Shown here: one piece after another, positions 1-47,249 of the stretch
Layout of the letters: every line of letters starts with the position of its first letter
Position numbering within the stretch: position 1 is the stretch's first letter
Assembly: GCA_021779205.1 (NCBI GenBank)
Contig: JAJYBE010000001.1
Span: forward strand, 1 to 47,249
From: a bacterium
Lineage (GTDB): Bacteria; Patescibacteriota; Minisyncoccia; Moranbacterales; UBA2206
Reading direction: 5' to 3'
Length of the DNA: 47,249 bases
The notes under the pieces: generated by a model
What the model was told of the DNA's origin: nothing
The model's database searches: none
Seen by the model: the letters and a program-made list of their open reading frames with translations, nothing else
Translations under genes and position numbers: made by a program

Positions 1-798
1 TTTATACCAGCGGATTTCTTTTTCCGTAATGCCATAATCCAAAAACCACTTCCAGCGATCTTCTTTCCACGCATCATATTTTTCCTTCATCATATCGGGA
101 TGCAAAAAATATTGCATTTCCATTTGCTCAAATTCCCGCGTGCGAAAAATAAATTGGCGCGCCACAATCTCGTTGCGAAAAGCTTTGCCCACTTGCGCAA
201 TTCCGAATGGCAATTTTTTGTGCAAAGAATCAAGCGTATTTTTGTATTCCAAATAAATTCCTCCGCAAGTCTCAGGCCTGAGATAGACCACATTTTCTTC
301 TTTCAGCTCATCGGTCGGCGAACCGATGTTTGATTTTACCATCAAAGAAAAAACTTTCGCGGAAGTAAGGTCGGTCGAACCGCAATTGGCGCATTTTAAT
401 TTTTTTTCTTCGCGTAATTTATCCAAATAACCATTTAATTCATCGAGTGGCGCCTTATCGGCATTAATACCAAACTCTTCCAAAATATGATCGGCGCGAA
501 AGCGTGATTTGCATTTTCTGCAATCAACTTGCGGATCATTGAAACCGCCGACATGCCCAGACGCTACCCAAGTCGTCGGATGCATAAAAATCGCGCTGTC
601 CAAACCCACCACATCATCGCGCAATTGCACCATCGCTTTCCACCAAGCATCGCGAATATTATTTTTAAGCAATATTCCATAATGCCCATAATCATAAATC
701 GCTTGCATACCGCCATAAATTTCCGAGGAAGGATAAACAAAACCCCGCCTCTTGCAAAGCGACGCAATTTTATCCATCATCATCTGCTTGTCTTCCAT
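1..798 (-). CDS. glyQS: glycine--tRNA ligase (class II, alpha2 type); N-terminal 266 codons, 3' end runs off the window
   Basis: Own reverse-strand translation from ATG at 796-798: MEDKQMMMDKIASLCKRRGFVYPSSEIYGGMQAIYDYGHYGILLKNNIRDAWWKAMV..WVASGHVGGFNDPQVDCRKCKSRFRADH..YLRPETCGG..PFGIAQVGKAFRNEI. The frame stays open to base 1. It is missing from the ORF track because there is no stop in the window. Confidence 0.88.
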   Translation of the reverse strand, partial: MEDKQMMMDKIASLCKRRGFVYPSSEIYGGMQAIYDYGHYGILLKNNIRDAWWKAMVQLRDDVVGLDSAIFMHPTTWVASGHVGGFNDPQVDCRKCKSRFRADHILEEFGINADKAPLDELNGYLDKLREEKKLKCANCGSTDLTSAKVFSLMVKSNIGSPTDELKEENVVYLRPETCGGIYLEYKNTLDSLHKKLPFGIAQVGKAFRNEIVARQFIFRTREFEQMEMQYFLHPDMMKEKYDAWKEDRWKWFLDYGITEKEIRWYK

Positions 799-812
799 AT
801 TTTTCTATGAAT

Positions 813-1089
813 TACAAATCTGTACAAATTTACAAATATACAAATTGCAATATTCACTTAATATTTAATACTCTTTTAAATTTAACGCCTTGCTGCATAA
901 TGTTAATTAAAATTGCTAATTTCAAATTACTTGCTTTCAGATATTGCAATACTTGAATAAAATTGTTTTTTGAATAAAAATCTCCTTGTTTCAGATCTAT
1001 GATAGTTTTATCTTCAGCTAGAAAATCAAATCTATAGGCTCCAACTATCTCAATTTATTTGTATATTTGTAATTAATTTGTATTTTGTA
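813..1089 (-). mobile_element. Cassette bounded by inverted heptamer arrays, carrying a 5'-truncated GxxExxY gene
   Basis: Left array is TACAAAT x4 (units at 813-819, 823-829, 831-837, 839-845). Right array is ATTTGTA x3 plus one degenerate unit (1057-1063, 1065-1071, 1076-1082, 1083-1089). The inner 15 nt are exact reverse complements: tacaaatatacaaat at 831-845 and atttgtatatttgta at 1057-1071. Confidence 0.7.
854..1054 (-). pseudogene. GxxExxY-family (PD-(D/E)XK-like) protein, C-terminal 66 codons only, no start codon
   Basis: Own translation: IEIVGAYRFDFLAEDKTIIDLKQGDFYSKNNFIQVLQYLKASNLKLAILINIMQQGVKFKRVLNIK, then a stop. This matches the C-terminal half pattern of GxxExxY proteins (..yr.Dl.v.d..iiElK......h..Q.lnYLk...l.lgllinf......kRi). 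The N-terminal half with the GxxExxY motif is absent. Confidence 0.65.
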
Positions 1090-1276
1090 AACAAAAAATC
1101 CCGTCCCCACAATTAAAGAATAAAAGATATTCTTAAATTGCCAGAACGAGATTCATCTCGCGATTCCATCTAGCTTCTCGCCTCTTCGGCGAACACCTTA
1201 ATTCCAAATTTTCCCCTCACGGAGCCAAACCCGCAAAGTTTCTTGTACTAGGGATATGCTACACCACTTTTTTGAT

Positions 1277-1744
1277 TTAGTCAACAGGTGCAGCACTAAG
1301 TTCTATCATTCCATATGCCTCTCGAATCTCCTCTTTTAGTCCAGGAATAAATTCATAATCATCAACTTCTGCCTCAGAGATAAATTTCCACTCATCATGT
1401 TCATCAGTAATTTCCGGCTCCTTGCCATTTGTAAAACCAACAATTTCACAAACAATTTTGACACCAGGGATCTTTGGTTGCTCGGGATTATTAGTAATAA
1501 TTTCATAGGTACCTAAATTTTTGAGCATTCTTAGCGGCTTTATCTCTATGCCCAATTCCTCTCTTTGCCCACGAATCAGCGCTTCTTTAAAATTCTCTCC
1601 ATTTCTCACTTGCCCGCCGCCGCATTCCCAAAGGCTAGGATAGAGTCTCCTTTTTGAATTTCTTTTTGCAATTAGCACCTTGCCACCAAAAAAACAAATC
1701 CCTGCCACATGCACTTCAATTTTATAAATCTTATCTTCTCGCAT
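1277..1744 (-). CDS. NUDIX hydrolase
   Basis: 155-aa ORF with a Nudix box: GGGQVRNGENFKEALIRGQREELGIE (GX5EX7REUXEEXGU). Confidence 0.85.
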   Translation of the reverse strand: MREDKIYKIEVHVAGICFFGGKVLIAKRNSKRRLYPSLWECGGGQVRNGENFKEALIRGQREELGIEIKPLRMLKNLGTYEIITNNPEQPKIPGVKIVCEIVGFTNGKEPEITDEHDEWKFISEAEVDDYEFIPGLKEEIREAYGMIELSAAPVD

Positions 1745-1773
1745 AATTTTATGTTAGTTTTAAAGTTTATACC

Positions 1774-3060
1774 TTAGGCTTTTTCAATAACTTTCCGCAC
1801 CAAACTCCCGCTTTCCAACTTCTGATCAAACTCAAAATAATATTCCTTATTATGCCCACCATCAGCCACGCTTACCTCATTTTTATTATAATCCAAAATC
1901 TTTTTTATTTTAAGTTTGATATTAACTTTTGGCGTAATCGCTTCCAATTTATCTTCAATGGAAATGTGATTATGCACGCGCAAAATATTTAATTTACCTT
2001 CCACGGATTTCACCTCGCCCACAAACTGAAATTTAGCCGGATTATTTCGATTGTCAAAATTATGTTCCGGCTCGCATCCCAAAAGAAAACCAGTCGAATA
2101 TCCCCGATGGACAAGATTGTCCAGCTCTGTTTTTTGTTTTTTTATAATCACCTTAATTTCCTTCTCTGACAGATTATTTTCCAAGCCGTCAAGCACCGCA
2201 CGATAAGCCCGTGTCACTATCGCCAGATAATAGGCGCTTTTGGCGCGTCCTTCAATCTTAAATGATTCCACTCCCGCCTCGCGCAGCCCTCCGAGATGCG
2301 CCAGTAAATTCATGTCATAACTATTGAAAAAATAGGTCCCATGAGCATCCTCCTCCACATCCATCCCATAACGCTTCTGATCATCAATCACGTTTATGCT
2401 AATAAAATTCTTGCCCCCCGCATTTCTTGTTTCATGTTTCATGTTACATGTTTCATGATACGCCCATCGACACGGCTGCGAACAATCCCCCAAATTAGCA
2501 CTACGATCCGTCATCCATTTTGACAAAATGCAACGCCCAGAATAACTCATACACATTGCGCCATGCACAAAATATTCTAACTCAATATTTTTCGATTGCT
2601 TTTTGATTTCTTTTATTTCCGCGAGCGACACTTCGCGAGCGAGAATAATTCTTTTCACTCCAAGCTTTTTCCAAAACTCCACCGCGGAAAAGTTGGTCGC
2701 GTTGGCTTGTGTAGAAAGATGAATCTCACACTCGGGCCAATATTTTTGAATGAGGAGGATTATCCCGGGATCGCTCGCAATAATCGCATCGATTTTCAGC
2801 TTTTTCAAAAACTGAATGTGCTTTTTAATTTTTTCCAAATGTTGATTGTGCGCATAAATATTGAGTGTCACGTAAATTTTCTTCTTGCGCGCATGCACAT
2901 ATTCCACCGCTTTTTTCAAATCATCATTCGAAAACCGATTAATCCGCACCCGCAAAGAAAAATCCGGCACACCGCAATAGACAGCGTCCGCGCCATAGGC
3001 AAGGGCGTATTTTAGTTTTTCTAAATCTCCCGCCGGCGCAAGTAGTTCAATATGTTTCAT
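1774..3060 (-). CDS. Peptidase U32 family protein
   Basis: 428-aa ORF. N-terminus is MKHIELLAPAGDLEKLKYALAYGADAVYCG, and the U32 signature is EYFVHGAMCMSYSGRC. Confidence 0.85.
   Translation of the reverse strand: MKHIELLAPAGDLEKLKYALAYGADAVYCGVPDFSLRVRINRFSNDDLKKAVEYVHARKKKIYVTLNIYAHNQHLEKIKKHIQFLKKLKIDAIIASDPGIILLIQKYWPECEIHLSTQANATNFSAVEFWKKLGVKRIILAREVSLAEIKEIKKQSKNIELEYFVHGAMCMSYSGRCILSKWMTDRSANLGDCSQPCRWAYHETCNMKHETRNAGGKNFISINVIDDQKRYGMDVEEDAHGTYFFNSYDMNLLAHLGGLREAGVESFKIEGRAKSAYYLAIVTRAYRAVLDGLENNLSEKEIKVIIKKQKTELDNLVHRGYSTGFLLGCEPEHNFDNRNNPAKFQFVGEVKSVEGKLNILRVHNHISIEDKLEAITPKVNIKLKIKKILDYNKNEVSVADGGHNKEYYFEFDQKLESGSLVRKVIEKA
2429..2456. repeat. Heptamer tandem array GTTTCAT x4 (one unit is GTTACAT) inside the U32 ORF
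   Basis: Direct reading: gtttcat gtttcat gttacat gtttcat. It encodes HETCNMKHET on the minus strand. Confidence 0.8.
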
Positions 3061-3063
3061 AGT

Positions 3064-3155
3064 AATTCTAAATTTTCAATTTAAAATTTTAATTCAAGTC
3101 TAAATTGCTAAATTTAAAAAATTAAAACATTTAAAATTCATTTCAAATTTCTAAT
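3064..3155. repeat. AT-rich low-complexity spacer built from AATTTYN-like units between U32 and tgt
   Basis: Sequence: aattctaaattttcaatttaaaattttaatt...aaaattcatttcaaatttctaattt. The unit flavour is the same as the arrays inside tgt, uvrA and uvrC. Confidence 0.5.
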
Positions 3156-4367
3156 TTAGCCTTTCAAATTCTCTCTGAGTTTCTCCATCAAATCCATATA
3201 AAATTTCAAATTATGCATTGCAGCGAGGCGCATCGCCAATGAGTCTTTCATGGCAAAGAGGTGGTGAAGATAACTGCGCGTATAATTCCGACACAAAGCG
3301 CAATCACAATCAGCATCCACCGGCCCAAAATCTTCCTTGAATTTTCCATTATTAATATTTATCGTTTCATAGAATGATTCCGTATCTGTATTCTTTTTAT
3401 TATTTAAAATTTGGTCATTTAGATTTGCTTGAAAATTACCAGCCCTAGGCTGGTCCGCCTTGGGCGGAAAAATTGAAAATTTAAAATTGCTTTTTCGCAG
3501 GAAAAGTCTCCCATGCCTTCCCTCTCTTGTTGGAATCACGCAATCAAACATATCCCAACCGCACTCAATAAATTTAACGATATCCGCCGGTGTTCCCACG
3601 CCCAGCGCAAAACGCAACGCCCGCTCCGGGATAAGCTCGGCGGTTTCCCGCACAATATCTTCCATAAAATTGCCATCGACATCAACATGTCGTGCACCAA
3701 AACCGTAACCATCAAAGCCGATCTTTGCTAATTCCTCTGCGCAATATTTTCGCAAATCAGCGTGTCCCCCGCCTTGAATAACGCCAAAGATCAGCGGCCG
3801 CTTGGAAGCTGATATTTTTCTCGCTTTCAATTGTTTTTCATATTCCACCTTGCACCGCGCTGCCCAGCGGACTGTCCGCTCGACTGCGTCCCTGATTTTT
3901 TCTTTTGTGTAACTATTTGGTGGAACATCATCCAAAACCACCATCATGTCAACCCCCAAATCAAATTGAATCTGAATTGATTTTTCCGGCGAAATAACAT
4001 GCATTGAACCGTCCAAGGGAGATTTAAAAATTACCGCTTCATCGGTGATTTTCCCCATTTCCGGATTTTTGTGAATCAAGGAAAAAACTTGATAGCCTCC
4101 GGAATCAGACAAGAGCGGCGCATGCCAGTTCATAAACTCATGAATTCCTCCGGCATTTTTGATAAGTTCCGTCCCGGGCTGAAGATATAAATGATAGGTA
4201 TTTACAACCATAGGATTCACACCCACCGAAGACAAATCGTCACGATCAAGCGATTTTACAAAACCACGCGTTGCATCAGGCATAAAAAACGGGGTATTAA
4301 GTACTCCGTTTTTCGTCTTAATTTGACCGCCTCTTGCAGTACTTTTTTTTGCAATCAATTTGAACAT
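3156..4367 (-). CDS. tgt: tRNA-guanine transglycosylase (queuine tRNA-ribosyltransferase) with an insertion of about 42 aa
   Basis: 403-aa ORF with LLSDSGGYQVFSL, DCVIPTREGRHG and the zinc site CDCALCRNYTRSYLHHL. The start overlaps the stop of the upstream gene (TAATG at 4365-4369). Confidence 0.9.
   Translation of the reverse strand: MFKLIAKKSTARGGQIKTKNGVLNTPFFMPDATRGFVKSLDRDDLSSVGVNPMVVNTYHLYLQPGTELIKNAGGIHEFMNWHAPLLSDSGGYQVFSLIHKNPEMGKITDEAVIFKSPLDGSMHVISPEKSIQIQFDLGVDMMVVLDDVPPNSYTKEKIRDAVERTVRWAARCKVEYEKQLKARKISASKRPLIFGVIQGGGHADLRKYCAEELAKIGFDGYGFGARHVDVDGNFMEDIVRETAELIPERALRFALGVGTPADIVKFIECGWDMFDCVIPTREGRHGRLFLRKSNFKFSIFPPKADQPRAGNFQANLNDQILNNKKNTDTESFYETININNGKFKEDFGPVDADCDCALCRNYTRSYLHHLFAMKDSLAMRLAAMHNLKFYMDLMEKLRENLKG
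3431..3490. repeat. GC-rich double hairpin flanked by GAAAATT-type units, in frame inside tgt
   Basis: Sequence: gaaaatt-ACCAGCCCTAGGCTGGTCCGCCTTGGGCGG-aaaaattgaaaatttaaaatt. The two stems are ccagc/gctgg and ccgcc/ggcgg. Confidence 0.75.
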
Positions 4368-6271
4368 TAATTTACTATTTCATATTTACCGCCTAAACCA
4401 CTATCTTCAGGAAGTCGTGTAGTTTTACCTGCAACTGTAGCAGAAATATTCTCTCCCGTAAATGAATCCTTGGCAGAAAACACTGATTCATTGAGTAATG
4501 GTGCTTCCTTTCTAAATTGATCAATGGAAGGTTTAATTTTTATCTGAAAAGCCACTTCCTTTGCCGGAGAAGATATTCCTGCGCCCGCAGGCAGATTGCC
4601 GATATTCCAAACGATTGAATTTAATCTTTCATCATAGAACAATGGCGATCCTTCAGGAAAGAAAACCCCTGTCACACTAACTGAAGTCGGCAAAACAGAC
4701 TCCACCTTTGCAGTCTCAATGTCATTGGAAACGTTTGAAGCGATAAAATGTATTGTATAGGTTGTTTCTTGGGAAACTGCAGGAGGAATTGGTCCTGAAT
4801 TTGGAATCTTGGAATCGTTATAGTAACCCTTGACATCAAGAACCAGCTTGGAATTCAATTTGATATCCATCTTGTTTCCAGAGATAATCTTATTCATGCT
4901 TATCGGCGTTGGGATATCGGGACTATCTATTTTTGCCAAACTGGAAATGACAAAATTTTTATCATTAGTGCTCGCCACCGGAATAACGCCCTTAACCCCG
5001 ATTGAAAATGCAATCACACCTCCCTGGCCGGCGGCCAAGTTTTTTAGCTCCTTATGATCTGAAGCTTTCCAGGTAATAGTTTTGTTGTTGGCATCATATG
5101 CACCTCCGTCAATATCAAGGGTCGAGTAGTCCAAGACAGTGCTATCGATATGTTCAGTAATAATCACATCCCGCAGTCCCAATGCCCCTTCGTTTTTATA
5201 ATTTATCTTAAATCGCAGCATTTCCCCGGCATTTGCCGTTAGACTTTTTAAATCATTGACGGTTTGCACTATGGTCAATGGTGAAGAAATAATCTTAGTC
5301 TGCACACTCTCTTCATTGTAGCTGATAAATTCACCGTTATTATTAGCACCGATTGTTACTCTTGCTGTTTTTATCTCATCTCGATTCCCCCCAAGCTTTC
5401 CTGCTGCTACTATTTTTCCACTCTGCCCAGCCGACAAACTGCCAATATACCAAATATTATTTCCCTCCAGCGCTCGCGGATCAGAGCTGGAAAAGGTGAA
5501 ATTATCAGGATAATCAATCTTAACTTTTATGTTTTCAAGATTTTCCGCTCCTTCGTTTTTATAGGTGATTAAGTAATTCACCTCATCATTAGCGGAAATG
5601 CTTTGAGGTGCCGCAACTTCAAGTGTTATTGGAGCAGAAATCACACCCACTGATAATTGATCGCCAGTTACAAATGTCGTGCTAACAGTAGATGGCGCAT
5701 ATGACAAATCAGCCTTAATCTTAATTAGATTTCCACGAGGACTATATGCTTGACCGCTAAAAACAACCGACCCCTCGCTTTTGCCTTTAATATCAGCAAG
5801 GCTTATCATGCTAACCATCGTACCATCACTCTTGAAGTCAGTATTGCCTTCCGGCTTAAAGTCTTCGGAATAAGTCATTTTAAGCACGACGTTTTTCAAG
5901 TCAGCCATGTTGTCATTTTTATATTTTATCGCATAAGCAACCAAGTTACCACTTCTGACTTCAGTTGGGCCGTTCAGAGAAACAGCTACTCGATCAACAC
6001 TAAAAAGGGATTGCTTGATTTTGTAGAACCCCACTGCAATCACAACAATCAAAAGCAATCCGCCAATAATAAACGCTCCTTTTTTGATAATTTTTTTATC
6101 TTCCTTTTCAATCATTTCCCCCTTTTCCAACCACTCATCTTTTGGCAAATCCATTTTTTCCGGAGAAGTAAATACTACTGATTTAGCATCAAATTCACTT
6201 TTTTCATGCTGCAACAATTCTTTATTCGGTTCTTTTTTATAAAGTTCGTTTTGGATTTCATTGAGCGACAT
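4367..6271 (-). CDS. Membrane-anchored surface protein with DUF11/CARDB-like repeats
   Basis: 634-aa ORF with an N-terminal TM segment (GAFIIGGLLLIVVIAVGFY). Repeat modules recur: VAYAIKYKNDNMADLKNVVL, VNYLITYKNEGAENLENIKV, LRFKINYKNEGALGLRDVII, TYTIHFIASNVSNDIETAKV. Confidence 0.6.
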   Translation of the reverse strand: MSLNEIQNELYKKEPNKELLQHEKSEFDAKSVVFTSPEKMDLPKDEWLEKGEMIEKEDKKIIKKGAFIIGGLLLIVVIAVGFYKIKQSLFSVDRVAVSLNGPTEVRSGNLVAYAIKYKNDNMADLKNVVLKMTYSEDFKPEGNTDFKSDGTMVSMISLADIKGKSEGSVVFSGQAYSPRGNLIKIKADLSYAPSTVSTTFVTGDQLSVGVISAPITLEVAAPQSISANDEVNYLITYKNEGAENLENIKVKIDYPDNFTFSSSDPRALEGNNIWYIGSLSAGQSGKIVAAGKLGGNRDEIKTARVTIGANNNGEFISYNEESVQTKIISSPLTIVQTVNDLKSLTANAGEMLRFKINYKNEGALGLRDVIITEHIDSTVLDYSTLDIDGGAYDANNKTITWKASDHKELKNLAAGQGGVIAFSIGVKGVIPVASTNDKNFVISSLAKIDSPDIPTPISMNKIISGNKMDIKLNSKLVLDVKGYYNDSKIPNSGPIPPAVSQETTYTIHFIASNVSNDIETAKVESVLPTSVSVTGVFFPEGSPLFYDERLNSIVWNIGNLPAGAGISSPAKEVAFQIKIKPSIDQFRKEAPLLNESVFSAKDSFTGENISATVAGKTTRLPEDSGLGGKYEIVN

Positions 6272-6378
6272 AATTCTTTTTTACCAATCGGCATACCGCG
6301 TATCGGTAGCCGGAGATTTATTTGCTATTCTTTCTTGATTTTACAGCATTAGCTAAAGTTAATCAAATATTCGGGATG

Positions 6379-6407
6379 TTGACAATTCTCCTTCGAAAAA
6401 ATAGACT
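6379..6407 (+). promoter_or_regulatory. Candidate sigma70-type promoter for comFC
   Basis: TTGACA (6379-6384), a 17-nt spacer, then TAGACT (6402-6407), about 20 nt before the ATG at 6428. Confidence 0.4.
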
Positions 6408-6427
6408 TAAAATAAATCTTCCCGCAA

Positions 6428-7201
6428 ATGCAACTATCAAAAAATATCAAAAAACCAATTATTGCTTGCCGGATTCTAAACACTTTTTTTCTTGATTCCC
6501 TCTTTCCCATCACATGCCTCGTTTGCCATAAAAAAAATACCTGGCTTTGCCAGGAATGCATGGAAAAATTTCCCCTTCTTTCTTTTCAGCTTTGTCCATA
6601 TTGCGAGAAAGAAATTACCCAAAATGGCACTATTTGCAAAAAATGCCAAAGAAATCAATTCGAAAAAAAATCCCCACTGCAGTTAAATGCCTTAATCTGT
6701 GCCACAGATTACCAAAAAATATCCAAACTTGTCCATTTGTTCAAATATAATTTCGTTATCGATCTGGGTACCCCTTTGGGGAAAATAATTGCGAAGGCTT
6801 TGCAAAAAAATGAAGCTCCCTTGCCCGATTTTATCATACCCGTTCCTATTCACAGGCGCAAATTAAAGTGGCGCGGATTTAATCAGGCAGAAATTCTCGC
6901 AAACTCCATCAGTCAAAATTTAACCCCAGGGCTTCATCTTCCCGTTCGAACCGATTTGATTTTTCGCCAAAAGAAAACCCGTGCACAAATGAAGATAAAA
7001 GATTATCATGAAAGATTGAGCAATCTCCATAATGCTTTTGCCACTTTCCCTCAAGCAGAAAAAGCGGTTTCCGGCAAGAAAATCCTACTTGTCGATGATA
7101 TCGCCACTACTGGCGCGACTCTCTTTGAGTGCGCAAAAATTCTAAAAGCCACTGGAGCAAAAGAAGTTACCGGCGCAATCATTGCAAGGCAAAAAATCTA
7201 G
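6428..7201 (+). CDS. comFC: ComF family protein (phosphoribosyltransferase domain, competence)
   Basis: N-terminal Cys clusters (CLVCHKK..CQEC, CPYCEKE..CKKC), IIPVPIHRRKLKWRGFNQAE, and the PRTase motif ILLVDDIATTGATL. Confidence 0.85.
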   Translation: MQLSKNIKKPIIACRILNTFFLDSLFPITCLVCHKKNTWLCQECMEKFPLLSFQLCPYCEKEITQNGTICKKCQRNQFEKKSPLQLNALICATDYQKISKLVHLFKYNFVIDLGTPLGKIIAKALQKNEAPLPDFIIPVPIHRRKLKWRGFNQAEILANSISQNLTPGLHLPVRTDLIFRQKKTRAQMKIKDYHERLSNLHNAFATFPQAEKAVSGKKILLVDDIATTGATLFECAKILKATGAKEVTGAIIARQKI

Positions 7202-7878
7202 ACTGCATTTTCTTCCATCCCCGTCTCATAAAAAAGCTTGTGATCTGCACGAAACAAGTGCCTACCGATACGATAAAGACTGTGCGTGATAAAGAAAGCG
7301 GCGACAACATCAATTGAATAATGCAAATGCCCGAGAATCATACTTGCGCCAAATAGGAACGATCCAAATAAAAAAACATAGCGCAAAACTTTATTTTCCC
7401 AAAAAATTAGCGCCAATAAAAAGGGCATGCCGGTGTGGCCAGAAAAAAACATATCATTACCCGAAGCAATTCCGGACAAAATATCGTGCTTGCTGAGATA
7501 AGAATGATTTGGAATCGGACCTAAATGCGTAAGAGAAATAAAAATGGAACGAATAAAAATAAAAAAAGCGATATTTTTGAGCACATAAGGAATTCTTTGC
7601 GGTTTAACGAGCAACAAAACGATTACCAGCCAAATAAAAACCCAAGCCACCTCATTGACAATAAAATTCACATTTGCTATCGGCAAATTATCCAGAAGGA
7701 TATCCGTAACATGATTGCCGGCGCTTCTGTCAACATAGATTGAGGTATAGTGATTAATCATGATACTGCCGGAGAAAAAAAGGAGTCCAAACATGATAGA
7801 CTCCAAAACCTCCCTTTGTTTCCAGAAATGATTATTTCCTAGAAATATTTTTTTCAAATTGAGTATCAAGTTTTTCAT
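7198..7878 (-). CDS. PAP2_C / sphingomyelin-synthase-like membrane protein
   Basis: 226-aa polytopic ORF with motifs FFSGHTGMPF and GHLHYSIDVVAAF. Confidence 0.55.
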   Translation of the reverse strand: MKNLILNLKKIFLGNNHFWKQREVLESIMFGLLFFSGSIMINHYTSIYVDRSAGNHVTDILLDNLPIANVNFIVNEVAWVFIWLVIVLLLVKPQRIPYVLKNIAFFIFIRSIFISLTHLGPIPNHSYLSKHDILSGIASGNDMFFSGHTGMPFLLALIFWENKVLRYVFLFGSFLFGASMILGHLHYSIDVVAAFFITHSLYRIGRHLFRADHKLFYETGMEENAV

Positions 7879-8609
7879 CTTATATCTTTATATTTTTTAG
7901 AAAAAGGCTTACGAAAGATAATCACCCAAAAATGATTAATAACATATTTGGCGGCCGTAGAAACAAGCCCCTCTCCAGAAAATCTTCTCGCCGAGGTGCG
8001 CATGGGAAAGAGAAAGGAAAACTTGACTTGACCCATTTTTTGAATTCTTTTCGCCACGTCTGTATCCTCGCCGTAAAAACCAATACGCACATCAAACCCG
8101 CCGATTTTTTCGAGAGCAGAACGCCTAAGTACGAAATTACCACCCTGAAGCATTGCGCCCTTTTGAAGAATATAGTGATTAAAGAGATGACCGGCATAAC
8201 CTACTAGATAATACGACCAAACCATAAAATTGACCCACGACGATCTGTCATAATAAATATATGGGCCACTCAGCGCGACCAGCTTTTTGTTTTTGGAAAA
8301 TTCCAAAAGCGCTCTCTCGATCCAACCAGGCGCTAGAATGCTATCCGCGTCAATATTGGCAATAATTTCTCCCGAGGAGACCAAAAAACCAGCTTGACGC
8401 GCTTGCGAAAGACCCTTTCGCAATTCGTCCACAAGCAAGACGCCCGGGCGAGCCAGAATGACCTCTCTTGTACCATCCGTACTAGCATTATTCACTGCAA
8501 TCACTTCAGCATCAACTTTGCTGCGGTTTATTTCGCGAAAAATTGAGTCTAAGCATTTTCCAATATACTTCTCTTCATTATAGGCCGGAACGACAAAGCT
8601 AATTTTCAT
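7875..8609 (-). CDS. Glycosyltransferase family 2
   Basis: MKISFVVPAYNEEKYIGKCLDSI, then NIDADS. The gene overlaps its neighbours by 4 nt on both sides, which suggests an operon. Confidence 0.85.
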   Translation of the reverse strand: MKISFVVPAYNEEKYIGKCLDSIFREINRSKVDAEVIAVNNASTDGTREVILARPGVLLVDELRKGLSQARQAGFLVSSGEIIANIDADSILAPGWIERALLEFSKNKKLVALSGPYIYYDRSSWVNFMVWSYYLVGYAGHLFNHYILQKGAMLQGGNFVLRRSALEKIGGFDVRIGFYGEDTDVAKRIQKMGQVKFSFLFPMRTSARRFSGEGLVSTAAKYVINHFWVIIFRKPFSKKYKDIR

Positions 8610-9799
8610 ATTTTTGCTTTGAAATTATTAATCTCTCTTTTATAAATTTTTTCCCACAAAAGAGCGATATTTCTGTCAGATAATTTTTGCGCAAATTCCA
8701 ATGAACGCTCGGATAAACTATTTCTCAAGTTCGTATTTTCCAAAAGTAAAACAAATTTTTCTGCGAGCGCCTTTGAATCCCCTGGTTCCACAAGAATACC
8801 ACTTTCTCCAATATATTCAAAGCCCCGCGCTCTCACCCCGACAGTTGGCAATCCGCAAGCCATGGCCTGGATGAGCGTCATGCTTTGAATTTCCGAGGTG
8901 CTGGTTATGGAAAAAATGTCCGAAGCCCGATAGAGATCAGCCAGCTCGAAGTGACTGAGCGTTCCAAAAAATTTCACATTTTTCTCGAGACCCAATTCCA
9001 ACACCAATTTATTTATTTCTTCAAAATAACCGCCATGGCCTGCCATAGCTAAAGTGATGCCGGGAATTTTTTCTTTAACAAGGGCAATGGCGCGCACAAT
9101 CACATCAATATTTTTTTCTGGCGCGAATCTTCCCGCATAAACAACCACGTGTTCGTTTAATTTTAATTTTTCTTTCAACTCAGTCTTATTATGATCGACA
9201 GTCAAATTGAAAGTTTTCATATCAACCGGATTATAGACCGTCTCGTGCCGCGCCTTAAACCCATTTTTTCTCATCTCATCAAGCAATAATTTTGACGGAG
9301 AAGTTGTTAACTGGCATTTACCATAATACCAATTGACATATTTCAAACTAAAACGCTCGACCCATTCGCCTCTTATTGGCGCATATTTCACATACTGCAC
9401 AATCGCCGTATGATTAGTTCCAAGAAAAGGCACCTTAAGTATTTTTGCGGCAAGCATTGCCTCCAGCCCTACGCCAAAAAAAAGATGGGAATGAATCACA
9501 TCCGGTCTGAATTTTTTAATTGCAATCCAGCGCAAGCCAGTTGGGATAACCATCCGTCCTTGCTTGGTTGGTGTTGGATAGGAAACAGCAAAAAAGCGCG
9601 TAATTTCAATGCCATTATCCAAATCAATTTCTCGCTTGGAACCAATGCCCCCCGTTTTGAAATCTTTCTCGGAATAGCTCGGAACAAAAAAGCGAACTGT
9701 GTGACCACATTTCGCCAACTCTCGCGCGGAAGCAATGATAGAGTCGGAAATACCGCTTAATTCCGGATAGAAATTATCACAAAAAATTGCAATGCGCAT
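8606..9799 (-). CDS. Glycosyltransferase family 4 (GT-B, group 1)
   Basis: 397-aa ORF. N-terminus is MRIAIFCDNFYPELSGISDSI. C-terminal motifs are SEIQSMTLIQAMACGLPTVG and E..G.LV. Confidence 0.85.
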   Translation of the reverse strand: MRIAIFCDNFYPELSGISDSIIASARELAKCGHTVRFFVPSYSEKDFKTGGIGSKREIDLDNGIEITRFFAVSYPTPTKQGRMVIPTGLRWIAIKKFRPDVIHSHLFFGVGLEAMLAAKILKVPFLGTNHTAIVQYVKYAPIRGEWVERFSLKYVNWYYGKCQLTTSPSKLLLDEMRKNGFKARHETVYNPVDMKTFNLTVDHNKTELKEKLKLNEHVVVYAGRFAPEKNIDVIVRAIALVKEKIPGITLAMAGHGGYFEEINKLVLELGLEKNVKFFGTLSHFELADLYRASDIFSITSTSEIQSMTLIQAMACGLPTVGVRARGFEYIGESGILVEPGDSKALAEKFVLLLENTNLRNSLSERSLEFAQKLSDRNIALLWEKIYKREINNFKAKI

Positions 9800-9895
9800 A
9801 TGTTTTATCGTCTTTAGGATTTAAGCATTTTAGACGCACTTATCTGGTAATCTCCAGCAAATTGCCCGCCTCTTAGCCGCTTATTGGTTTCAATT

Positions 9896-10501
9896 TTATG
9901 CCTTATCAATCTTCTTAGCAAATCTGGCTGTTAATTTTCCATAACCATAGGATACTGAAGCGAAAAAAATTAGAATTAAAATTATCGCCAGTCCGCTTAG
10001 ATTAAGATAATGATTTATTTTATCATAAGCAGCTCCAAAATAATAACCGATGAGATAGAAAAAAAGCGAAGAAGGAATAGTTAAAATAACGCACCAATTA
10101 ATATATTTCCGGAGCGGCATCTTAACCGCACCGACAATAATAAGCCCCGGGGTTGCTAAAAGTGGAACCAATTTAATGAGCGTCATCGCTTTTCCAGCAT
10201 GCCGACGAGAAAGATTTTCCAAATAAACTATCCTGTCATGGGGTAAACCAAAGTAGTGCGCATATTTATTAACTAATTTTTCTCGCCCCCAATAGCCCAG
10301 TGCATAATAGATTACATCCGGAACCAGATTGCCCAAAATGGAAAGTAAAAAAACCAACCAACCGTCAAAATAGCCCAGGGCCACAGCAAAAGCAGCTGCA
10401 GCCGTAATCACCGGTCCCTCAATCAGCATTATCACAAACATCAAAAAATATCCATGCTGGATAATCCAAATAAAAGCACTTGAAAAGTTTGAGAAATCCA
10501 T
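9896..10501 (-). CDS. DedA/VTT-family membrane protein
   Basis: 201-aa polytopic ORF with LIEGPVITAAAAFAVALGYF and GNLVPDVIYYALGYWGREK. Confidence 0.75.
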   Translation of the reverse strand: MDFSNFSSAFIWIIQHGYFLMFVIMLIEGPVITAAAAFAVALGYFDGWLVFLLSILGNLVPDVIYYALGYWGREKLVNKYAHYFGLPHDRIVYLENLSRRHAGKAMTLIKLVPLLATPGLIIVGAVKMPLRKYINWCVILTIPSSLFFYLIGYYFGAAYDKINHYLNLSGLAIILILIFFASVSYGYGKLTARFAKKIDKA

Positions 10502-10536
10502 GATTTTATTTAATTAAACCATTTTTTCCATTATCC

Positions 10537-10610
10537 TGGTCGGGGTGCGGAGAATCGAACTCCGACTACAAGACCCCCAGCCTTGCGTACTGCCACTATA
10601 CTACACCCCG
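10537..10610 (-). tRNA. tRNA-Pro (anticodon GGG), CCA encoded
   Basis: Reverse complement: CGGGGTGTAGTATAGTGGCAGTACGCAAGGCTGGGGGTCTTGTAGTCGGAGTTCGATTCTCCGCACCCCGACCA. The anticodon loop is CTGGGGG. Confidence 0.85.
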
Positions 10611-10643
10611 ATTAACTAATTTGGAAATATGGTTTAATGAAGG

Positions 10644-10730
10644 CGGAGAGAGTGAGATTCGAACTCACGGTACCTTTAACAGTACGACAGTTTTCAAGAC
10701 TGTTGCCTTAAACCACTCGGCCATCTCTCC
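10644..10730 (-). tRNA. tRNA-Ser (anticodon TGA), long variable arm
   Basis: Reverse complement: GGAGAGATGGCCGAGTGGTTTAAGGCAACAGTCTTGAAAACTGTCGTACTGTTAAAGGTACCGTGAGTTCGAATCTCACTCTCTCCG. The anticodon loop is CTTGAAA. Confidence 0.88.
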
Positions 10731-10739
10731 AAATATTTT

Positions 10740-10972
10740 CTAAAAATGCTTCTCAGTAAAAGCACGTCCGGATCCTGATTTTAAATATTTTTCAAATTCA
10801 AATGCTTTGTATTTGTCAGAAAAAGCAAAATAACACATCAACTCTATGGGCAATAAATCTTTGGTGGCCGGAACATATCCGCAATTATGCCTTTTTATTC
10901 GTTCTTTTAAATCAGAGGCGCAACCAATATAGGGTTTTCATTTTTACATTTTAAAATATAAACGTAATGCAT
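10740..10972 (-). pseudogene. GIY-YIG nuclease mini-gene with a 1-nt frameshift
   Basis: Own translation gives MHYVYILKCKNENP, then a shift near 10930-10935. After the shift it reads YIGCASDLKERIKRHNCGYVPATKDLLPIELMCYFAFSDKYKAFEFEKYLKSGSGRAFTEKHF and a stop. The length is 233 nt, which is not a multiple of 3. Confidence 0.75.
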
Positions 10973-11043
10973 AGTGGGCGAAACCCGCCTTCGCGTGCTC
11001 CCGGCGGACTTTGTCCGCCGTAGCCCGCTTCGGCGGGCGAAGG
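10973..11043. repeat. Cluster of GC-rich hairpins between the GIY-YIG pseudogene and tRNA-Ser
   Basis: On the minus strand: gcccgc-cgaa-gcgggc, ggcggac-aaa-gtccgcc, and cgcgaaggcggg. The last is the same core as the GIY-YIG cassette inverted repeats. Confidence 0.7.
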
Positions 11044-11130
11044 CGGAGAGGGAGGGATTTGAACCCTCGAAGGGTTTTACCCCTTGCCACGTTAGCAGTG
11101 TGGTGCTTTCAGCCACTCAGCCACCTCTCC
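11044..11130 (-). tRNA. tRNA-Ser (anticodon GCT)
   Basis: Reverse complement: GGAGAGGTGGCTGAGTGGCTGAAAGCACCACACTGCTAACGTGGCAAGGGGTAAAACCCTTCGAGGGTTCAAATCCCTCCCTCTCCG. Confidence 0.85.
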
Positions 11131-11259
11131 ATATATCATAAATCCTAACTTTTAAATACTACCAGCTGGCTCACTAAATGTAAAGGTGGGGCATTGCCTC
11201 GTCTCTATTTAATATGCTAACATAAAATAAATTCAATCCAACAACCTAAAGACACAAAA

Positions 11260-11847
11260 ATGTATATTAAAAATTACAAACAACCCGCCCAAAAAGATGC
11301 TAGGTTGTTTTTGGAAAAAAATCGGGAAGATCAAGAGATGATGCTCCCTGCTCCAGAAAACGAGAAACTTATTGAGCAAAATTCCAAAGATTCACTCATG
11401 CATTGGAGCGCGCCGGAATTTGAAATGTTTGAACAAAATAAAAAGCGCCTTTCTTACGCCACACTTATTCTCTTAGCAATCATCATCTATGCCACTTTCA
11501 CCAATAACCCAATCATGGCTATCGTCTTTGTGCTGATTGGGATTGTTGCTTATATGTATATGGGCAAAGAACCTCGTATTTTAAATTTCCAAATAGTACC
11601 GGAAGGAATGATAGCTGGCAACGAGCTGTATGCATTTGAAAATATTCGTTCTTTTTGGATTTTTTACGAACCATCATATAAAAAAGTAATCAGTCTGCAC
11701 ACAAGAAGCTACCTCACACCTTTTGTCCACATTCCCATTGAAAATGAAGACCCTGTGAAAATACGCCGAATATTGCTCAAATTTATCCCGGAGGTAAAGC
11801 AAGGGAATAATCTGGTGGAAATCTTGGAAAGATTTTTGGGAATATGA
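11260..11847 (+). CDS. Hypothetical membrane protein (two central TM helices)
   Basis: 195-aa ORF with a hydrophobic core (ATLILLAIIIYATFTNNPIMAIVFVLIGIVAYMYM). I recognise no motif. Confidence 0.5.
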   Translation: MYIKNYKQPAQKDARLFLEKNREDQEMMLPAPENEKLIEQNSKDSLMHWSAPEFEMFEQNKKRLSYATLILLAIIIYATFTNNPIMAIVFVLIGIVAYMYMGKEPRILNFQIVPEGMIAGNELYAFENIRSFWIFYEPSYKKVISLHTRSYLTPFVHIPIENEDPVKIRRILLKFIPEVKQGNNLVEILERFLGI

Positions 11848-11909
11848 AAAACTTTGCTTTTTTCTTTTTTATGTGCTAAAAAGCATAGGTTGTTACTTTC
11901 TCCAGTTAT

Positions 11910-11982
11910 GCGCTTATAGCTCAGTGGATAGAGCGTCTGGTTGCGGTCCAGAAGGTCGCAGGTTCGATTCCTGCTAAGCGCA
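11910..11982 (+). tRNA. tRNA-Arg (anticodon GCG)
   Basis: GCGCTTATAGCTCAGTGGATAGAGCGTCTGGTTGCGGTCCAGAAGGTCGCAGGTTCGATTCCTGCTAAGCGCA. The anticodon loop is TTGCGGT. Confidence 0.85.
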
Positions 11983-11985
11983 CAT

Positions 11986-12050
11986 GTGTCATAAAAACTT
12001 TTAAAGAGAAGATGGCAGGTTCCCTGCCGGCAGGCAGGGATTCAAGCTAG
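11986..12050. repeat. Solo TGTCAT-plus-hairpin element with a tRNA 3'-end-like tail
   Basis: Sequence: tgtcat...ggcaggttCCCTGCCggcaGGCAGGGattcaagctagcgcaca. The stem is ccctgcc/ggcaggg. The strings gcaggttc and agcgcaca repeat the tRNA-Arg 3' part. Confidence 0.55.
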
Positions 12051-12057
12051 CGCACAA

Positions 12058-14277
12058 ATGAATACTCTTCTCAAAAACATTCCCAAAATTACTCCGAAAT
12101 ATGTCAAAACTTTGGAAAAATTGGGACTATTCACTATCCAAGATTTTTTGTTCTATCTCCCCCGTCGTTATGACGACTTTTCAAAGACCGTCGCGCTTTC
12201 CGAAGAATATCTCAACTCTGTCATAACTGTCTGCGCCATCGTGACCAAGGTAAAGTTAAACCGCATTTTTCGACGCAAATTGACGATTGCAGAAGTAATC
12301 TTTGAAGATGAAAACCAAACGCCCTTGAAAGCCGTCTGGTTCAATCAACCTTTCATTCTCGAATCAATGCCCATCGGCACCGAAGTTCGCTTGTCTGGAA
12401 AGCTAAAATTAAAAGGCAAATATTTCACACTTTCTAATCCCGCTTGGGAACGTGCCAGCCGCGAAAAAACCAATACTGGGCAACTCGTACCGGTCTACTC
12501 GGAAACACCCGGCATCACCTCAAAATGGATCCGCTGGCAGATGAAAACTTTCTTGGAGAAAAACCAAAATTTGGAAGATTTTGTTCCAGAAGAATTACGT
12601 AAAAAATTGCATCTCTATTCTCTGACCTCGGCGCTCCGCCAATTGCACTTTCCGGAAAATGAGGAGAAACTGCTCATCGCCAAGAAAACTTTCGCTTTTC
12701 GTGAAATGTTTTTGATGCAGCTGAAAACCTTGCAGATGAAAAACGTCTGGGAAGCGCAAAGTGCTCCAAGTCTTCGGTTCGATGAAGAATTGATTGAAAA
12801 ATTTATCGAAAATTTACCTTTCCAATTGACCGGTGCGCAACACAAGGCTTCGATTGAGATTCTCAAAGATTTGGAAAAAACTTGTCCCATGAATCGCCTG
12901 CTTAATGGAGACGTGGGCACTGGAAAAACGGTCGTCGCGGCCATTTCCGCGCTGAGCGTACTTTCCCAAAATCAGCAAGTGGCCATTCTTGCTCCAACTG
13001 AAGTTTTGGCGTTGCAACACTTCCAATCATTTTCAAAACTTTTCAAAAATTATGATTTTAATGTTGCTTTGCTTACGAGTTCTTATAAACTAATTAACTG
13101 TTGTCATTCTGAGCGAAGCGGAGCGCAGTCGAAGAATCTGCAAGCAATTACACCAAAGCTTTCTAATAAATCACTAGCCCCGCGATTATCGTCAGCAGAT
13201 CCTTCGACTACGTCCCGAGTACAGGACTCCGCTCAGGATGACATGTCAAAAATTACGCGCGAGCAAATGATCAGTCAAATTGAAAGTGGAGAAATAAACT
13301 TAGTCATCGGCACACATGCCATTATTCAAAAAGATGTTAGTTTTAAAAATTTAGCTTTGGTCATTATCGACGAACAGCACAGATTTGGCGTCACGCAAAG
13401 ATCTGTCTTGCAACAGGAAACCATGGAATTTAAAGATGGTAAAAAAAAGACTATCCCCCACTTGCTTACAATGACTGCTACGCCAATTCCACGAACTCTA
13501 GCAATTGCATTTTTTGGCAGTCTTGATTTGTCTGTTTTAGACGAAATGCCCCGTAACCGAAAACCAATCAAAACCAAAATTGTCTTGCCGACACAAAGAG
13601 ATCAGGTCTATGCTTTTATGCGCCGTGAGATTGGTGCCGGCCGCCAAGTATTTGTCATTTTGCCCTTTGTCGAAGAATCAAAAGTGCTCACGGAAGTCAA
13701 GGCCGCCACCGAAGAGCATAAAAAATTATCTCTCATTTTTCCGGAATATTCTTTGGGACTTTTGCATGGTCGGCTCAAATCAAAAGAGAAAGAAGCGATG
13801 ATGCAAGATTTTAAGAAGAAGAAAAGTCAAATTCTCGTTTCCACTTCCGTTGTCGAAGTAGGCATTGATATTCCCAATGCGACCATTATGCTCATTGAAA
13901 ATTCCGACCGTTTCGGCCTTTCTCAACTCCACCAATTCCGCGGCCGAGTCGGTCGCGGCGCTCATCAATCCTATTGTTTTCTCTTCACTGACTCAACCAC
14001 CCAGACGTCTCTCGAACGCTTGCGCGCGCTGGAAAAAAGTAATGATGGTTTCAAACTTTCCGAAATTGATCTCCAGCTGCGCGGCCCCGGTCAACTCCTT
14101 GGCAAGGCTCAATCCGGCCTTTCGGACATTGCGATGGAAAATCTTAATAATTTAAAATTAATTAAGATTGCACGCGCGGAAGCAGAGAATATTCTAAAAA
14201 CTGATGCAAAACTAAAAAAGCATCCACTACTGGCGAAGGCCTTGGAAAAGTTTGCGAAGGCTGTGCATTTGGAGTGA
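12058..14277 (+). CDS. recG: ATP-dependent DNA helicase RecG with an internal insertion of about 52 aa
   Basis: 739-aa ORF with an N-terminal wedge/OB region, motif I GDVGTGKT, Ia LAPTEVLALQH, II IIDEQHRFGV, LTMTATPIPRTL, and QLHQFRGRVGRG. Confidence 0.92.
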   Translation: MNTLLKNIPKITPKYVKTLEKLGLFTIQDFLFYLPRRYDDFSKTVALSEEYLNSVITVCAIVTKVKLNRIFRRKLTIAEVIFEDENQTPLKAVWFNQPFILESMPIGTEVRLSGKLKLKGKYFTLSNPAWERASREKTNTGQLVPVYSETPGITSKWIRWQMKTFLEKNQNLEDFVPEELRKKLHLYSLTSALRQLHFPENEEKLLIAKKTFAFREMFLMQLKTLQMKNVWEAQSAPSLRFDEELIEKFIENLPFQLTGAQHKASIEILKDLEKTCPMNRLLNGDVGTGKTVVAAISALSVLSQNQQVAILAPTEVLALQHFQSFSKLFKNYDFNVALLTSSYKLINCCHSERSGAQSKNLQAITPKLSNKSLAPRLSSADPSTTSRVQDSAQDDMSKITREQMISQIESGEINLVIGTHAIIQKDVSFKNLALVIIDEQHRFGVTQRSVLQQETMEFKDGKKKTIPHLLTMTATPIPRTLAIAFFGSLDLSVLDEMPRNRKPIKTKIVLPTQRDQVYAFMRREIGAGRQVFVILPFVEESKVLTEVKAATEEHKKLSLIFPEYSLGLLHGRLKSKEKEAMMQDFKKKKSQILVSTSVVEVGIDIPNATIMLIENSDRFGLSQLHQFRGRVGRGAHQSYCFLFTDSTTQTSLERLRALEKSNDGFKLSEIDLQLRGPGQLLGKAQSGLSDIAMENLNNLKLIKIARAEAENILKTDAKLKKHPLLAKALEKFAKAVHLE
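13102..13244. mobile_element. 143-bp MITE-like inverted-repeat element inserted in frame in recG
   Basis: Left arm at 13102-13140: tgtcattctgagcgaagcggagcgcagtcgaagaatctg. Reverse complement of the right arm at 13197-13244: tgtcatcctgagcggagtcctgtactcgggacgtagtcgaaggatctg. The element is GC-rich relative to its surroundings. Confidence 0.75.
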
Positions 14278-14279
14278 GT

Positions 14280-14308
14280 TTGACTTTTGGGCTGAATTGT
14301 GCTACAAT
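14280..14308 (+). promoter_or_regulatory. Strong sigma70-type promoter
   Basis: TTGACT (14280-14285), a 17-nt spacer, then TACAAT (14303-14308). Downstream lie the SD AAGGAGG (14356-14362) and the ATG at 14369. Confidence 0.65.
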
Positions 14309-14368
14309 TAAACCATCGTAGTCTTAACAATAGAACAGTTTTAAAAACCCATACCAAGGAGGTAGAAG

Positions 14369-15012
14369 ATGGAATTTTCGGTTATCGCGCTGGTTTTGAC
14401 AATAGCAGTGGTCGCTTTAGAGGGGTGCGTCTCTTACATCAATGGAACGTTCTCCTCAAGGCAGTGGAGACACGCAAACCTTTCCTTTTTAAAACACTGG
14501 GGGGGTCAGTCGGTGACATGTTTATTTTTCCAATCATTAACGCCATCATTACACCTTGTCTTCTTCATTTTGATCTTTGGTATATGCCAGGATTTCTTGT
14601 ATCCCTCATGATTACACTGAGATGTCACAAGGCATGGTGGCCAGATCCTTTTGACAAAAACGCGCAAGGGTTCATTCTAATGAATAACCCGCCTCTATTT
14701 CCAACCCCGCATTGCTACTCAAAAAATTATTGGTATCTTGCAGTAACTCCCGCAGGCTGGATTCATGTTTTCTTTATGACCTGCCAAATCACTATTTTGG
14801 GAGGGTACCTTTTCACGCCGATGCCAAGATCTGTAATTAATATTGTCTCATTATTACTGGCAGTGTTTTTACCACTAGGAGTGATTGAGCCTGGCATCGT
14901 TCAATCAGGAGGAATCAAAAAGTTAACTATCCGAAAATATGTTAAAATTAGTGGAATCTTCATTGCGCTAATAGAGACAGTTTTCGTGATTAGACTCATC
15001 AAGTTGAACTAA
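14369..15012 (+). CDS. Polytopic membrane protein, interrupted by a -1 frameshift at a G7 tract (14499-14505)
   Basis: Frame A is 14369-14611. It starts 6 nt after the AAGGAGG SD and encodes a signal/TM N-terminus, MEFSVIALVLTIAVVALEGC. Frame B is the body of track ORF 14299-15012 and continues as SVGDMFIFPIINAI... Frame B equals frame A minus 1 at ctGGGGGGGtc. Confidence 0.6.
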
Positions 15013-15045
15013 AAGTTTATCGTTCTATAAATTGAACGGTCACGC

Positions 15046-15084
15046 ACCCGGACGTAAAGTTATTACGTCGTGGGTACTTTGTTT
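15046..15084 (+). terminator. Rho-independent terminator candidate
   Basis: Imperfect stem acccggacgtaa / ttacgtcgtgggt, followed by ctttgtttt. Confidence 0.5.
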
Positions 15085-15089
15085 TATTT

Positions 15090-15498
15090 ATGTCATCCCC
15101 GCGAAGGCGGGGATCCAGACACCACAAGGCTAATTATTATACAAAATCGAGAGATAGATCCCTCCACTTACTGTTATCCTTTTCAATTAATTTTAGCTTC
15201 CAATTTCTGTTCCATCTTTTGAGTTGTTTTTCTCTGGCAATAGCACTGACGATATCATTTGTTTGTTCAAAATAGACTAGAGTTTTTGCGTTATACTTTT
15301 TTGTAAATCCATCAATCAGTCCTTGTTTATGTTCAAAAACTCTTTTTACTAAATTTGAAGTTACTCCAATATACAAAGTTCCATTTCTTTCACTAGCTAG
15401 AATATATACAAAATAATCCTTAGTTATCATTGCAATAATTCGTTTTCTCTTTATGGGGCACTGGTGGTACCTGGATTCCCGCCTTCGCGGGAATAACA
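15090..15498 (-). mobile_element. GIY-YIG mini-gene cassette bounded by 35-bp terminal inverted repeats
   Basis: Left repeat at 15090-15124: tgtcatccccgcgaaggcggggatccagacaccac. Reverse complement of the right repeat at 15464-15498: tgttattcccgcgaaggcgggaatccaggtaccac. They match at 30 of 35 positions, and each arm holds its own cccgc-gaa-gcggg hairpin. Confidence 0.75.
15137..15430 (-). CDS. GIY-YIG nuclease family protein (97 aa)
   Basis: MITKDYFVYILASERNGTLYIGVTSNLVKRVFEHKQG...AREKQLKRWNRNWK. The track ORF extends to 15499, but that extension (MLFPRRRESRYHQ..) is a translation of the inverted repeat. Confidence 0.85.
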   Translation of the reverse strand: MITKDYFVYILASERNGTLYIGVTSNLVKRVFEHKQGLIDGFTKKYNAKTLVYFEQTNDIVSAIAREKQLKRWNRNWKLKLIEKDNSKWRDLSLDFV

Positions 15499-15536
15499 CC
15501 TAAATTAGATTTGAATTAAAAAATCAAGCCAATCCT

Positions 15537-16727
15537 TTAATCATGCAAATCAAGGTTAAGACATTTTTCATAAACCTTCAAAAGCTTATCCACTGAGACT
15601 TCGCTCGTAAAATTCTCCCTGGCAATTTTCCTTGATGCCTCACCAAAACGCTTGCGTAGACTTGGGTCGTTAACCAGTTTCAAAACCGCATCGGAAAATT
15701 CTTTTTCATTTTCTCTCACCAAAAAACCATTAGCCTTGTTGAGCATCAAGCTGCTGATCCCCGTCGAATCAACTGCCACAATCGGCAGATTCATATACAT
15801 CGCTTCCAGCGGAATAATACCTTGTGTTTCTGATTTTGAGCTATGCACAAAAATGTCCGCGCCAGCATAATAGTTTTTGATTTCTTCCGGCAAGATAAAG
15901 CCAGTGAAAATTACTGACTCAGTTATTTTTTCCTTTGCGCAATATTTTTTTAGTTTTGGTAAAAGATAACCCTCTCCTGTAACCAAAAGTTTGACGCACC
16001 CAGCGGACTGTCCACTTTCTTTTTCTCCTAGCGGACAGTCCGCTAGAATATTTTTGAGCACACGAAAAACAAATTCAATATTTTTTTCTCCCGTAAGGCG
16101 CGAAACTAAAAAGAGCACGATCTCATCTTCAGCAATGCCATATTTTTTCCTTGTGCTCTCACGGTCAGCTCCGCTAAATTTCTCGGCTTTTATGCCAGTA
16201 GCAATCGGAATGATTTCCTTTTTCACTCCCCATTTTCGCAGAATTGGCATAATTGAAGCAGTCGGAGCAATGACCATATCTGCAGCGTTAGCATAAGCAA
16301 CAGCTTTTTTTATGATATAATCCGCCGCCCATTTTTTGGGAATAAACGGGACGAAATTTGTGTAGTGATCATAGAGCGTGTGCCAAGTGAACACAAGCGG
16401 AACTTTTTTCTTTTTTGCCCAACGCCGCGCAGCTGAGCCCAAGAGATTAGGATGCTGGGCATGGATAATGTCGATTTTCAAATCTTTTAAGATTCTCCGC
16501 ATTTTCCAAGAATATGGAACGGCCAGTGGAAAACGAAATTTAAATTCGATGTCGATTGAAGGATAGCGATAGACATTGGGATTGGTGTCAACATAATCCT
16601 TCCATTTGGGCGCAAAAATATAGACGGTGTGACCGCGTTTTTCCAACTCTTCCCGAAAAGTTTCCACGGAAACTGTGACGCCGTAGGAATTAGGAAGATA
16701 GTTATTGGTGAAGATGGCTATATTCAT
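15537..16727 (-). CDS. Glycosyltransferase family 4
   Basis: 396-aa ORF with MNIAIFTNNYLPNSYGVTVSV, HSSKSETQGIIPLEAMYMNLPIVA and NGFLV. Confidence 0.85.
   Translation of the reverse strand: MNIAIFTNNYLPNSYGVTVSVETFREELEKRGHTVYIFAPKWKDYVDTNPNVYRYPSIDIEFKFRFPLAVPYSWKMRRILKDLKIDIIHAQHPNLLGSAARRWAKKKKVPLVFTWHTLYDHYTNFVPFIPKKWAADYIIKKAVAYANAADMVIAPTASIMPILRKWGVKKEIIPIATGIKAEKFSGADRESTRKKYGIAEDEIVLFLVSRLTGEKNIEFVFRVLKNILADCPLGEKESGQSAGCVKLLVTGEGYLLPKLKKYCAKEKITESVIFTGFILPEEIKNYYAGADIFVHSSKSETQGIIPLEAMYMNLPIVAVDSTGISSLMLNKANGFLVRENEKEFSDAVLKLVNDPSLRKRFGEASRKIARENFTSEVSVDKLLKVYEKCLNLDLHD
16003..16042. repeat. 11-bp-stem hairpin inside the GT4 ORF
   Basis: gcggactgtcc (16003-16013), a 18-nt spacer, then ggacagtccgc (16032-16042). 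It also contains the local palindrome agcggacagtccgct at 16030-16044. Confidence 0.8.
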
Positions 16728-16730
16728 AAT

Positions 16731-16794
16731 ACCGATACGAATTTACGAATCCCTTTTTCGTAGATTCGTCTCTATTTCGTAGTTTTGAATCGGT
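16731..16794. repeat. 64-nt palindromic heptamer element with no cargo
   Basis: Sequence: accgat-acgaatt-tacgaat-ccc-tttttcgta-gattcgt-ctct-atttcgta-gttttgaatcggt. The outer arms are accgat and atcggt. It fills the spacer between the hydrolase stop and the GT4 start. Confidence 0.65.
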
Positions 16795-17651
16795 TAATTA
16801 CTTTCTAAGAACCCAAGAATATCCTCAAAAATATGCTCATTTTCGATGTCAGAAATAAACGTATGATAGGCGTTCTCAAGATATTTTTTCTTTTTTATTT
16901 TCGAACTAATTTTGGCAAAAATTTTCTCTAAACTTTTTTTGGCCACGATATGATCTGCGCGCGATTGCATCACAAAACATGGTTGGGTAATTTTTCCAAT
17001 CACGCGCCTGGAAAATTTAGCCAGTTTTAGAACTTCTAAAACACTTCTGATTGGATAGGTCTGATAGGAAATCCGCCTAGTCACTGTGGAAGACGAACCG
17101 AAAGACGGCGGATAATATTTTTTGTAATATTTTTTAAATGGTAAAATAATTCTGGCAAAAAGAAAAATTCCCATTTCTGTTCGCAAGCGATATGGCATTG
17201 CCATCAGCACAAGGCCCGCTATTTCCGAATTACTCCCCGCCAAAATGGAAGCGAGACTGGCGCCCAGTGACGTGCCAATGACATAGATTTTTTTATGTTT
17301 TTCTCGCAGTTCGAAATAGGCTTTTTCCACGTCTTTGTTCCAGGTTCTCCATGAAACATTTTCCAAATCAGTTGGAACGGTGCCGTGACCGGTAAGTAGC
17401 GGCGCGGAAACGGTGTAGCCTTTTTGATGCAAATATTTTCCCAAACGCCGCAGTTCATAGGGCGTCGTCGTCCAGCCATGGACCAAAAGAACTGCGCGGC
17501 CGTTTTCGCTGGAAAAATAAAAAGGCTTGTCGATAAACACAAGCTCGTCGCTATAAAGCGATTTTGGATCCGCTAAAACCGTTGATTTTTCTTTTTCCTC
17601 CATCGAATTTTCCATATTCCATATCTTACTACTTTTCTTCGATTTAGCCAA
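16794..17651 (-). CDS. Alpha/beta hydrolase (esterase/lipase type)
   Basis: Oxyanion region VLLVHGWTTTP, nucleophile elbow GTSLGAS, and a C-terminal H in NAYHTF. The track start is TTG; an ATG at 17618 is an alternative. Confidence 0.75.
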   Translation of the reverse strand: MAKSKKSSKIWNMENSMEEKEKSTVLADPKSLYSDELVFIDKPFYFSSENGRAVLLVHGWTTTPYELRRLGKYLHQKGYTVSAPLLTGHGTVPTDLENVSWRTWNKDVEKAYFELREKHKKIYVIGTSLGASLASILAGSNSEIAGLVLMAMPYRLRTEMGIFLFARIILPFKKYYKKYYPPSFGSSSTVTRRISYQTYPIRSVLEVLKLAKFSRRVIGKITQPCFVMQSRADHIVAKKSLEKIFAKISSKIKKKKYLENAYHTFISDIENEHIFEDILGFLESN

Positions 17652-17717
17652 TAGACAACAAAAAAATCAATCAATTCTAGTTAATTGAAGCTAAAAAAAT
17701 AAAGAAACTCTTATTTT

Positions 17718-18359
17718 TTATTTTTCACCGCCATTCTCCTGGAGCAATTTCTTTGCTTTCTGATTTTTATAGAAAATAATTATGGTGATTGAAATTACTG
17801 CTATGGCAAAAATTATCCAACCCACCCACTGAATGTATTGTTTGATTTCGCGCCAAAGATAACCATAGAAATAGCCCATCGCAACTAAAAAACCGCTCCA
17901 AACAATTCCGCCGTAGAATGAATTTTTCAGAAATTTCTTGAAATCCATTTTCACTATTCCGGCGGCGGTAAAAGTCGCCCAGCAAAGTCCGGTGGTTGAT
18001 TTCACGGCAAAAATTGTTTTCCCGCCATGCTTTTTGAAGTATTCTCCCATGCGCAAAACGAGCTTTTCCGTGATGCCCATATATTTCCCAATATGCCTCA
18101 CAAACCCCATGCCGAAACGATAGCCTAAAGTATAGAGAAAAACATCTCCAATAATATCCCCCAGAATTGAAAAAAACAAAACAACATACACATTAAAAGC
18201 ACCCAGACTGGCCATCATCGCCGCCAGTACTGTCACGATCGGACCTTCGATAATCATGAGAGGCAGCATCATCCAATAACCATAGTGATGCAAAAACTGA
18301 AAGATATTTTGACCAAGTTGTTCCATATATAGCCTCGAGAGGAGTTGCCTTTTATCCAT
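17718..18359 (-). CDS. DedA/VTT-family membrane protein (second copy)
   Basis: 213-aa ORF with MIIEGPIVTVLAAMMASLGAF and GDIIGDVFLYTLGYRFG. Confidence 0.75.
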   Translation of the reverse strand: MDKRQLLSRLYMEQLGQNIFQFLHHYGYWMMLPLMIIEGPIVTVLAAMMASLGAFNVYVVLFFSILGDIIGDVFLYTLGYRFGMGFVRHIGKYMGITEKLVLRMGEYFKKHGGKTIFAVKSTTGLCWATFTAAGIVKMDFKKFLKNSFYGGIVWSGFLVAMGYFYGYLWREIKQYIQWVGWIIFAIAVISITIIIFYKNQKAKKLLQENGGEK

Positions 18360-18410
18360 CCTTCGACGTGCCTACGGCACATACCTTACCCCCCCTCAGA
18401 GCCGGAGTTT

Positions 18411-18440
18411 CCAAAAAAAAACAAACCGGTTTGCTTTTTT
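18411..18440. terminator. Weak bidirectional terminator-like palindrome
   Basis: An A9 run, then caaaccggtttg, then a T6 run. The short stem keeps confidence low. Confidence 0.35.
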
Positions 18441-18515
18441 AAAATATCCGTCCGACCCTATAAAGAATTATAGACCGAAAAACTCTCTGATTATTATTGC
18501 ATTCAAAACAACACG

Positions 18516-18587
18516 TAGCCTCAAGGGGAGTCGGACCCCTCTTTTCAGGATGAAAACCTGATGTCCTAACCGATAGACGATGAGGCC
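18516..18587 (-). tRNA. tRNA-Glu (anticodon TTC)
   Basis: Reverse complement: GGCCTCATCGTCTATCGGTTAGGACATCAGGTTTTCATCCTGAAAAGAGGGGTCCGACTCCCCTTGAGGCTA. It has a G1-U72 pair and an unusual T-loop, TCCGACT. Confidence 0.75.
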
Positions 18588-18891
18588 AAAAAATGGCACT
18601 GAACTAAAATTTAATATCCTCTTTCACTTAATATGGCAACGATTATTCAAAACAACAAGCCTGCTCTCAATGCTCTATATAGCGCCATAGGCGAACCAAA
18701 AACAAAACAAAGCGAAGTTGCTTTTTTCCCCTTATTCACCTAAAAAAGATGATAGCACGACTTTTAAAATAAATCCAGCCCCCGCATAAATTCTCTTACG
18801 GAATTAACCCCTCAGTCGCGAAATAAGCCACAAAAAATTGCAATTATCCTTCATCTACGTTAAAATCAAAGAACTAAGCACTAAAAATTTT

Positions 18892-19944
18892 ATGATCATT
18901 CTAGGTCTTGAAACATCTTGCGACGAAACGGCAGCTTCTGTTGTTTCAGTGGAAAATGACAAAATTACCATACTTTCCAATATCGTCTCCTCTCAAATAG
19001 CCCTCCATGCAAAATGGGGTGGAGTTGTACCGAATTTAGCGGCAAGAGAGCACCTGAAAAACATCTTGCCGGTCATCAATGAAGCCATAGAGAAAGCAAA
19101 AAAGAAACCAGTCGATCTGGATCTTATCGCTGTCACAAACGGCCCCGGACTTATTCCGGCACTGCTCATCGGCACAACCACCGCCAAGACGCTCTCCTAT
19201 CTTTGGCGCGTACCCCTCCTGGGGATTCATCATATCGAAGGACACATCTGCGCCAATTTTATTTCTAATAAAATCAATAGGCTAAAATTTCCCATCCTAG
19301 CCCTTGTTGTTTCTGGCGGTCACACGCAATTAGTTTTAATGAGAAAACATCTACACTATGAAATTATCGGCGAGACTGTGGACGACGCGGTTGGCGAAGC
19401 TTTTGACAAAGTCGCGCGCATCTTGAACCTTGGCTACCCTGGTGGTCCGGCGGTGGCGAAATTAGCTGATAGCTACACCGGGGAGAAAAAATTCCAAATC
19501 ACACTCCCTCGACCAATGCTCAAATCCGCTAATTTAAATTTCTCTTTTTCTGGCATCAAAACCGCCGTGCTCTACGCCACCAAGAAAAATCCAAAAAATT
19601 TAAAAGATCGAAAATACATTTCGGAAATGTGCCAGGAATTTCAAATGGCGGTCAGTGATGTGCTTATTGCCAAGACCATCCGCGCCGCTAAAAAATATTC
19701 CCCCGGAACAATTCTTTTAGCTGGCGGCGTCAGCGCTAATAAATATCTACGAGAAAAATTAAAATCAAGCGTCAAAGAGAATCTGGAAAATACCACCTGT
19801 CTTGTGCCCGAATTAACCTATAGCATGGATAACGCCGCCATGATTGCTACGGCTGGATATTATCGCTGGAAAAATTTAAAGGATAAAAAAAGTTTGGAAA
19901 AAAACTGGAAGAACATGGAAACTAGTGCGAGCTTGAAGATATAA
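18892..19944 (+). CDS. tsaD: tRNA N6-adenosine threonylcarbamoyltransferase
   Basis: MIILGLETSCDETAASVV, GIHHIEGHI and LVVSGGHTQL. The ATG at 18892 is preferred over the TTG at 18838 used in the track. Confidence 0.9.
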   Translation: MIILGLETSCDETAASVVSVENDKITILSNIVSSQIALHAKWGGVVPNLAAREHLKNILPVINEAIEKAKKKPVDLDLIAVTNGPGLIPALLIGTTTAKTLSYLWRVPLLGIHHIEGHICANFISNKINRLKFPILALVVSGGHTQLVLMRKHLHYEIIGETVDDAVGEAFDKVARILNLGYPGGPAVAKLADSYTGEKKFQITLPRPMLKSANLNFSFSGIKTAVLYATKKNPKNLKDRKYISEMCQEFQMAVSDVLIAKTIRAAKKYSPGTILLAGGVSANKYLREKLKSSVKENLENTTCLVPELTYSMDNAAMIATAGYYRWKNLKDKKSLEKNWKNMETSASLKI

Positions 19945-20068
19945 TCCTGCAAATCATAAATTTATTATAAATCCACAAATAATTTATTCGTTGCTTAACT
20001 TTAATCATTTTGTTTCTTCTATAAATTCGCAAAGACCTAATTATGAATCGTTAAATTAACCCAAAAAA

Positions 20069-20509
20069 ATGTTGCCATTCTTTGAAGGAATCATTGCTGC
20101 TATTGGCGCTCTGATTGTGGAATTAAGTCCGCCGATTTTTGGTTTAATTTTAACGGAAAACTCGCTGTTTTTTCTTTTTTTTGCTGCCAGTTCCGAAGAA
20201 ATAATCAAATATGCCTTCATTTATAACCATTTTACCAAACTAAAAACAAAAGAAAGAATTCTTTCTGGATCGATCCTCATTGGCTTAGGCTTCGCATGCA
20301 TAGATATAATACTCAAGCAATTGTCCTATGATAAAAGCGTTCTGCTTCCTGTCATTGGAGTTTTCCTTGTGCATCTTTTCACTGCCGCACTCCTAGGACT
20401 ATTTTTGCGCAAAAATATTTCAAAACCAATAGCCCTAAGCATCCTAATTCTTGTTCTAAATATTTTAATCCATTTTTCCTATAATCTTCTTATTCTGCGC
20501 ATGAACTAG
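20069..20509 (+). CDS. Small polytopic membrane protein (possibly PrsW-like; weak)
   Basis: 146-aa ORF with 4-5 hydrophobic segments. The SSEEIIKY motif resembles the PrsW EExxK motif. Confidence 0.4.
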   Translation: MLPFFEGIIAAIGALIVELSPPIFGLILTENSLFFLFFAASSEEIIKYAFIYNHFTKLKTKERILSGSILIGLGFACIDIILKQLSYDKSVLLPVIGVFLVHLFTAALLGLFLRKNISKPIALSILILVLNILIHFSYNLLILRMN

Positions 20510-20526
20510 GCGCATAAAAAAATAAC

Positions 20527-20554
20527 TTGCCAAATACTGATAGTCCGCTATAAT
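20527..20554 (+). promoter_or_regulatory. Sigma70-type promoter for hsp20
   Basis: TTGCCA (20527-20532), a 16-nt spacer, then TATAAT (20549-20554). Confidence 0.55.
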
Positions 20555-20590
20555 TTAAACATAGATAAGTAAATTAATTTTTTGAAATTT

Positions 20591-21139
20591 ATGACCAAAA
20601 TAAAAAAATCCTTTCTGGAAAGATTAACTGGAGCAAGAACAATCGAAGAAGATGCATATATCTCTGAGCGTACCATCTCGCCAAGCGTAAGCATGTATGG
20701 GGAAGATGAAGAAATTGAAATGGAAAGAGAAATCGCTACCCATTCAACACCTAATCGTTTTTCCAGGGAGATGAGAGAAGAAAATCAATCAAATGATCTA
20801 GAAAACAATGAAGGCCAACTAACTATAGACGTATATCAAACAGACAACGATATTGTAATCAAATCCACTATTGCAGGAGTTAAGCCGGAAGATCTTGATG
20901 TCAGCATAAATAATGATATGCTCACGATTCGCGGAGAAAGAAAAAATGACGAGCAAGTCATAGAAGAAAATTACTATTACCAAGAATGCTACTGGGGCTC
21001 TTTTTCTCGTTCAGTAATTTTACCAATTGATGTTGTAGCTGACAAAATTGAAGCCTCGATGAAAAACGGAATTTTAACTGTCCGAATGCCAAAAGCAGAT
21101 AGCAATAAATCGAAAAAAATTCAAGTTCGAGGATTCTAA
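20591..21139 (+). CDS. Hsp20/alpha-crystallin small heat-shock protein
   Basis: Alpha-crystallin domain: LTIDVYQTDNDIVIKSTIAGVKPEDLDVSINNDMLTIRGERK...FSRSVILP...ASMKNGILTVRMPK. The ATG at 20591 is preferred over the TTG at 20582. Confidence 0.88.
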   Translation: MTKIKKSFLERLTGARTIEEDAYISERTISPSVSMYGEDEEIEMEREIATHSTPNRFSREMREENQSNDLENNEGQLTIDVYQTDNDIVIKSTIAGVKPEDLDVSINNDMLTIRGERKNDEQVIEENYYYQECYWGSFSRSVILPIDVVADKIEASMKNGILTVRMPKADSNKSKKIQVRGF

Positions 21140-21164
21140 TTTGTTTTGCATTTCTGCGCCCCTC

Positions 21165-21197
21165 AAGCCTCGCCTTTCTCGCGAGGCTTTTATTTTT
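21165..21197 (+). terminator. Rho-independent terminator after hsp20
   Basis: A 9-bp stem, aagcctcgc / gcgaggctt, with a 7-nt loop and a following T-run. Confidence 0.75.
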
Positions 21198-21250
21198 AGA
21201 GTCATTTTGCAAACTTGATTTTGGCTCATATTTACTGTATTCTAAATAAT

Positions 21251-22555
21251 ATGAAAGTTATCTATCATTTCGCTGTTTTTTTATTTTTCCTATTCTTACT
21301 ATCACCAAACTGCTCTGCGGAAATGGTTGATTTAGGTTTTTTCACTCCGCAAGAATTAAGTGCCAATCTGGGTGTTGATTTTAATTTAGGAGTGAAAGAT
21401 CAAAATATCACGATTCCGGCAATAGAAGTCACCGACTGGATTAAGGAAAAATCCTCAATTAGCTATGCTGAAAATTACAAATCAGAAATCGAAAATGGCA
21501 ATTTCTGCGCCTACGAAAAATCTTCGCTTTGCAAGCTGTCCTTCAGTTACCGCAAAGAAGACAGATTTAAAAAAACAATTTCCATAACACTAGACACTGA
21601 CTTGGTTAAAAATTCCATCGCCAATATTGCGAAAAAAGTAAACAAAGATGCTTCCGATTCCAGATTTAAAGTCGTAGATGGAAAAGTATCACTTTTTTCT
21701 TTAAGTGAAAAAGGCCTCAAGCTTGATGAGGCAAAAAGTCTGGACGTGGTAATCTCCGCTTTCAAGAATAAAACCATGGATGCAAAACTAGACTTGCCTT
21801 ACGCCGAAATTGATCCAATAGTCACTACCGACTCTATTGACACAATGGGAGTTAACACGCTAATCGGAGAAGGTCAATCCAATTTCAGAGGTTCACCGAA
21901 AAATCGAATCCTTAATATTAATGTTGCCGTCAAACAATTCGATGGAATCCTCATTAAACCTGGCGAGGAATTCTCTTTTGTAAAAACCCTGGGCGAAGTT
22001 GACGGAGAACATGGATATTTCCCGGAGCTTGTGATTAAGGGAGATAAGACTGAGCCTGATTTTGGCGGTGGCATTTGCCAAGTTTCCACCACTGCTTTTC
22101 GCGCGGCTATCTATTCCGGTCTGAAAATAACAGCCCGAACTAATCATGCCTATCCGGTCAGCTATTACAACCCGCAAGGAATGGACGCCACGGTATATGT
22201 GCCAAGGCCGGATTTAAAATTTATCAACAATACTCCTGGCTACATTCTCATTCAAGTTAAAATAGCAGGAACAGTGCTAACCTTTGATTTCTATGGCACA
22301 TCGGACGGCCGAAGAACAAATGTTATTGGACCGACTATAACAGAAAAAAATCCTGATGGATCAATGAAGGCCACTTTTACCCAACAAGTTTTTGATAAAG
22401 ACAACAATCTGGTTCGTGCAGATGTATTTAATAGCAACTATGAATCCCCCTCCAAATTCCCTCATCCCGGACAAACTTCCGACACACTCACAACTAAACC
22501 GAAAAATTGGTCTGATCACGAATGGAAGGCATATAAAGCGGCGCATACGCCATAA
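21251..22555 (+). CDS. VanW-domain protein
   Basis: Signal/TM N-terminus MKVIYHFAVFLFFLFLL. VanW core: GGGICQVSTTAFRAAIYSGLKITARTNHAYPVSYY..GMDATVY. Confidence 0.85.
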   Translation: MKVIYHFAVFLFFLFLLSPNCSAEMVDLGFFTPQELSANLGVDFNLGVKDQNITIPAIEVTDWIKEKSSISYAENYKSEIENGNFCAYEKSSLCKLSFSYRKEDRFKKTISITLDTDLVKNSIANIAKKVNKDASDSRFKVVDGKVSLFSLSEKGLKLDEAKSLDVVISAFKNKTMDAKLDLPYAEIDPIVTTDSIDTMGVNTLIGEGQSNFRGSPKNRILNINVAVKQFDGILIKPGEEFSFVKTLGEVDGEHGYFPELVIKGDKTEPDFGGGICQVSTTAFRAAIYSGLKITARTNHAYPVSYYNPQGMDATVYVPRPDLKFINNTPGYILIQVKIAGTVLTFDFYGTSDGRRTNVIGPTITEKNPDGSMKATFTQQVFDKDNNLVRADVFNSNYESPSKFPHPGQTSDTLTTKPKNWSDHEWKAYKAAHTP

Positions 22556-22624
22556 AAGACTGCTACTTGCCAGAGCAAATTATTTTTGCTAGTATAAACA
22601 AGTTATTTTGAAATGAATTATTCT

Positions 22625-22698
22625 GCGCCGGTAGCTCAGTGGATAGAGCAGTAGCCTTCTAAGCTATTGGTCGCAGGTTCGATTCCTGCCCGGCGCAC
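22625..22698 (+). tRNA. tRNA-Arg (anticodon TCT)
   Basis: GCGCCGGTAGCTCAGTGGATAGAGCAGTAGCCTTCTAAGCTATTGGTCGCAGGTTCGATTCCTGCCCGGCGCA. Confidence 0.88.
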
Positions 22699-22712
22699 TC
22701 TCTCGTGAATTT

Positions 22713-22785
22713 GCCCTTATAGCTCAGTTGGTAGAGCAGCTCCCTCTTAAGGAGATGGTCCCAAGTTCGAATCTTGGTGAGGGCA
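22713..22785 (+). tRNA. tRNA-Lys (anticodon CTT)
   Basis: GCCCTTATAGCTCAGTTGGTAGAGCAGCTCCCTCTTAAGGAGATGGTCCCAAGTTCGAATCTTGGTGAGGGCA. Confidence 0.88.
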
Positions 22786-22874
22786 CAGAAATACCTCCCC
22801 CTAACGGCAGGCAGACAGTTTAAAATTTTTTAATTCTTAAATAAATAATAAAAAATACTTAAAGTTTTCAGAGT

Positions 22875-22946
22875 GGTGGCTATAGTTCAATGGTAGAACA
22901 CTGGTTTGTGGTACCAGCTACAAGGGTCCGATTCCCTTTAGCCACC
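22875..22946 (+). tRNA. tRNA-His (anticodon GTG) with encoded G-1
   Basis: G-GTGGCTATAGTTCAATGGTAGAACACTGGTTTGTGGTACCAGCTACAAGGGTCCGATTCCCTTTAGCCACC. The T-loop is TCCGATT. Confidence 0.82.
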
Positions 22947-22969
22947 CCCTTGGAAATTTTAAGAGGCAT

Positions 22970-23043
22970 GCGCCCTTAGCTCAGTGGATTAGAGCATCTG
23001 GCTTCGGACCAGAGGGTCGGGGGTTCGAGTCCCTCAGGGCGCA
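22970..23043 (+). tRNA. tRNA-Arg (anticodon TCG)
   Basis: GCGCCCTTAGCTCAGTGGATTAGAGCATCTGGCTTCGGACCAGAGGGTCGGGGGTTCGAGTCCCTCAGGGCGCA. Confidence 0.88.
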
Positions 23044-23048
23044 CAAAC

Positions 23049-23085
23049 AAAAAAAACACAACCACCCATGACTGTGTTTTTTTAT
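23049..23085. terminator. Weak bidirectional terminator between the tRNA cluster and the pilus operon
   Basis: An A-run, then acaca..tgtgt, then a T-run. The stem is short. Confidence 0.35.
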
Positions 23086-23097
23086 TGGCGATAGAAT

Positions 23098-23421
23098 CTA
23101 TTTAATGCCAAAAATGTCTTTTTTCATATCTATCTCCTTCTCATATTCTTGCGTCTTTTTTTGTTCCTGATCGACAATATCTTGAAACCTTTTACGATTA
23201 AATGTTACTTCCTTATCCTTCGTTGCTAAGTATTCCATTTTCTTACTTTCACTCCATTGATAATTATAGACATAAGCGTACCAAAGATAAATGCAATAGC
23301 CGGATAGTAAAAAAAAAGCAGCAAAAATGAACAATTTAACATTACCACCAAGAAACACTCCCATTCTCCTAAGAAAGCTTCCGGATATGATATCTTTTTT
23401 TATATTTTTCAGATTTAACAT
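23098..23421 (-). CDS. Small membrane protein, last gene of the pilus operon
   Basis: 107-aa ORF with one TM segment (LFIFAAFFLLSGYCIYLWYAY) and a charged C-terminus. I recognise no motif. Confidence 0.45.
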   Translation of the reverse strand: MLNLKNIKKDIISGSFLRRMGVFLGGNVKLFIFAAFFLLSGYCIYLWYAYVYNYQWSESKKMEYLATKDKEVTFNRKRFQDIVDQEQKKTQEYEKEIDMKKDIFGIK

Positions 23422-24129
23422 TTATTCAATATAGACGATTATATTCAGGGAACTCTTCAGCATCAACACTCCGTCATTTCCAGATCCCGCATCAACTGCT
23501 TGGCCAGGCGGAGAAAGAAATATGCCGTTTGAAGCAGAGTTTTGTTTTTTTAGCGAGTTATCCTTGTTGACAAGCTCCTTTTGCAGATTGAAAGAAAGGA
23601 TATTTACGTAATATTTATTATTTTCCAATTTATGTACAAAATTCAAAAAATCACCATAGTCCCCTGTCAGATCAACCTCCATTGAAACATATTGCTTGTA
23701 CGGCAACTGTTCCTCAATGTTTTTTTCCCCGTCATCTGCAGTATTTTTTTTAACTTTTGCCTTGGTTGTATTATTAGCCACGGAAACATTTGGATTATCA
23801 TTTAAAACCTTAATTTCTATCTCGTTATTCGTATCTGCCGCCAAAGACTCAATATATTTTATAAAGTCAACTTTATTATTAGAATTAAGTATTACACCGG
23901 TTGCATTTTTATTCTTCTCAAACTCAGCGTTCACCTCATCCATTTTTGGTATCTTGTCTATTTTTGACTTCTCTAAATCATTGTCAACTATTCGTTCTTG
24001 GATGAGTTCTGCCTTAATTTGAATTCTCTTTATCATATATGAAGCAGCCCAGCACAGCAGCGGCAAAACAACCAGCAAGAAAACGCCAACTGCTACAAAA
24101 ATTTTATGTTTTTTCCAAAAATTTTTCAT
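23422..24129 (-). CDS. PilO-like pilus assembly protein
   Basis: N-terminal TM segment, a coiled region, and a C-terminal VDLTGDYGDFLNFVHKLENNKYYVNILSFNL. This resembles the PilO pattern l.G.y..l..Fl..le...r.v.i....l. Confidence 0.55.
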   Translation of the reverse strand: MKNFWKKHKIFVAVGVFLLVVLPLLCWAASYMIKRIQIKAELIQERIVDNDLEKSKIDKIPKMDEVNAEFEKNKNATGVILNSNNKVDFIKYIESLAADTNNEIEIKVLNDNPNVSVANNTTKAKVKKNTADDGEKNIEEQLPYKQYVSMEVDLTGDYGDFLNFVHKLENNKYYVNILSFNLQKELVNKDNSLKKQNSASNGIFLSPPGQAVDAGSGNDGVLMLKSSLNIIVYIE

Positions 24130-24683
24130 TTGTTTTTAATACATTCTTCTTTTATATCAAGATCCAACTGAAAAACAATATCTTCCTTGGAAACTAGATT
24201 AGAGAGAGGCAAATTTATGTTTTCAAAACACGCCTCCTTGCTTAAGTTATCCCGAAATAAAAGCAAATCCTCTCTCGTCTTGGCTTTTCCCGCAAAAAAT
24301 ATGGAATAATTTTTCGTAGATATTCCGCTAAGTTCCACGTTATCTGGAATTATATCGCCCAATTTTGAAAACAGTGCCGACCAATAGATTTGACTGCTGG
24401 TAATATTGGAAATTTTCGCAATCTCAGAATTTATTCCAGAAAACTTATCTTCATATTGCTTTATCGTTTCATATTGCTGCGACGCGCGCGAATCACTATT
24501 TTTATTGTCAGAAATTACTCTAAGATTAAAATTAAGCAACGAATCAACACCAAAAACGAATCCAAAAAATAGAATTGCCAAAAGAAGAATAATCGCCTCC
24601 CAACCCAAAACAGACCGAAATCTTTCTGCCGTTATAATTTCTTCTTTTTTGCTTGGCGGAAGCAAATTAATCCCTATTTTCAT
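24126..24683 (-). CDS. pilN: PilN-like fimbrial assembly protein
   Basis: MKIGINLLPPSKKEE followed by a TM segment. It sits directly downstream of pilM with a 4-nt overlap. Confidence 0.7.
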   Translation of the reverse strand: MKIGINLLPPSKKEEIITAERFRSVLGWEAIILLLAILFFGFVFGVDSLLNFNLRVISDNKNSDSRASQQYETIKQYEDKFSGINSEIAKISNITSSQIYWSALFSKLGDIIPDNVELSGISTKNYSIFFAGKAKTREDLLLFRDNLSKEACFENINLPLSNLVSKEDIVFQLDLDIKEECIKNK

Positions 24684-25747
24684 ACTTTTTTATTTTTCAT
24701 TGCGAGACCGATAGCATTTGTAAATTGAATAGATTTCTCCTTACTAATTATTGGCAGTCGTTCACCAAAATCCAAGTTTATCCAGGGATCGCCAACGAAA
24801 ATTTTATTTTTCAATCTTTTCGCAAGGTATGGAACCAAACCCTTTAAATTTGCCCCTCCGCAAATAATAATTCTTTCAACTTTGCCAGAATTACTACTTA
24901 TATTTTGATAGAAATCAACGGTTTTTTCTATTTCTACCGAGAGTCCTTCGAGATAGGAACGAATGGAATTAAAAACAAAATCGTCTTCGTGACAACAGCC
25001 CACACCTTCTGAAATCTTTATCTTTTCCGCCTCTTCCTTGTCAACTCCCAATGTCTTAGCAATTACATCTGTAACACCATTGGAAGAAAAAGGGATGCTG
25101 GAGGTGAAAAATGGCAAGCTTCCTTCGGATATAACGAAATTTGTTCTTTTCGAACCCAAATCAACAATCAAAGATACTCCGCATTTTTCATCCGACTCAT
25201 CAATGAGACTTCTAGCCATCGCCATCGACTCAGCTTCAAGACTGTGCACTTCCAAGCCGGCACTTTCAAGAACTTCCAAGATGTCATCAACAATATCCCT
25301 CGAAACAGCAACAGTTAAGATGCTTTGCTTGTCGCCAACCTCACCAATCAATTGCCAATCATAATAGACTTGATCGACAGATAAAGGAATACTAGCCTCT
25401 ATTTCCCACTTTATTGCCTCGCCAATCTCTGCTTTTTCCATCTTGGGAATAGAGAGCACTCGCAAGAAAACCTTTGACTCCGGCAGTGAACAGATAACTT
25501 TTTTTGTGTTTATTTTTTTGGGTCGAGCTGTGGCGACCGCGGTTTTAATAACCTGCGTCACTTTGTTTTTATCAATTATGCGGCCATCCTCGATGCAACC
25601 GTCAGGAACAGGAGTGATGGAAAAAGATCGCACAGAATCATCGGACCCCCTTTTTTCCAATTGCAAGACTTTAACGAAAAGATCTCCCAAATCAATACCG
25701 AAATACGAGTCTTCAAATGTGAATATGTTTTTTTTCAAAAAATTCAT
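24680..25747 (-). CDS. pilM: Type IV pilus assembly ATPase-fold protein PilM
   Basis: 355-aa actin-like fold protein with YFGIDLGDLFVKVLQL, VDLGSKRTNFVI and ICGGANLKGL. Confidence 0.85.
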   Translation of the reverse strand: MNFLKKNIFTFEDSYFGIDLGDLFVKVLQLEKRGSDDSVRSFSITPVPDGCIEDGRIIDKNKVTQVIKTAVATARPKKINTKKVICSLPESKVFLRVLSIPKMEKAEIGEAIKWEIEASIPLSVDQVYYDWQLIGEVGDKQSILTVAVSRDIVDDILEVLESAGLEVHSLEAESMAMARSLIDESDEKCGVSLIVDLGSKRTNFVISEGSLPFFTSSIPFSSNGVTDVIAKTLGVDKEEAEKIKISEGVGCCHEDDFVFNSIRSYLEGLSVEIEKTVDFYQNISSNSGKVERIIICGGANLKGLVPYLAKRLKNKIFVGDPWINLDFGERLPIISKEKSIQFTNAIGLAMKNKKV

Positions 25748-25775
25748 AATTTAATTATAGCATACTTTTTTATTT

Positions 25776-27323
25776 TCACATCTCCTCCCAAAGATCAATT
25801 GCATAATCAGTGCCGGTTGGAAAATATGGTGGCGGACAATAAAGTAAATTATTGTCAAAATTATAAATACGATCTGCGAAACCGCTATTTCCATGTTGAA
25901 AATATGGTTGCAGGTAAGAGGCAATCGCGCCATTGAATGTCAACAAAGTTTTTCCGCTAAAACTGTTGTCGTTAATCCCCACCATTCCGCCCTGCGCCAG
26001 AAGTGCCGCATCGACAATAAAACTTGATGGGCAATCATTGAGAACTAAAACATCTTTTTGTGCCACAAGTCCAAGCATATTACTGCAATCATAGGATGCA
26101 TAGCGCAGATTATTATTACTAATTCCAATATAAATATCCTTTTGACCACCTGAGCCAGAAAGATTGGCAGCAACAACAGTTACTCTTTTATTATTAATTG
26201 ATCCTTCAACCCAAGTGGTATTTTCCACAAAAATCACTCCGTTATCAATAATATTGTAGTTAGACAGACTAACACATCTTCCTTTGCTGGTTTTGTTTGA
26301 CTGGATATACGGACATGAACTTCCCGAACAACACAATGAAACTATACAGCTAGTTCCATTAGTCCCGCTGTAAGTCCCCGTAGCTCCAGTAATTACTCCC
26401 AGGTAATTGCTAATCGCTTTTGTGTTGCTATTATATGAATTGACAGTGCAAATATCATAGGTCCCGTCTGATTTAAAATTTATTCTTCTGCCCGATCCAG
26501 TCGCATCAAAATATTTTCCCTGTCCAGCTTGCGCTTTAGTTCGCATATTGGCTAAATCCGTTGTCACACCCGTAAAACTGACCTCGGGAACAGGAAATGT
26601 CCTCCCGCCCATAAAGACATCCGGCCTATCAGGAGCAATGGCGCTGGAAGCATCCGCAGGAGCGGTCGGATCAGCCGGATTGGTTGTTGTATGCACGCCA
26701 AATTGCAATTTGCTTCCGCCATATGTCGGGTCATTAAACGACGAAAGAAGAGAACTGACAGTATTATGAGCTATTCCATCAAAACGAATTCCGCCATTGG
26801 AATGTACTTTGCCATATACAACAGCCTGATCTCCAAAATTCATAAAACTATTGGATAAGAATATATACTCGCTCCAAGACGGTCGCCTGAACCGTGCTTT
26901 GATAGTTCTCTTCATGTCCGGCACCTTATCCGACCAGCCAGTCGATTCCACATTAATTATTGTCGAACCGGAAGTTGGAGGAGTAACAACGATCTGATAT
27001 TTTCCTATATTGTTATATTCCACAGAAGAAGGAGAAAAGCCCATCGGACCTCCGGTTTGTAAAAAATTATTTATTTCCAAAGCAGTCATCCCTGAAGTTT
27101 CATGGGCAAGGTACCACCGATAATAATAAATCCCCGCCTCCGCAGCCTGAAAGGCACTCTCTTTTTCAACACGATTAAAACTAAATTTAAGCTGGGATGA
27201 AATATAGCCAAGCATTGAGACTAAAATAATCATGACAACCGACATAATCACAAGCGCATAGGCTAAAACAGAACCGCGTTGATTTTTATATGTAATTTTA
27301 TTTTTAGCTATTGCATTTTTCAT
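25776..27323 (-). CDS. PilX-like / large pilus-associated protein
   Basis: N-terminus RGSVLAYALVIMSVVMIILVSMLGYI, followed by a large Gly/Thr/Ser-rich beta-type domain. Confidence 0.5.
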   Translation of the reverse strand: MKNAIAKNKITYKNQRGSVLAYALVIMSVVMIILVSMLGYISSQLKFSFNRVEKESAFQAAEAGIYYYRWYLAHETSGMTALEINNFLQTGGPMGFSPSSVEYNNIGKYQIVVTPPTSGSTIINVESTGWSDKVPDMKRTIKARFRRPSWSEYIFLSNSFMNFGDQAVVYGKVHSNGGIRFDGIAHNTVSSLLSSFNDPTYGGSKLQFGVHTTTNPADPTAPADASSAIAPDRPDVFMGGRTFPVPEVSFTGVTTDLANMRTKAQAGQGKYFDATGSGRRINFKSDGTYDICTVNSYNSNTKAISNYLGVITGATGTYSGTNGTSCIVSLCCSGSSCPYIQSNKTSKGRCVSLSNYNIIDNGVIFVENTTWVEGSINNKRVTVVAANLSGSGGQKDIYIGISNNNLRYASYDCSNMLGLVAQKDVLVLNDCPSSFIVDAALLAQGGMVGINDNSFSGKTLLTFNGAIASYLQPYFQHGNSGFADRIYNFDNNLLYCPPPYFPTGTDYAIDLWEEM

Positions 27324-27338
27324 ATTTGTATCATAAGA

Positions 27339-28034
27339 CTAATGAATCCGATCATAATCATTTAAATTACGCATTTCAACGAATGTTTGCATCTCGATAT
27401 TATCTGGCGCACGATTAGGATCAATGTTTATTTTAAGATGAATTTTTAAAAGACGAATATCCGCAACACTAGCCGGAGTATTGAGTGGAAGCTGAGTTGG
27501 TGAACCAGCATAATTTTTATCATAATAAGAGAAAATCGGCTCTGCGTCAGTGTTGACGATTCGAACAGCAATAGTCTTTATTTCCTGATCTGCGCTAGGA
27601 TAAGTTTTAGGCATCGTCGTCGTAGGAATTGCCACTCCCATCAAAATATTTTGACCGCTTTTGTAGATATGCAATCGCTCCGTTACCCCATCACGATCAT
27701 AGTCGGCATAAACAACCAAATCGTTATCGTCAGCCGAAACAATCGGGTATGAACCATTATCTGATTGCCGGGTGCTCCTCAAGTAGTTAGCGATAGTGCT
27801 TACTCCTTGAGAGACAGCCATCGATGATTGCCCCATTTCCAGTGTATAGGAATTATTTTGCCAAGTATGCAAAAAAAGCAACGTAAATCCCTCCATGCCA
27901 ACAGCAAAAATAGCAATCGCCACAACCGTTTCAATCAGGGTAAGCCCTCTCTTCCCAGAAACTTCACCCAAAGTGTCATCACAGATGGATAGCATACTTT
28001 TCCGATTTTTAAATATTTTAGCCTTAAGAGTCAT
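27339..28034 (-). CDS. Prepilin-type N-terminal cleavage/methylation domain protein (minor pilin)
   Basis: Class III signal: KRG-LTLIETVVAIAIFAVG. Confidence 0.75.
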   Translation of the reverse strand: MTLKAKIFKNRKSMLSICDDTLGEVSGKRGLTLIETVVAIAIFAVGMEGFTLLFLHTWQNNSYTLEMGQSSMAVSQGVSTIANYLRSTRQSDNGSYPIVSADDNDLVVYADYDRDGVTERLHIYKSGQNILMGVAIPTTTMPKTYPSADQEIKTIAVRIVNTDAEPIFSYYDKNYAGSPTQLPLNTPASVADIRLLKIHLKINIDPNRAPDNIEMQTFVEMRNLNDYDRIH

Positions 28035-29432
28035 CTAGGAAGCAGTTAATTTTTTAGTTTCTATTTTTAATTCATTGGCATTGATTGTAATATCAGATTC
28101 ATTATCGAGATATCCATCAGCTGTAATTTTGACATGATATGTTTGCGGTAAAAACGGATCGGAAGAATCAGGAAAAAAAACCTTTCCATCACTTGCGGTA
28201 TCTATTTCTTTTTCATAATTCAAAGATGTATTGGTTAATATCACTTTAGCCCCGGAAACAGGAACGTCATTACTATCATCAAGCACAGTTAGCAAAAGAG
28301 AGGAAACTGCCTTATCCGCCAACTTCAATTTAACATCCAATGTGCCAACTGATGATAGCAAAGAAAATGGCGTAACCGGGCTAATGCTTATTATTTCATA
28401 GCCACTTAACGCTGAGCCAGTTAATGAAAAATCATACCCTCCAGGACTAAGCGCATTGAATAATTTCTCCCCGGCAGCATCAGTCGCACTATCCTGGCTA
28501 AAATTATAGATAGGAACAGCTGGCAAAACTGTCGTATCGGTGCCTAATTTTCTTCCACCGGAAAGATGAAAAGTAACTCCGGCAATTGGCGCATCAAGAT
28601 GATCAGTTGTGGAAATTTTAATATTAGCCAACTCATTTTGCACTATATTTTTAACATTCATCGATCCAGTCACCACTGAGGCATGAACATCCACCGGTTC
28701 ATAGGCGCTGATCGGATAAGGTGGCATCGTAGTGACCGTCTCATAGCCGGCCTTTGTGACCGTAATCTGATATTTTTGAATTGAATTAGCTACACGACTG
28801 CCCATAAAAGTTACATTACCAGCACTATCAGTAGTGCTATACGTATCAAGACCGGTAACTGGATTATATATGGCAACTTTAGAATTAGGGATTCCAACAC
28901 CACCCGGCTGATCGCTAAAAACATTTATCGAAAGAATTCCATCTCCAATGTGAGGCACCTCTTTTCCCGGCGGAACAAATCGTGAAATCAATGAAACATT
29001 TTCATTGCCACTGCCATCACTCCAAGACACGGTAATTGTCACTTCCTTATAGTCCTCAAACCAAGCCGTGTCAGCATAGCCTAAGCCGTCAAAAGGATCG
29101 TCAACATAGGACACGTCAGTATGCACGTGATACGGCCTGGCATTCTCCAAAACATCCTGATCTTGCGGAATATTGCCATTGATTGTCCCATGGTCAGTGC
29201 CGATACTGTCATATTGAAGATTACGTATAATTTCAATTTTCTCATTCGCAACAGCAAGAGCACCCAGGCGATTCTTTGCATCCTGGATATAACGAATACC
29301 CACCGTAAATACTGAATAAAAAGTCACCGTAACTAAAGAAAAAATAAAAAGCACTGTCAATCCCTCAATGAGCAAAAATCCCCGATTTTTGTTTTTTTGT
29401 TTTTGATTTGGCATGCCATTATCATGAGCCAT
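28035..29432 (-). CDS. Large prepilin-type protein with Ig/carboxypeptidase-regulatory-like repeats
   Basis: Class III signal: NRG-FLLIEGLTVLFIFSLVTV. Beta-sandwich-like segments repeat (VAIYNPVTG..TDSAGNVTF, VILTNTSLN..TASDGKVFF). Confidence 0.7.
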   Translation of the reverse strand: MAHDNGMPNQKQKNKNRGFLLIEGLTVLFIFSLVTVTFYSVFTVGIRYIQDAKNRLGALAVANEKIEIIRNLQYDSIGTDHGTINGNIPQDQDVLENARPYHVHTDVSYVDDPFDGLGYADTAWFEDYKEVTITVSWSDGSGNENVSLISRFVPPGKEVPHIGDGILSINVFSDQPGGVGIPNSKVAIYNPVTGLDTYSTTDSAGNVTFMGSRVANSIQKYQITVTKAGYETVTTMPPYPISAYEPVDVHASVVTGSMNVKNIVQNELANIKISTTDHLDAPIAGVTFHLSGGRKLGTDTTVLPAVPIYNFSQDSATDAAGEKLFNALSPGGYDFSLTGSALSGYEIISISPVTPFSLLSSVGTLDVKLKLADKAVSSLLLTVLDDSNDVPVSGAKVILTNTSLNYEKEIDTASDGKVFFPDSSDPFLPQTYHVKITADGYLDNESDITINANELKIETKKLTAS

Positions 29433-29486
29433 GGATCAATAAAAAATCATAACCTGTCAAAAAATCATCTTGATCACAGCTTGAAA

Positions 29487-30707
29487 CTATTTAATATTAT
29501 CCATTAGGCTATACATTGGTTGAAGCATTGAAATAGCAAAGAATCCAACCGCTCCGCCAATAAAAATCATAAGGACCGGCTCGATAATGGAGGACATGTT
29601 TTTAGAAATTTGATCTACCTCATCCTCATAGAATTCAGCTAATTTTAAAAGAACGACTTCTGTTTTTCCAGTCTCCTCTCCAACTTGCGCCATTTGTGCC
29701 ATAAGAACTGGAAATACTTTGGGATTTTTTCCAATCACAGTGCTAAGGCTAACTCCTTTTTGAACATCTTCAATTCCATCTTTTGCAGCCTTTTTATAAT
29801 AATAGTTAGTGAGAGTATTGGAAATAATTGTCAGCGCTTGCACGACCGGCACCCCGCTGCGGAGAAGTGAGCTGTAAATTCTTGCAAATCTCGCGCAATT
29901 TACCTTAATTACCATATTTTTAATAACAGGAATATTGATTAAGATAAATCCCAATATTCTTTTTCCACTTTCCGTTGTTAATAAAAACCTAATTGCCATT
30001 ATGAAAAAAACAAGTCCAACCGCTACGGCAATATAGTGCGCCCGCAGCATGTTGCTCATCTCAATAATGAACTGCGTTGATGCGGGCAAATCAACTTTCA
30101 TATCAGCAAAAACACCCATCATTTTTGGCAAAATATAGGTTAACATCAAAACCGCAATGCCAATCATCGCAACAATAATCACTGCTGGATAGGTCATTGC
30201 GCCCTTGATTTTACTTGTTAGATCATGCTCTTTTTCCAATTGAATGGATAAAATCTCAAGAATTTCCTCCAAATTACCGCTTGATTCACCTACTCTGACC
30301 ATATTGACGAAAAGATCGCCAAAAACATTCGGGTAGTGCGCCAGACCATCTGCAAAAGTTGTTCCCGCCTGAATGTCATCGAAAATATTATTCAAAATCT
30401 GTTGAAATTTTTTATTCTTCGTTTGCAGCGAGATATTATAGACGGACTTGGAAATCGGCAAGCCAGAAGAAATCATCACGCTCAAATTCCGAGTGAACAT
30501 CAACTTATCTTTTAGAGAAATACTAAAAAAACGATCCATAAACTTCACGCTGGTATTGTTTTTTTTCTCCTCCGATAGCTCTTTGAATGAAGTTAAAATA
30601 TAGCCATCAACACGAAGTTGGCTGGCCAGCTCTCTTTCATTTTCCACGTCTATCTCTTCCGCCTTAGTTTCACCAGAATAATTTTTTGCGCTATAAAAAA
30701 CTTTCAT
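29487..30707 (-). CDS. pilC: Type IV pilus platform protein (T2SS F family)
   Basis: 406-aa ORF with two GspF repeats, including the motif EESGNLEEIL in GESSGNLEEILEIL and GEETGKTEVVLLKLAEFYE. Confidence 0.88.
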   Translation of the reverse strand: MKVFYSAKNYSGETKAEEIDVENERELASQLRVDGYILTSFKELSEEKKNNTSVKFMDRFFSISLKDKLMFTRNLSVMISSGLPISKSVYNISLQTKNKKFQQILNNIFDDIQAGTTFADGLAHYPNVFGDLFVNMVRVGESSGNLEEILEILSIQLEKEHDLTSKIKGAMTYPAVIIVAMIGIAVLMLTYILPKMMGVFADMKVDLPASTQFIIEMSNMLRAHYIAVAVGLVFFIMAIRFLLTTESGKRILGFILINIPVIKNMVIKVNCARFARIYSSLLRSGVPVVQALTIISNTLTNYYYKKAAKDGIEDVQKGVSLSTVIGKNPKVFPVLMAQMAQVGEETGKTEVVLLKLAEFYEDEVDQISKNMSSIIEPVLMIFIGGAVGFFAISMLQPMYSLMDNIK

Positions 30708-30711
30708 AAAT

Positions 30712-32455
30712 CTATTCTTTTGTTACTCTTAATATTTCCTCTACGGTCGTCATGCCTTGAATACATTTCGCAAACCCATCTTCGACCATAGTAAGCATCC
30801 CCTTCTCGCGCGCCTTAGTTTCAATATCATAAGAAGATGCACGCTGCGAAATCATCTTTCGAATATCTTCATCTATCTCCAGAACTTCATAGATACCGTT
30901 TCTACCTTTATAGCCATTTATGCACTGCTCGCAACCTTTGGCTTTGCGTAATTTTATATCCCCCCATTTATCTTTTGCTTTAAGACCTCCACCCAATATA
31001 TCGCTCTTTTTAATAACTTCCAATATTTTTTCCATGTCATAATTGCCTGATAGCGCCACCATTTCTTTTTCATTCAGCTTATATTCAACAGAGCAATCAT
31101 GACAAACTTTTCGCACTAAACGCTGCGCGATAATCACATTCGCGGTTGAGGCAACCAAAAAAGGCTCGGCACCCATGTCCAAAAGTCGCGGCAATGTTCC
31201 TGCAGCACTATTAGTGTGGAGCGTAGAAAGAACAAGATGTCCCGTCATGGCCGCTTGAATAGCCATTTCCATCGTTTCATTATCGCGAATCTCACCCACC
31301 ATTATAATGTCCGGATCTTGACGAAGAAGCGCTCGCAGACCGGCCGCAAATGTTAACCCTACTTTTGGATGAATTTGAGTTTGGTTAATTCTGGGCATAC
31401 GATATTCAACAGGATCCTCTACTGTGCTAATATTTACATCCGCTTCATTAAGAATATCCATAATCGTGTATAGTGTTGTTGTTTTTCCGCTTCCCGTAGG
31501 ACCAGTCACCAAAATCATTCCATTGGGTTTTCGAATCTGAGCATGAATCGATTCTAAAGCCTTACCCATAAGTCCCATCATTTCCAATGTCATTCCCTTG
31601 GAAGATTCGTCCAAAAGACGCATAACAATCTTTTCACCATCAAAGATGGGCAAGACACTAACGCGAAAAGACATTCTCACCTCGTCTTTTTCTATCTTGA
31701 ATCGACCATCTTGAGGTATGCGATGCTCGTCTAATTTCAAATTAGAAAGCACTTTGATTCTGGCAATAATACCGTCTCGCACTTGTTTTGGCAAGGTCAT
31801 TGCCTCATGAAGCATTCCGTCAATTCTATAACGCACGCGCACCTCTTTTTCATCCGGCTCAATATGAATATCCGATGCGCCCTGAAGGATCGCGTGCTTT
31901 ATTAAAGTATCCACAATACGAATAATTGGTAGTCCTTGAGCGATTTCTTCAAGATCATTTGTCCCCTCGCCACCCGACACTTCCGCGGAATTTTTTTCAA
32001 TCATATCGCCAAATTCCGCACGTAAGCTTTTGCCATATTGCCTAAGGATTGTCTCGATACTATTCTCAGAAGTAATACAAGTTACAATCCGCAACCCGGT
32101 TTTTTCTAATAAAATCGACTGTTTGGATATCCTCTGGATTGAGCATGGCGATTTTAAGTTCAGCGCCATTTTTCTCAAACGCAACGATTTTGTATTTTTT
32201 AGCGATTGGCTCAGGAATCATTTGCAAAATATCCGGAGCAATCGTTTCTTTCTGTAAATCCACAAAAGGAATGCCTAAGATGTAAGCATACAACTTGCGT
32301 AACCGCTCCTCATCAATAAACTTCTTCGCGAGAAGAACGTCACCCAGCGTCTTTTTCCCATTTTCTGCTTCCGCAAAAGCAACCGAAAGATTCTCATCAG
32401 AAATCATCTCAGAGTCTTTAATAAAATTTTTTAACTGTTCATTGCCTATACGCAT
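30712..32455 (-). pseudogene. pilB: Type IV pilus assembly ATPase PilB (GspE family), split by a 1-nt frameshift in an A6 run
   Basis: ORF 32066-32455 is the MshEN/T2SSE_N domain. ORF 30712-32184 is the ATPase, with Walker A GPTGSGKTTT and a CXXC..C tetracysteine. The two frames meet at T6 (32100-32105 on the plus strand). Removing one A gives the continuous sequence ..TVDFIRKTGLRIVTCITSENSIETILRQYG.. Confidence 0.8.
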
Positions 32456-32462
32456 CTAAATT

Positions 32463-32837
32463 CTATTTACTATTTTTCAAAACTTCTTTTATTTTTTTAG
32501 CGATATCTTCCAATTTATAGTTAGATTTAACCAGATAAGTAGTCGCGCCCTTGTCAAAAGCTTTTTGAATATTTTCAACACTTTCCAAATTCGTAAGCAA
32601 CACGATTGGTATTTTCTGCATTTTTTCATCACCCTTAAGCTCATCCAAAACCTCATATCCATCTTTCTTGGGAAGGATGATATCCAAAAGAACAAGGTCT
32701 GGTTTTTTTGATTTAGCCAAAGCAACAGCTTCCTCGCCATCAAAAGCACTCATAATCTGGAAGCCATCCTCTGCTAAAAACTCAGCCAAGGCCTTGTGCA
32801 ACATTGGCTCATCCTCAACAATCAGTATTTTTGTCAT
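32463..32837 (-). CDS. Single-domain response regulator (CheY/PilH-like receiver)
   Basis: MTKILIVEDEPML, DLVLLDIILPKKDGYEVL and a trailing K. There is no output domain. Confidence 0.88.
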   Translation of the reverse strand: MTKILIVEDEPMLHKALAEFLAEDGFQIMSAFDGEEAVALAKSKKPDLVLLDIILPKKDGYEVLDELKGDEKMQKIPIVLLTNLESVENIQKAFDKGATTYLVKSNYKLEDIAKKIKEVLKNSK

Positions 32838-32920
32838 ATTTTTTCTTATGCCCTTATGTATCCGCCTCTACCAACCACTCGCAAGATTGCTAGCGAAAAA
32901 CACCTAAGCTCAATATTTGA

Positions 32921-33874
32921 TTATTTTTTACTCTTTCTGCTTATGGGAACGGAAAAGCTAAAAATTGACCCGAGATTCTCGACAGAATCAAACCAAATTT
33001 TCCCATTCAATTGTTCAATGATATTTTTAGCAATATACAACCCAAGACCAGTTCCTTCTGTTTGATATTTAACCACATTATCGCTACGAAAAAATTTATC
33101 AAAAACCCGATCATGCTGTTCAAGGGGAATTCCAACACCATTATCTTTGACGCTAAAAACCACAAAATCACCTTTTTTGAGCAGTTTTATTTCAATTTTA
33201 CCATGATTAGTGGTGTATTTAATGGAATTATTAAGCAGATTTTCAATCACCATTCTTATTTTTTCCGGATCACCAAAAACCAAAGGAATATTTTTTTTGT
33301 CTTTAAAAACTACCTCGATATTTCTCATCTTAACAATAGTACTCACTCCGGTTACAGCTTCTTCAACAAGCTCAACTATATTCACCGGCATTTTTCTTAT
33401 AATGAGCCGTCCCTGATCAATTCTGGCAACATCTAAGAGATCATTGACTAATTTAGTCATCTTGCCACTCAAAGTATTGATATTTTCAATGCTTTGGCGC
33501 TGTTTCGTACTCACTGATTCTTTTCTAAACTTTGAGAGCAAGAGTTCCGTTTCCCATCTAATGGCTGACAGCGGGGTCCTTAGCTGATGAGAAGCTACGG
33601 AAACAAACTCGCTTTTCATTCTATTTAGCCGTATCATCTGCTCAATCAGACTTATCACAAAATTTCCCACGCTTAGAATGACAATAACGACAATACTTTC
33701 CGCCACAACGAGCATTTCCGGACTATCATAATTCTTAGAGATATAAAAAGTTGCAGTCATAACCACTACTGATAAAACGCCCAGCATGATAAACAGAAAA
33801 CCGGGGGTTTGCCAAAACTTTATTCCCAAATCACGTGCCTGCTTTTTCAAATTTAGATCATTAACAATCCACAT
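32921..33874 (-). CDS. Sensor histidine kinase (2 TM segments, HisKA, HATPase_c)
   Basis: H-box SVASHQLRTPLSAI, N-box NLLNNSIKYT, and G-boxes DNGVGIP and GTGLGLYIAKNI. Confidence 0.88.
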   Translation of the reverse strand: MWIVNDLNLKKQARDLGIKFWQTPGFLFIMLGVLSVVVMTATFYISKNYDSPEMLVVAESIVVIVILSVGNFVISLIEQMIRLNRMKSEFVSVASHQLRTPLSAIRWETELLLSKFRKESVSTKQRQSIENINTLSGKMTKLVNDLLDVARIDQGRLIIRKMPVNIVELVEEAVTGVSTIVKMRNIEVVFKDKKNIPLVFGDPEKIRMVIENLLNNSIKYTTNHGKIEIKLLKKGDFVVFSVKDNGVGIPLEQHDRVFDKFFRSDNVVKYQTEGTGLGLYIAKNIIEQLNGKIWFDSVENLGSIFSFSVPISRKSKK

Positions 33875-34051
33875 ATTTTTTTATTTTTCTTCACTCCGCC
33901 ACAGCCCTAGCGAAGGCGAGTTCTTTTTTGTATTTTACTTTTGAATTATACCACAAAGAAAAAGAACGCAATAGAGCAAAATAAAAAACCATGATTTGTT
34001 TTTTATATTTTTTATTTTGGATTTAATCCGACATTAGAAATTTTGATAAAG

Positions 34052-34079
34052 AAAAAAACGCCTATCCATATAGACGTTC
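34052..34079 (-). terminator. Rho-independent terminator after groEL
   Basis: Minus strand: acgtctat-atgg-ataggcgt (8 bp with one G-U pair), followed by a T7 run. Confidence 0.7.
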
Positions 34080-34104
34080 TTTTAAAACACCTTCTTGTTT
34101 ATCC

Positions 34105-35781
34105 CTACATCATTCCACCCATGCCTCCCATCCCCGGCATTCCGCCACTCATTCCCGATTCTTTTTTCTCCGGCTTATCAGTAATTGCTGCTTGCGTCGT
34201 GAGAAAAATTGAAGCGATACTGACCGCATTTTCAAGAGCGGCACGCGTCACCTTCATTGGATCAATAATCCCCGCTTTTAGCATGTCCGGCACAAATTCG
34301 CCAGTACTCGCGTCAAAACCGAAATTAACACCTTTATTTTTGGTAATTTCATAGACTACCACGCCAGGATCTTTTTGCCCACCATTAGCCACAATTTGCT
34401 TTGCCGGCTCTTCTAAGGCGCGCAGAAGCATTTTATAGCCCACGCCATACTCCAAGCCTTCCGCCTTAAATTTATTATTTGCCAAAGTATTTTCAGCCTT
34501 GGTTGATAAGCTAGTTGCTACGCGTAAAAGTGCCACGCCACCCCCAGCCACAATTCCTTCTGCATAAGCGGCACGTGTCGCCGCCAGCGCATCTTCCATC
34601 TTGTGTTTCATATAAGTCAATTCTGTTTCCGTTGCTGCGCCAACCTTGATTACCGCCACACCACCAGAAATTTTGGCCAAACGTTTTTGCAACTTTTCCT
34701 TATCCCATTTACTTTCACTCGCACTCAGTTGTTTTTTAATTTGCGCCACGCGACTTTCAATCTCTTTTTTCTTACCCTTTCCTCCGACAATTGTCGTTGA
34801 ATCTTTAGTGGCAATAACCTTTGATGCTTGCCCGAGCATATTAAGCTCCACTGCTTCCATTTTCATCCCCAACTCTTGCGAAATTAATTTTCCCCCAGTA
34901 ATAACCGCAATATCTTCCAGGATCGCTTTTTTGTTATCCCCGAATTCCGGAGCTTTCACAGCCAACACATTCAATGTTCCACGCAATTTATTCACAACCA
35001 ACGTAGTCAATGCTTCACCATCAACATCTTCCGCGATAATTACGATATCCTTTTTTCCACCCGCAGTAATCTTTTCCAAGATCGGCAAGACTTCAGCAAT
35101 CGTCGAAATCTTTTTGTCAGTGATGATAATATAGGCATCTTTCATTTCTGCCTTCAATGATTCACTATTGGTGATCATATAAGGAGAAATATAGCCTTTA
35201 TCAAAATTCATCCCCTCGACCAATTCCTTCTCCAAGCCAAAAGTTTGCGACTCTTCCACGGTCACCACACCATCTTTTCCCACCTGCGTTATCACTTCGG
35301 AGATCATTTTTCCCATTTCCACGCTTTCCGCTGAAATTGTAGCTACTTGAGCAATTTCCTCCTTGGAAGTAACCGCTTTTGCATTCTTTTTTAGTTCTGC
35401 TACAACATCATTTTTCGCATCTTCAATTCCACGCCTGATACTGATCGGATTCATGCCGGTCGCCACCAATTTGGAGCCCTCTTTCACAATCGCTTGCGCT
35501 AAAACCGTAGCGGTCGTCGTACCATCACCGGCCGTATCATTAGTTTTATTGGCCACCTCCTTGATCAAATCCGCCCCAATATTTTCAAATTTATCCTCCA
35601 ACTCAATTTCTTTGGCAATCGAAACGCCATCATTAGTAATAACTGGAGATCCAAAGCCCTTATCCAAGATCACATTTCTTCCTCTCGGACCAATGGTAAT
35701 TTTGATTGCATCAGCCACCTTGTCAATTCCCGCTCGAATTCTCTTTCTTGCGTCTTCGTCAAATTTGATAATTTTACTCAT
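34105..35781 (-). CDS. groEL: Chaperonin GroEL
   Basis: 558-aa ORF with AGDGTTTATVLA and the C-terminal tail GGMPGMGGMGGMM. Confidence 0.95.
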   Translation of the reverse strand: MSKIIKFDEDARKRIRAGIDKVADAIKITIGPRGRNVILDKGFGSPVITNDGVSIAKEIELEDKFENIGADLIKEVANKTNDTAGDGTTTATVLAQAIVKEGSKLVATGMNPISIRRGIEDAKNDVVAELKKNAKAVTSKEEIAQVATISAESVEMGKMISEVITQVGKDGVVTVEESQTFGLEKELVEGMNFDKGYISPYMITNSESLKAEMKDAYIIITDKKISTIAEVLPILEKITAGGKKDIVIIAEDVDGEALTTLVVNKLRGTLNVLAVKAPEFGDNKKAILEDIAVITGGKLISQELGMKMEAVELNMLGQASKVIATKDSTTIVGGKGKKKEIESRVAQIKKQLSASESKWDKEKLQKRLAKISGGVAVIKVGAATETELTYMKHKMEDALAATRAAYAEGIVAGGGVALLRVATSLSTKAENTLANNKFKAEGLEYGVGYKMLLRALEEPAKQIVANGGQKDPGVVVYEITKNKGVNFGFDASTGEFVPDMLKAGIIDPMKVTRAALENAVSIASIFLTTQAAITDKPEKKESGMSGGMPGMGGMGGMM

Positions 35782-35910
35782 AAGTTTATTTTTTAAAAAA
35801 TTATTATTTAACCTTGCCTATTATATACAAGTTTCATAACCAGGAAAAATCACTCACTGCTAATTTTTAACAAAAATCCACCCATTCCTTTGTCAATCCA
35901 AAGCCTCTCT

Positions 35911-35937
35911 CTGGCAGTCATTATATTAGAGTGCCAA
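35911..35937 (-). promoter_or_regulatory. Degenerate CIRCE-like inverted repeat in the groEL leader
   Basis: Minus strand: TTGGCACTC-taatataat-GACTGCCAG. The consensus is TTAGCACTC-N9-GAGTGCTAA, so the left arm matches 8/9 and the right arm 6/9. Confidence 0.45.
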
Positions 35938-35945
35938 CATCCTCT

Positions 35946-35974
35946 ATTTTGGCAAAAACGGAAGACTTAGTCAA
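35946..35974 (-). promoter_or_regulatory. Candidate groEL promoter
   Basis: Minus strand: TTGACT (35969-35974), a 17-nt spacer, then CAAAAT (35946-35951), 8 nt upstream of the CIRCE-like repeat. Confidence 0.45.
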
Positions 35975-35997
35975 GCGGACATTTCGGCGGGGCGTCT

Positions 35998-36966
35998 CTA
36001 CTGCTTTTCTCCCAATTTTTCCATTTTCATCTTAAACACTTCAAACACTTTCGGCCCCTGTGGCTCGGGTAAAAAAACTAACGAATCATCATTTGCCACA
36101 ATGAGACTGCCTGCTTTTTTGGTACGCAGATCGGAAGCAATTCTTTTTGTTTGCCAAGTTTTTAGCTTTTGCTCCAGAAAATTAAAATTAAACATTTTTT
36201 CTCCCGATCGTCTGATTAATTTGGAAAAATAATTATCAGAAATAATTTTTAAATTAGGCGTTTCAATTGGCGTATAATTTTCGTGATATTTCACAATCCA
36301 ACTATTCGCTTTTTGAAATTCTTGAAAATAATCAAATCCAAACAAAGGCAATGTGAAAGAATATTCCGAAGAAGCGAATAAATCTTGCATCTCGATTTCC
36401 AAAGAATCGGTTGTAATAAAATAATTAAGACAAATGCGATCGGTAATTTTCTTTCCATGGCGCCTCCTTCCGAGAAGTTGCGCGGTGAAAGTCACCAATG
36501 TCCTGCCGGTAAAAATTCGGCCCTTTTCAAGACAAATCAAAAGATCGAGATCACTTTTTCGGTTGGCATTTTTCATTGCCACGCGCCCAGTTACCAAAAT
36601 CATCCGAACAAACGGCACGAAGCGTAAAAACCGAACAACCCACCGAATTATTCGATATTTTTCTTCCGAAATTTTATCACGCTCAATCCTTTGCGCCACC
36701 AAATCAATGCGCCCTGGCAAAAAATAATACCCACGAAAAGTTTCAACTTGTTTTTTTAAATCTTCAGCTTCCAGCGCATCAATTATATCCGCAATCACCA
36801 CCTTGTTATTTTTTTGATCACTGTCCGCTGATTGTTGATTGCTGATCAAATATTTCCACAATTCAAAAACAGTCAAAGGATAATCTGAGACATCATAGTA
36901 CGCGATTGTGGCAAGAATTTTTTGAGAAAGCTCGCTTTGCATAAGAAAGATACTGCACAAAAACAT
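35998..36966 (-). CDS. Hypothetical protein with a possible Pol-beta-type nucleotidyltransferase motif
   Basis: 322-aa ORF. The motif NRKSDLDLLICLEKG resembles the NTase G[SN]x..DxD motif. The start is probably the M at 36942. Confidence 0.4.
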   Translation of the reverse strand: MFLCSIFLMQSELSQKILATIAYYDVSDYPLTVFELWKYLISNQQSADSDQKNNKVVIADIIDALEAEDLKKQVETFRGYYFLPGRIDLVAQRIERDKISEEKYRIIRWVVRFLRFVPFVRMILVTGRVAMKNANRKSDLDLLICLEKGRIFTGRTLVTFTAQLLGRRRHGKKITDRICLNYFITTDSLEIEMQDLFASSEYSFTLPLFGFDYFQEFQKANSWIVKYHENYTPIETPNLKIISDNYFSKLIRRSGEKMFNFNFLEQKLKTWQTKRIASDLRTKKAGSLIVANDDSLVFLPEPQGPKVFEVFKMKMEKLGEKQ

Positions 36967-37006
36967 GTTATGGCTTTCGCTTAATCAAACAAATCATAGC
37001 TCGAAA

Positions 37007-39814
37007 CTAGAGGTATTTCCCCGTCCAACTTCCTTTGCATTTTTTGAGTTCCGCCGGCGATCCCTCAAAGACAATCTCTCCTCCACCCGATCCGCCTTCC
37101 GGCCCAAGATCAATTACCCAATCAGAATTGCGAATAACATCAACGTTATGCTCAACAACCAAGACGGTATTGCCTTTATCCACTAGCGCATCCAAAACGC
37201 CGAGTAGTTTTCGAATATCTTCAAAGTGAAGACCAATCGTTGGTTCATCTAGAATATAGAGCGTTTTACCTGTCGCACGACGCGAAAGTTCCGTTGCTAA
37301 TTTAATTCTTTGCGCTTCTCCGCCGGAAAGATCCACAGCACTTTGTCCCAATTTTAAATAACCCAAGCCGACTTTTTCCAATGTGGCTAATTTTTCCGTC
37401 ACTAATTTAGAATTTTTGAAAAAGACTAAAGCATAACTTACGCTCATATCAAGCACTGCCGCAATATTTACTCCGCGGTATTCAATCTCAAGCGTCCGCT
37501 GATTATATTTCGCGCCAGAACATGTTTCGCATGGCACATAAACATCCGGCAAGAGATGCATTTCAATTTTTTTCTTGCCTTCGCCCTGGCAATCTTCGCA
37601 ACGGCCACCTTTCATATTAAAACTAAAACGGCTCGCATCATAGCCACGCGTGTGTGCTTCTTCAGTATCGGCAAACAGCTCACGAATAAGGGAAAAAACT
37701 CCCGTGTAAGTTGCGGCATTCGAGCGTGGCGTGCGACCAATCGGCGCTTGATTGATGCTAATCACCTTGTCGATATTTTCCATTCCGGTGATTTTTTTGT
37801 GTTTCCCTGGTGCTTCTTTCGTGTTGAAAAAATATTTTGCCAAACCCTTGGATAGAATGTCCGTCACTAATGTTGATTTTCCCGAACCAGAAACTCCAGT
37901 GAGAGAAATAAACTTTCCTAATGGCAAATTAACGTTGATATTTTTCAAATTATGCTCCGTCGCACCTTGGATTTTGATAAATTTTCCCAAACCCTTGCGC
38001 GCTTTTTTCCTGTCTCCCACATGCCGCTTTCCATTCAGATACTGCGCCGTGACCGTCTTGGATTTCAAAAGTTTTTGCAAATCTCCTGAAAAAATCACCT
38101 CGCCGCCTTCTTCGCCCGCACCCGGCCCCATATCAATAATCCAATCGGCCCTGCGGATAATTTGTTCATCATGCTCCACTGTAATGAGAGAATTTCCCGC
38201 TTCACACAATTCTTCCATCGTTGCAATCAGCTTTTCCGTATCGCGGTTATGCAATCCAATCGAAGGCTCATCCAAGACATAGGTAATGCCGGAAAGTTCC
38301 GAGCCGATCTGCGTAGCAAGACGAATGCGCTGACCTTCACCGCCGGAAATCGAATTAGCTGAGCGGGAAAGTGAGAGATAGCCCAATCCTACATTCTGAA
38401 GGGCAGCACTGCGGGCTTTCATTTCTTTGATTAATGGTAAAATAATACTTTTCTTGGCGCTACTCAGATTAGCTTTCTCCAACTCCCCTAAAAAGCGAGA
38501 AAATTCCACAAGCGATAGATCCACTACTTGATCAATGGATTTCCCAGCGACAAGCACGGAAAGATATTCGCCCTTCAAGCGTTTGCCCAGGCAAAGCGGA
38601 CAAACTTTTTCAATCATGTATTTTTCAATTTCGCTGCGCAAATAGTTGGAATTCAGTTCTTCATATTTCTTTTTCATCGTCGGAATAACGCCTTCGAAAA
38701 TGATGTTGGGATCATTTGAGCCATAGAGCACGATGTTCAAATGTTCCCGACTGATTTTTTTCACCGGGATGTCAATCGAAAAGCCATATTTATCCCCCAG
38801 CATTTTCAAGATATTGTTTCCGCTCGAAAGCACGCTTGAACGTCCGCCGGATTTATTCCACGACAAAATTGCCCCTTCGGCGAGAGTGAGATTTTTGTTC
38901 GGAATCAGCAAATCCTCATCAATTTCCTTGATCACACCCAAGCCCGAGCAGTGTTGACAAGCACCCTCGGGACTATTGAAAGAAAAATGTTTTGGCGTAA
39001 TGTCCGCAACCTCAAAAAAACATTTTTTGCACACAAAATCGCGATTATACATTTTTTCTGTTTCATTGTCCCTAATCACAACCGCCACACCTTTGCCTAG
39101 TTTAAAAGCTGTTTCGATTGAATCCAAGATTCTCTCGCGATCAGGATTTTTCTTGTTCAGAACTATCCGATCAATCACAATTTCCGCATTGCATGGTTCA
39201 TCATTTTCTATTTCATTTTGAACTAGCGCCTCAGTGAGCGACATTATCTTTCCCCGAAGACGAATCCGCGCATAACCCAGCTGACTGACGCTTTTCAACC
39301 TTTCTTTCAAGCTTTGATCTTTGCCATTCAGTTTTGCGAGAATGGCAATATTAGTCTTATCAGGAGAATCCAAAATATCATCCAAAACTTCCGAGTTGGT
39401 AATTTTTTCCAATGGAGTTTTACAATGCGGACAATGTGGCACGCCCACTTTCGCATAAAGCACCCGCAAATAATCATAGATTTCCGTGAGTGTCCCGACA
39501 GTTGAACGCGGACTGCGTGCAATACTTTTTTGATCAATCGAAATAGTCGGAGTAAGATTTTCAATTTTATCCACATCCGGCTTGGCCGACACATCAAGAA
39601 ACTGCGTCGCATAACTGGACATACCCTCTAAATATCTACGGTTGCCTTCAGCATAGATTGCATCAAATGCCAAAGAAGATTTACCCGAACCGGAAAGTCC
39701 CGTGATAACCACTAATTTGTCCCGTGGAACTTCCACATTGACATTTTTCAAATTATTCACCCGCGCTCCACGCACAATAATCTTGCTGCGATCCTTGGGA
39801 TTGTTTTTTAACAT
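37007..39814 (-). CDS. uvrA: Excinuclease ABC subunit UvrA, 935-aa paralogue
   Basis: Two ABC modules (GLSGSGKSSLAF and [11 protein letters not shown]; signatures LSGGEGQRIRLA and [12 protein letters not shown]) plus all Zn modules (CPHC, CKKC..CQHC, CPLC, CEDC..CETC). Confidence 0.92.
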   Translation of the reverse strand: MLKNNPKDRSKIIVRGARVNNLKNVNVEVPRDKLVVITGLSGSGKSSLAFDAIYAEGNRRYLEGMSSYATQFLDVSAKPDVDKIENLTPTISIDQKSIARSPRSTVGTLTEIYDYLRVLYAKVGVPHCPHCKTPLEKITNSEVLDDILDSPDKTNIAILAKLNGKDQSLKERLKSVSQLGYARIRLRGKIMSLTEALVQNEIENDEPCNAEIVIDRIVLNKKNPDRERILDSIETAFKLGKGVAVVIRDNETEKMYNRDFVCKKCFFEVADITPKHFSFNSPEGACQHCSGLGVIKEIDEDLLIPNKNLTLAEGAILSWNKSGGRSSVLSSGNNILKMLGDKYGFSIDIPVKKISREHLNIVLYGSNDPNIIFEGVIPTMKKKYEELNSNYLRSEIEKYMIEKVCPLCLGKRLKGEYLSVLVAGKSIDQVVDLSLVEFSRFLGELEKANLSSAKKSIILPLIKEMKARSAALQNVGLGYLSLSRSANSISGGEGQRIRLATQIGSELSGITYVLDEPSIGLHNRDTEKLIATMEELCEAGNSLITVEHDEQIIRRADWIIDMGPGAGEEGGEVIFSGDLQKLLKSKTVTAQYLNGKRHVGDRKKARKGLGKFIKIQGATEHNLKNINVNLPLGKFISLTGVSGSGKSTLVTDILSKGLAKYFFNTKEAPGKHKKITGMENIDKVISINQAPIGRTPRSNAATYTGVFSLIRELFADTEEAHTRGYDASRFSFNMKGGRCEDCQGEGKKKIEMHLLPDVYVPCETCSGAKYNQRTLEIEYRGVNIAAVLDMSVSYALVFFKNSKLVTEKLATLEKVGLGYLKLGQSAVDLSGGEAQRIKLATELSRRATGKTLYILDEPTIGLHFEDIRKLLGVLDALVDKGNTVLVVEHNVDVIRNSDWVIDLGPEGGSGGGEIVFEGSPAELKKCKGSWTGKYL

Positions 39815-39858
39815 AAAGAAATAAGAGTTACATTTTTTTAAAAGACGCCAGAGCCATT

Positions 39859-39898
39859 ACTAGGTAGAAATTTTACACTAGTTTTTAGATTTTGGCAA
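39859..39898 (-). promoter_or_regulatory. Candidate promoter with an overlapping inverted repeat, upstream of the 935-aa uvrA
   Basis: Minus strand: TTGCCA (39893-39898), a 17-nt spacer, then TAAAAT (39870-39875). The repeat is ACTAGTGTA (39874-39882) and TACCTAGT (39859-39866). Confidence 0.45.
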
Positions 39899-39919
39899 AC
39901 CATCAGCCATTCCTATCCG

Positions 39920-40594
39920 CTATTCCAACGTCAAAACCTTGCTATTCTCCCTTAGCCACTTCCGCGCTTGTTTATATTCTGGCATCACCGCTGCAACTTT
40001 GTTCCAAAATTTTGCCGAATGATTTTTTTCCAAGATATGCATCAGCTCGTGGATGATGACATAATCCACAACACGCTCAGGCGCCATAATCAGCCGCCAA
40101 TTGAAATTCAAACTATTTTTCGGCCCGCATGACCCCCAATTAGTTTTGGCATTGGAAATTTTGAGTGTTGAATATTTAAGATTTAATTTACTGGCAATAA
40201 TTTTTGTCCGTTCGCCAATTTTTTCCTTAGCTTGTTTTTTGTACCAATCATGCATCCGTGCCTTTGCCCGCCACAAAAAAACACGCGGAAAAAGCAGCTC
40301 GAAATCATCAGTAATTTCAATCTTAAGTCCACTGGTCAGCGCTAGTTTATGTTTTTTCCCCAGATACAAAAATTCTTCTCCTTCAAAAAAAGTTTTTCTC
40401 TCCGCTTTCGGTCGCTTTTCAAATTCCCGCATCTTCCTTTCAATCCAAACAAATTTTTCCTCAACTAATTTCTCAATGTAACTCAAAGGCGTCCACATAG
40501 GCGCACGCACAACCAAAGTCGCGTCAACAGAAATCACCAGCGCGATGTTTTTTCTTTTTGAGCGGATGATTTTTGAGATTTTTATTTTTGACAT
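39920..40594 (-). CDS. DUF45/YgjP-like (SprT/WLM-like fold) zinc metallopeptidase
   Basis: 224-aa ORF with the HExxH motif in VVDYVIIHELMHILEKNHSAKFW, which is typical of YgjP-family proteins. Confidence 0.75.
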   Translation of the reverse strand: MSKIKISKIIRSKRKNIALVISVDATLVVRAPMWTPLSYIEKLVEEKFVWIERKMREFEKRPKAERKTFFEGEEFLYLGKKHKLALTSGLKIEITDDFELLFPRVFLWRAKARMHDWYKKQAKEKIGERTKIIASKLNLKYSTLKISNAKTNWGSCGPKNSLNFNWRLIMAPERVVDYVIIHELMHILEKNHSAKFWNKVAAVMPEYKQARKWLRENSKVLTLE

Positions 40595-40606
40595 AAATTA
40601 ATAATT

Positions 40607-40798
40607 GTCATTCCCGCGGAGGCGGGAATCTAGTCGCAAGGCTATCTTAGGATATACACCCACCAAACCAAGAGCGACTTCTGATTGATTAGATTTAGTC
40701 TTCTAATTTTTCTATTATTTATATTGCTTATCAAAACACCAGAATGATCATTTTTTACTAAGTCTATACACTGGATTCCCGCCTCCGTGGGAATGATA
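40607..40798. mobile_element. 192-bp cargo-less derivative of the GIY-YIG cassette (MITE-like)
   Basis: Left at 40607-40634: tgtcattcccgcggaggcgggaatctag. Reverse complement of the right end at 40771-40798: tatcattcccacggaggcgggaatccag. They match at 25 of 28 positions. The left flank continues ..caaggcta as in the 15090 element. There is no intact ORF inside. Confidence 0.7.
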
Positions 40799-40833
40799 TG
40801 TTGGTTGGTTTTTATTTTTTACAAAGTATTTTT

Positions 40834-42105
40834 CTACTCCATAAACCTCTTCTTTCTCAACTTCTTATGATACATAATTGCAAAACGATGCGCTTCGTCG
40901 CGGATGTGTTCTATGAGTTCGTCGGATATCTCCGGCACACTGCCAAAAGCATAGCGATCCAGTTTTTTGCGGGTCGGACCTTTGGCGACAGCCAAAAGCG
41001 GAATTTCCAGATGAAAATTTTTGAGCACGCGACGCACAGCGGTGAGATGACCTTGTCCGCCGTCTAAAATTATGAGGTCTGGCATCGGCCAATTATTGCC
41101 AAATCTGCGCCCCAGCACTTCCGCCATTGAAGCAGTGTCATTCGCACCCTCTACAGTTTTAATTTTAAATTTGCGATACTGACTCTTGTTCGGACCAATT
41201 TCCCCATTCGCATTATCAAATACCACCATTGATCCAACGCTCGATTTTCCGAAAATATTGGAAATATCATAACCCTCAATGCGAAATTTTGAATTTTGAG
41301 TTTTGAATTTTAAATTTTTTTGGAAATTGGAAATTGGAAATTGGAAATTATCATCGCCCTTAGCGATGAGCGCTATATCCTGGATGTGTTGCAACGCAAA
41401 AATCGCATTGCGCACTTTAAGCGCTTTTTCAAATTCCTGCTTCTCGCTTAGCGCTGACATTTCTTTTTTCATTTTGGCAATGAGACTTCTTTTCTTTCCT
41501 TCCAAAATCATCCAGATGCCCCGGATATTTTTCGCATAGTCCTCCTTCGAAATCGCCCCGGCATACGGCCCCGGACAAAGCCCGATCTGAAAATCCAGAC
41601 ACCCCTTTTCCGTTTTTTGCGCCTTGGAATGATAGGGAAAAATTTTCCTCAGGATTTTCAACGCGATTTCAATATTTTTCTTGGAAATATACGGCCCGTA
41701 GATTTTACTAAATTTTGATTTTATATCACCATCTTGATCCATCTCCCTTTTTCGTAAAAATAATATACGCGGAAAATCTTCTTTCGTAATTGCCACATAA
41801 GAAAATGATTTGTCATCTTTTCCGTCCACATTCAATTTCGGCTGCCACTTCTTGATCTGTTCTTGCTCTAAAATATATGCCTCCAAAACTGTTTCGGTTT
41901 TCCGAACTTCAATATCCGCCACTTGAGAAATAAACATTTCAATCGGTCGCGCATATCTACTGCGCCCTTGAAAATATGATCCGACCCGGTTTTTGAGCGA
42001 CGTCGCTTTACCCACATACAAAATTTCTCCGGCATTATTCCGAAAAATATAGACCCCCGGAGAAGTCGGCAGACTTTTCAGTTTTTTACTAATTTTAGTT
42101 GACAT
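40834..42105 (-). CDS. uvrC: Excinuclease ABC subunit UvrC, short form (423 aa, no C-terminal (HhH)2 domain)
   Basis: GIY-YIG N-terminus (PTSPGVYIFRNNAGEILYVGKATSLKNRV), UVR-like segment (EKQEFEKALKVRNAIFALQHI), and endonuclease domain (RIEGYDISNIFG..SMVVF..YRKFKIK..PDLIILDGGQGHL). It ends 20 aa after DEAHRFAI. Confidence 0.88.
   Translation of the reverse strand: MSTKISKKLKSLPTSPGVYIFRNNAGEILYVGKATSLKNRVGSYFQGRSRYARPIEMFISQVADIEVRKTETVLEAYILEQEQIKKWQPKLNVDGKDDKSFSYVAITKEDFPRILFLRKREMDQDGDIKSKFSKIYGPYISKKNIEIALKILRKIFPYHSKAQKTEKGCLDFQIGLCPGPYAGAISKEDYAKNIRGIWMILEGKKRSLIAKMKKEMSALSEKQEFEKALKVRNAIFALQHIQDIALIAKGDDNFQFPISNFQKNLKFKTQNSKFRIEGYDISNIFGKSSVGSMVVFDNANGEIGPNKSQYRKFKIKTVEGANDTASMAEVLGRRFGNNWPMPDLIILDGGQGHLTAVRRVLKNFHLEIPLLAVAKGPTRKKLDRYAFGSVPEISDELIEHIRDEAHRFAIMYHKKLRKKRFME
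41283..41348. repeat. Two abutting heptamer arrays inside uvrC
   Basis: (GAATTTT-like) x5 at 41283-41318, then (TGGAAAT) x4 at 41321-41348. They encode NFQFPISNFQKNLKFKTQNSKF on the minus strand. Confidence 0.85.
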
Positions 42106-42125
42106 TTGCTTTAAATCGGCGATAA

Positions 42126-45116
42126 TCAGTGACTTAAGATTTCCTTAAGATATTTCCCCGTCCAACTCTCCTTGTCCCACTTCGCCACTTCTTCCGGCGT
42201 ACCGGAAACAATCACACGCCCACCTTCTTTTCCGCCTTCCGGTCCCAGATCAATAATCCAATCGGCGGTTTTTATTACGTCTAAATTATGTTCAATTACA
42301 ATCACTGTGTTTCCCGCATCAACCAAACGATTGAGAATTCCCAACAGTTTTTTGATGTCATCAAAATGCAAACCGGTTGTCGGTTCGTCAAGAATATAAA
42401 GCGTATCGCCAGTTGCACGCCTGGAAAGTTCAGTGGAAAGTTTGATGCGTTGCGCTTCTCCGCCGGAAAGTGTCGTGGCGGATTGACCGAGTTGAATGTA
42501 GCCCAGACCGACATCTTCCAAGACTTTCAGTTTGTCAGCAATATCGTGAAAACTAGCAAAAAATTCGCGCGCCTCAGTTATGGTCATCACCAATACATCA
42601 GCGATATTTTTATCACGATACTTCACTTTGAGCGTTTCGCTGTTGTAGCGCTTCCCGCCGCAAACATCGCAAGGCAGATAAACATCCGGCATAAATTGCA
42701 TTTCGATTTTGTTGTACCCATCGCCCTGACAATTATCACAACGTCCGCCTTTGACGTTGAAAGAAAAGCGACCCGGGGAATAGCCTTTTGCTTTGGCGTC
42801 CCTTGTTTCTGCGAACAGTTCGCGGATCGCCGTAAATAGTCCGGTGTAGGTTGCTGGATTCGATCTCGGTGTACGTCCAATCGGCGACTGATCAATCATA
42901 ATCACCTTGTTGAGATAATGATCGCCAACTATTTCACTGTGCTTGCCCGGCCGTTCCAGTGAGTGCATAATTTTAGCCGAAAGCGCTTTGTAAAGAATAT
43001 CCCCTACTAGTGTTGATTTTCCTGAACCGGATACGCCTGTCACGCAAGTCAAAACTTTGAGCGGAAATGACACGGTAATGTTTTGCAAATTATGCTCGCG
43101 CGCTCCTCGCACCACAAGTGTTTTTTTATTTTTTAAAGATCGCCTGGAAGCCGGAATTTCAATCTGCAAATCTCCTCGCAAATATTTGGCGGTTAGTGAT
43201 TTTTCACTTTGCATTACTTCTGCCGGCGATCCCTCAGCGACAATTTCCCCACCATATTTTCCCGCTCCCGGACCAATGTCCACAAGATAGTCCGCCGCAC
43301 GCATTGTTTCTTCATCATGCTCCACGACGATCAGGGTATTTCCTACATCTCTGAGTTGCAAAAGTGTCGAGAGCAATTTTGCATTATCGCGAGCGTGGAG
43401 ACCAATTGATGGTTCGTCCAGAATATAAAGCACGCCAACTAATTGAGAACCGATTTGCGACGCCAGGCGGATGCGCTGCGACTCTCCGCCGGCAAGAGTA
43501 TTGGCAGCGCGACCAAGCGAGAGATAACCAAGACCCACATCTTGCAAAAAACCTAACCGATTTTGAATTTCTTTGAAAATCCGACCGGCAATCAGTTCTT
43601 CGCGTTTGCTAAAATTTATTTTTTGAAAAAAATCCAAAGTCTCTCTCACACTGATAGTGGAAACTTCATGGATATTTTTATCCCCGACTGTCACCAAAAG
43701 CACTTCTTTTTTATAGCGAGATCCAAGGCAAGTCGAACAAGGATTTTGGGACATATATTTCTCAATGTCTGTACGCACTGCTTCTGAATCCGTCTTGAGA
43801 TAACGATCTTGCAAATAGCCCGCCACTCCTCGCCAACGCATATTATATTTCCAACTTGATCCGGTCTTGCTCCGCAACGTCACAGGAATTTCATCCGCTT
43901 CTTCTTCGCCAATCATATCAGTTGCTTCAGGTCCGCCATAGAGCAAGGTTTTGAAATCATCATCGGATAAATCCCGCAACCGCACATTGTCACGAATGTG
44001 ATAGAAATTTGTCACCGCGCGAAGAATCGTTCCCTGCCAATTATTTTTTTTATAACTCCACGGCATGATTCCGCCTTCGGCAATGGTTTTATTCATATCC
44101 GGCACAACTAAATCAGGATCGATTTCCTTCTTCATGCCCAGACCATCACAAGATGGACAAGCACCAAACGGACTATTGAAAGAAAATAGGCGTGGCTCCA
44201 ACTCAGGAAAATCAATCTCATGAATTGGACAAGAAAAATTCTGATTAAAAATCATCTCACTGGCTTCATTTTTTTCACTAGCCTTGCTTTTATTTAGCAT
44301 TTTACCCTTTTTGTCATTGGAAATTGAGATTTGGGATTTGTTTAGAAATTGGAAATTAGAAATTGGAAATTTCACTTTGATTATTCCTTTCGACAAATTC
44401 AACGCTTGTTCCACGCCCTCAAAAATCCGTGAAATATTTTCCGAATTTATTTCTACTTTATCAACCAATATATCAATATTATGTTTTTTATAGCGTTCCA
44501 ATTTCACTCGCGTGCCAATCTTTTCATCCAATGCATATTTTTTTCCATTCACAATAGCAGTGGAAAATCCTCGCCGAAACATTTCTTCCAATAGAGTGGA
44601 ATATTCACCTTTGCGTTCCCGTACAATAGGAGAGAAGATTTCAATCACACAACTGTCTTTTGCCGATTTCTTATCTCCTTCCGTGCAAATATTTAAAATC
44701 CGATTCACTATCTCATCCGTCGAGAGCCTAACGATTTCTCGTCCGCAAATCGGACAATGCGCCATGCCAATTTTGGCATAGAGCAATCGCAGGTAGTCAT
44801 GAATTTCCGTCACCGTTCCCACCGTTGAACGCGGATTGTGCGAAGCGGCTTTTTGATCAATCGAAATCGCCGGACTCAGACCTTCGATCGAATCAACTTC
44901 CGGTTTTCCCATTTGTCCCAAAAACTGCCTGGCATAGCTCGAAAGACTTTCGAGATATCTCCGTTGCCCTTCGGCAAAAATAGTATCAAAAGCCAGCGTA
45001 CTCTTGCCTGAGCCGGAAATTCCCGTAAAAACAATAAACTTATTCCGTGGCAAATCAAGATTGATGTTTTTGAGATTATGTTCTCTTGCTCCGCGGATAA
45101 TTAATTCGTCTTGCAT
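42126..45116 (-). CDS. uvrA: Excinuclease ABC subunit UvrA, 996-aa paralogue
   Basis: [12 protein letters not shown] and [23 protein letters not shown] and [12 protein letters not shown], plus the Zn modules CPIC, CPSC, CSTC and CDNC..CDVC. Confidence 0.93.
44319..44371. repeat. Heptamer array (RGAAATT and degenerate units) inside the 996-aa uvrA
   Basis: Units read ggaaatt gagattt gggattt gttt agaaatt ggaaatt agaaatt ggaaatt. They encode [18 protein letters not shown] on the minus strand. Confidence 0.8.
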
Positions 45117-45136
45117 AAATTTTTAAATCATACTCT

Positions 45137-45165
45137 AGTTTAAAGCCTTTTGATTTTTACTGCAA
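45137..45165 (-). promoter_or_regulatory. Candidate promoter for uvrA (996 aa)-uvrC
   Basis: Minus strand: TTGCAG (45160-45165), a 17-nt spacer, then TAAACT (45137-45142). Confidence 0.35.
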
Positions 45166-45177
45166 GCTAGCGCAGAT

Positions 45178-45221
45178 GAAAAACAAAGCCAACCTCAAAT
45201 AACACGAAGCTGGCTTTTTTT
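45178..45221 (-). terminator. Rho-independent terminator after lexA
   Basis: Minus strand: aaaaaaagccagc-ttcgtgttatttgag-gttggcttt-gttttt. Confidence 0.6.
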
Positions 45222-45235
45222 GCTAAATTTGCAAA

Positions 45236-45922
45236 TTATAAACTCACATACTTCACCGGCAAAACTTTTCTAAAAATTCCGGCGAAAATGAATGAATCGG
45301 ATTTATGGATGAAGATTGGCTGATGAATTGGATTGGTTGATTTGGGAAAAAGACCAATCACATCTTCGCTAACTTTTTTATAGCGCTTAATGGTGGCCAT
45401 GCCATTCACCACTGCGACAACAATCTTGCCATCCAGCTCTTCTTGCTGTTCATATTTCTCAAAAATAACATAGTCGCCGTCATTGATTTTTTCCTTGTCC
45501 ATTGAATCGCCCAGTGCTTTCACTGCAAAGAGCAATGACTCGTCTTTATTACGAAACAGCGCTTTGGAAATTTGCAAAAAGCCATCGATATTGTCCTGCG
45601 CATAAGCCAAAGCTTCGCCACAAGATGCCAAGCCATAGACTGGCACAGAAAAAATATTTTTGAAATTAGTATAATTCTCGTTTTCAATAAGATAAATCTT
45701 CTTATTCTTGTCACGCTTAATAAGATCTTTTTTCTCCAGCGATTCAATTACTTGCATAACTGATTTCAGACTATCTTTCACCCCCTGTGACTCCAAAAAT
45801 TTTTGCAAGCGGTAGCTAGTAGGATTTTCCTTCATCTGATCAATTAGTTCTCGAATTGATTCAAGGATATTTTGCTGCTTGGCCGTCAGAATCATAATTT
45901 TGTTTTGAACTTGTAAATTCAT
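45236..45922 (-). CDS. lexA: LexA-type repressor (wHTH plus S24 peptidase)
   Basis: S24 catalytic region: GLASCGEALAY..AVKALGDSMDKEKINDGDYVIFEK..VAVVNGMATIKRY (Ser in GDSM, Lys in TIKR). Confidence 0.85.
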   Translation of the reverse strand: MNLQVQNKIMILTAKQQNILESIRELIDQMKENPTSYRLQKFLESQGVKDSLKSVMQVIESLEKKDLIKRDKNKKIYLIENENYTNFKNIFSVPVYGLASCGEALAYAQDNIDGFLQISKALFRNKDESLLFAVKALGDSMDKEKINDGDYVIFEKYEQQEELDGKIVVAVVNGMATIKRYKKVSEDVIGLFPKSTNPIHQPIFIHKSDSFIFAGIFRKVLPVKYVSL

Positions 45923-45959
45923 ATTCCAATAAATTTACAAATCCTGCTTTTTAATTATT

Positions 45960-45997
45960 ACAGTGTTATTTTAACATTGATAGACTAACACTGTCAA
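45960..45997 (-). promoter_or_regulatory. lexA promoter bracketed by a 9-bp inverted repeat (candidate operator)
   Basis: Minus strand: TTGACA (45992-45997) and TAAAAT (45968-45973). The repeat is ACAGTGTTA (45960-45968) and TAACACTGT (45986-45994), with a 17-nt spacer. One arm overlaps the -35 box and the other overlaps the -10/+1 region. Confidence 0.6.
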
Positions 45998-46015
45998 GCG
46001 CCTCCTTAAACACCA

Positions 46016-46045
46016 AAAAGCCCTGAATTATTCAGGGCTTTTTGA
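46016..46045. terminator. Bidirectional rho-independent terminator
   Basis: aaaaagccctgaa-tta-ttcagggcttttt, with a 9-bp stem. Confidence 0.75.
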
Positions 46046-46062
46046 CCTAACTGAGCTTTAGA

Positions 46063-47193
46063 TTAGTTTCCGCAAGCAGCACCAGTAGCTGCACCAGAAG
46101 TGGCACTCGCAGCGCCTTCGCCAAATCCTGCTGCGGGAGCAGCGGATGATAGCGTAGTTGAACATTCCTTAGGAGCAGTCTTAAATCCTGAGCAAATCGT
46201 TTTTAAAAGACTCGCAGAATCTCGTCCGGCGGCAGAGGCCTCCACGCCATTGATTATAAGCGTTGGAGAACCTTTCACTCCATATTTATCATTATCCGCC
46301 TTGTTCACTTCAAATAATGGGAAGCTTCCTTGATAAGTACTCTTGTCATTAAAATCTTTCGTCACATTAAACTGAGCATCTGCTTGCGTCATGCAGGTTG
46401 CCACTGTTGTTGCCGTAATGCCAGCCGATTTCATACAATCAGCTTCTGTTCCCTGGCCTTTTTTCAAAAAGCAAGTCAGATACGCATTCAACTTGGTTGG
46501 CTGATTTTTCTGAATACAATATTGTCTCAAATTTTCATCCAACTCTTTTCGATCATTGGTTGCCAAATCATTATGCATTGAATAGGAAACAAATTTCAGA
46601 GTATAGTTGATTTTCGAACCCAAGGCAGTTAATACTGGCAAAATTCCTTTTTCAATTTGCGTTCCATAAGGACAATAACTCATCACAAAAAGTTCCACTG
46701 TTGGTTTATCAGTTTGAGGAATTGGCTGTTGAGCTGCTGCTGCCGTTTGATTGGCATCCGGCTTTTGTTTAGCCTGTGATTCTATTTGAGCAATATCCAT
46801 TACGCTAGGAAAGAATTTCGTTCCGTCAGCTGACAAATATGATGTAATGTCCTGTTTTTGCGCTCCGGTGCCAATTGACACCATCACCTTAAACATACCA
46901 TCTTCCTTGGTAATCGAAGTAATATTCGCCTTCATTCCGCTTTGCATCAAATTATTGTTGATAAAATCATCAACTTTCGCCTTGGCCTGAGCTTCAGTCA
47001 AATTATGCTTTTGCCAGACTAGTTTGTAATAGCCAAATCCGCCAAGAATAACCACCAAAAGCACTAGGGCGATTATTTTTGACATATGCTTCTTACACTT
47101 CTCCAGACTGCATCTTTTCCTTTTGTGATAATGCTCAGTTTCATGATGCTGTTCTTTCGTGGCCTCGACAGCCGCCTTCTCTTCTTCTTTCAT
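46063..47193 (-). CDS. Membrane-anchored thioredoxin-fold / DsbA-like protein
   Basis: N-terminal TM segment (IIALVLLVVILGGFGYY). Thioredoxin-fold segment ELFVMSYCPYGTQ and GSPTLIINGVEA. The active-site position reads CPYG rather than CXXC. Confidence 0.55.
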   Translation of the reverse strand: MKEEEKAAVEATKEQHHETEHYHKRKRCSLEKCKKHMSKIIALVLLVVILGGFGYYKLVWQKHNLTEAQAKAKVDDFINNNLMQSGMKANITSITKEDGMFKVMVSIGTGAQKQDITSYLSADGTKFFPSVMDIAQIESQAKQKPDANQTAAAAQQPIPQTDKPTVELFVMSYCPYGTQIEKGILPVLTALGSKINYTLKFVSYSMHNDLATNDRKELDENLRQYCIQKNQPTKLNAYLTCFLKKGQGTEADCMKSAGITATTVATCMTQADAQFNVTKDFNDKSTYQGSFPLFEVNKADNDKYGVKGSPTLIINGVEASAAGRDSASLLKTICSGFKTAPKECSTTLSSAAPAAGFGEGAASATSGAATGAACGN

Positions 47194-47249
47194 ACTTTGT
47201 ATTTGATTAAATTTATTATTTATTAAACTACCGGCTTTCCCCGATACTT

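Follow-up and report, generated by a model that had tools for sequence, protein, structure and literature searches.

Several families of small, repeat-bounded DNA elements in bacteria offer points of reference for an insert found within the helicase gene recG. The Rickettsia palindromic elements (RPEs), repeats of about 100-150 bp, lie in frame in housekeeping genes (Ogata et al. 2000, 2002, as relayed by PMC10969869). A second system is the Ssn family of GIY-YIG nucleases, which act on single-stranded DNA (ssDNA) at NTS/SRM hairpins (Chenal et al. 2025, PMC11893778). In that report the NTS-ssnA-NTS arrangement places a gene between two repeats, Ssn proteins are known for nicking ssDNA and not for transposition, only 2% of NTS fall inside genes, and bacteria of the Candidate Phyla Radiation (CPR) are not mentioned. 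The REPIN/RAYT systems and the IS200/IS605 family (PMC3116915, PMC3333891), and classical MITEs such as Correia, ERIC and BOX (PMC10969869) complete the list.

The window, a stretch of 47,249 nucleotides, comes from a Moranbacteria (CPR) bacterium. The reading preferred here, with a probability of about 0.8, is that a segment of its recG derives from an 'arm - ssn - arm' unit, as a miniature version without the gene, and is translated as a tolerated loop of RecG. The features concerned are as follows.

12058-14277, + strand: recG, an open reading frame of 739 aa in the ORF list and the host gene of the insert
13102-13243, no strand assigned: palindromic gene-less element, TGTCAT...ATGACA, recognised by inverted repeats, fold, empty and footprint orthologues, family copies and pLDDT
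13102-13141, + strand: left arm ('T/A type') with a TGTCAT tag, an ATTCT...AGAAT closing stem, a variable inner loop and an ATCTGC tail, recognised by arm pattern and nhmmer
13142-13194, no strand assigned: central segment of 53 bp and 40% GC, where autonomous relatives have the GIY-YIG gene, recognised by BLAST to contig L083
13195-13243, - strand: right arm ('C/G type'), TGTCATCCTGAGCG...GTCGAAGGATCTGC on that strand, recognised by nhmmer

The recG gene and its insert

The recG product carries the Pfam domains RecG_wedge, DEAD, Helicase_C and RecG_dom3_C, all of its helicase motifs are intact, and its closest solved structures are 1GM5 and 9WM0. The initial annotation had placed an in-frame inverted-repeat element inside the RecG core, between motif Ia (LAPTEVLALQH) and motif II (DEQH), and the arms, the fold and the stop-free frame bear this out. 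The site lies directly past motif Ib, in a loop at the surface of the first RecA-like domain, where T. maritima RecG (1GM5) has 6 residues and the window RecG has 59. The dimensions first given need small corrections: the element measures 142 bp rather than 143, running from TGTCAT to ATGACA, and it encodes 48 residues (C349-D396) rather than about 52, the neighboring 'LIN.' and '.MS' being recG sequence. Its description as conspicuously GC-rich is overstated and the contrast modest: the GC content is 50% in the element, 42% in the remainder of recG and 28-35% in the 100 nt closest by, and within the element the arms reach 55-57% and the center 40%. In the AlphaFold model of the window RecG, pLDDT drops below 50 for residues 351-394 only, and the insert is a low-confidence loop between well-modelled elements. 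The element has no internal gene and is read only as part of recG; neither promoter-like nor terminator-like sites were found in 12800-13500.

Comparison with orthologues supplied the empty-site alleles that had been proposed as a check. Among RecG orthologues 83-88% identical, P0007 and P0011 have no element at the site and the L084 orthologue retains a 13-nt footprint, TGTCATTC joined to TGACA. The same element occurs at the same codon in four other assemblies (L081/L082, L083, L085, L086). In 37 of 79 loci from outside Moranbacteria among the matches listed, the PT..DEQHRF segment has 78 aa; these outgroup loci come mostly from distant phyla in a RecG alignment scan, and the only Moranbacteria among the matches listed are L001-L003. 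Within Moranbacteria, extra sequence is present at the loop in 61 of 120 orthologues, the fillers come from at least six related element families, and one RecG copy of the window's own family sits in the opposite orientation. On these alignments, the RecG loop is a lineage-wide hot spot for such elements.

The insert is an inserted element and not a RecG domain, because orthologues exist without it, the T. maritima enzyme spans the site with so few residues, its pLDDT is below 50 and its dN/dS is raised. For the insert, dN/dS is 0.40-0.69 compared to 0.06-0.07 for the remaining recG, and dS is 0.30-0.67 compared to 1.17-1.67. Since synonymous sites have changed less in the insert than elsewhere in recG, the constraint would appear to act on the DNA and not on the peptide, and the inserted peptide is a passenger. 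Stop codons occur in every reading frame except the one used. The lengths of the nine sequenced RecG-resident elements (142, 160, 151, 181, 151, 115, 79, 79 and 85) all leave a remainder of 1 on division by three; intergenic copies have lengths of any residue. As far as these lengths tell, the reading frame of RecG-resident elements is under selection, and its conservation suggests that translation proceeds through the element. The 142-bp element is an in-frame insertion in a coding gene at a position tolerated by the fold, and the analogy drawn at the outset with RPEs, as palindromic elements that a protein can accommodate, fits; the enzyme presumably tolerates the inserted loop.

Arms, copies and GIY-YIG units

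The element is bounded by an outer inverted repeat of 17 nt (13102-13118 and 13227-13243, 88% complementary) and an inner one of 23 nt (13119-13141 and 13195-13217, 83% complementary). Its exact termini are TGTCATTCTGAGCG (13102, +) and TGTCATCCTGAGCG (13243, -), for which 0.44 matches with at most two mismatches would be expected by chance. The left arm fits the pattern TGTCATYCTGAGCGN{8,38}GTCGAAGRATCTRC and is detected by nhmmer with E = 1.2e-10 using an arm HMM built without the window; the value for the right arm is 4.9e-11. Both arms have the GTCAT tag and the ATC tail, and they meet at a central segment without an ORF. The terminal inverted repeats, small size and lack of an ORF of its own are those of a MITE, as are the existence of several copies and of a longer relative, the arm-gene-arm unit, that has the same ends and an enzyme gene.

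As a whole, the element folds better than shuffled sequence (z = -5.6 on the + strand and -6.6 on the - strand), with an energy of -54 kcal/mol on the mRNA strand. Single arms folded as ssDNA do no better than shuffles (z = 0.4 and 0.1), and the arm hairpin was rejected as a thermodynamic prediction on those values. Across 136 unique arms, the closing pair is C-G in 108, T-A in 26, T-G in 2 and C-A in none, which makes one covarying pair, although much of the signal could stem from two inherited haplotypes. With that pair and homology to the canonical hairpin as its backing, the arm-level hairpin is a tentative assignment.

Other copies were sought and found, including the inverted copy in another RecG. 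Copies of the element are present in L002, L085, L114, L169, L209 and at least 135 other contigs; 15 viral contigs have the arm pattern, as do at least 120 from metagenomes. Full-length intergenic relatives occur in L209 (78% identity over 142 nt), L114 (3658-3799) and L085 (9395-9559); the L209 arm matches the left arm of the window element at 39 of 40 positions, and the central segment is covered by an L083 BLAST match of 88% identity over element positions 23-108. Within the 47-kb window, the family is represented by this one copy. A partial terminus at 33670-33683 was judged to be a chance match, having one mismatch, no partner arm and a location inside a membrane-protein ORF. No direct repeat indicating a target-site duplication surrounds any copy examined, and no consistent target motif emerged, the flanks in low-GC copies often being runs of A or T. 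Annotated plasmids and phages contained no BLAST match to the element. In the viral contigs, the element is nested in a larger palindrome, AAATGATCGTTT...AAACGATCATTT, and no GIY-YIG gene was found beside these copies. Scans of the window and related loci for strict TGTCAT...ATGACA pairs and for a generic 'GTCAT + 6-bp stem' gave counts little above shuffles, so these genomes are not saturated with such elements.

Turning to the GIY-YIG genes, two further features of the window are relevant.

15091-15498, - strand: autonomous-type unit in which SRM hairpins flank a single-domain GIY-YIG (Ssn-like) gene at 15137-15430 (-), recognised by PF01541 and the NTS consensus
40606-40798, no strand assigned: gene-less intergenic doublet of NTS-type hairpins, recognised by reading the sequence; agreement of its two ends with the NTS consensus is 26/28 and 24/28

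The protein encoded at 15137-15430 has 97 aa and PF01541 (E = 1e-14) as its only domain. It has more than 8000 single-domain relatives across phyla, and NCBIfam gives a weak, sub-threshold match to a group I intron endonuclease model. Compared with the published NTS consensus, the ends of its unit score 25/28 and 26/28, and the hairpin at 15091-15118 (-11.7 kcal/mol, z = -5.2) is the sole match to the published SRM search pattern in the window. A single GIY-YIG domain in a protein near the 94 aa typical of Ssn, together with SRM/NTS flanks, marks the protein as Ssn-like. The doublet at 40606-40798 adds a further non-autonomous element, whose family is the one matching this cassette. The initial annotation had not recognised the ends of the cassette as the NTS/SRM hairpins published for Ssn, just as it had missed that the RecG loop is a hot spot.

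It had linked the TGTCAT ends of the recG element to GIY-YIG cassettes, and that link extends beyond TGTCAT: as in the SRM/NTS systems, where the repeats flank Ssn-family genes, arms of the RecG type bracket GIY-YIG ORFs in L114 (2110-2521), L179 (3457-3978) and L105. In these three contigs the GIY-YIG gene stands alone between the arms, in units of about 410-520 bp, and identity to the window's GIY-YIG protein is 55% for the L114 protein and 54% for that of L179. The right arm of the recG element is identical at 47 of 49 positions to the right arm of the L114 unit, its closest autonomous relative, whose ssn gene contains an in-frame TAG. Because of the repeat family, the GIY-YIG-flanking arms and the NTS-matching unit in the window, the earlier idea of a non-autonomous, RPE-like relative of the cassettes is supported. 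Neither RecG arm matches the published SRM pattern, HGTCWYN(0-2)YYVSBRHN(0-5)WNVSBRGN(0-2)RNCYNB, and agreement with the NTS consensus is only 15/28; the relation of these arms to SRM/NTS is one of architecture and gene association, not of published SRM definition. The only Ssn-like gene of the window has canonical NTS-type flanks, so that no cognate enzyme for the recG element came to light in these 47 kb. Small GIY-YIG genes in the related loci L087, L002, L008 and L034 and a GIY-YIG remnant at window positions 10907-11040 were set aside as a different subtype without TGTCAT flanks.

Origin and upkeep of the element

In the preferred reading, the element consists of two inverted arms around the 53-bp center, each arm having a GTCAT tag, a candidate hairpin, imperfect and with ATYCT/AGRAT as its closing stem, and an ATCTRC tail; its autonomous relatives have the same arms around a gene for a single-domain GIY-YIG protein of about 95 aa of the Ssn type. 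Ssn is described as a nuclease that binds such hairpins in ssDNA and nicks a few nucleotides upstream of the tag, and the element may be mobilised in trans by a nuclease of this type, for which no covalent-intermediate chemistry is known. The recG copy would be transcribed and translated with its gene, adding to the helicase a tolerated loop of 48 residues that is probably disordered. Processes at the DNA level and not at the protein level may keep and renew the element, since its arms are near-identical to those of unrelated copies while its peptide drifts. Slippage at the palindrome base could remove it, with TGTCATTC-TGACA left behind, and the RecG loop would serve the lineage as a landing or retention site for such elements.

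A bolder extension is that the RecG loop is actively reused for integration or replacement, Ssn units and gene-less doublets moving by a single-strand mechanism without target-site duplication, in the same codon phase and in either orientation. This extension is tentative and, on balance, unlikely; if it were true, the filled, empty, footprint and swapped-arm alleles would form a natural record of the mechanism. By analogy with NTS in Neisseria, the embedded hairpins might also mark incoming single-stranded recG DNA for Ssn cleavage, in which case recombination at this locus would be affected in CPR bacteria.

Alternatively, the insert may have become useful to Moranbacteria RecG, for instance as a flexible loop that binds a partner or contacts DNA, and be kept for the benefit of the host. 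Motif Ib in SF2 helicases faces the nucleic acid, and the insert follows it; the insert has also persisted, always in frame, while the genes that carry it reached dS values above 1, and about half of the orthologues (the 61 of 120 noted above) have extra sequence there. Such a role is nevertheless improbable, as the loops of different orthologues are filled by unrelated sequences, the closest relatives include footprint and empty alleles, the loop is predicted to be disordered, and a dN/dS of 0.4-0.7 with conserved synonymous sites points to constraint on the DNA. It is quite improbable that the hairpin doublet is moved by another enzyme, such as a Y1 transposase of the IS200/IS605 or RAYT type or a DDE transposase, with the GIY-YIG genes as frequent neighbors or cargo. 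Inverted hairpin doublets without target-site duplication do look like REPINs (PMC3116915), and Ssn proteins have been characterised for ssDNA nicking only (PMC11893778), but on three independent contigs the arms enclose a GIY-YIG gene and nothing else, the published NTS-ssnA-NTS shares this architecture (PMC11893778), and no Y1 transposase ORF was noticed beside any copy, an observation made in passing.

An intron-like or intein-like intervening sequence, removed after transcription or translation to leave mature RecG without it, is very improbable. The stable hairpin of the mRNA strand could in principle be a processing signal, but no Rfam covariance model matched at its gathering threshold (the one match with E < 1, to a plant microRNA model, was spurious, scoring 23 bits where the gathering score is 135), 142 nt is far below the size of group I or group II introns, no intein motifs are present, and a spliced element would not need the stop-free, 1-mod-3 state that all nine RecG copies have. 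Misplacement of a repeat in recG during assembly or binning, which repeats commonly cause and which the single contig behind the window RecG might suggest, is practically negligible given the uninterrupted reading frame, the four other assemblies from different samples and the independent making of one of them twice (L081 from NCBI, L082 from Logan).

Comparison with known systems

As a miniature derivative of an Ssn unit, the recG element resembles classical MITEs in being small, in having terminal inverted repeats and no ORF of its own, and in being related to a longer unit that shares its ends; MITEs are also occasionally fused in frame to host ORFs (PMC10969869). It differs in lacking a target-site duplication and in having as its partner unit a nuclease without known transposase activity. 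REPINs are likewise non-autonomous inverted hairpin doublets without target-site duplication, and RAYTs and IS200/IS605 likewise pair ssDNA hairpins with a small nuclease; there, however, the enzyme is an HUH/Y1 transposase rather than a GIY-YIG nuclease, and REPINs are extragenic.

The NTS/SRM repeats share with the RecG arms a 5' (T/C)GTCAT tag, a hairpin, tentative in the RecG arms, and then ATCY... They flank a single-domain GIY-YIG gene of about 95 aa in an IS-like manner, canonically at 15091-15498 of the window, and the RecG-type arms bracket homologous genes in the three contigs named above. The RecG arms differ in being 40-49 nt long with an expanded, variable hairpin interior, and the recG element in being a gene-less inverted doublet within coding sequence. 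The allele series of the RecG loop, with its canonical NTS doublets, expanded-arm doublets, inverted copy, footprints and empty sites, would provide substrates and junctions for the study of Ssn-unit movement. For annotation, it is a warning that length variation and low-complexity segments in CPR proteins (RecG, UvrA, UvrC) can be repeat insertions and not new domains.

The RPEs (PMC10969869) resemble the recG element in behavior: they too are read as extra peptide at sites tolerated by the fold, and the peptide is the passenger of a DNA-level element. [quoted passage not shown] Unlike the RPEs, it has an associated enzyme gene that can be named, because its arms bracket GIY-YIG genes, which would tie in-frame palindromes to the recently described Ssn family of GIY-YIG ssDNA nucleases, whose mobility is only suspected. 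It differs further in that a single loop of a single gene has been refilled across the lineage.

A palindromic insertion within RecG

The recG gene of the window carries an inverted-repeat element between helicase motifs Ia and II, as the initial annotation had proposed, with paired arms, exact inverted termini and an open frame.

12058-14277, + strand: recG, encoding the 739-aa RecG (ORF list)
13102-13243: RecG insert, 142 bp, between LAPTEVLALQH (motif Ia) and DEQH (motif II), immediately after LLTSSYK

A domain search recovers the wedge, DEAD, Helicase_C and RecG C-terminal domains. At 142 bp, the insert is one base pair shorter than the 143 bp first reported. TGTCATYCTGAGCG stands without mismatch at both termini, in inverted orientation, against a chance expectation of 0.44 matches. 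The arms form paired stretches of 17 nt and 23 nt, and the fold of the whole is much more stable than those of shuffled controls on each strand (z = -5.6 and -6.6). Only recG's own frame is free of stops. The conspicuous GC richness ascribed to it holds in direction (50% versus 42% in the remainder of recG), but the contrast is modest and due to the arms.

The segment is an insertion and not a RecG domain. Thermotoga maritima RecG (1GM5) aligns as far as LLIG and again from the helix KEKIKS, with 6 residues where the window protein has 59. Conservation in unrelated taxa, which would have marked a domain, was not found: none of 79 RecG loci from other phyla has the Cys-His...Asp-Asp insert, and in 37 of them the PT..DEQHRF segment is 78 aa long. 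The 120 best RecG homologues, all from Moranbacteria or related Patescibacteria, provide the alignment and empty sites that had been called for. Among proteins 83-88% identical to the window RecG, the element is present in P0002, P0003, P0004 and P0008 and absent from P0007 and P0011. P0009 and P0014 retain just Cys-His-Ser. At the DNA level, locus L084 reads TGTCATTC|TGACA, the interior missing between two TGA triplets at the palindrome base, which is the product expected of replication slippage across a hairpin and suggests loss by that route. An AlphaFold model built with 60 homologues (mean pLDDT 76) falls below 50 at residues 351-394, the insert. Comparisons between the five orthologues sharing the element give a dN/dS of 0.40-0.69 for the insert as against 0.06-0.07 for the remainder of recG; strong purifying selection on RecG has thus persisted since the insertion while the extra peptide drifts.

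A repeat family associated with GIY-YIG genes

Nucleases of the Ssn family consist of a single GIY-YIG domain. They bind their hairpins in single-stranded form only and place a nick a few nucleotides upstream, next to the hairpin's GTCAT tag, without acting on dsDNA or RNA; their genes are arranged as IS-like NTS-ssnA-NTS units (PMC11893778). The window contains one unit of this arrangement and one gene-less doublet of the canonical hairpins.

15091-15498: complete unit of a GIY-YIG gene (Ssn-like, 97 aa) with an SRM on each side; its neighbours are a membrane-protein ORF on one side and a glycosyltransferase gene on the other
40606-40798: gene-less doublet of canonical NTS-type hairpins, in the spacer between ORF 39920-40594 and uvrC

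The GIY-YIG protein (15137-15430) is flanked by TGTCATCCCCGCGAAGGCGGGGATCCAG and a near-copy, which match the NTS consensus CGTCATTCCCGCGMAVGCGGGAATCYRG at 25/28 and 26/28 positions; this consensus is that of Neisseria, while the host here is a CPR bacterium. Separately, a truncated GIY-YIG ORF of another subtype (MHYVYILKCKNE...) at 10907-11040 adjoins tRNA-Ser, followed by short GC-rich hairpins; an intact gene of that subtype lies beside tRNA-like sequence in L087 (9398-9631), and neither has TGTCAT flanks.

The search for further copies of the insert's termini found none of its family elsewhere in the 47-kb window. In other sequence collections, 15 viral contigs and at least 120 metagenome contigs contain the pattern TGTCATYCTGAGCG-N(8-38)-GTCGAAGRATCTRC; most of these contigs are 55-65% GC. 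Full-length intergenic relatives are found in L209 (78% over all 142 nt), L114 (3658-3799), L085 (9395-9559) and L169. The suggested link to GIY-YIG cassettes is upheld by contigs L114 (2110-2521), L179 (3457-3978) and L105, in which arms of the RecG-insert type bracket a lone small GIY-YIG ORF. The L114 right arm is identical to that of the RecG insert at 47 of 49 positions. Identity to the window's GIY-YIG protein is 55% for the L114 protein and 54% for the L179 protein; the L114 gene has an in-frame TAG.

The published SRM search pattern has no match in the RecG arms, which agree with the ungapped NTS consensus at only 15/28 positions and as isolated ssDNA fold no better than shuffles; the canonical hairpin folds at -11.7 kcal/mol (z = -5.2). 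The support for a putative arm-level stem comes from sequence comparison: among 136 unique arms, one pair homologous to the canonical hairpin base covaries (C-G 108, T-A 26, T-G 2, C-A 0), and the simpler related arms of L225 and L226 differ in a compensated manner (ATTGC/GCAAT versus ATTCT/AGAAT). Given the family copies, the arm-bracketed GIY-YIG genes, the NTS-flanked window protein and the canonical window doublet, the RecG insert is best read as a doublet lacking a gene, from a sister family whose arms are expanded.

Several further arrangements accompany these arms. An 18-kb 'viral' contig (L097/L099; IMG/VR 3300031555_011079, 59% GC) holds at least nine copies of the element family in a single orientation; most sit within a bigger palindrome, also intergenic, of the form AAATGATCGTTT ... 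AAACGATCATTT. Immediately upstream of many arms (L199, L127, L162, L111, L179, L105) there are short tandem 'stutters' in which flank and TGTCATCC repeat together in units of 14-22 nt. Recurrent breakage or re-insertion right after the TGTCATYC tag would give this pattern, and the TGTCATTC|TGACA footprint shares that break point. Just ahead of recG, at 12023-12034, is a small hairpin CCTGCC(n)GGCAGG that recurs beside the L114 unit (2563-2585) and nested in the L085 RecG element (approx. 4850-4870) and intergenic copy (approx. 9440-9460); it resembles an independent, very small mobile hairpin for which the arms serve as insertion sites.

The RecG loop as a hot spot for inserts

At least 8 extra residues occupy this loop in 61 of the 120 orthologues, as against 2-8 sequences at any other internal insertion site. 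On a reading of the classified lists, inserts opening with Cys-His and closing with Asp/Asn-Asp (TGTCAT...ATGACA) are present in roughly 36-40 orthologues, and they comprise at least six arm families.

Arm families at the RecG loop
Canonical NTS-type, CHSRENGNP..LDSRLRGND (DNA confirmed in L224)
CHCERSEAIS..LPRND (L225)
CHSERSEES..AQDD (L226)
The window's own type
CHPELVSGS..QVQHD
RHPE..IQNDG

About 30 further orthologues carry low-complexity NFQF/KNLEIEN (GAAATTGGAAATT-type) repeats, and L002 has a window-family element at the same position in reverse orientation. Junctions are nucleotide-identical in most cases, the left two codons past TAT AAR and the right such that the final A of ATGACA opens the codon preceding a conserved Arg; in the window sub-clade the left junction is shifted by two codons and the right one by three. 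All nine sequenced RecG-resident elements have a length of 1 mod 3, whereas intergenic copies have any residue.

Other gene-internal inserts were also seen. L001 has a perfect 32-nt palindrome in the loop, GACACCGAGTGTCCAATTGGACACTCGGTGTC, whose reading gives KDTECPIGHSVSK; P0059 and P0065 have a similar peptide, GHSVSK, at this loop, which points to an insert of like kind. Short in-frame inserts follow window residues 119, 305, 426, 460, 527, 576, 585 and 646 in 2-8 orthologues each, with peptides such as GPASTRGDDRSSTRG, HPVKSGEAGAKLFNRV, PVKSPNGDHGAS and SALGGSASGG, and look like further translated repeat families. P0018 and P0090 contain a different sort of passenger, a ~140-aa PD-(D/E)XK (PF13366) domain in frame within the helicase core after residue 460. 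Low-complexity repeats also lie in frame in the window's UvrA (44309-44371, in ORF 42126-45116, - strand), ending in AATGACA, and UvrC (41273-41349, in ORF 40834-42105, - strand); they read as a 20-residue peptide and NFQFPISNFQKNLKFKTQNSKF, respectively, of the GAAATTGGAAATT type found at the RecG hot spot.

Turnover and relation to known systems

The centre of the window element resembles orthologous RecG copies (BLAST, 88% to L083 over element positions 23-108, centre included), while its inner arm loops match those of unrelated copies in L209 (39/40) and L114 (47/49); the orthologous copies have different small hairpins there. Inside the insert, dS is 0.30-0.67, two- to fivefold below the 1.17-1.67 of the rest of recG. 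Both findings indicate that constraint on the element's DNA, or its renewal from copies elsewhere, operates independently of recG. Renewal may proceed by repeated insertion or by conversion-type replacement, two routes that look alike here. An Ssn-type enzyme could act on the arms in trans and thereby promote copying or replacement; the element would be translated with recG as a loop that RecG presumably tolerates, and could be lost through slippage at the palindrome base.

A literature search returned no paper on such elements in CPR bacteria or on SRM-type doublets inside genes; the Ssn study reports just 2% of NTS as intragenic and makes no mention of CPR (PMC11893778). The hot-spot behavior of the RecG loop is the aspect that could reward more work. 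In comparison with known systems, the RecG insert is like the Rickettsia palindromic elements in behavior, a relative of Ssn/SRM by parentage, and like REPINs in form, although unlike them it has a GIY-YIG partner.

Follow-up and report, generated by a model that had tools for sequence, protein, structure and literature searches.

The 408-bp block at 15091–15498 (minus strand) of the window, by which we mean the whole 47,249-nt stretch of DNA analyzed, is probably an Ssn–SRM module in a Moranbacteria-like (CPR/Patescibacteria) genome. Comparison with relatives shows that it has relocated as a unit; self-cleavage and spread are the parts of this reading that we infer. The system is already known: the Ssn family and its NTS/SRM target were characterized biochemically in 2025 (PMC11893778), and the superfamily that probably includes the repeats was described in 2013 (PMC3733652). 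The original prediction of an undescribed system is thereby superseded, and what the window chiefly contributes is an example from the CPR. Evidence from comparison that block and gene-less doublets have relocated as bounded units adds modestly to the published record.

The published system provides the frame for what follows. According to Chenal et al. (Nat Commun 2025, PMC11893778), SsnA of N. meningitidis (NMV_0044) consists of one GIY-YIG domain and is 94 aa long. It binds the NTS hairpin repeat CGTCATTCCCGCGMAVGCGGGAATCYRG solely when this is single-stranded, cleaving the same strand a few nucleotides upstream of it, and it is inactive on dsDNA, RNA, and the complementary strand (PMC11893778). 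Cutting is abolished by the substitutions Y6A, Y17A, and E64A; on the DNA side, cleavage is affected by the three bases 5' of the NTS palindrome and binding by the C directly 3' of it (PMC11893778). At least one SRM is found near 71% of ssnA homologues, and 42% have one on both sides (PMC11893778). The authors called the NTS–ssnA–NTS layout "identical to" an insertion sequence, pointed to an analogy with RAYT/REP, and proposed domestication; the IS-like nature of NTS–ssnA–NTS is speculation in that paper, which demonstrates no mobility (PMC11893778). In N. meningitidis, SsnA reduces transformation by NTS-bearing DNA (PMC11893778).

Block anatomy: the cassette runs from TGTCAT to ATGACA and carries a single gene between two hairpin arms. 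The ssn gene (15137–15430, minus strand) encodes a 97-aa single-domain GIY-YIG nuclease, identified by PF01541 and by homology to SsnA. Downstream of it lies an arm at 15091–15128 (plus strand), whose plus strand reads as the SRM/NTS hairpin TGTCATCCCCGCGAAGGCGGGGATCCAG and then the conserved subterminal segment CAAGGCTA. The upstream arm at 15461–15498 (minus strand) places the SRM/NTS hairpin TGTTATTCCCGCGAAGGCGGGAATCCAG on the minus strand and has the tag GTT, not GTC. Between this arm and the ATG runs a leader (15431–15460, minus strand; CATAAAGAGAAAACGAATTATTGCA) that is conserved across cassettes and forms invariant alignment columns. The two arms make up a 38-nt inverted repeat, 84% complementary; over the 35 arm positions of the original prediction a hand count gives the same 30 matches, and the cassette of about 409 bp around an intact 97-aa GIY-YIG gene is borne out at 408 bp. 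Immediately outside the block, the window has A at 15090 and C at 15499; in relatives, position −1 is G and position +1 is C. The ssn ORF has a GC content of 29%, versus 40% for the window and 41–43% for the adjoining genes. No convincing sigma-70 match was found in the leader at 15431–15460, a promoter scan of the cassette returned nothing above chance, and an Rfam search of the window returned tRNAs only and no intron. A longer GTG-start ORF (15137–15499), which reads through the arm and begins MLFPRRRESR, was not accepted as the genuine start: most of the closest homologues measure 94–98 aa, and six related cassettes share the ATG at a 68-nt offset from the arm. The left arm of the cassette is preceded by an apparent intrinsic terminator of the upstream ORF, seen by eye and unlisted by a consensus scan.

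The hairpins stand out from background both as a motif and as structures. The motif TGTYATYCCCGCGRAGGCGGGRATC has four matches in the window (15091 on the plus strand, 15474–15498 on the minus strand, 40606 on the plus strand, and 40774–40798 on the minus strand) versus none in 100 shuffles. Folded as ssDNA, the arm at 15091 reaches −12.2 kcal/mol and the ssn-upstream arm −10.0 kcal/mol, which upholds the predicted stem-loop in each cassette arm; the arm at 40606 reaches −9.2 kcal/mol. These three stable arms fold into hairpins of 8–10 bp with z between −3.1 and −5.0, and the minus-strand arm ending at 40798 is degenerate (−3.6 kcal/mol). GCGAAGC and GCGAAAGC cores are unusually stable DNA mini-hairpins, which fits a role in single-stranded DNA. 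A search of the 47 kb for tagged hairpins found six units that form three genuine inverted pairs, the third of them inside recG.

The window arms match the NTS/SRM consensus CGTCATTCCCGCGMAVGCGGGAATCYRG. The segment 15091–15118 fits the published SRM search pattern exactly, and the other three arms miss it by one or two bases, in a GTT tag, a loop base, or a decayed stem; the ssn-upstream arm misses it at the tag alone (C to T). This GTT tag alters bases reported to matter for cleavage, an observation that speaks against the explanation we favor. More broadly, the window repeats probably belong to the CGTC-REP/dRS3/RPE superfamily, described by Di Nocera et al. (2013, PMC3733652), whose members include dRS3 from Neisseria as well as RPE-4 and RPE-6 from Rickettsia. 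CGTC-tagged REPs have a palindrome of 20–40 bp, one end of which bears an unpaired CGTC tag, and reach high genomic copy number; the 2013 survey found no dedicated transposase or other enzyme for them (PMC3733652).

Protein identity: PF01541 (GIY-YIG) matches residues 6–79 of the 97-aa product with E = 1e-14 and is the sole domain found. Alignment with a 94-aa ORF of N. gonorrhoeae is gapless, with 54 of 90 residues identical (60%; tblastn E = 5e-31). The Neisseria comparison used this chromosomal ORF rather than NMV_0044 itself, and it was taken as the SsnA orthologue because it agrees with the published SsnA in length (94 aa) and in having Y6, Y17, and E64; it also adjoins NTS copies. Residues Y9, Y20, and E67 of the window protein align to Y6, Y17, and E64 of Neisseria SsnA, and conservation among 92 homologues reaches at least 99% at Y9, Y20, R30, H34, E67, and N86. 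The published Ssn family is assigned to CDD family cd10448; the published threshold for Ssn homology is E < 1e-10 (Chenal et al. 2025), and the match of the window protein to the N. gonorrhoeae ORF lies below it. Arms that match NTS/SRM, together with 60% identity to SsnA and retention of the catalytic Tyr/Tyr/Glu, argue that the window protein is a member of the Ssn family of hairpin-directed, ssDNA-specific nucleases. This family is very large, with at least 8000 homologues (all 8000 scored candidates fell within E ≤ 1e-3), and Ssn identity across phyla is 55–73% (CPR, Proteobacteria, Chloroflexota, Planctomycetota, Omnitrophota, and others). An AlphaFold2 model (pLDDT 89) gives one compact, plain GIY-YIG fold, whose nearest solved structures are UPF0213 BH0048 (1ZG2) and Slx1. 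The copy of the PDB used for this comparison held no Ssn structure, and a sequence search of the PDB gave spurious WD40 matches only. In NCBIfam, no family scored above its cut-off for the 97-aa protein and there was no specific Ssn model.

These results bear on whether the gene could be a free-standing GIY-YIG homing endonuclease gene, which would cut an empty dsDNA target and be copied in by repair. In favor of this are the classic homing nuclease fold, a weak NCBIfam match to TIGR01453 (group I intron endonuclease), and presence in some relatives with absence from others. The TIGR01453 match scores 20.7 bits against a cut-off of 56, however, and the 97 residues hold no DNA-binding domain. 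There is no intron, intein, or phage context, a phage collection yielded no homologue of the protein, and the insertion contexts described below are mutually unrelated and do not form one cognate site. Characterized relatives, moreover, leave dsDNA uncut (PMC11893778), and we regard homing as very improbable.

Generality of the layout: among 92 gene copies in fetched loci, an inward-facing (C/T)GTCAT-tagged hairpin lies within 165 nt upstream of 75 homologues and, within the same distance, downstream of 78 (82–85%, in many phyla). The opposite hairpin orientation occurs upstream of 23 and downstream of 26, and control windows at least 1 kb away contain a tagged hairpin in 10–13% of cases. Measured from arm end to arm end, the median length is 386 bp. 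Compensatory changes occur at six of the eight stem pairs in 57 distinct canonical arms; since an arm entered this set only with one stem mismatch or none, the percentage of paired stem positions is uninformative. The first tag base of 152 arms beside ssn homologues is C in 54 and T in 93, and the window arms carry TGTC, with one TGTT. The association between ssn and the hairpin is thus strong and orientation-specific.

Could the hairpins be static REP-like motifs, acting as terminators or mRNA stabilizers, that flank a small gene by chance and show no unit behavior? Hairpins placed in intergenic spacers between convergent genes would suit this, as would the apparent terminator seen by eye before the left arm and the frequent location of REPs downstream of genes (PMC3733652). 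Chance flanking is hard to reconcile with an orientation-specific ssn association that is six- to eight-fold over background, or with a block of identical length that ends sharply in unrelated contexts. The hairpin is also a biochemically defined nuclease target (PMC11893778), and copies lie in frame inside recG, where a terminator role would be senseless. This makes static motifs the most improbable of the readings weighed here. Repeats mostly unlinked to GIY-YIG genes and at fixed positions, the pattern that the original prediction had named as contrary to itself, are not what we found, because positions are not fixed among relatives and the GIY-YIG association is orientation-specific.

Relocation of the block: close Ssn relatives (77–87% amino acid identity) were followed to their contigs. 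A block of exactly 408 bp is present in six distinct versions among related Moranbacteria, with 84–90% DNA identity, and occupies at least five gene contexts with unrelated flanks. It is accompanied by ksgA and a UbiA-family gene in L081, by DUF212 and Mur ligase genes in L082–84, by gatB and miaA in L085–87, by a solute-binding protein gene and T4SS pilin genes in P0009, by unrelated ORFs of unknown context in L126, and by a gene for the glycosyltransferase GT4 in the window, L127, and L128. In the alignments, similarity starts at G-TGTCAT and stops at ATGACA-C; G occupies −1 at nearly every end, and the left end of the window copy has A. The closest copy (L126, 90.4% identical) is homologous over exactly 15091–15499 and lies in a context unlike that of the window, and L127 and L128, which share the GT4-side context, are 86.3% identical. 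Paralogues within one genome are likewise homologous from arm to arm only (L004; L064 vs L080). This evidence shows that the gene and its hairpin arms behave as one discrete, sharply bounded cassette, gained, lost, or relocated as a unit. The low GC content of ssn and its 60–73% identity across phyla point in the same direction. Alignments reveal no target-site duplication at the six distinct cassettes or at the doublets, which was a check proposed with the original prediction of a mobile family with MITEs. The prediction stands in part: there is a discrete cassette with cargo-less derivatives, and the duplication by which IS elements and MITEs are classically recognized is absent.

The timing of these moves and the stability of some positions introduce another interpretation. 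Copies that are 10–16% diverged suggest moves that are old rather than ongoing, and identities of 84–90% give no sign of recent activity; the GT4-side context shared with L127 and L128 indicates that part of the distribution is vertical. A domesticated, immobile host system, in which Ssn, as proposed for Neisseria, would restrict or trim incoming or replicative ssDNA at SRM sites of the chromosome and the arms would be ancient remnants or autoregulatory, draws on this divergence and on the common GT4-side position. It also draws on one arm of the uvrC doublet (below) that is orthologous in L132, on an intact gene with conserved catalytic residues, and on the lower transformation by NTS-bearing DNA that SsnA causes in N. 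meningitidis (PMC11893778). It would leave unexplained the different context of the closest copy, the tags-outward geometry in 82–85% of loci across phyla, and the low GC content of ssn, and six sites per 47 kb are sparse for restriction. We give domestication an appreciable chance, short of an even one.

The position that the cassette occupies in the window is itself variable. In most of about 20 relatives, recG and GT4 are convergent and separated by a spacer of 6–100 bp without ssn. Depending on the relative, the spacer contains nothing, a DNA glycosylase gene, HIT and HAD genes, other repeats, or a type-B ssn cassette; the last is found in the distant relative L119, whose different ssn cassette has type-B arms. 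In L095, a solo arm lies beside GT4. As a general hot spot, the recG/GT4 spacer takes up cargo that varies from one relative to the next, which tells against the explanation we favor. None of the recG/GT4 relatives offers a clean empty site with near-identical flanks, the spacer differing in each, and metagenome contigs, when searched for the two cassette flanks joined directly (the expected empty-site allele), gave no match.

Cargo-less doublets: the related ends that had been predicted near 40607–40798, without cargo, are real. This doublet (40606–40798) has the same arm type as the cassette, with arms at 40606–40633 (plus strand) and 40771–40798 (minus strand), the second being degenerate, and has the subterminal segment CAAGGCTA in common with the cassette. 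It lies between the uvrC stop and a ygjP-like gene. We rejected the possibility that its interior is a decayed ssn, to which it bears no similarity. The closest relative, L132, keeps the ygjP-side arm only, with an expanded loop; of the two further relatives compared, L134 has no arm in the uvrC–ygjP spacer and L133 has no ygjP. Truncation of uvrC by the doublet was also considered and rejected, because 410–470 aa is the normal UvrC length in the clade.

The element with TGTCAT/ATGACA ends that had been noted inside recG proved to be an in-frame, cargo-less doublet of the sister arm type B (13102–13243, plus strand; TGTCATYCTGAGCG...AGTCGAAGRATCT). Judged by eye, its arms are a close match to the pair around ssn in L119. 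Seven orthologues (P0127, P0131, P0132, P0133, P0137, P0139, and P0140) are missing the insert, and the reading frame is kept in the window. As an in-frame palindrome in a conserved gene that is missing from orthologues, the recG doublet resembles the Rickettsia palindromic elements. At the same recG codon position, L091, L092, L096, and L098 have no insert; L100 and L106 have the 13-nt palindrome TGTCATTCTGACA; L108 has a compact type-A doublet; the window, L088, L089, L090, and L109 have type-B doublets; and L094, L101, L105, and L112 have other repeat families. The recG alleles are a clear insertion polymorphism of gene-less doublets, and doublets of the two arm types have inserted at this one codon position repeatedly.

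One further locus does not belong to this set. The stretch at 10973–11043, which had been put forward as a partial copy, is one unit of a different GC-rich repeat that has a 12-nt core only in common with the arms. The same GC-rich repeat forms arrays in L091 that surround a GIY-YIG gene of another clade, intact and encoding 76 aa, and the frameshifted GIY-YIG gene next to 10973–11043 is likewise of the other clade and lies between two tRNA-Ser genes. Because L091 has a GIY-YIG gene at the same place between two tRNA-Ser genes, this is a fixed, orthologous locus.

For the Ssn–SRM module that we favor, a mechanism can be outlined in conditional terms. Neisseria SsnA suggests that Ssn would cut about 3 nt 5' of the 28-nt NTS, and the homology ends of the block would then lie within about 3 nt of the cut. 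The arms face inward with their GTCAT tags outermost, so that each strand would carry one cleavable site, at its own 5' edge. The 97-aa protein may cut its own arms as ssDNA, and such cuts, combined with host replication or recombination, could let the block and the cargo-less doublets spread. In the cell, Ssn might also act on motif-bearing incoming or replicative ssDNA. To our knowledge, GIY-YIG enzymes have no strand-joining chemistry, and Neisseria SsnA leaves the complementary strand uncut (PMC11893778). Excision of the IS200/IS605 type is therefore unavailable as such, and any spread would need host functions. Speculatively, extension from the 3'-OH of the flank could displace the element strand, which might then anneal through its 30–40 nt arms at another doublet. 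Two further observations run against this explanation: the N. gonorrhoeae sites beside ssnA face the other way, and the 47 kb contain three arm pairs only.

The strongest form of mobility would be an active, autonomous transposon of a new mechanistic class, in which Ssn excises or copies the block and the doublets by nicking ssDNA as the hairpins direct, and no recombinase of the HUH, DDE, serine, or tyrosine type takes part. Block ends about 3 nt from the expected Ssn cut, at least five contexts, doublets of two arm types, some of them inserted in frame, repeatedly and independently, at one recG site, and the lack of target duplication, as with ssDNA transposons, would all be in keeping with it. 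The absence of a transposase for CGTC repeats in the 2013 survey (PMC3733652) points the same way. Weighing against it are the lack of a known GIY-YIG joining activity, the failure of Neisseria SsnA to cut the complementary strand (PMC11893778), and the lack of recent near-identical copies or of an empty-site allele in metagenome contigs. The 2025 paper holds no evidence of mobility (PMC11893778), and our literature searches found no report of Ssn-cassette mobility. We consider such a transposon possible and doubtful. Just as tentative is the broader proposal that NTS–ssn–NTS is, or recently was, an autonomous element of a new class, in which an ssDNA nickase would mark the 5' edges and host replication or annealing would complete the process, with the Ssn family as the mobilizer of CGTC-REP/dRS3/RPE repeats, including in-frame insertions of the recG type. 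In the literature as here, any mechanism of transposition or homing is a hypothesis. The results bear on the gap left in 2013, when CGTC repeats had no enzyme, and on the IS-like speculation of 2025. Ssn-driven spread of the repeats is now directly testable, and the CPR cassettes offer compact 408-bp substrates.

Comparison with known systems places the module among several classes. GIY-YIG homing endonucleases of the I-TevI type and UPF0213/Slx1-like proteins share its catalytic fold. Unlike the homing endonucleases, the window protein has no DNA-binding domain and no intron, intein, or phage context, and the Ssn target is an ssDNA hairpin, whereas theirs and that of Slx1-like proteins is dsDNA or branched DNA. 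IS200/IS605 elements resemble the module in subterminal hairpins recognized in ssDNA, cleavage offset from the hairpin, and absence of target duplication. An HUH enzyme that can also rejoin DNA cleaves the same strand at each of their ends, whereas the window arms are inverted, which would place the cleavable sites on opposite strands, and the Ssn family cuts only. REP/RAYT modules and REPINs, reportedly described by Nunvar in 2010, Bertels and Rainey in 2011, and Ton-Hoang in 2012, are alike in having one gene between inverted hairpin repeats, gene-less doublets elsewhere, no target duplication, and ssDNA hairpin recognition. They differ in that the window enzyme is GIY-YIG rather than an HUH Y1 transposase and the tag is GTC rather than the GTAG of RAYT systems; no HUH Y1 (RAYT) or TnpA transposase was found in the block, whose sole ORF product is the GIY-YIG protein.

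The two closest classes are the CGTC-REPs and the Neisseria system. Like the former, the window repeats are short palindromes whose (C/T)GTC tag is unpaired; most form inverted dimers, and some lie in frame in DNA repair genes. Unlike them, the window repeats bracket an ssn gene, as do those of the 2025 paper, the window tag is TGTC, and a long-loop type B is also present. Ssn/NTS–SRM of Neisseria differs from the window in host, since the CPR (Moranbacteria-like) group is absent from the main text of Chenal et al., and in the tag, which begins with T in the window and with C in Neisseria. The window sites face inward with their tags outermost, whereas the N. gonorrhoeae sites beside ssnA face outward, and there are three pairs in 47 kb as against hundreds of clustered copies. 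Common to both are a single-domain GIY-YIG protein of 94–97 aa, 60% identical and with the same catalytic Tyr/Tyr/Glu, a hairpin motif of 28 nt in which GTC forms the 5' tag and a C immediately follows the stem, and a gene flanked by its own sites.

The recG gene (12058-14277) carries an insert at 13102-13243, and the codon position after SSYKL is a repeated in-frame landing site in the window and its relatives (L088-L118). Alleles at this position in the recG orthologues comprise type-B SRM doublets (cargo-less pairs of the tagged hairpin motif in its sister arm type), a compact doublet of type A (the arm type of the ssn cassette), the 13-nt palindrome TGTCATTCTGACA, other repeat families, or nothing at all. 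This palindrome may be a footprint or a seed.

The spacer between recG and the convergent glycosyltransferase gene GT4 (14278-15536), which houses the ssn cassette, is a hot spot across the loci compared (L088, L090, L091, and L093-L119). It measures 6-100 bp in most relatives; in the remainder, it contains a DNA glycosylase gene, HIT and HAD genes, a membrane ORF, or palindromic repeats of other families. In L095 the spacer contains a lone SRM arm, and in L119 a type-B ssn cassette. A 27-nt segment at 15508-15534, GATTTGAATTAAAAAATCAAGCCAATC, adjoins the GT4 stop codon and is 100% identical in L094:5177-5203 and L098:1130-1156, where it is inverted relative to GT4.

The ssn ORF itself (15137-15430) has a GC content of 29%; that of the window is 40%, and the genes on either side lie at 41-43%. 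A longer ORF with a GTG start (15137-15499, minus strand) runs through the arm, yielding MLFPRRRESRYHQ..., and the recurrent short peptides on database hypothetical proteins probably stem from translation of such arms. A phmmer search of the PDB with the 97-aa protein returned designed WD40 repeat proteins at E ~1e-15, a value that arises from many weak matches to K-x-WNRN; WD40 homology was rejected, as these matches are a repeat artefact.

A frameshifted small GIY-YIG gene of the KSGSGRAF type (10731-10975, minus strand), which belongs to a clade other than ssn, sits between a pair of tRNA-Ser genes. In a relative (L091:5115-5960) the orthologue is intact, encodes 76 aa and has arrays of a GC-rich repeat on both flanks; one unit of this repeat is left in the window at 10977-11035. 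This gene and its repeat may represent a second GIY-YIG-plus-repeat pairing.

The repair gene cluster at 37007-45116 includes a pair of UvrA paralogues, 935 and 996 aa long, together with a YgjP-like metallopeptidase gene and a short UvrC of 423 aa, a length normal for the clade, in which Pfam detected no HhH domain. Every SRM unit of the window lies inside or beside a DNA repair gene (recG, uvrC), resembling the intragenic REPs associated with DNA repair genes in the survey of Di Nocera et al. 2013 (PMC3733652). The ssnA orthologue of Neisseria gonorrhoeae (NZ_CP119140.1, region 1881887-1882956) is without annotation in that record, and PLSDB files this 2.17-Mb chromosome as a plasmid. The tags of the NTS copies beside gonococcal ssnA face the gene, the opposite of the predominant arrangement among the 92 ssn homologue loci checked for flanking hairpins, in which the tags point outward.
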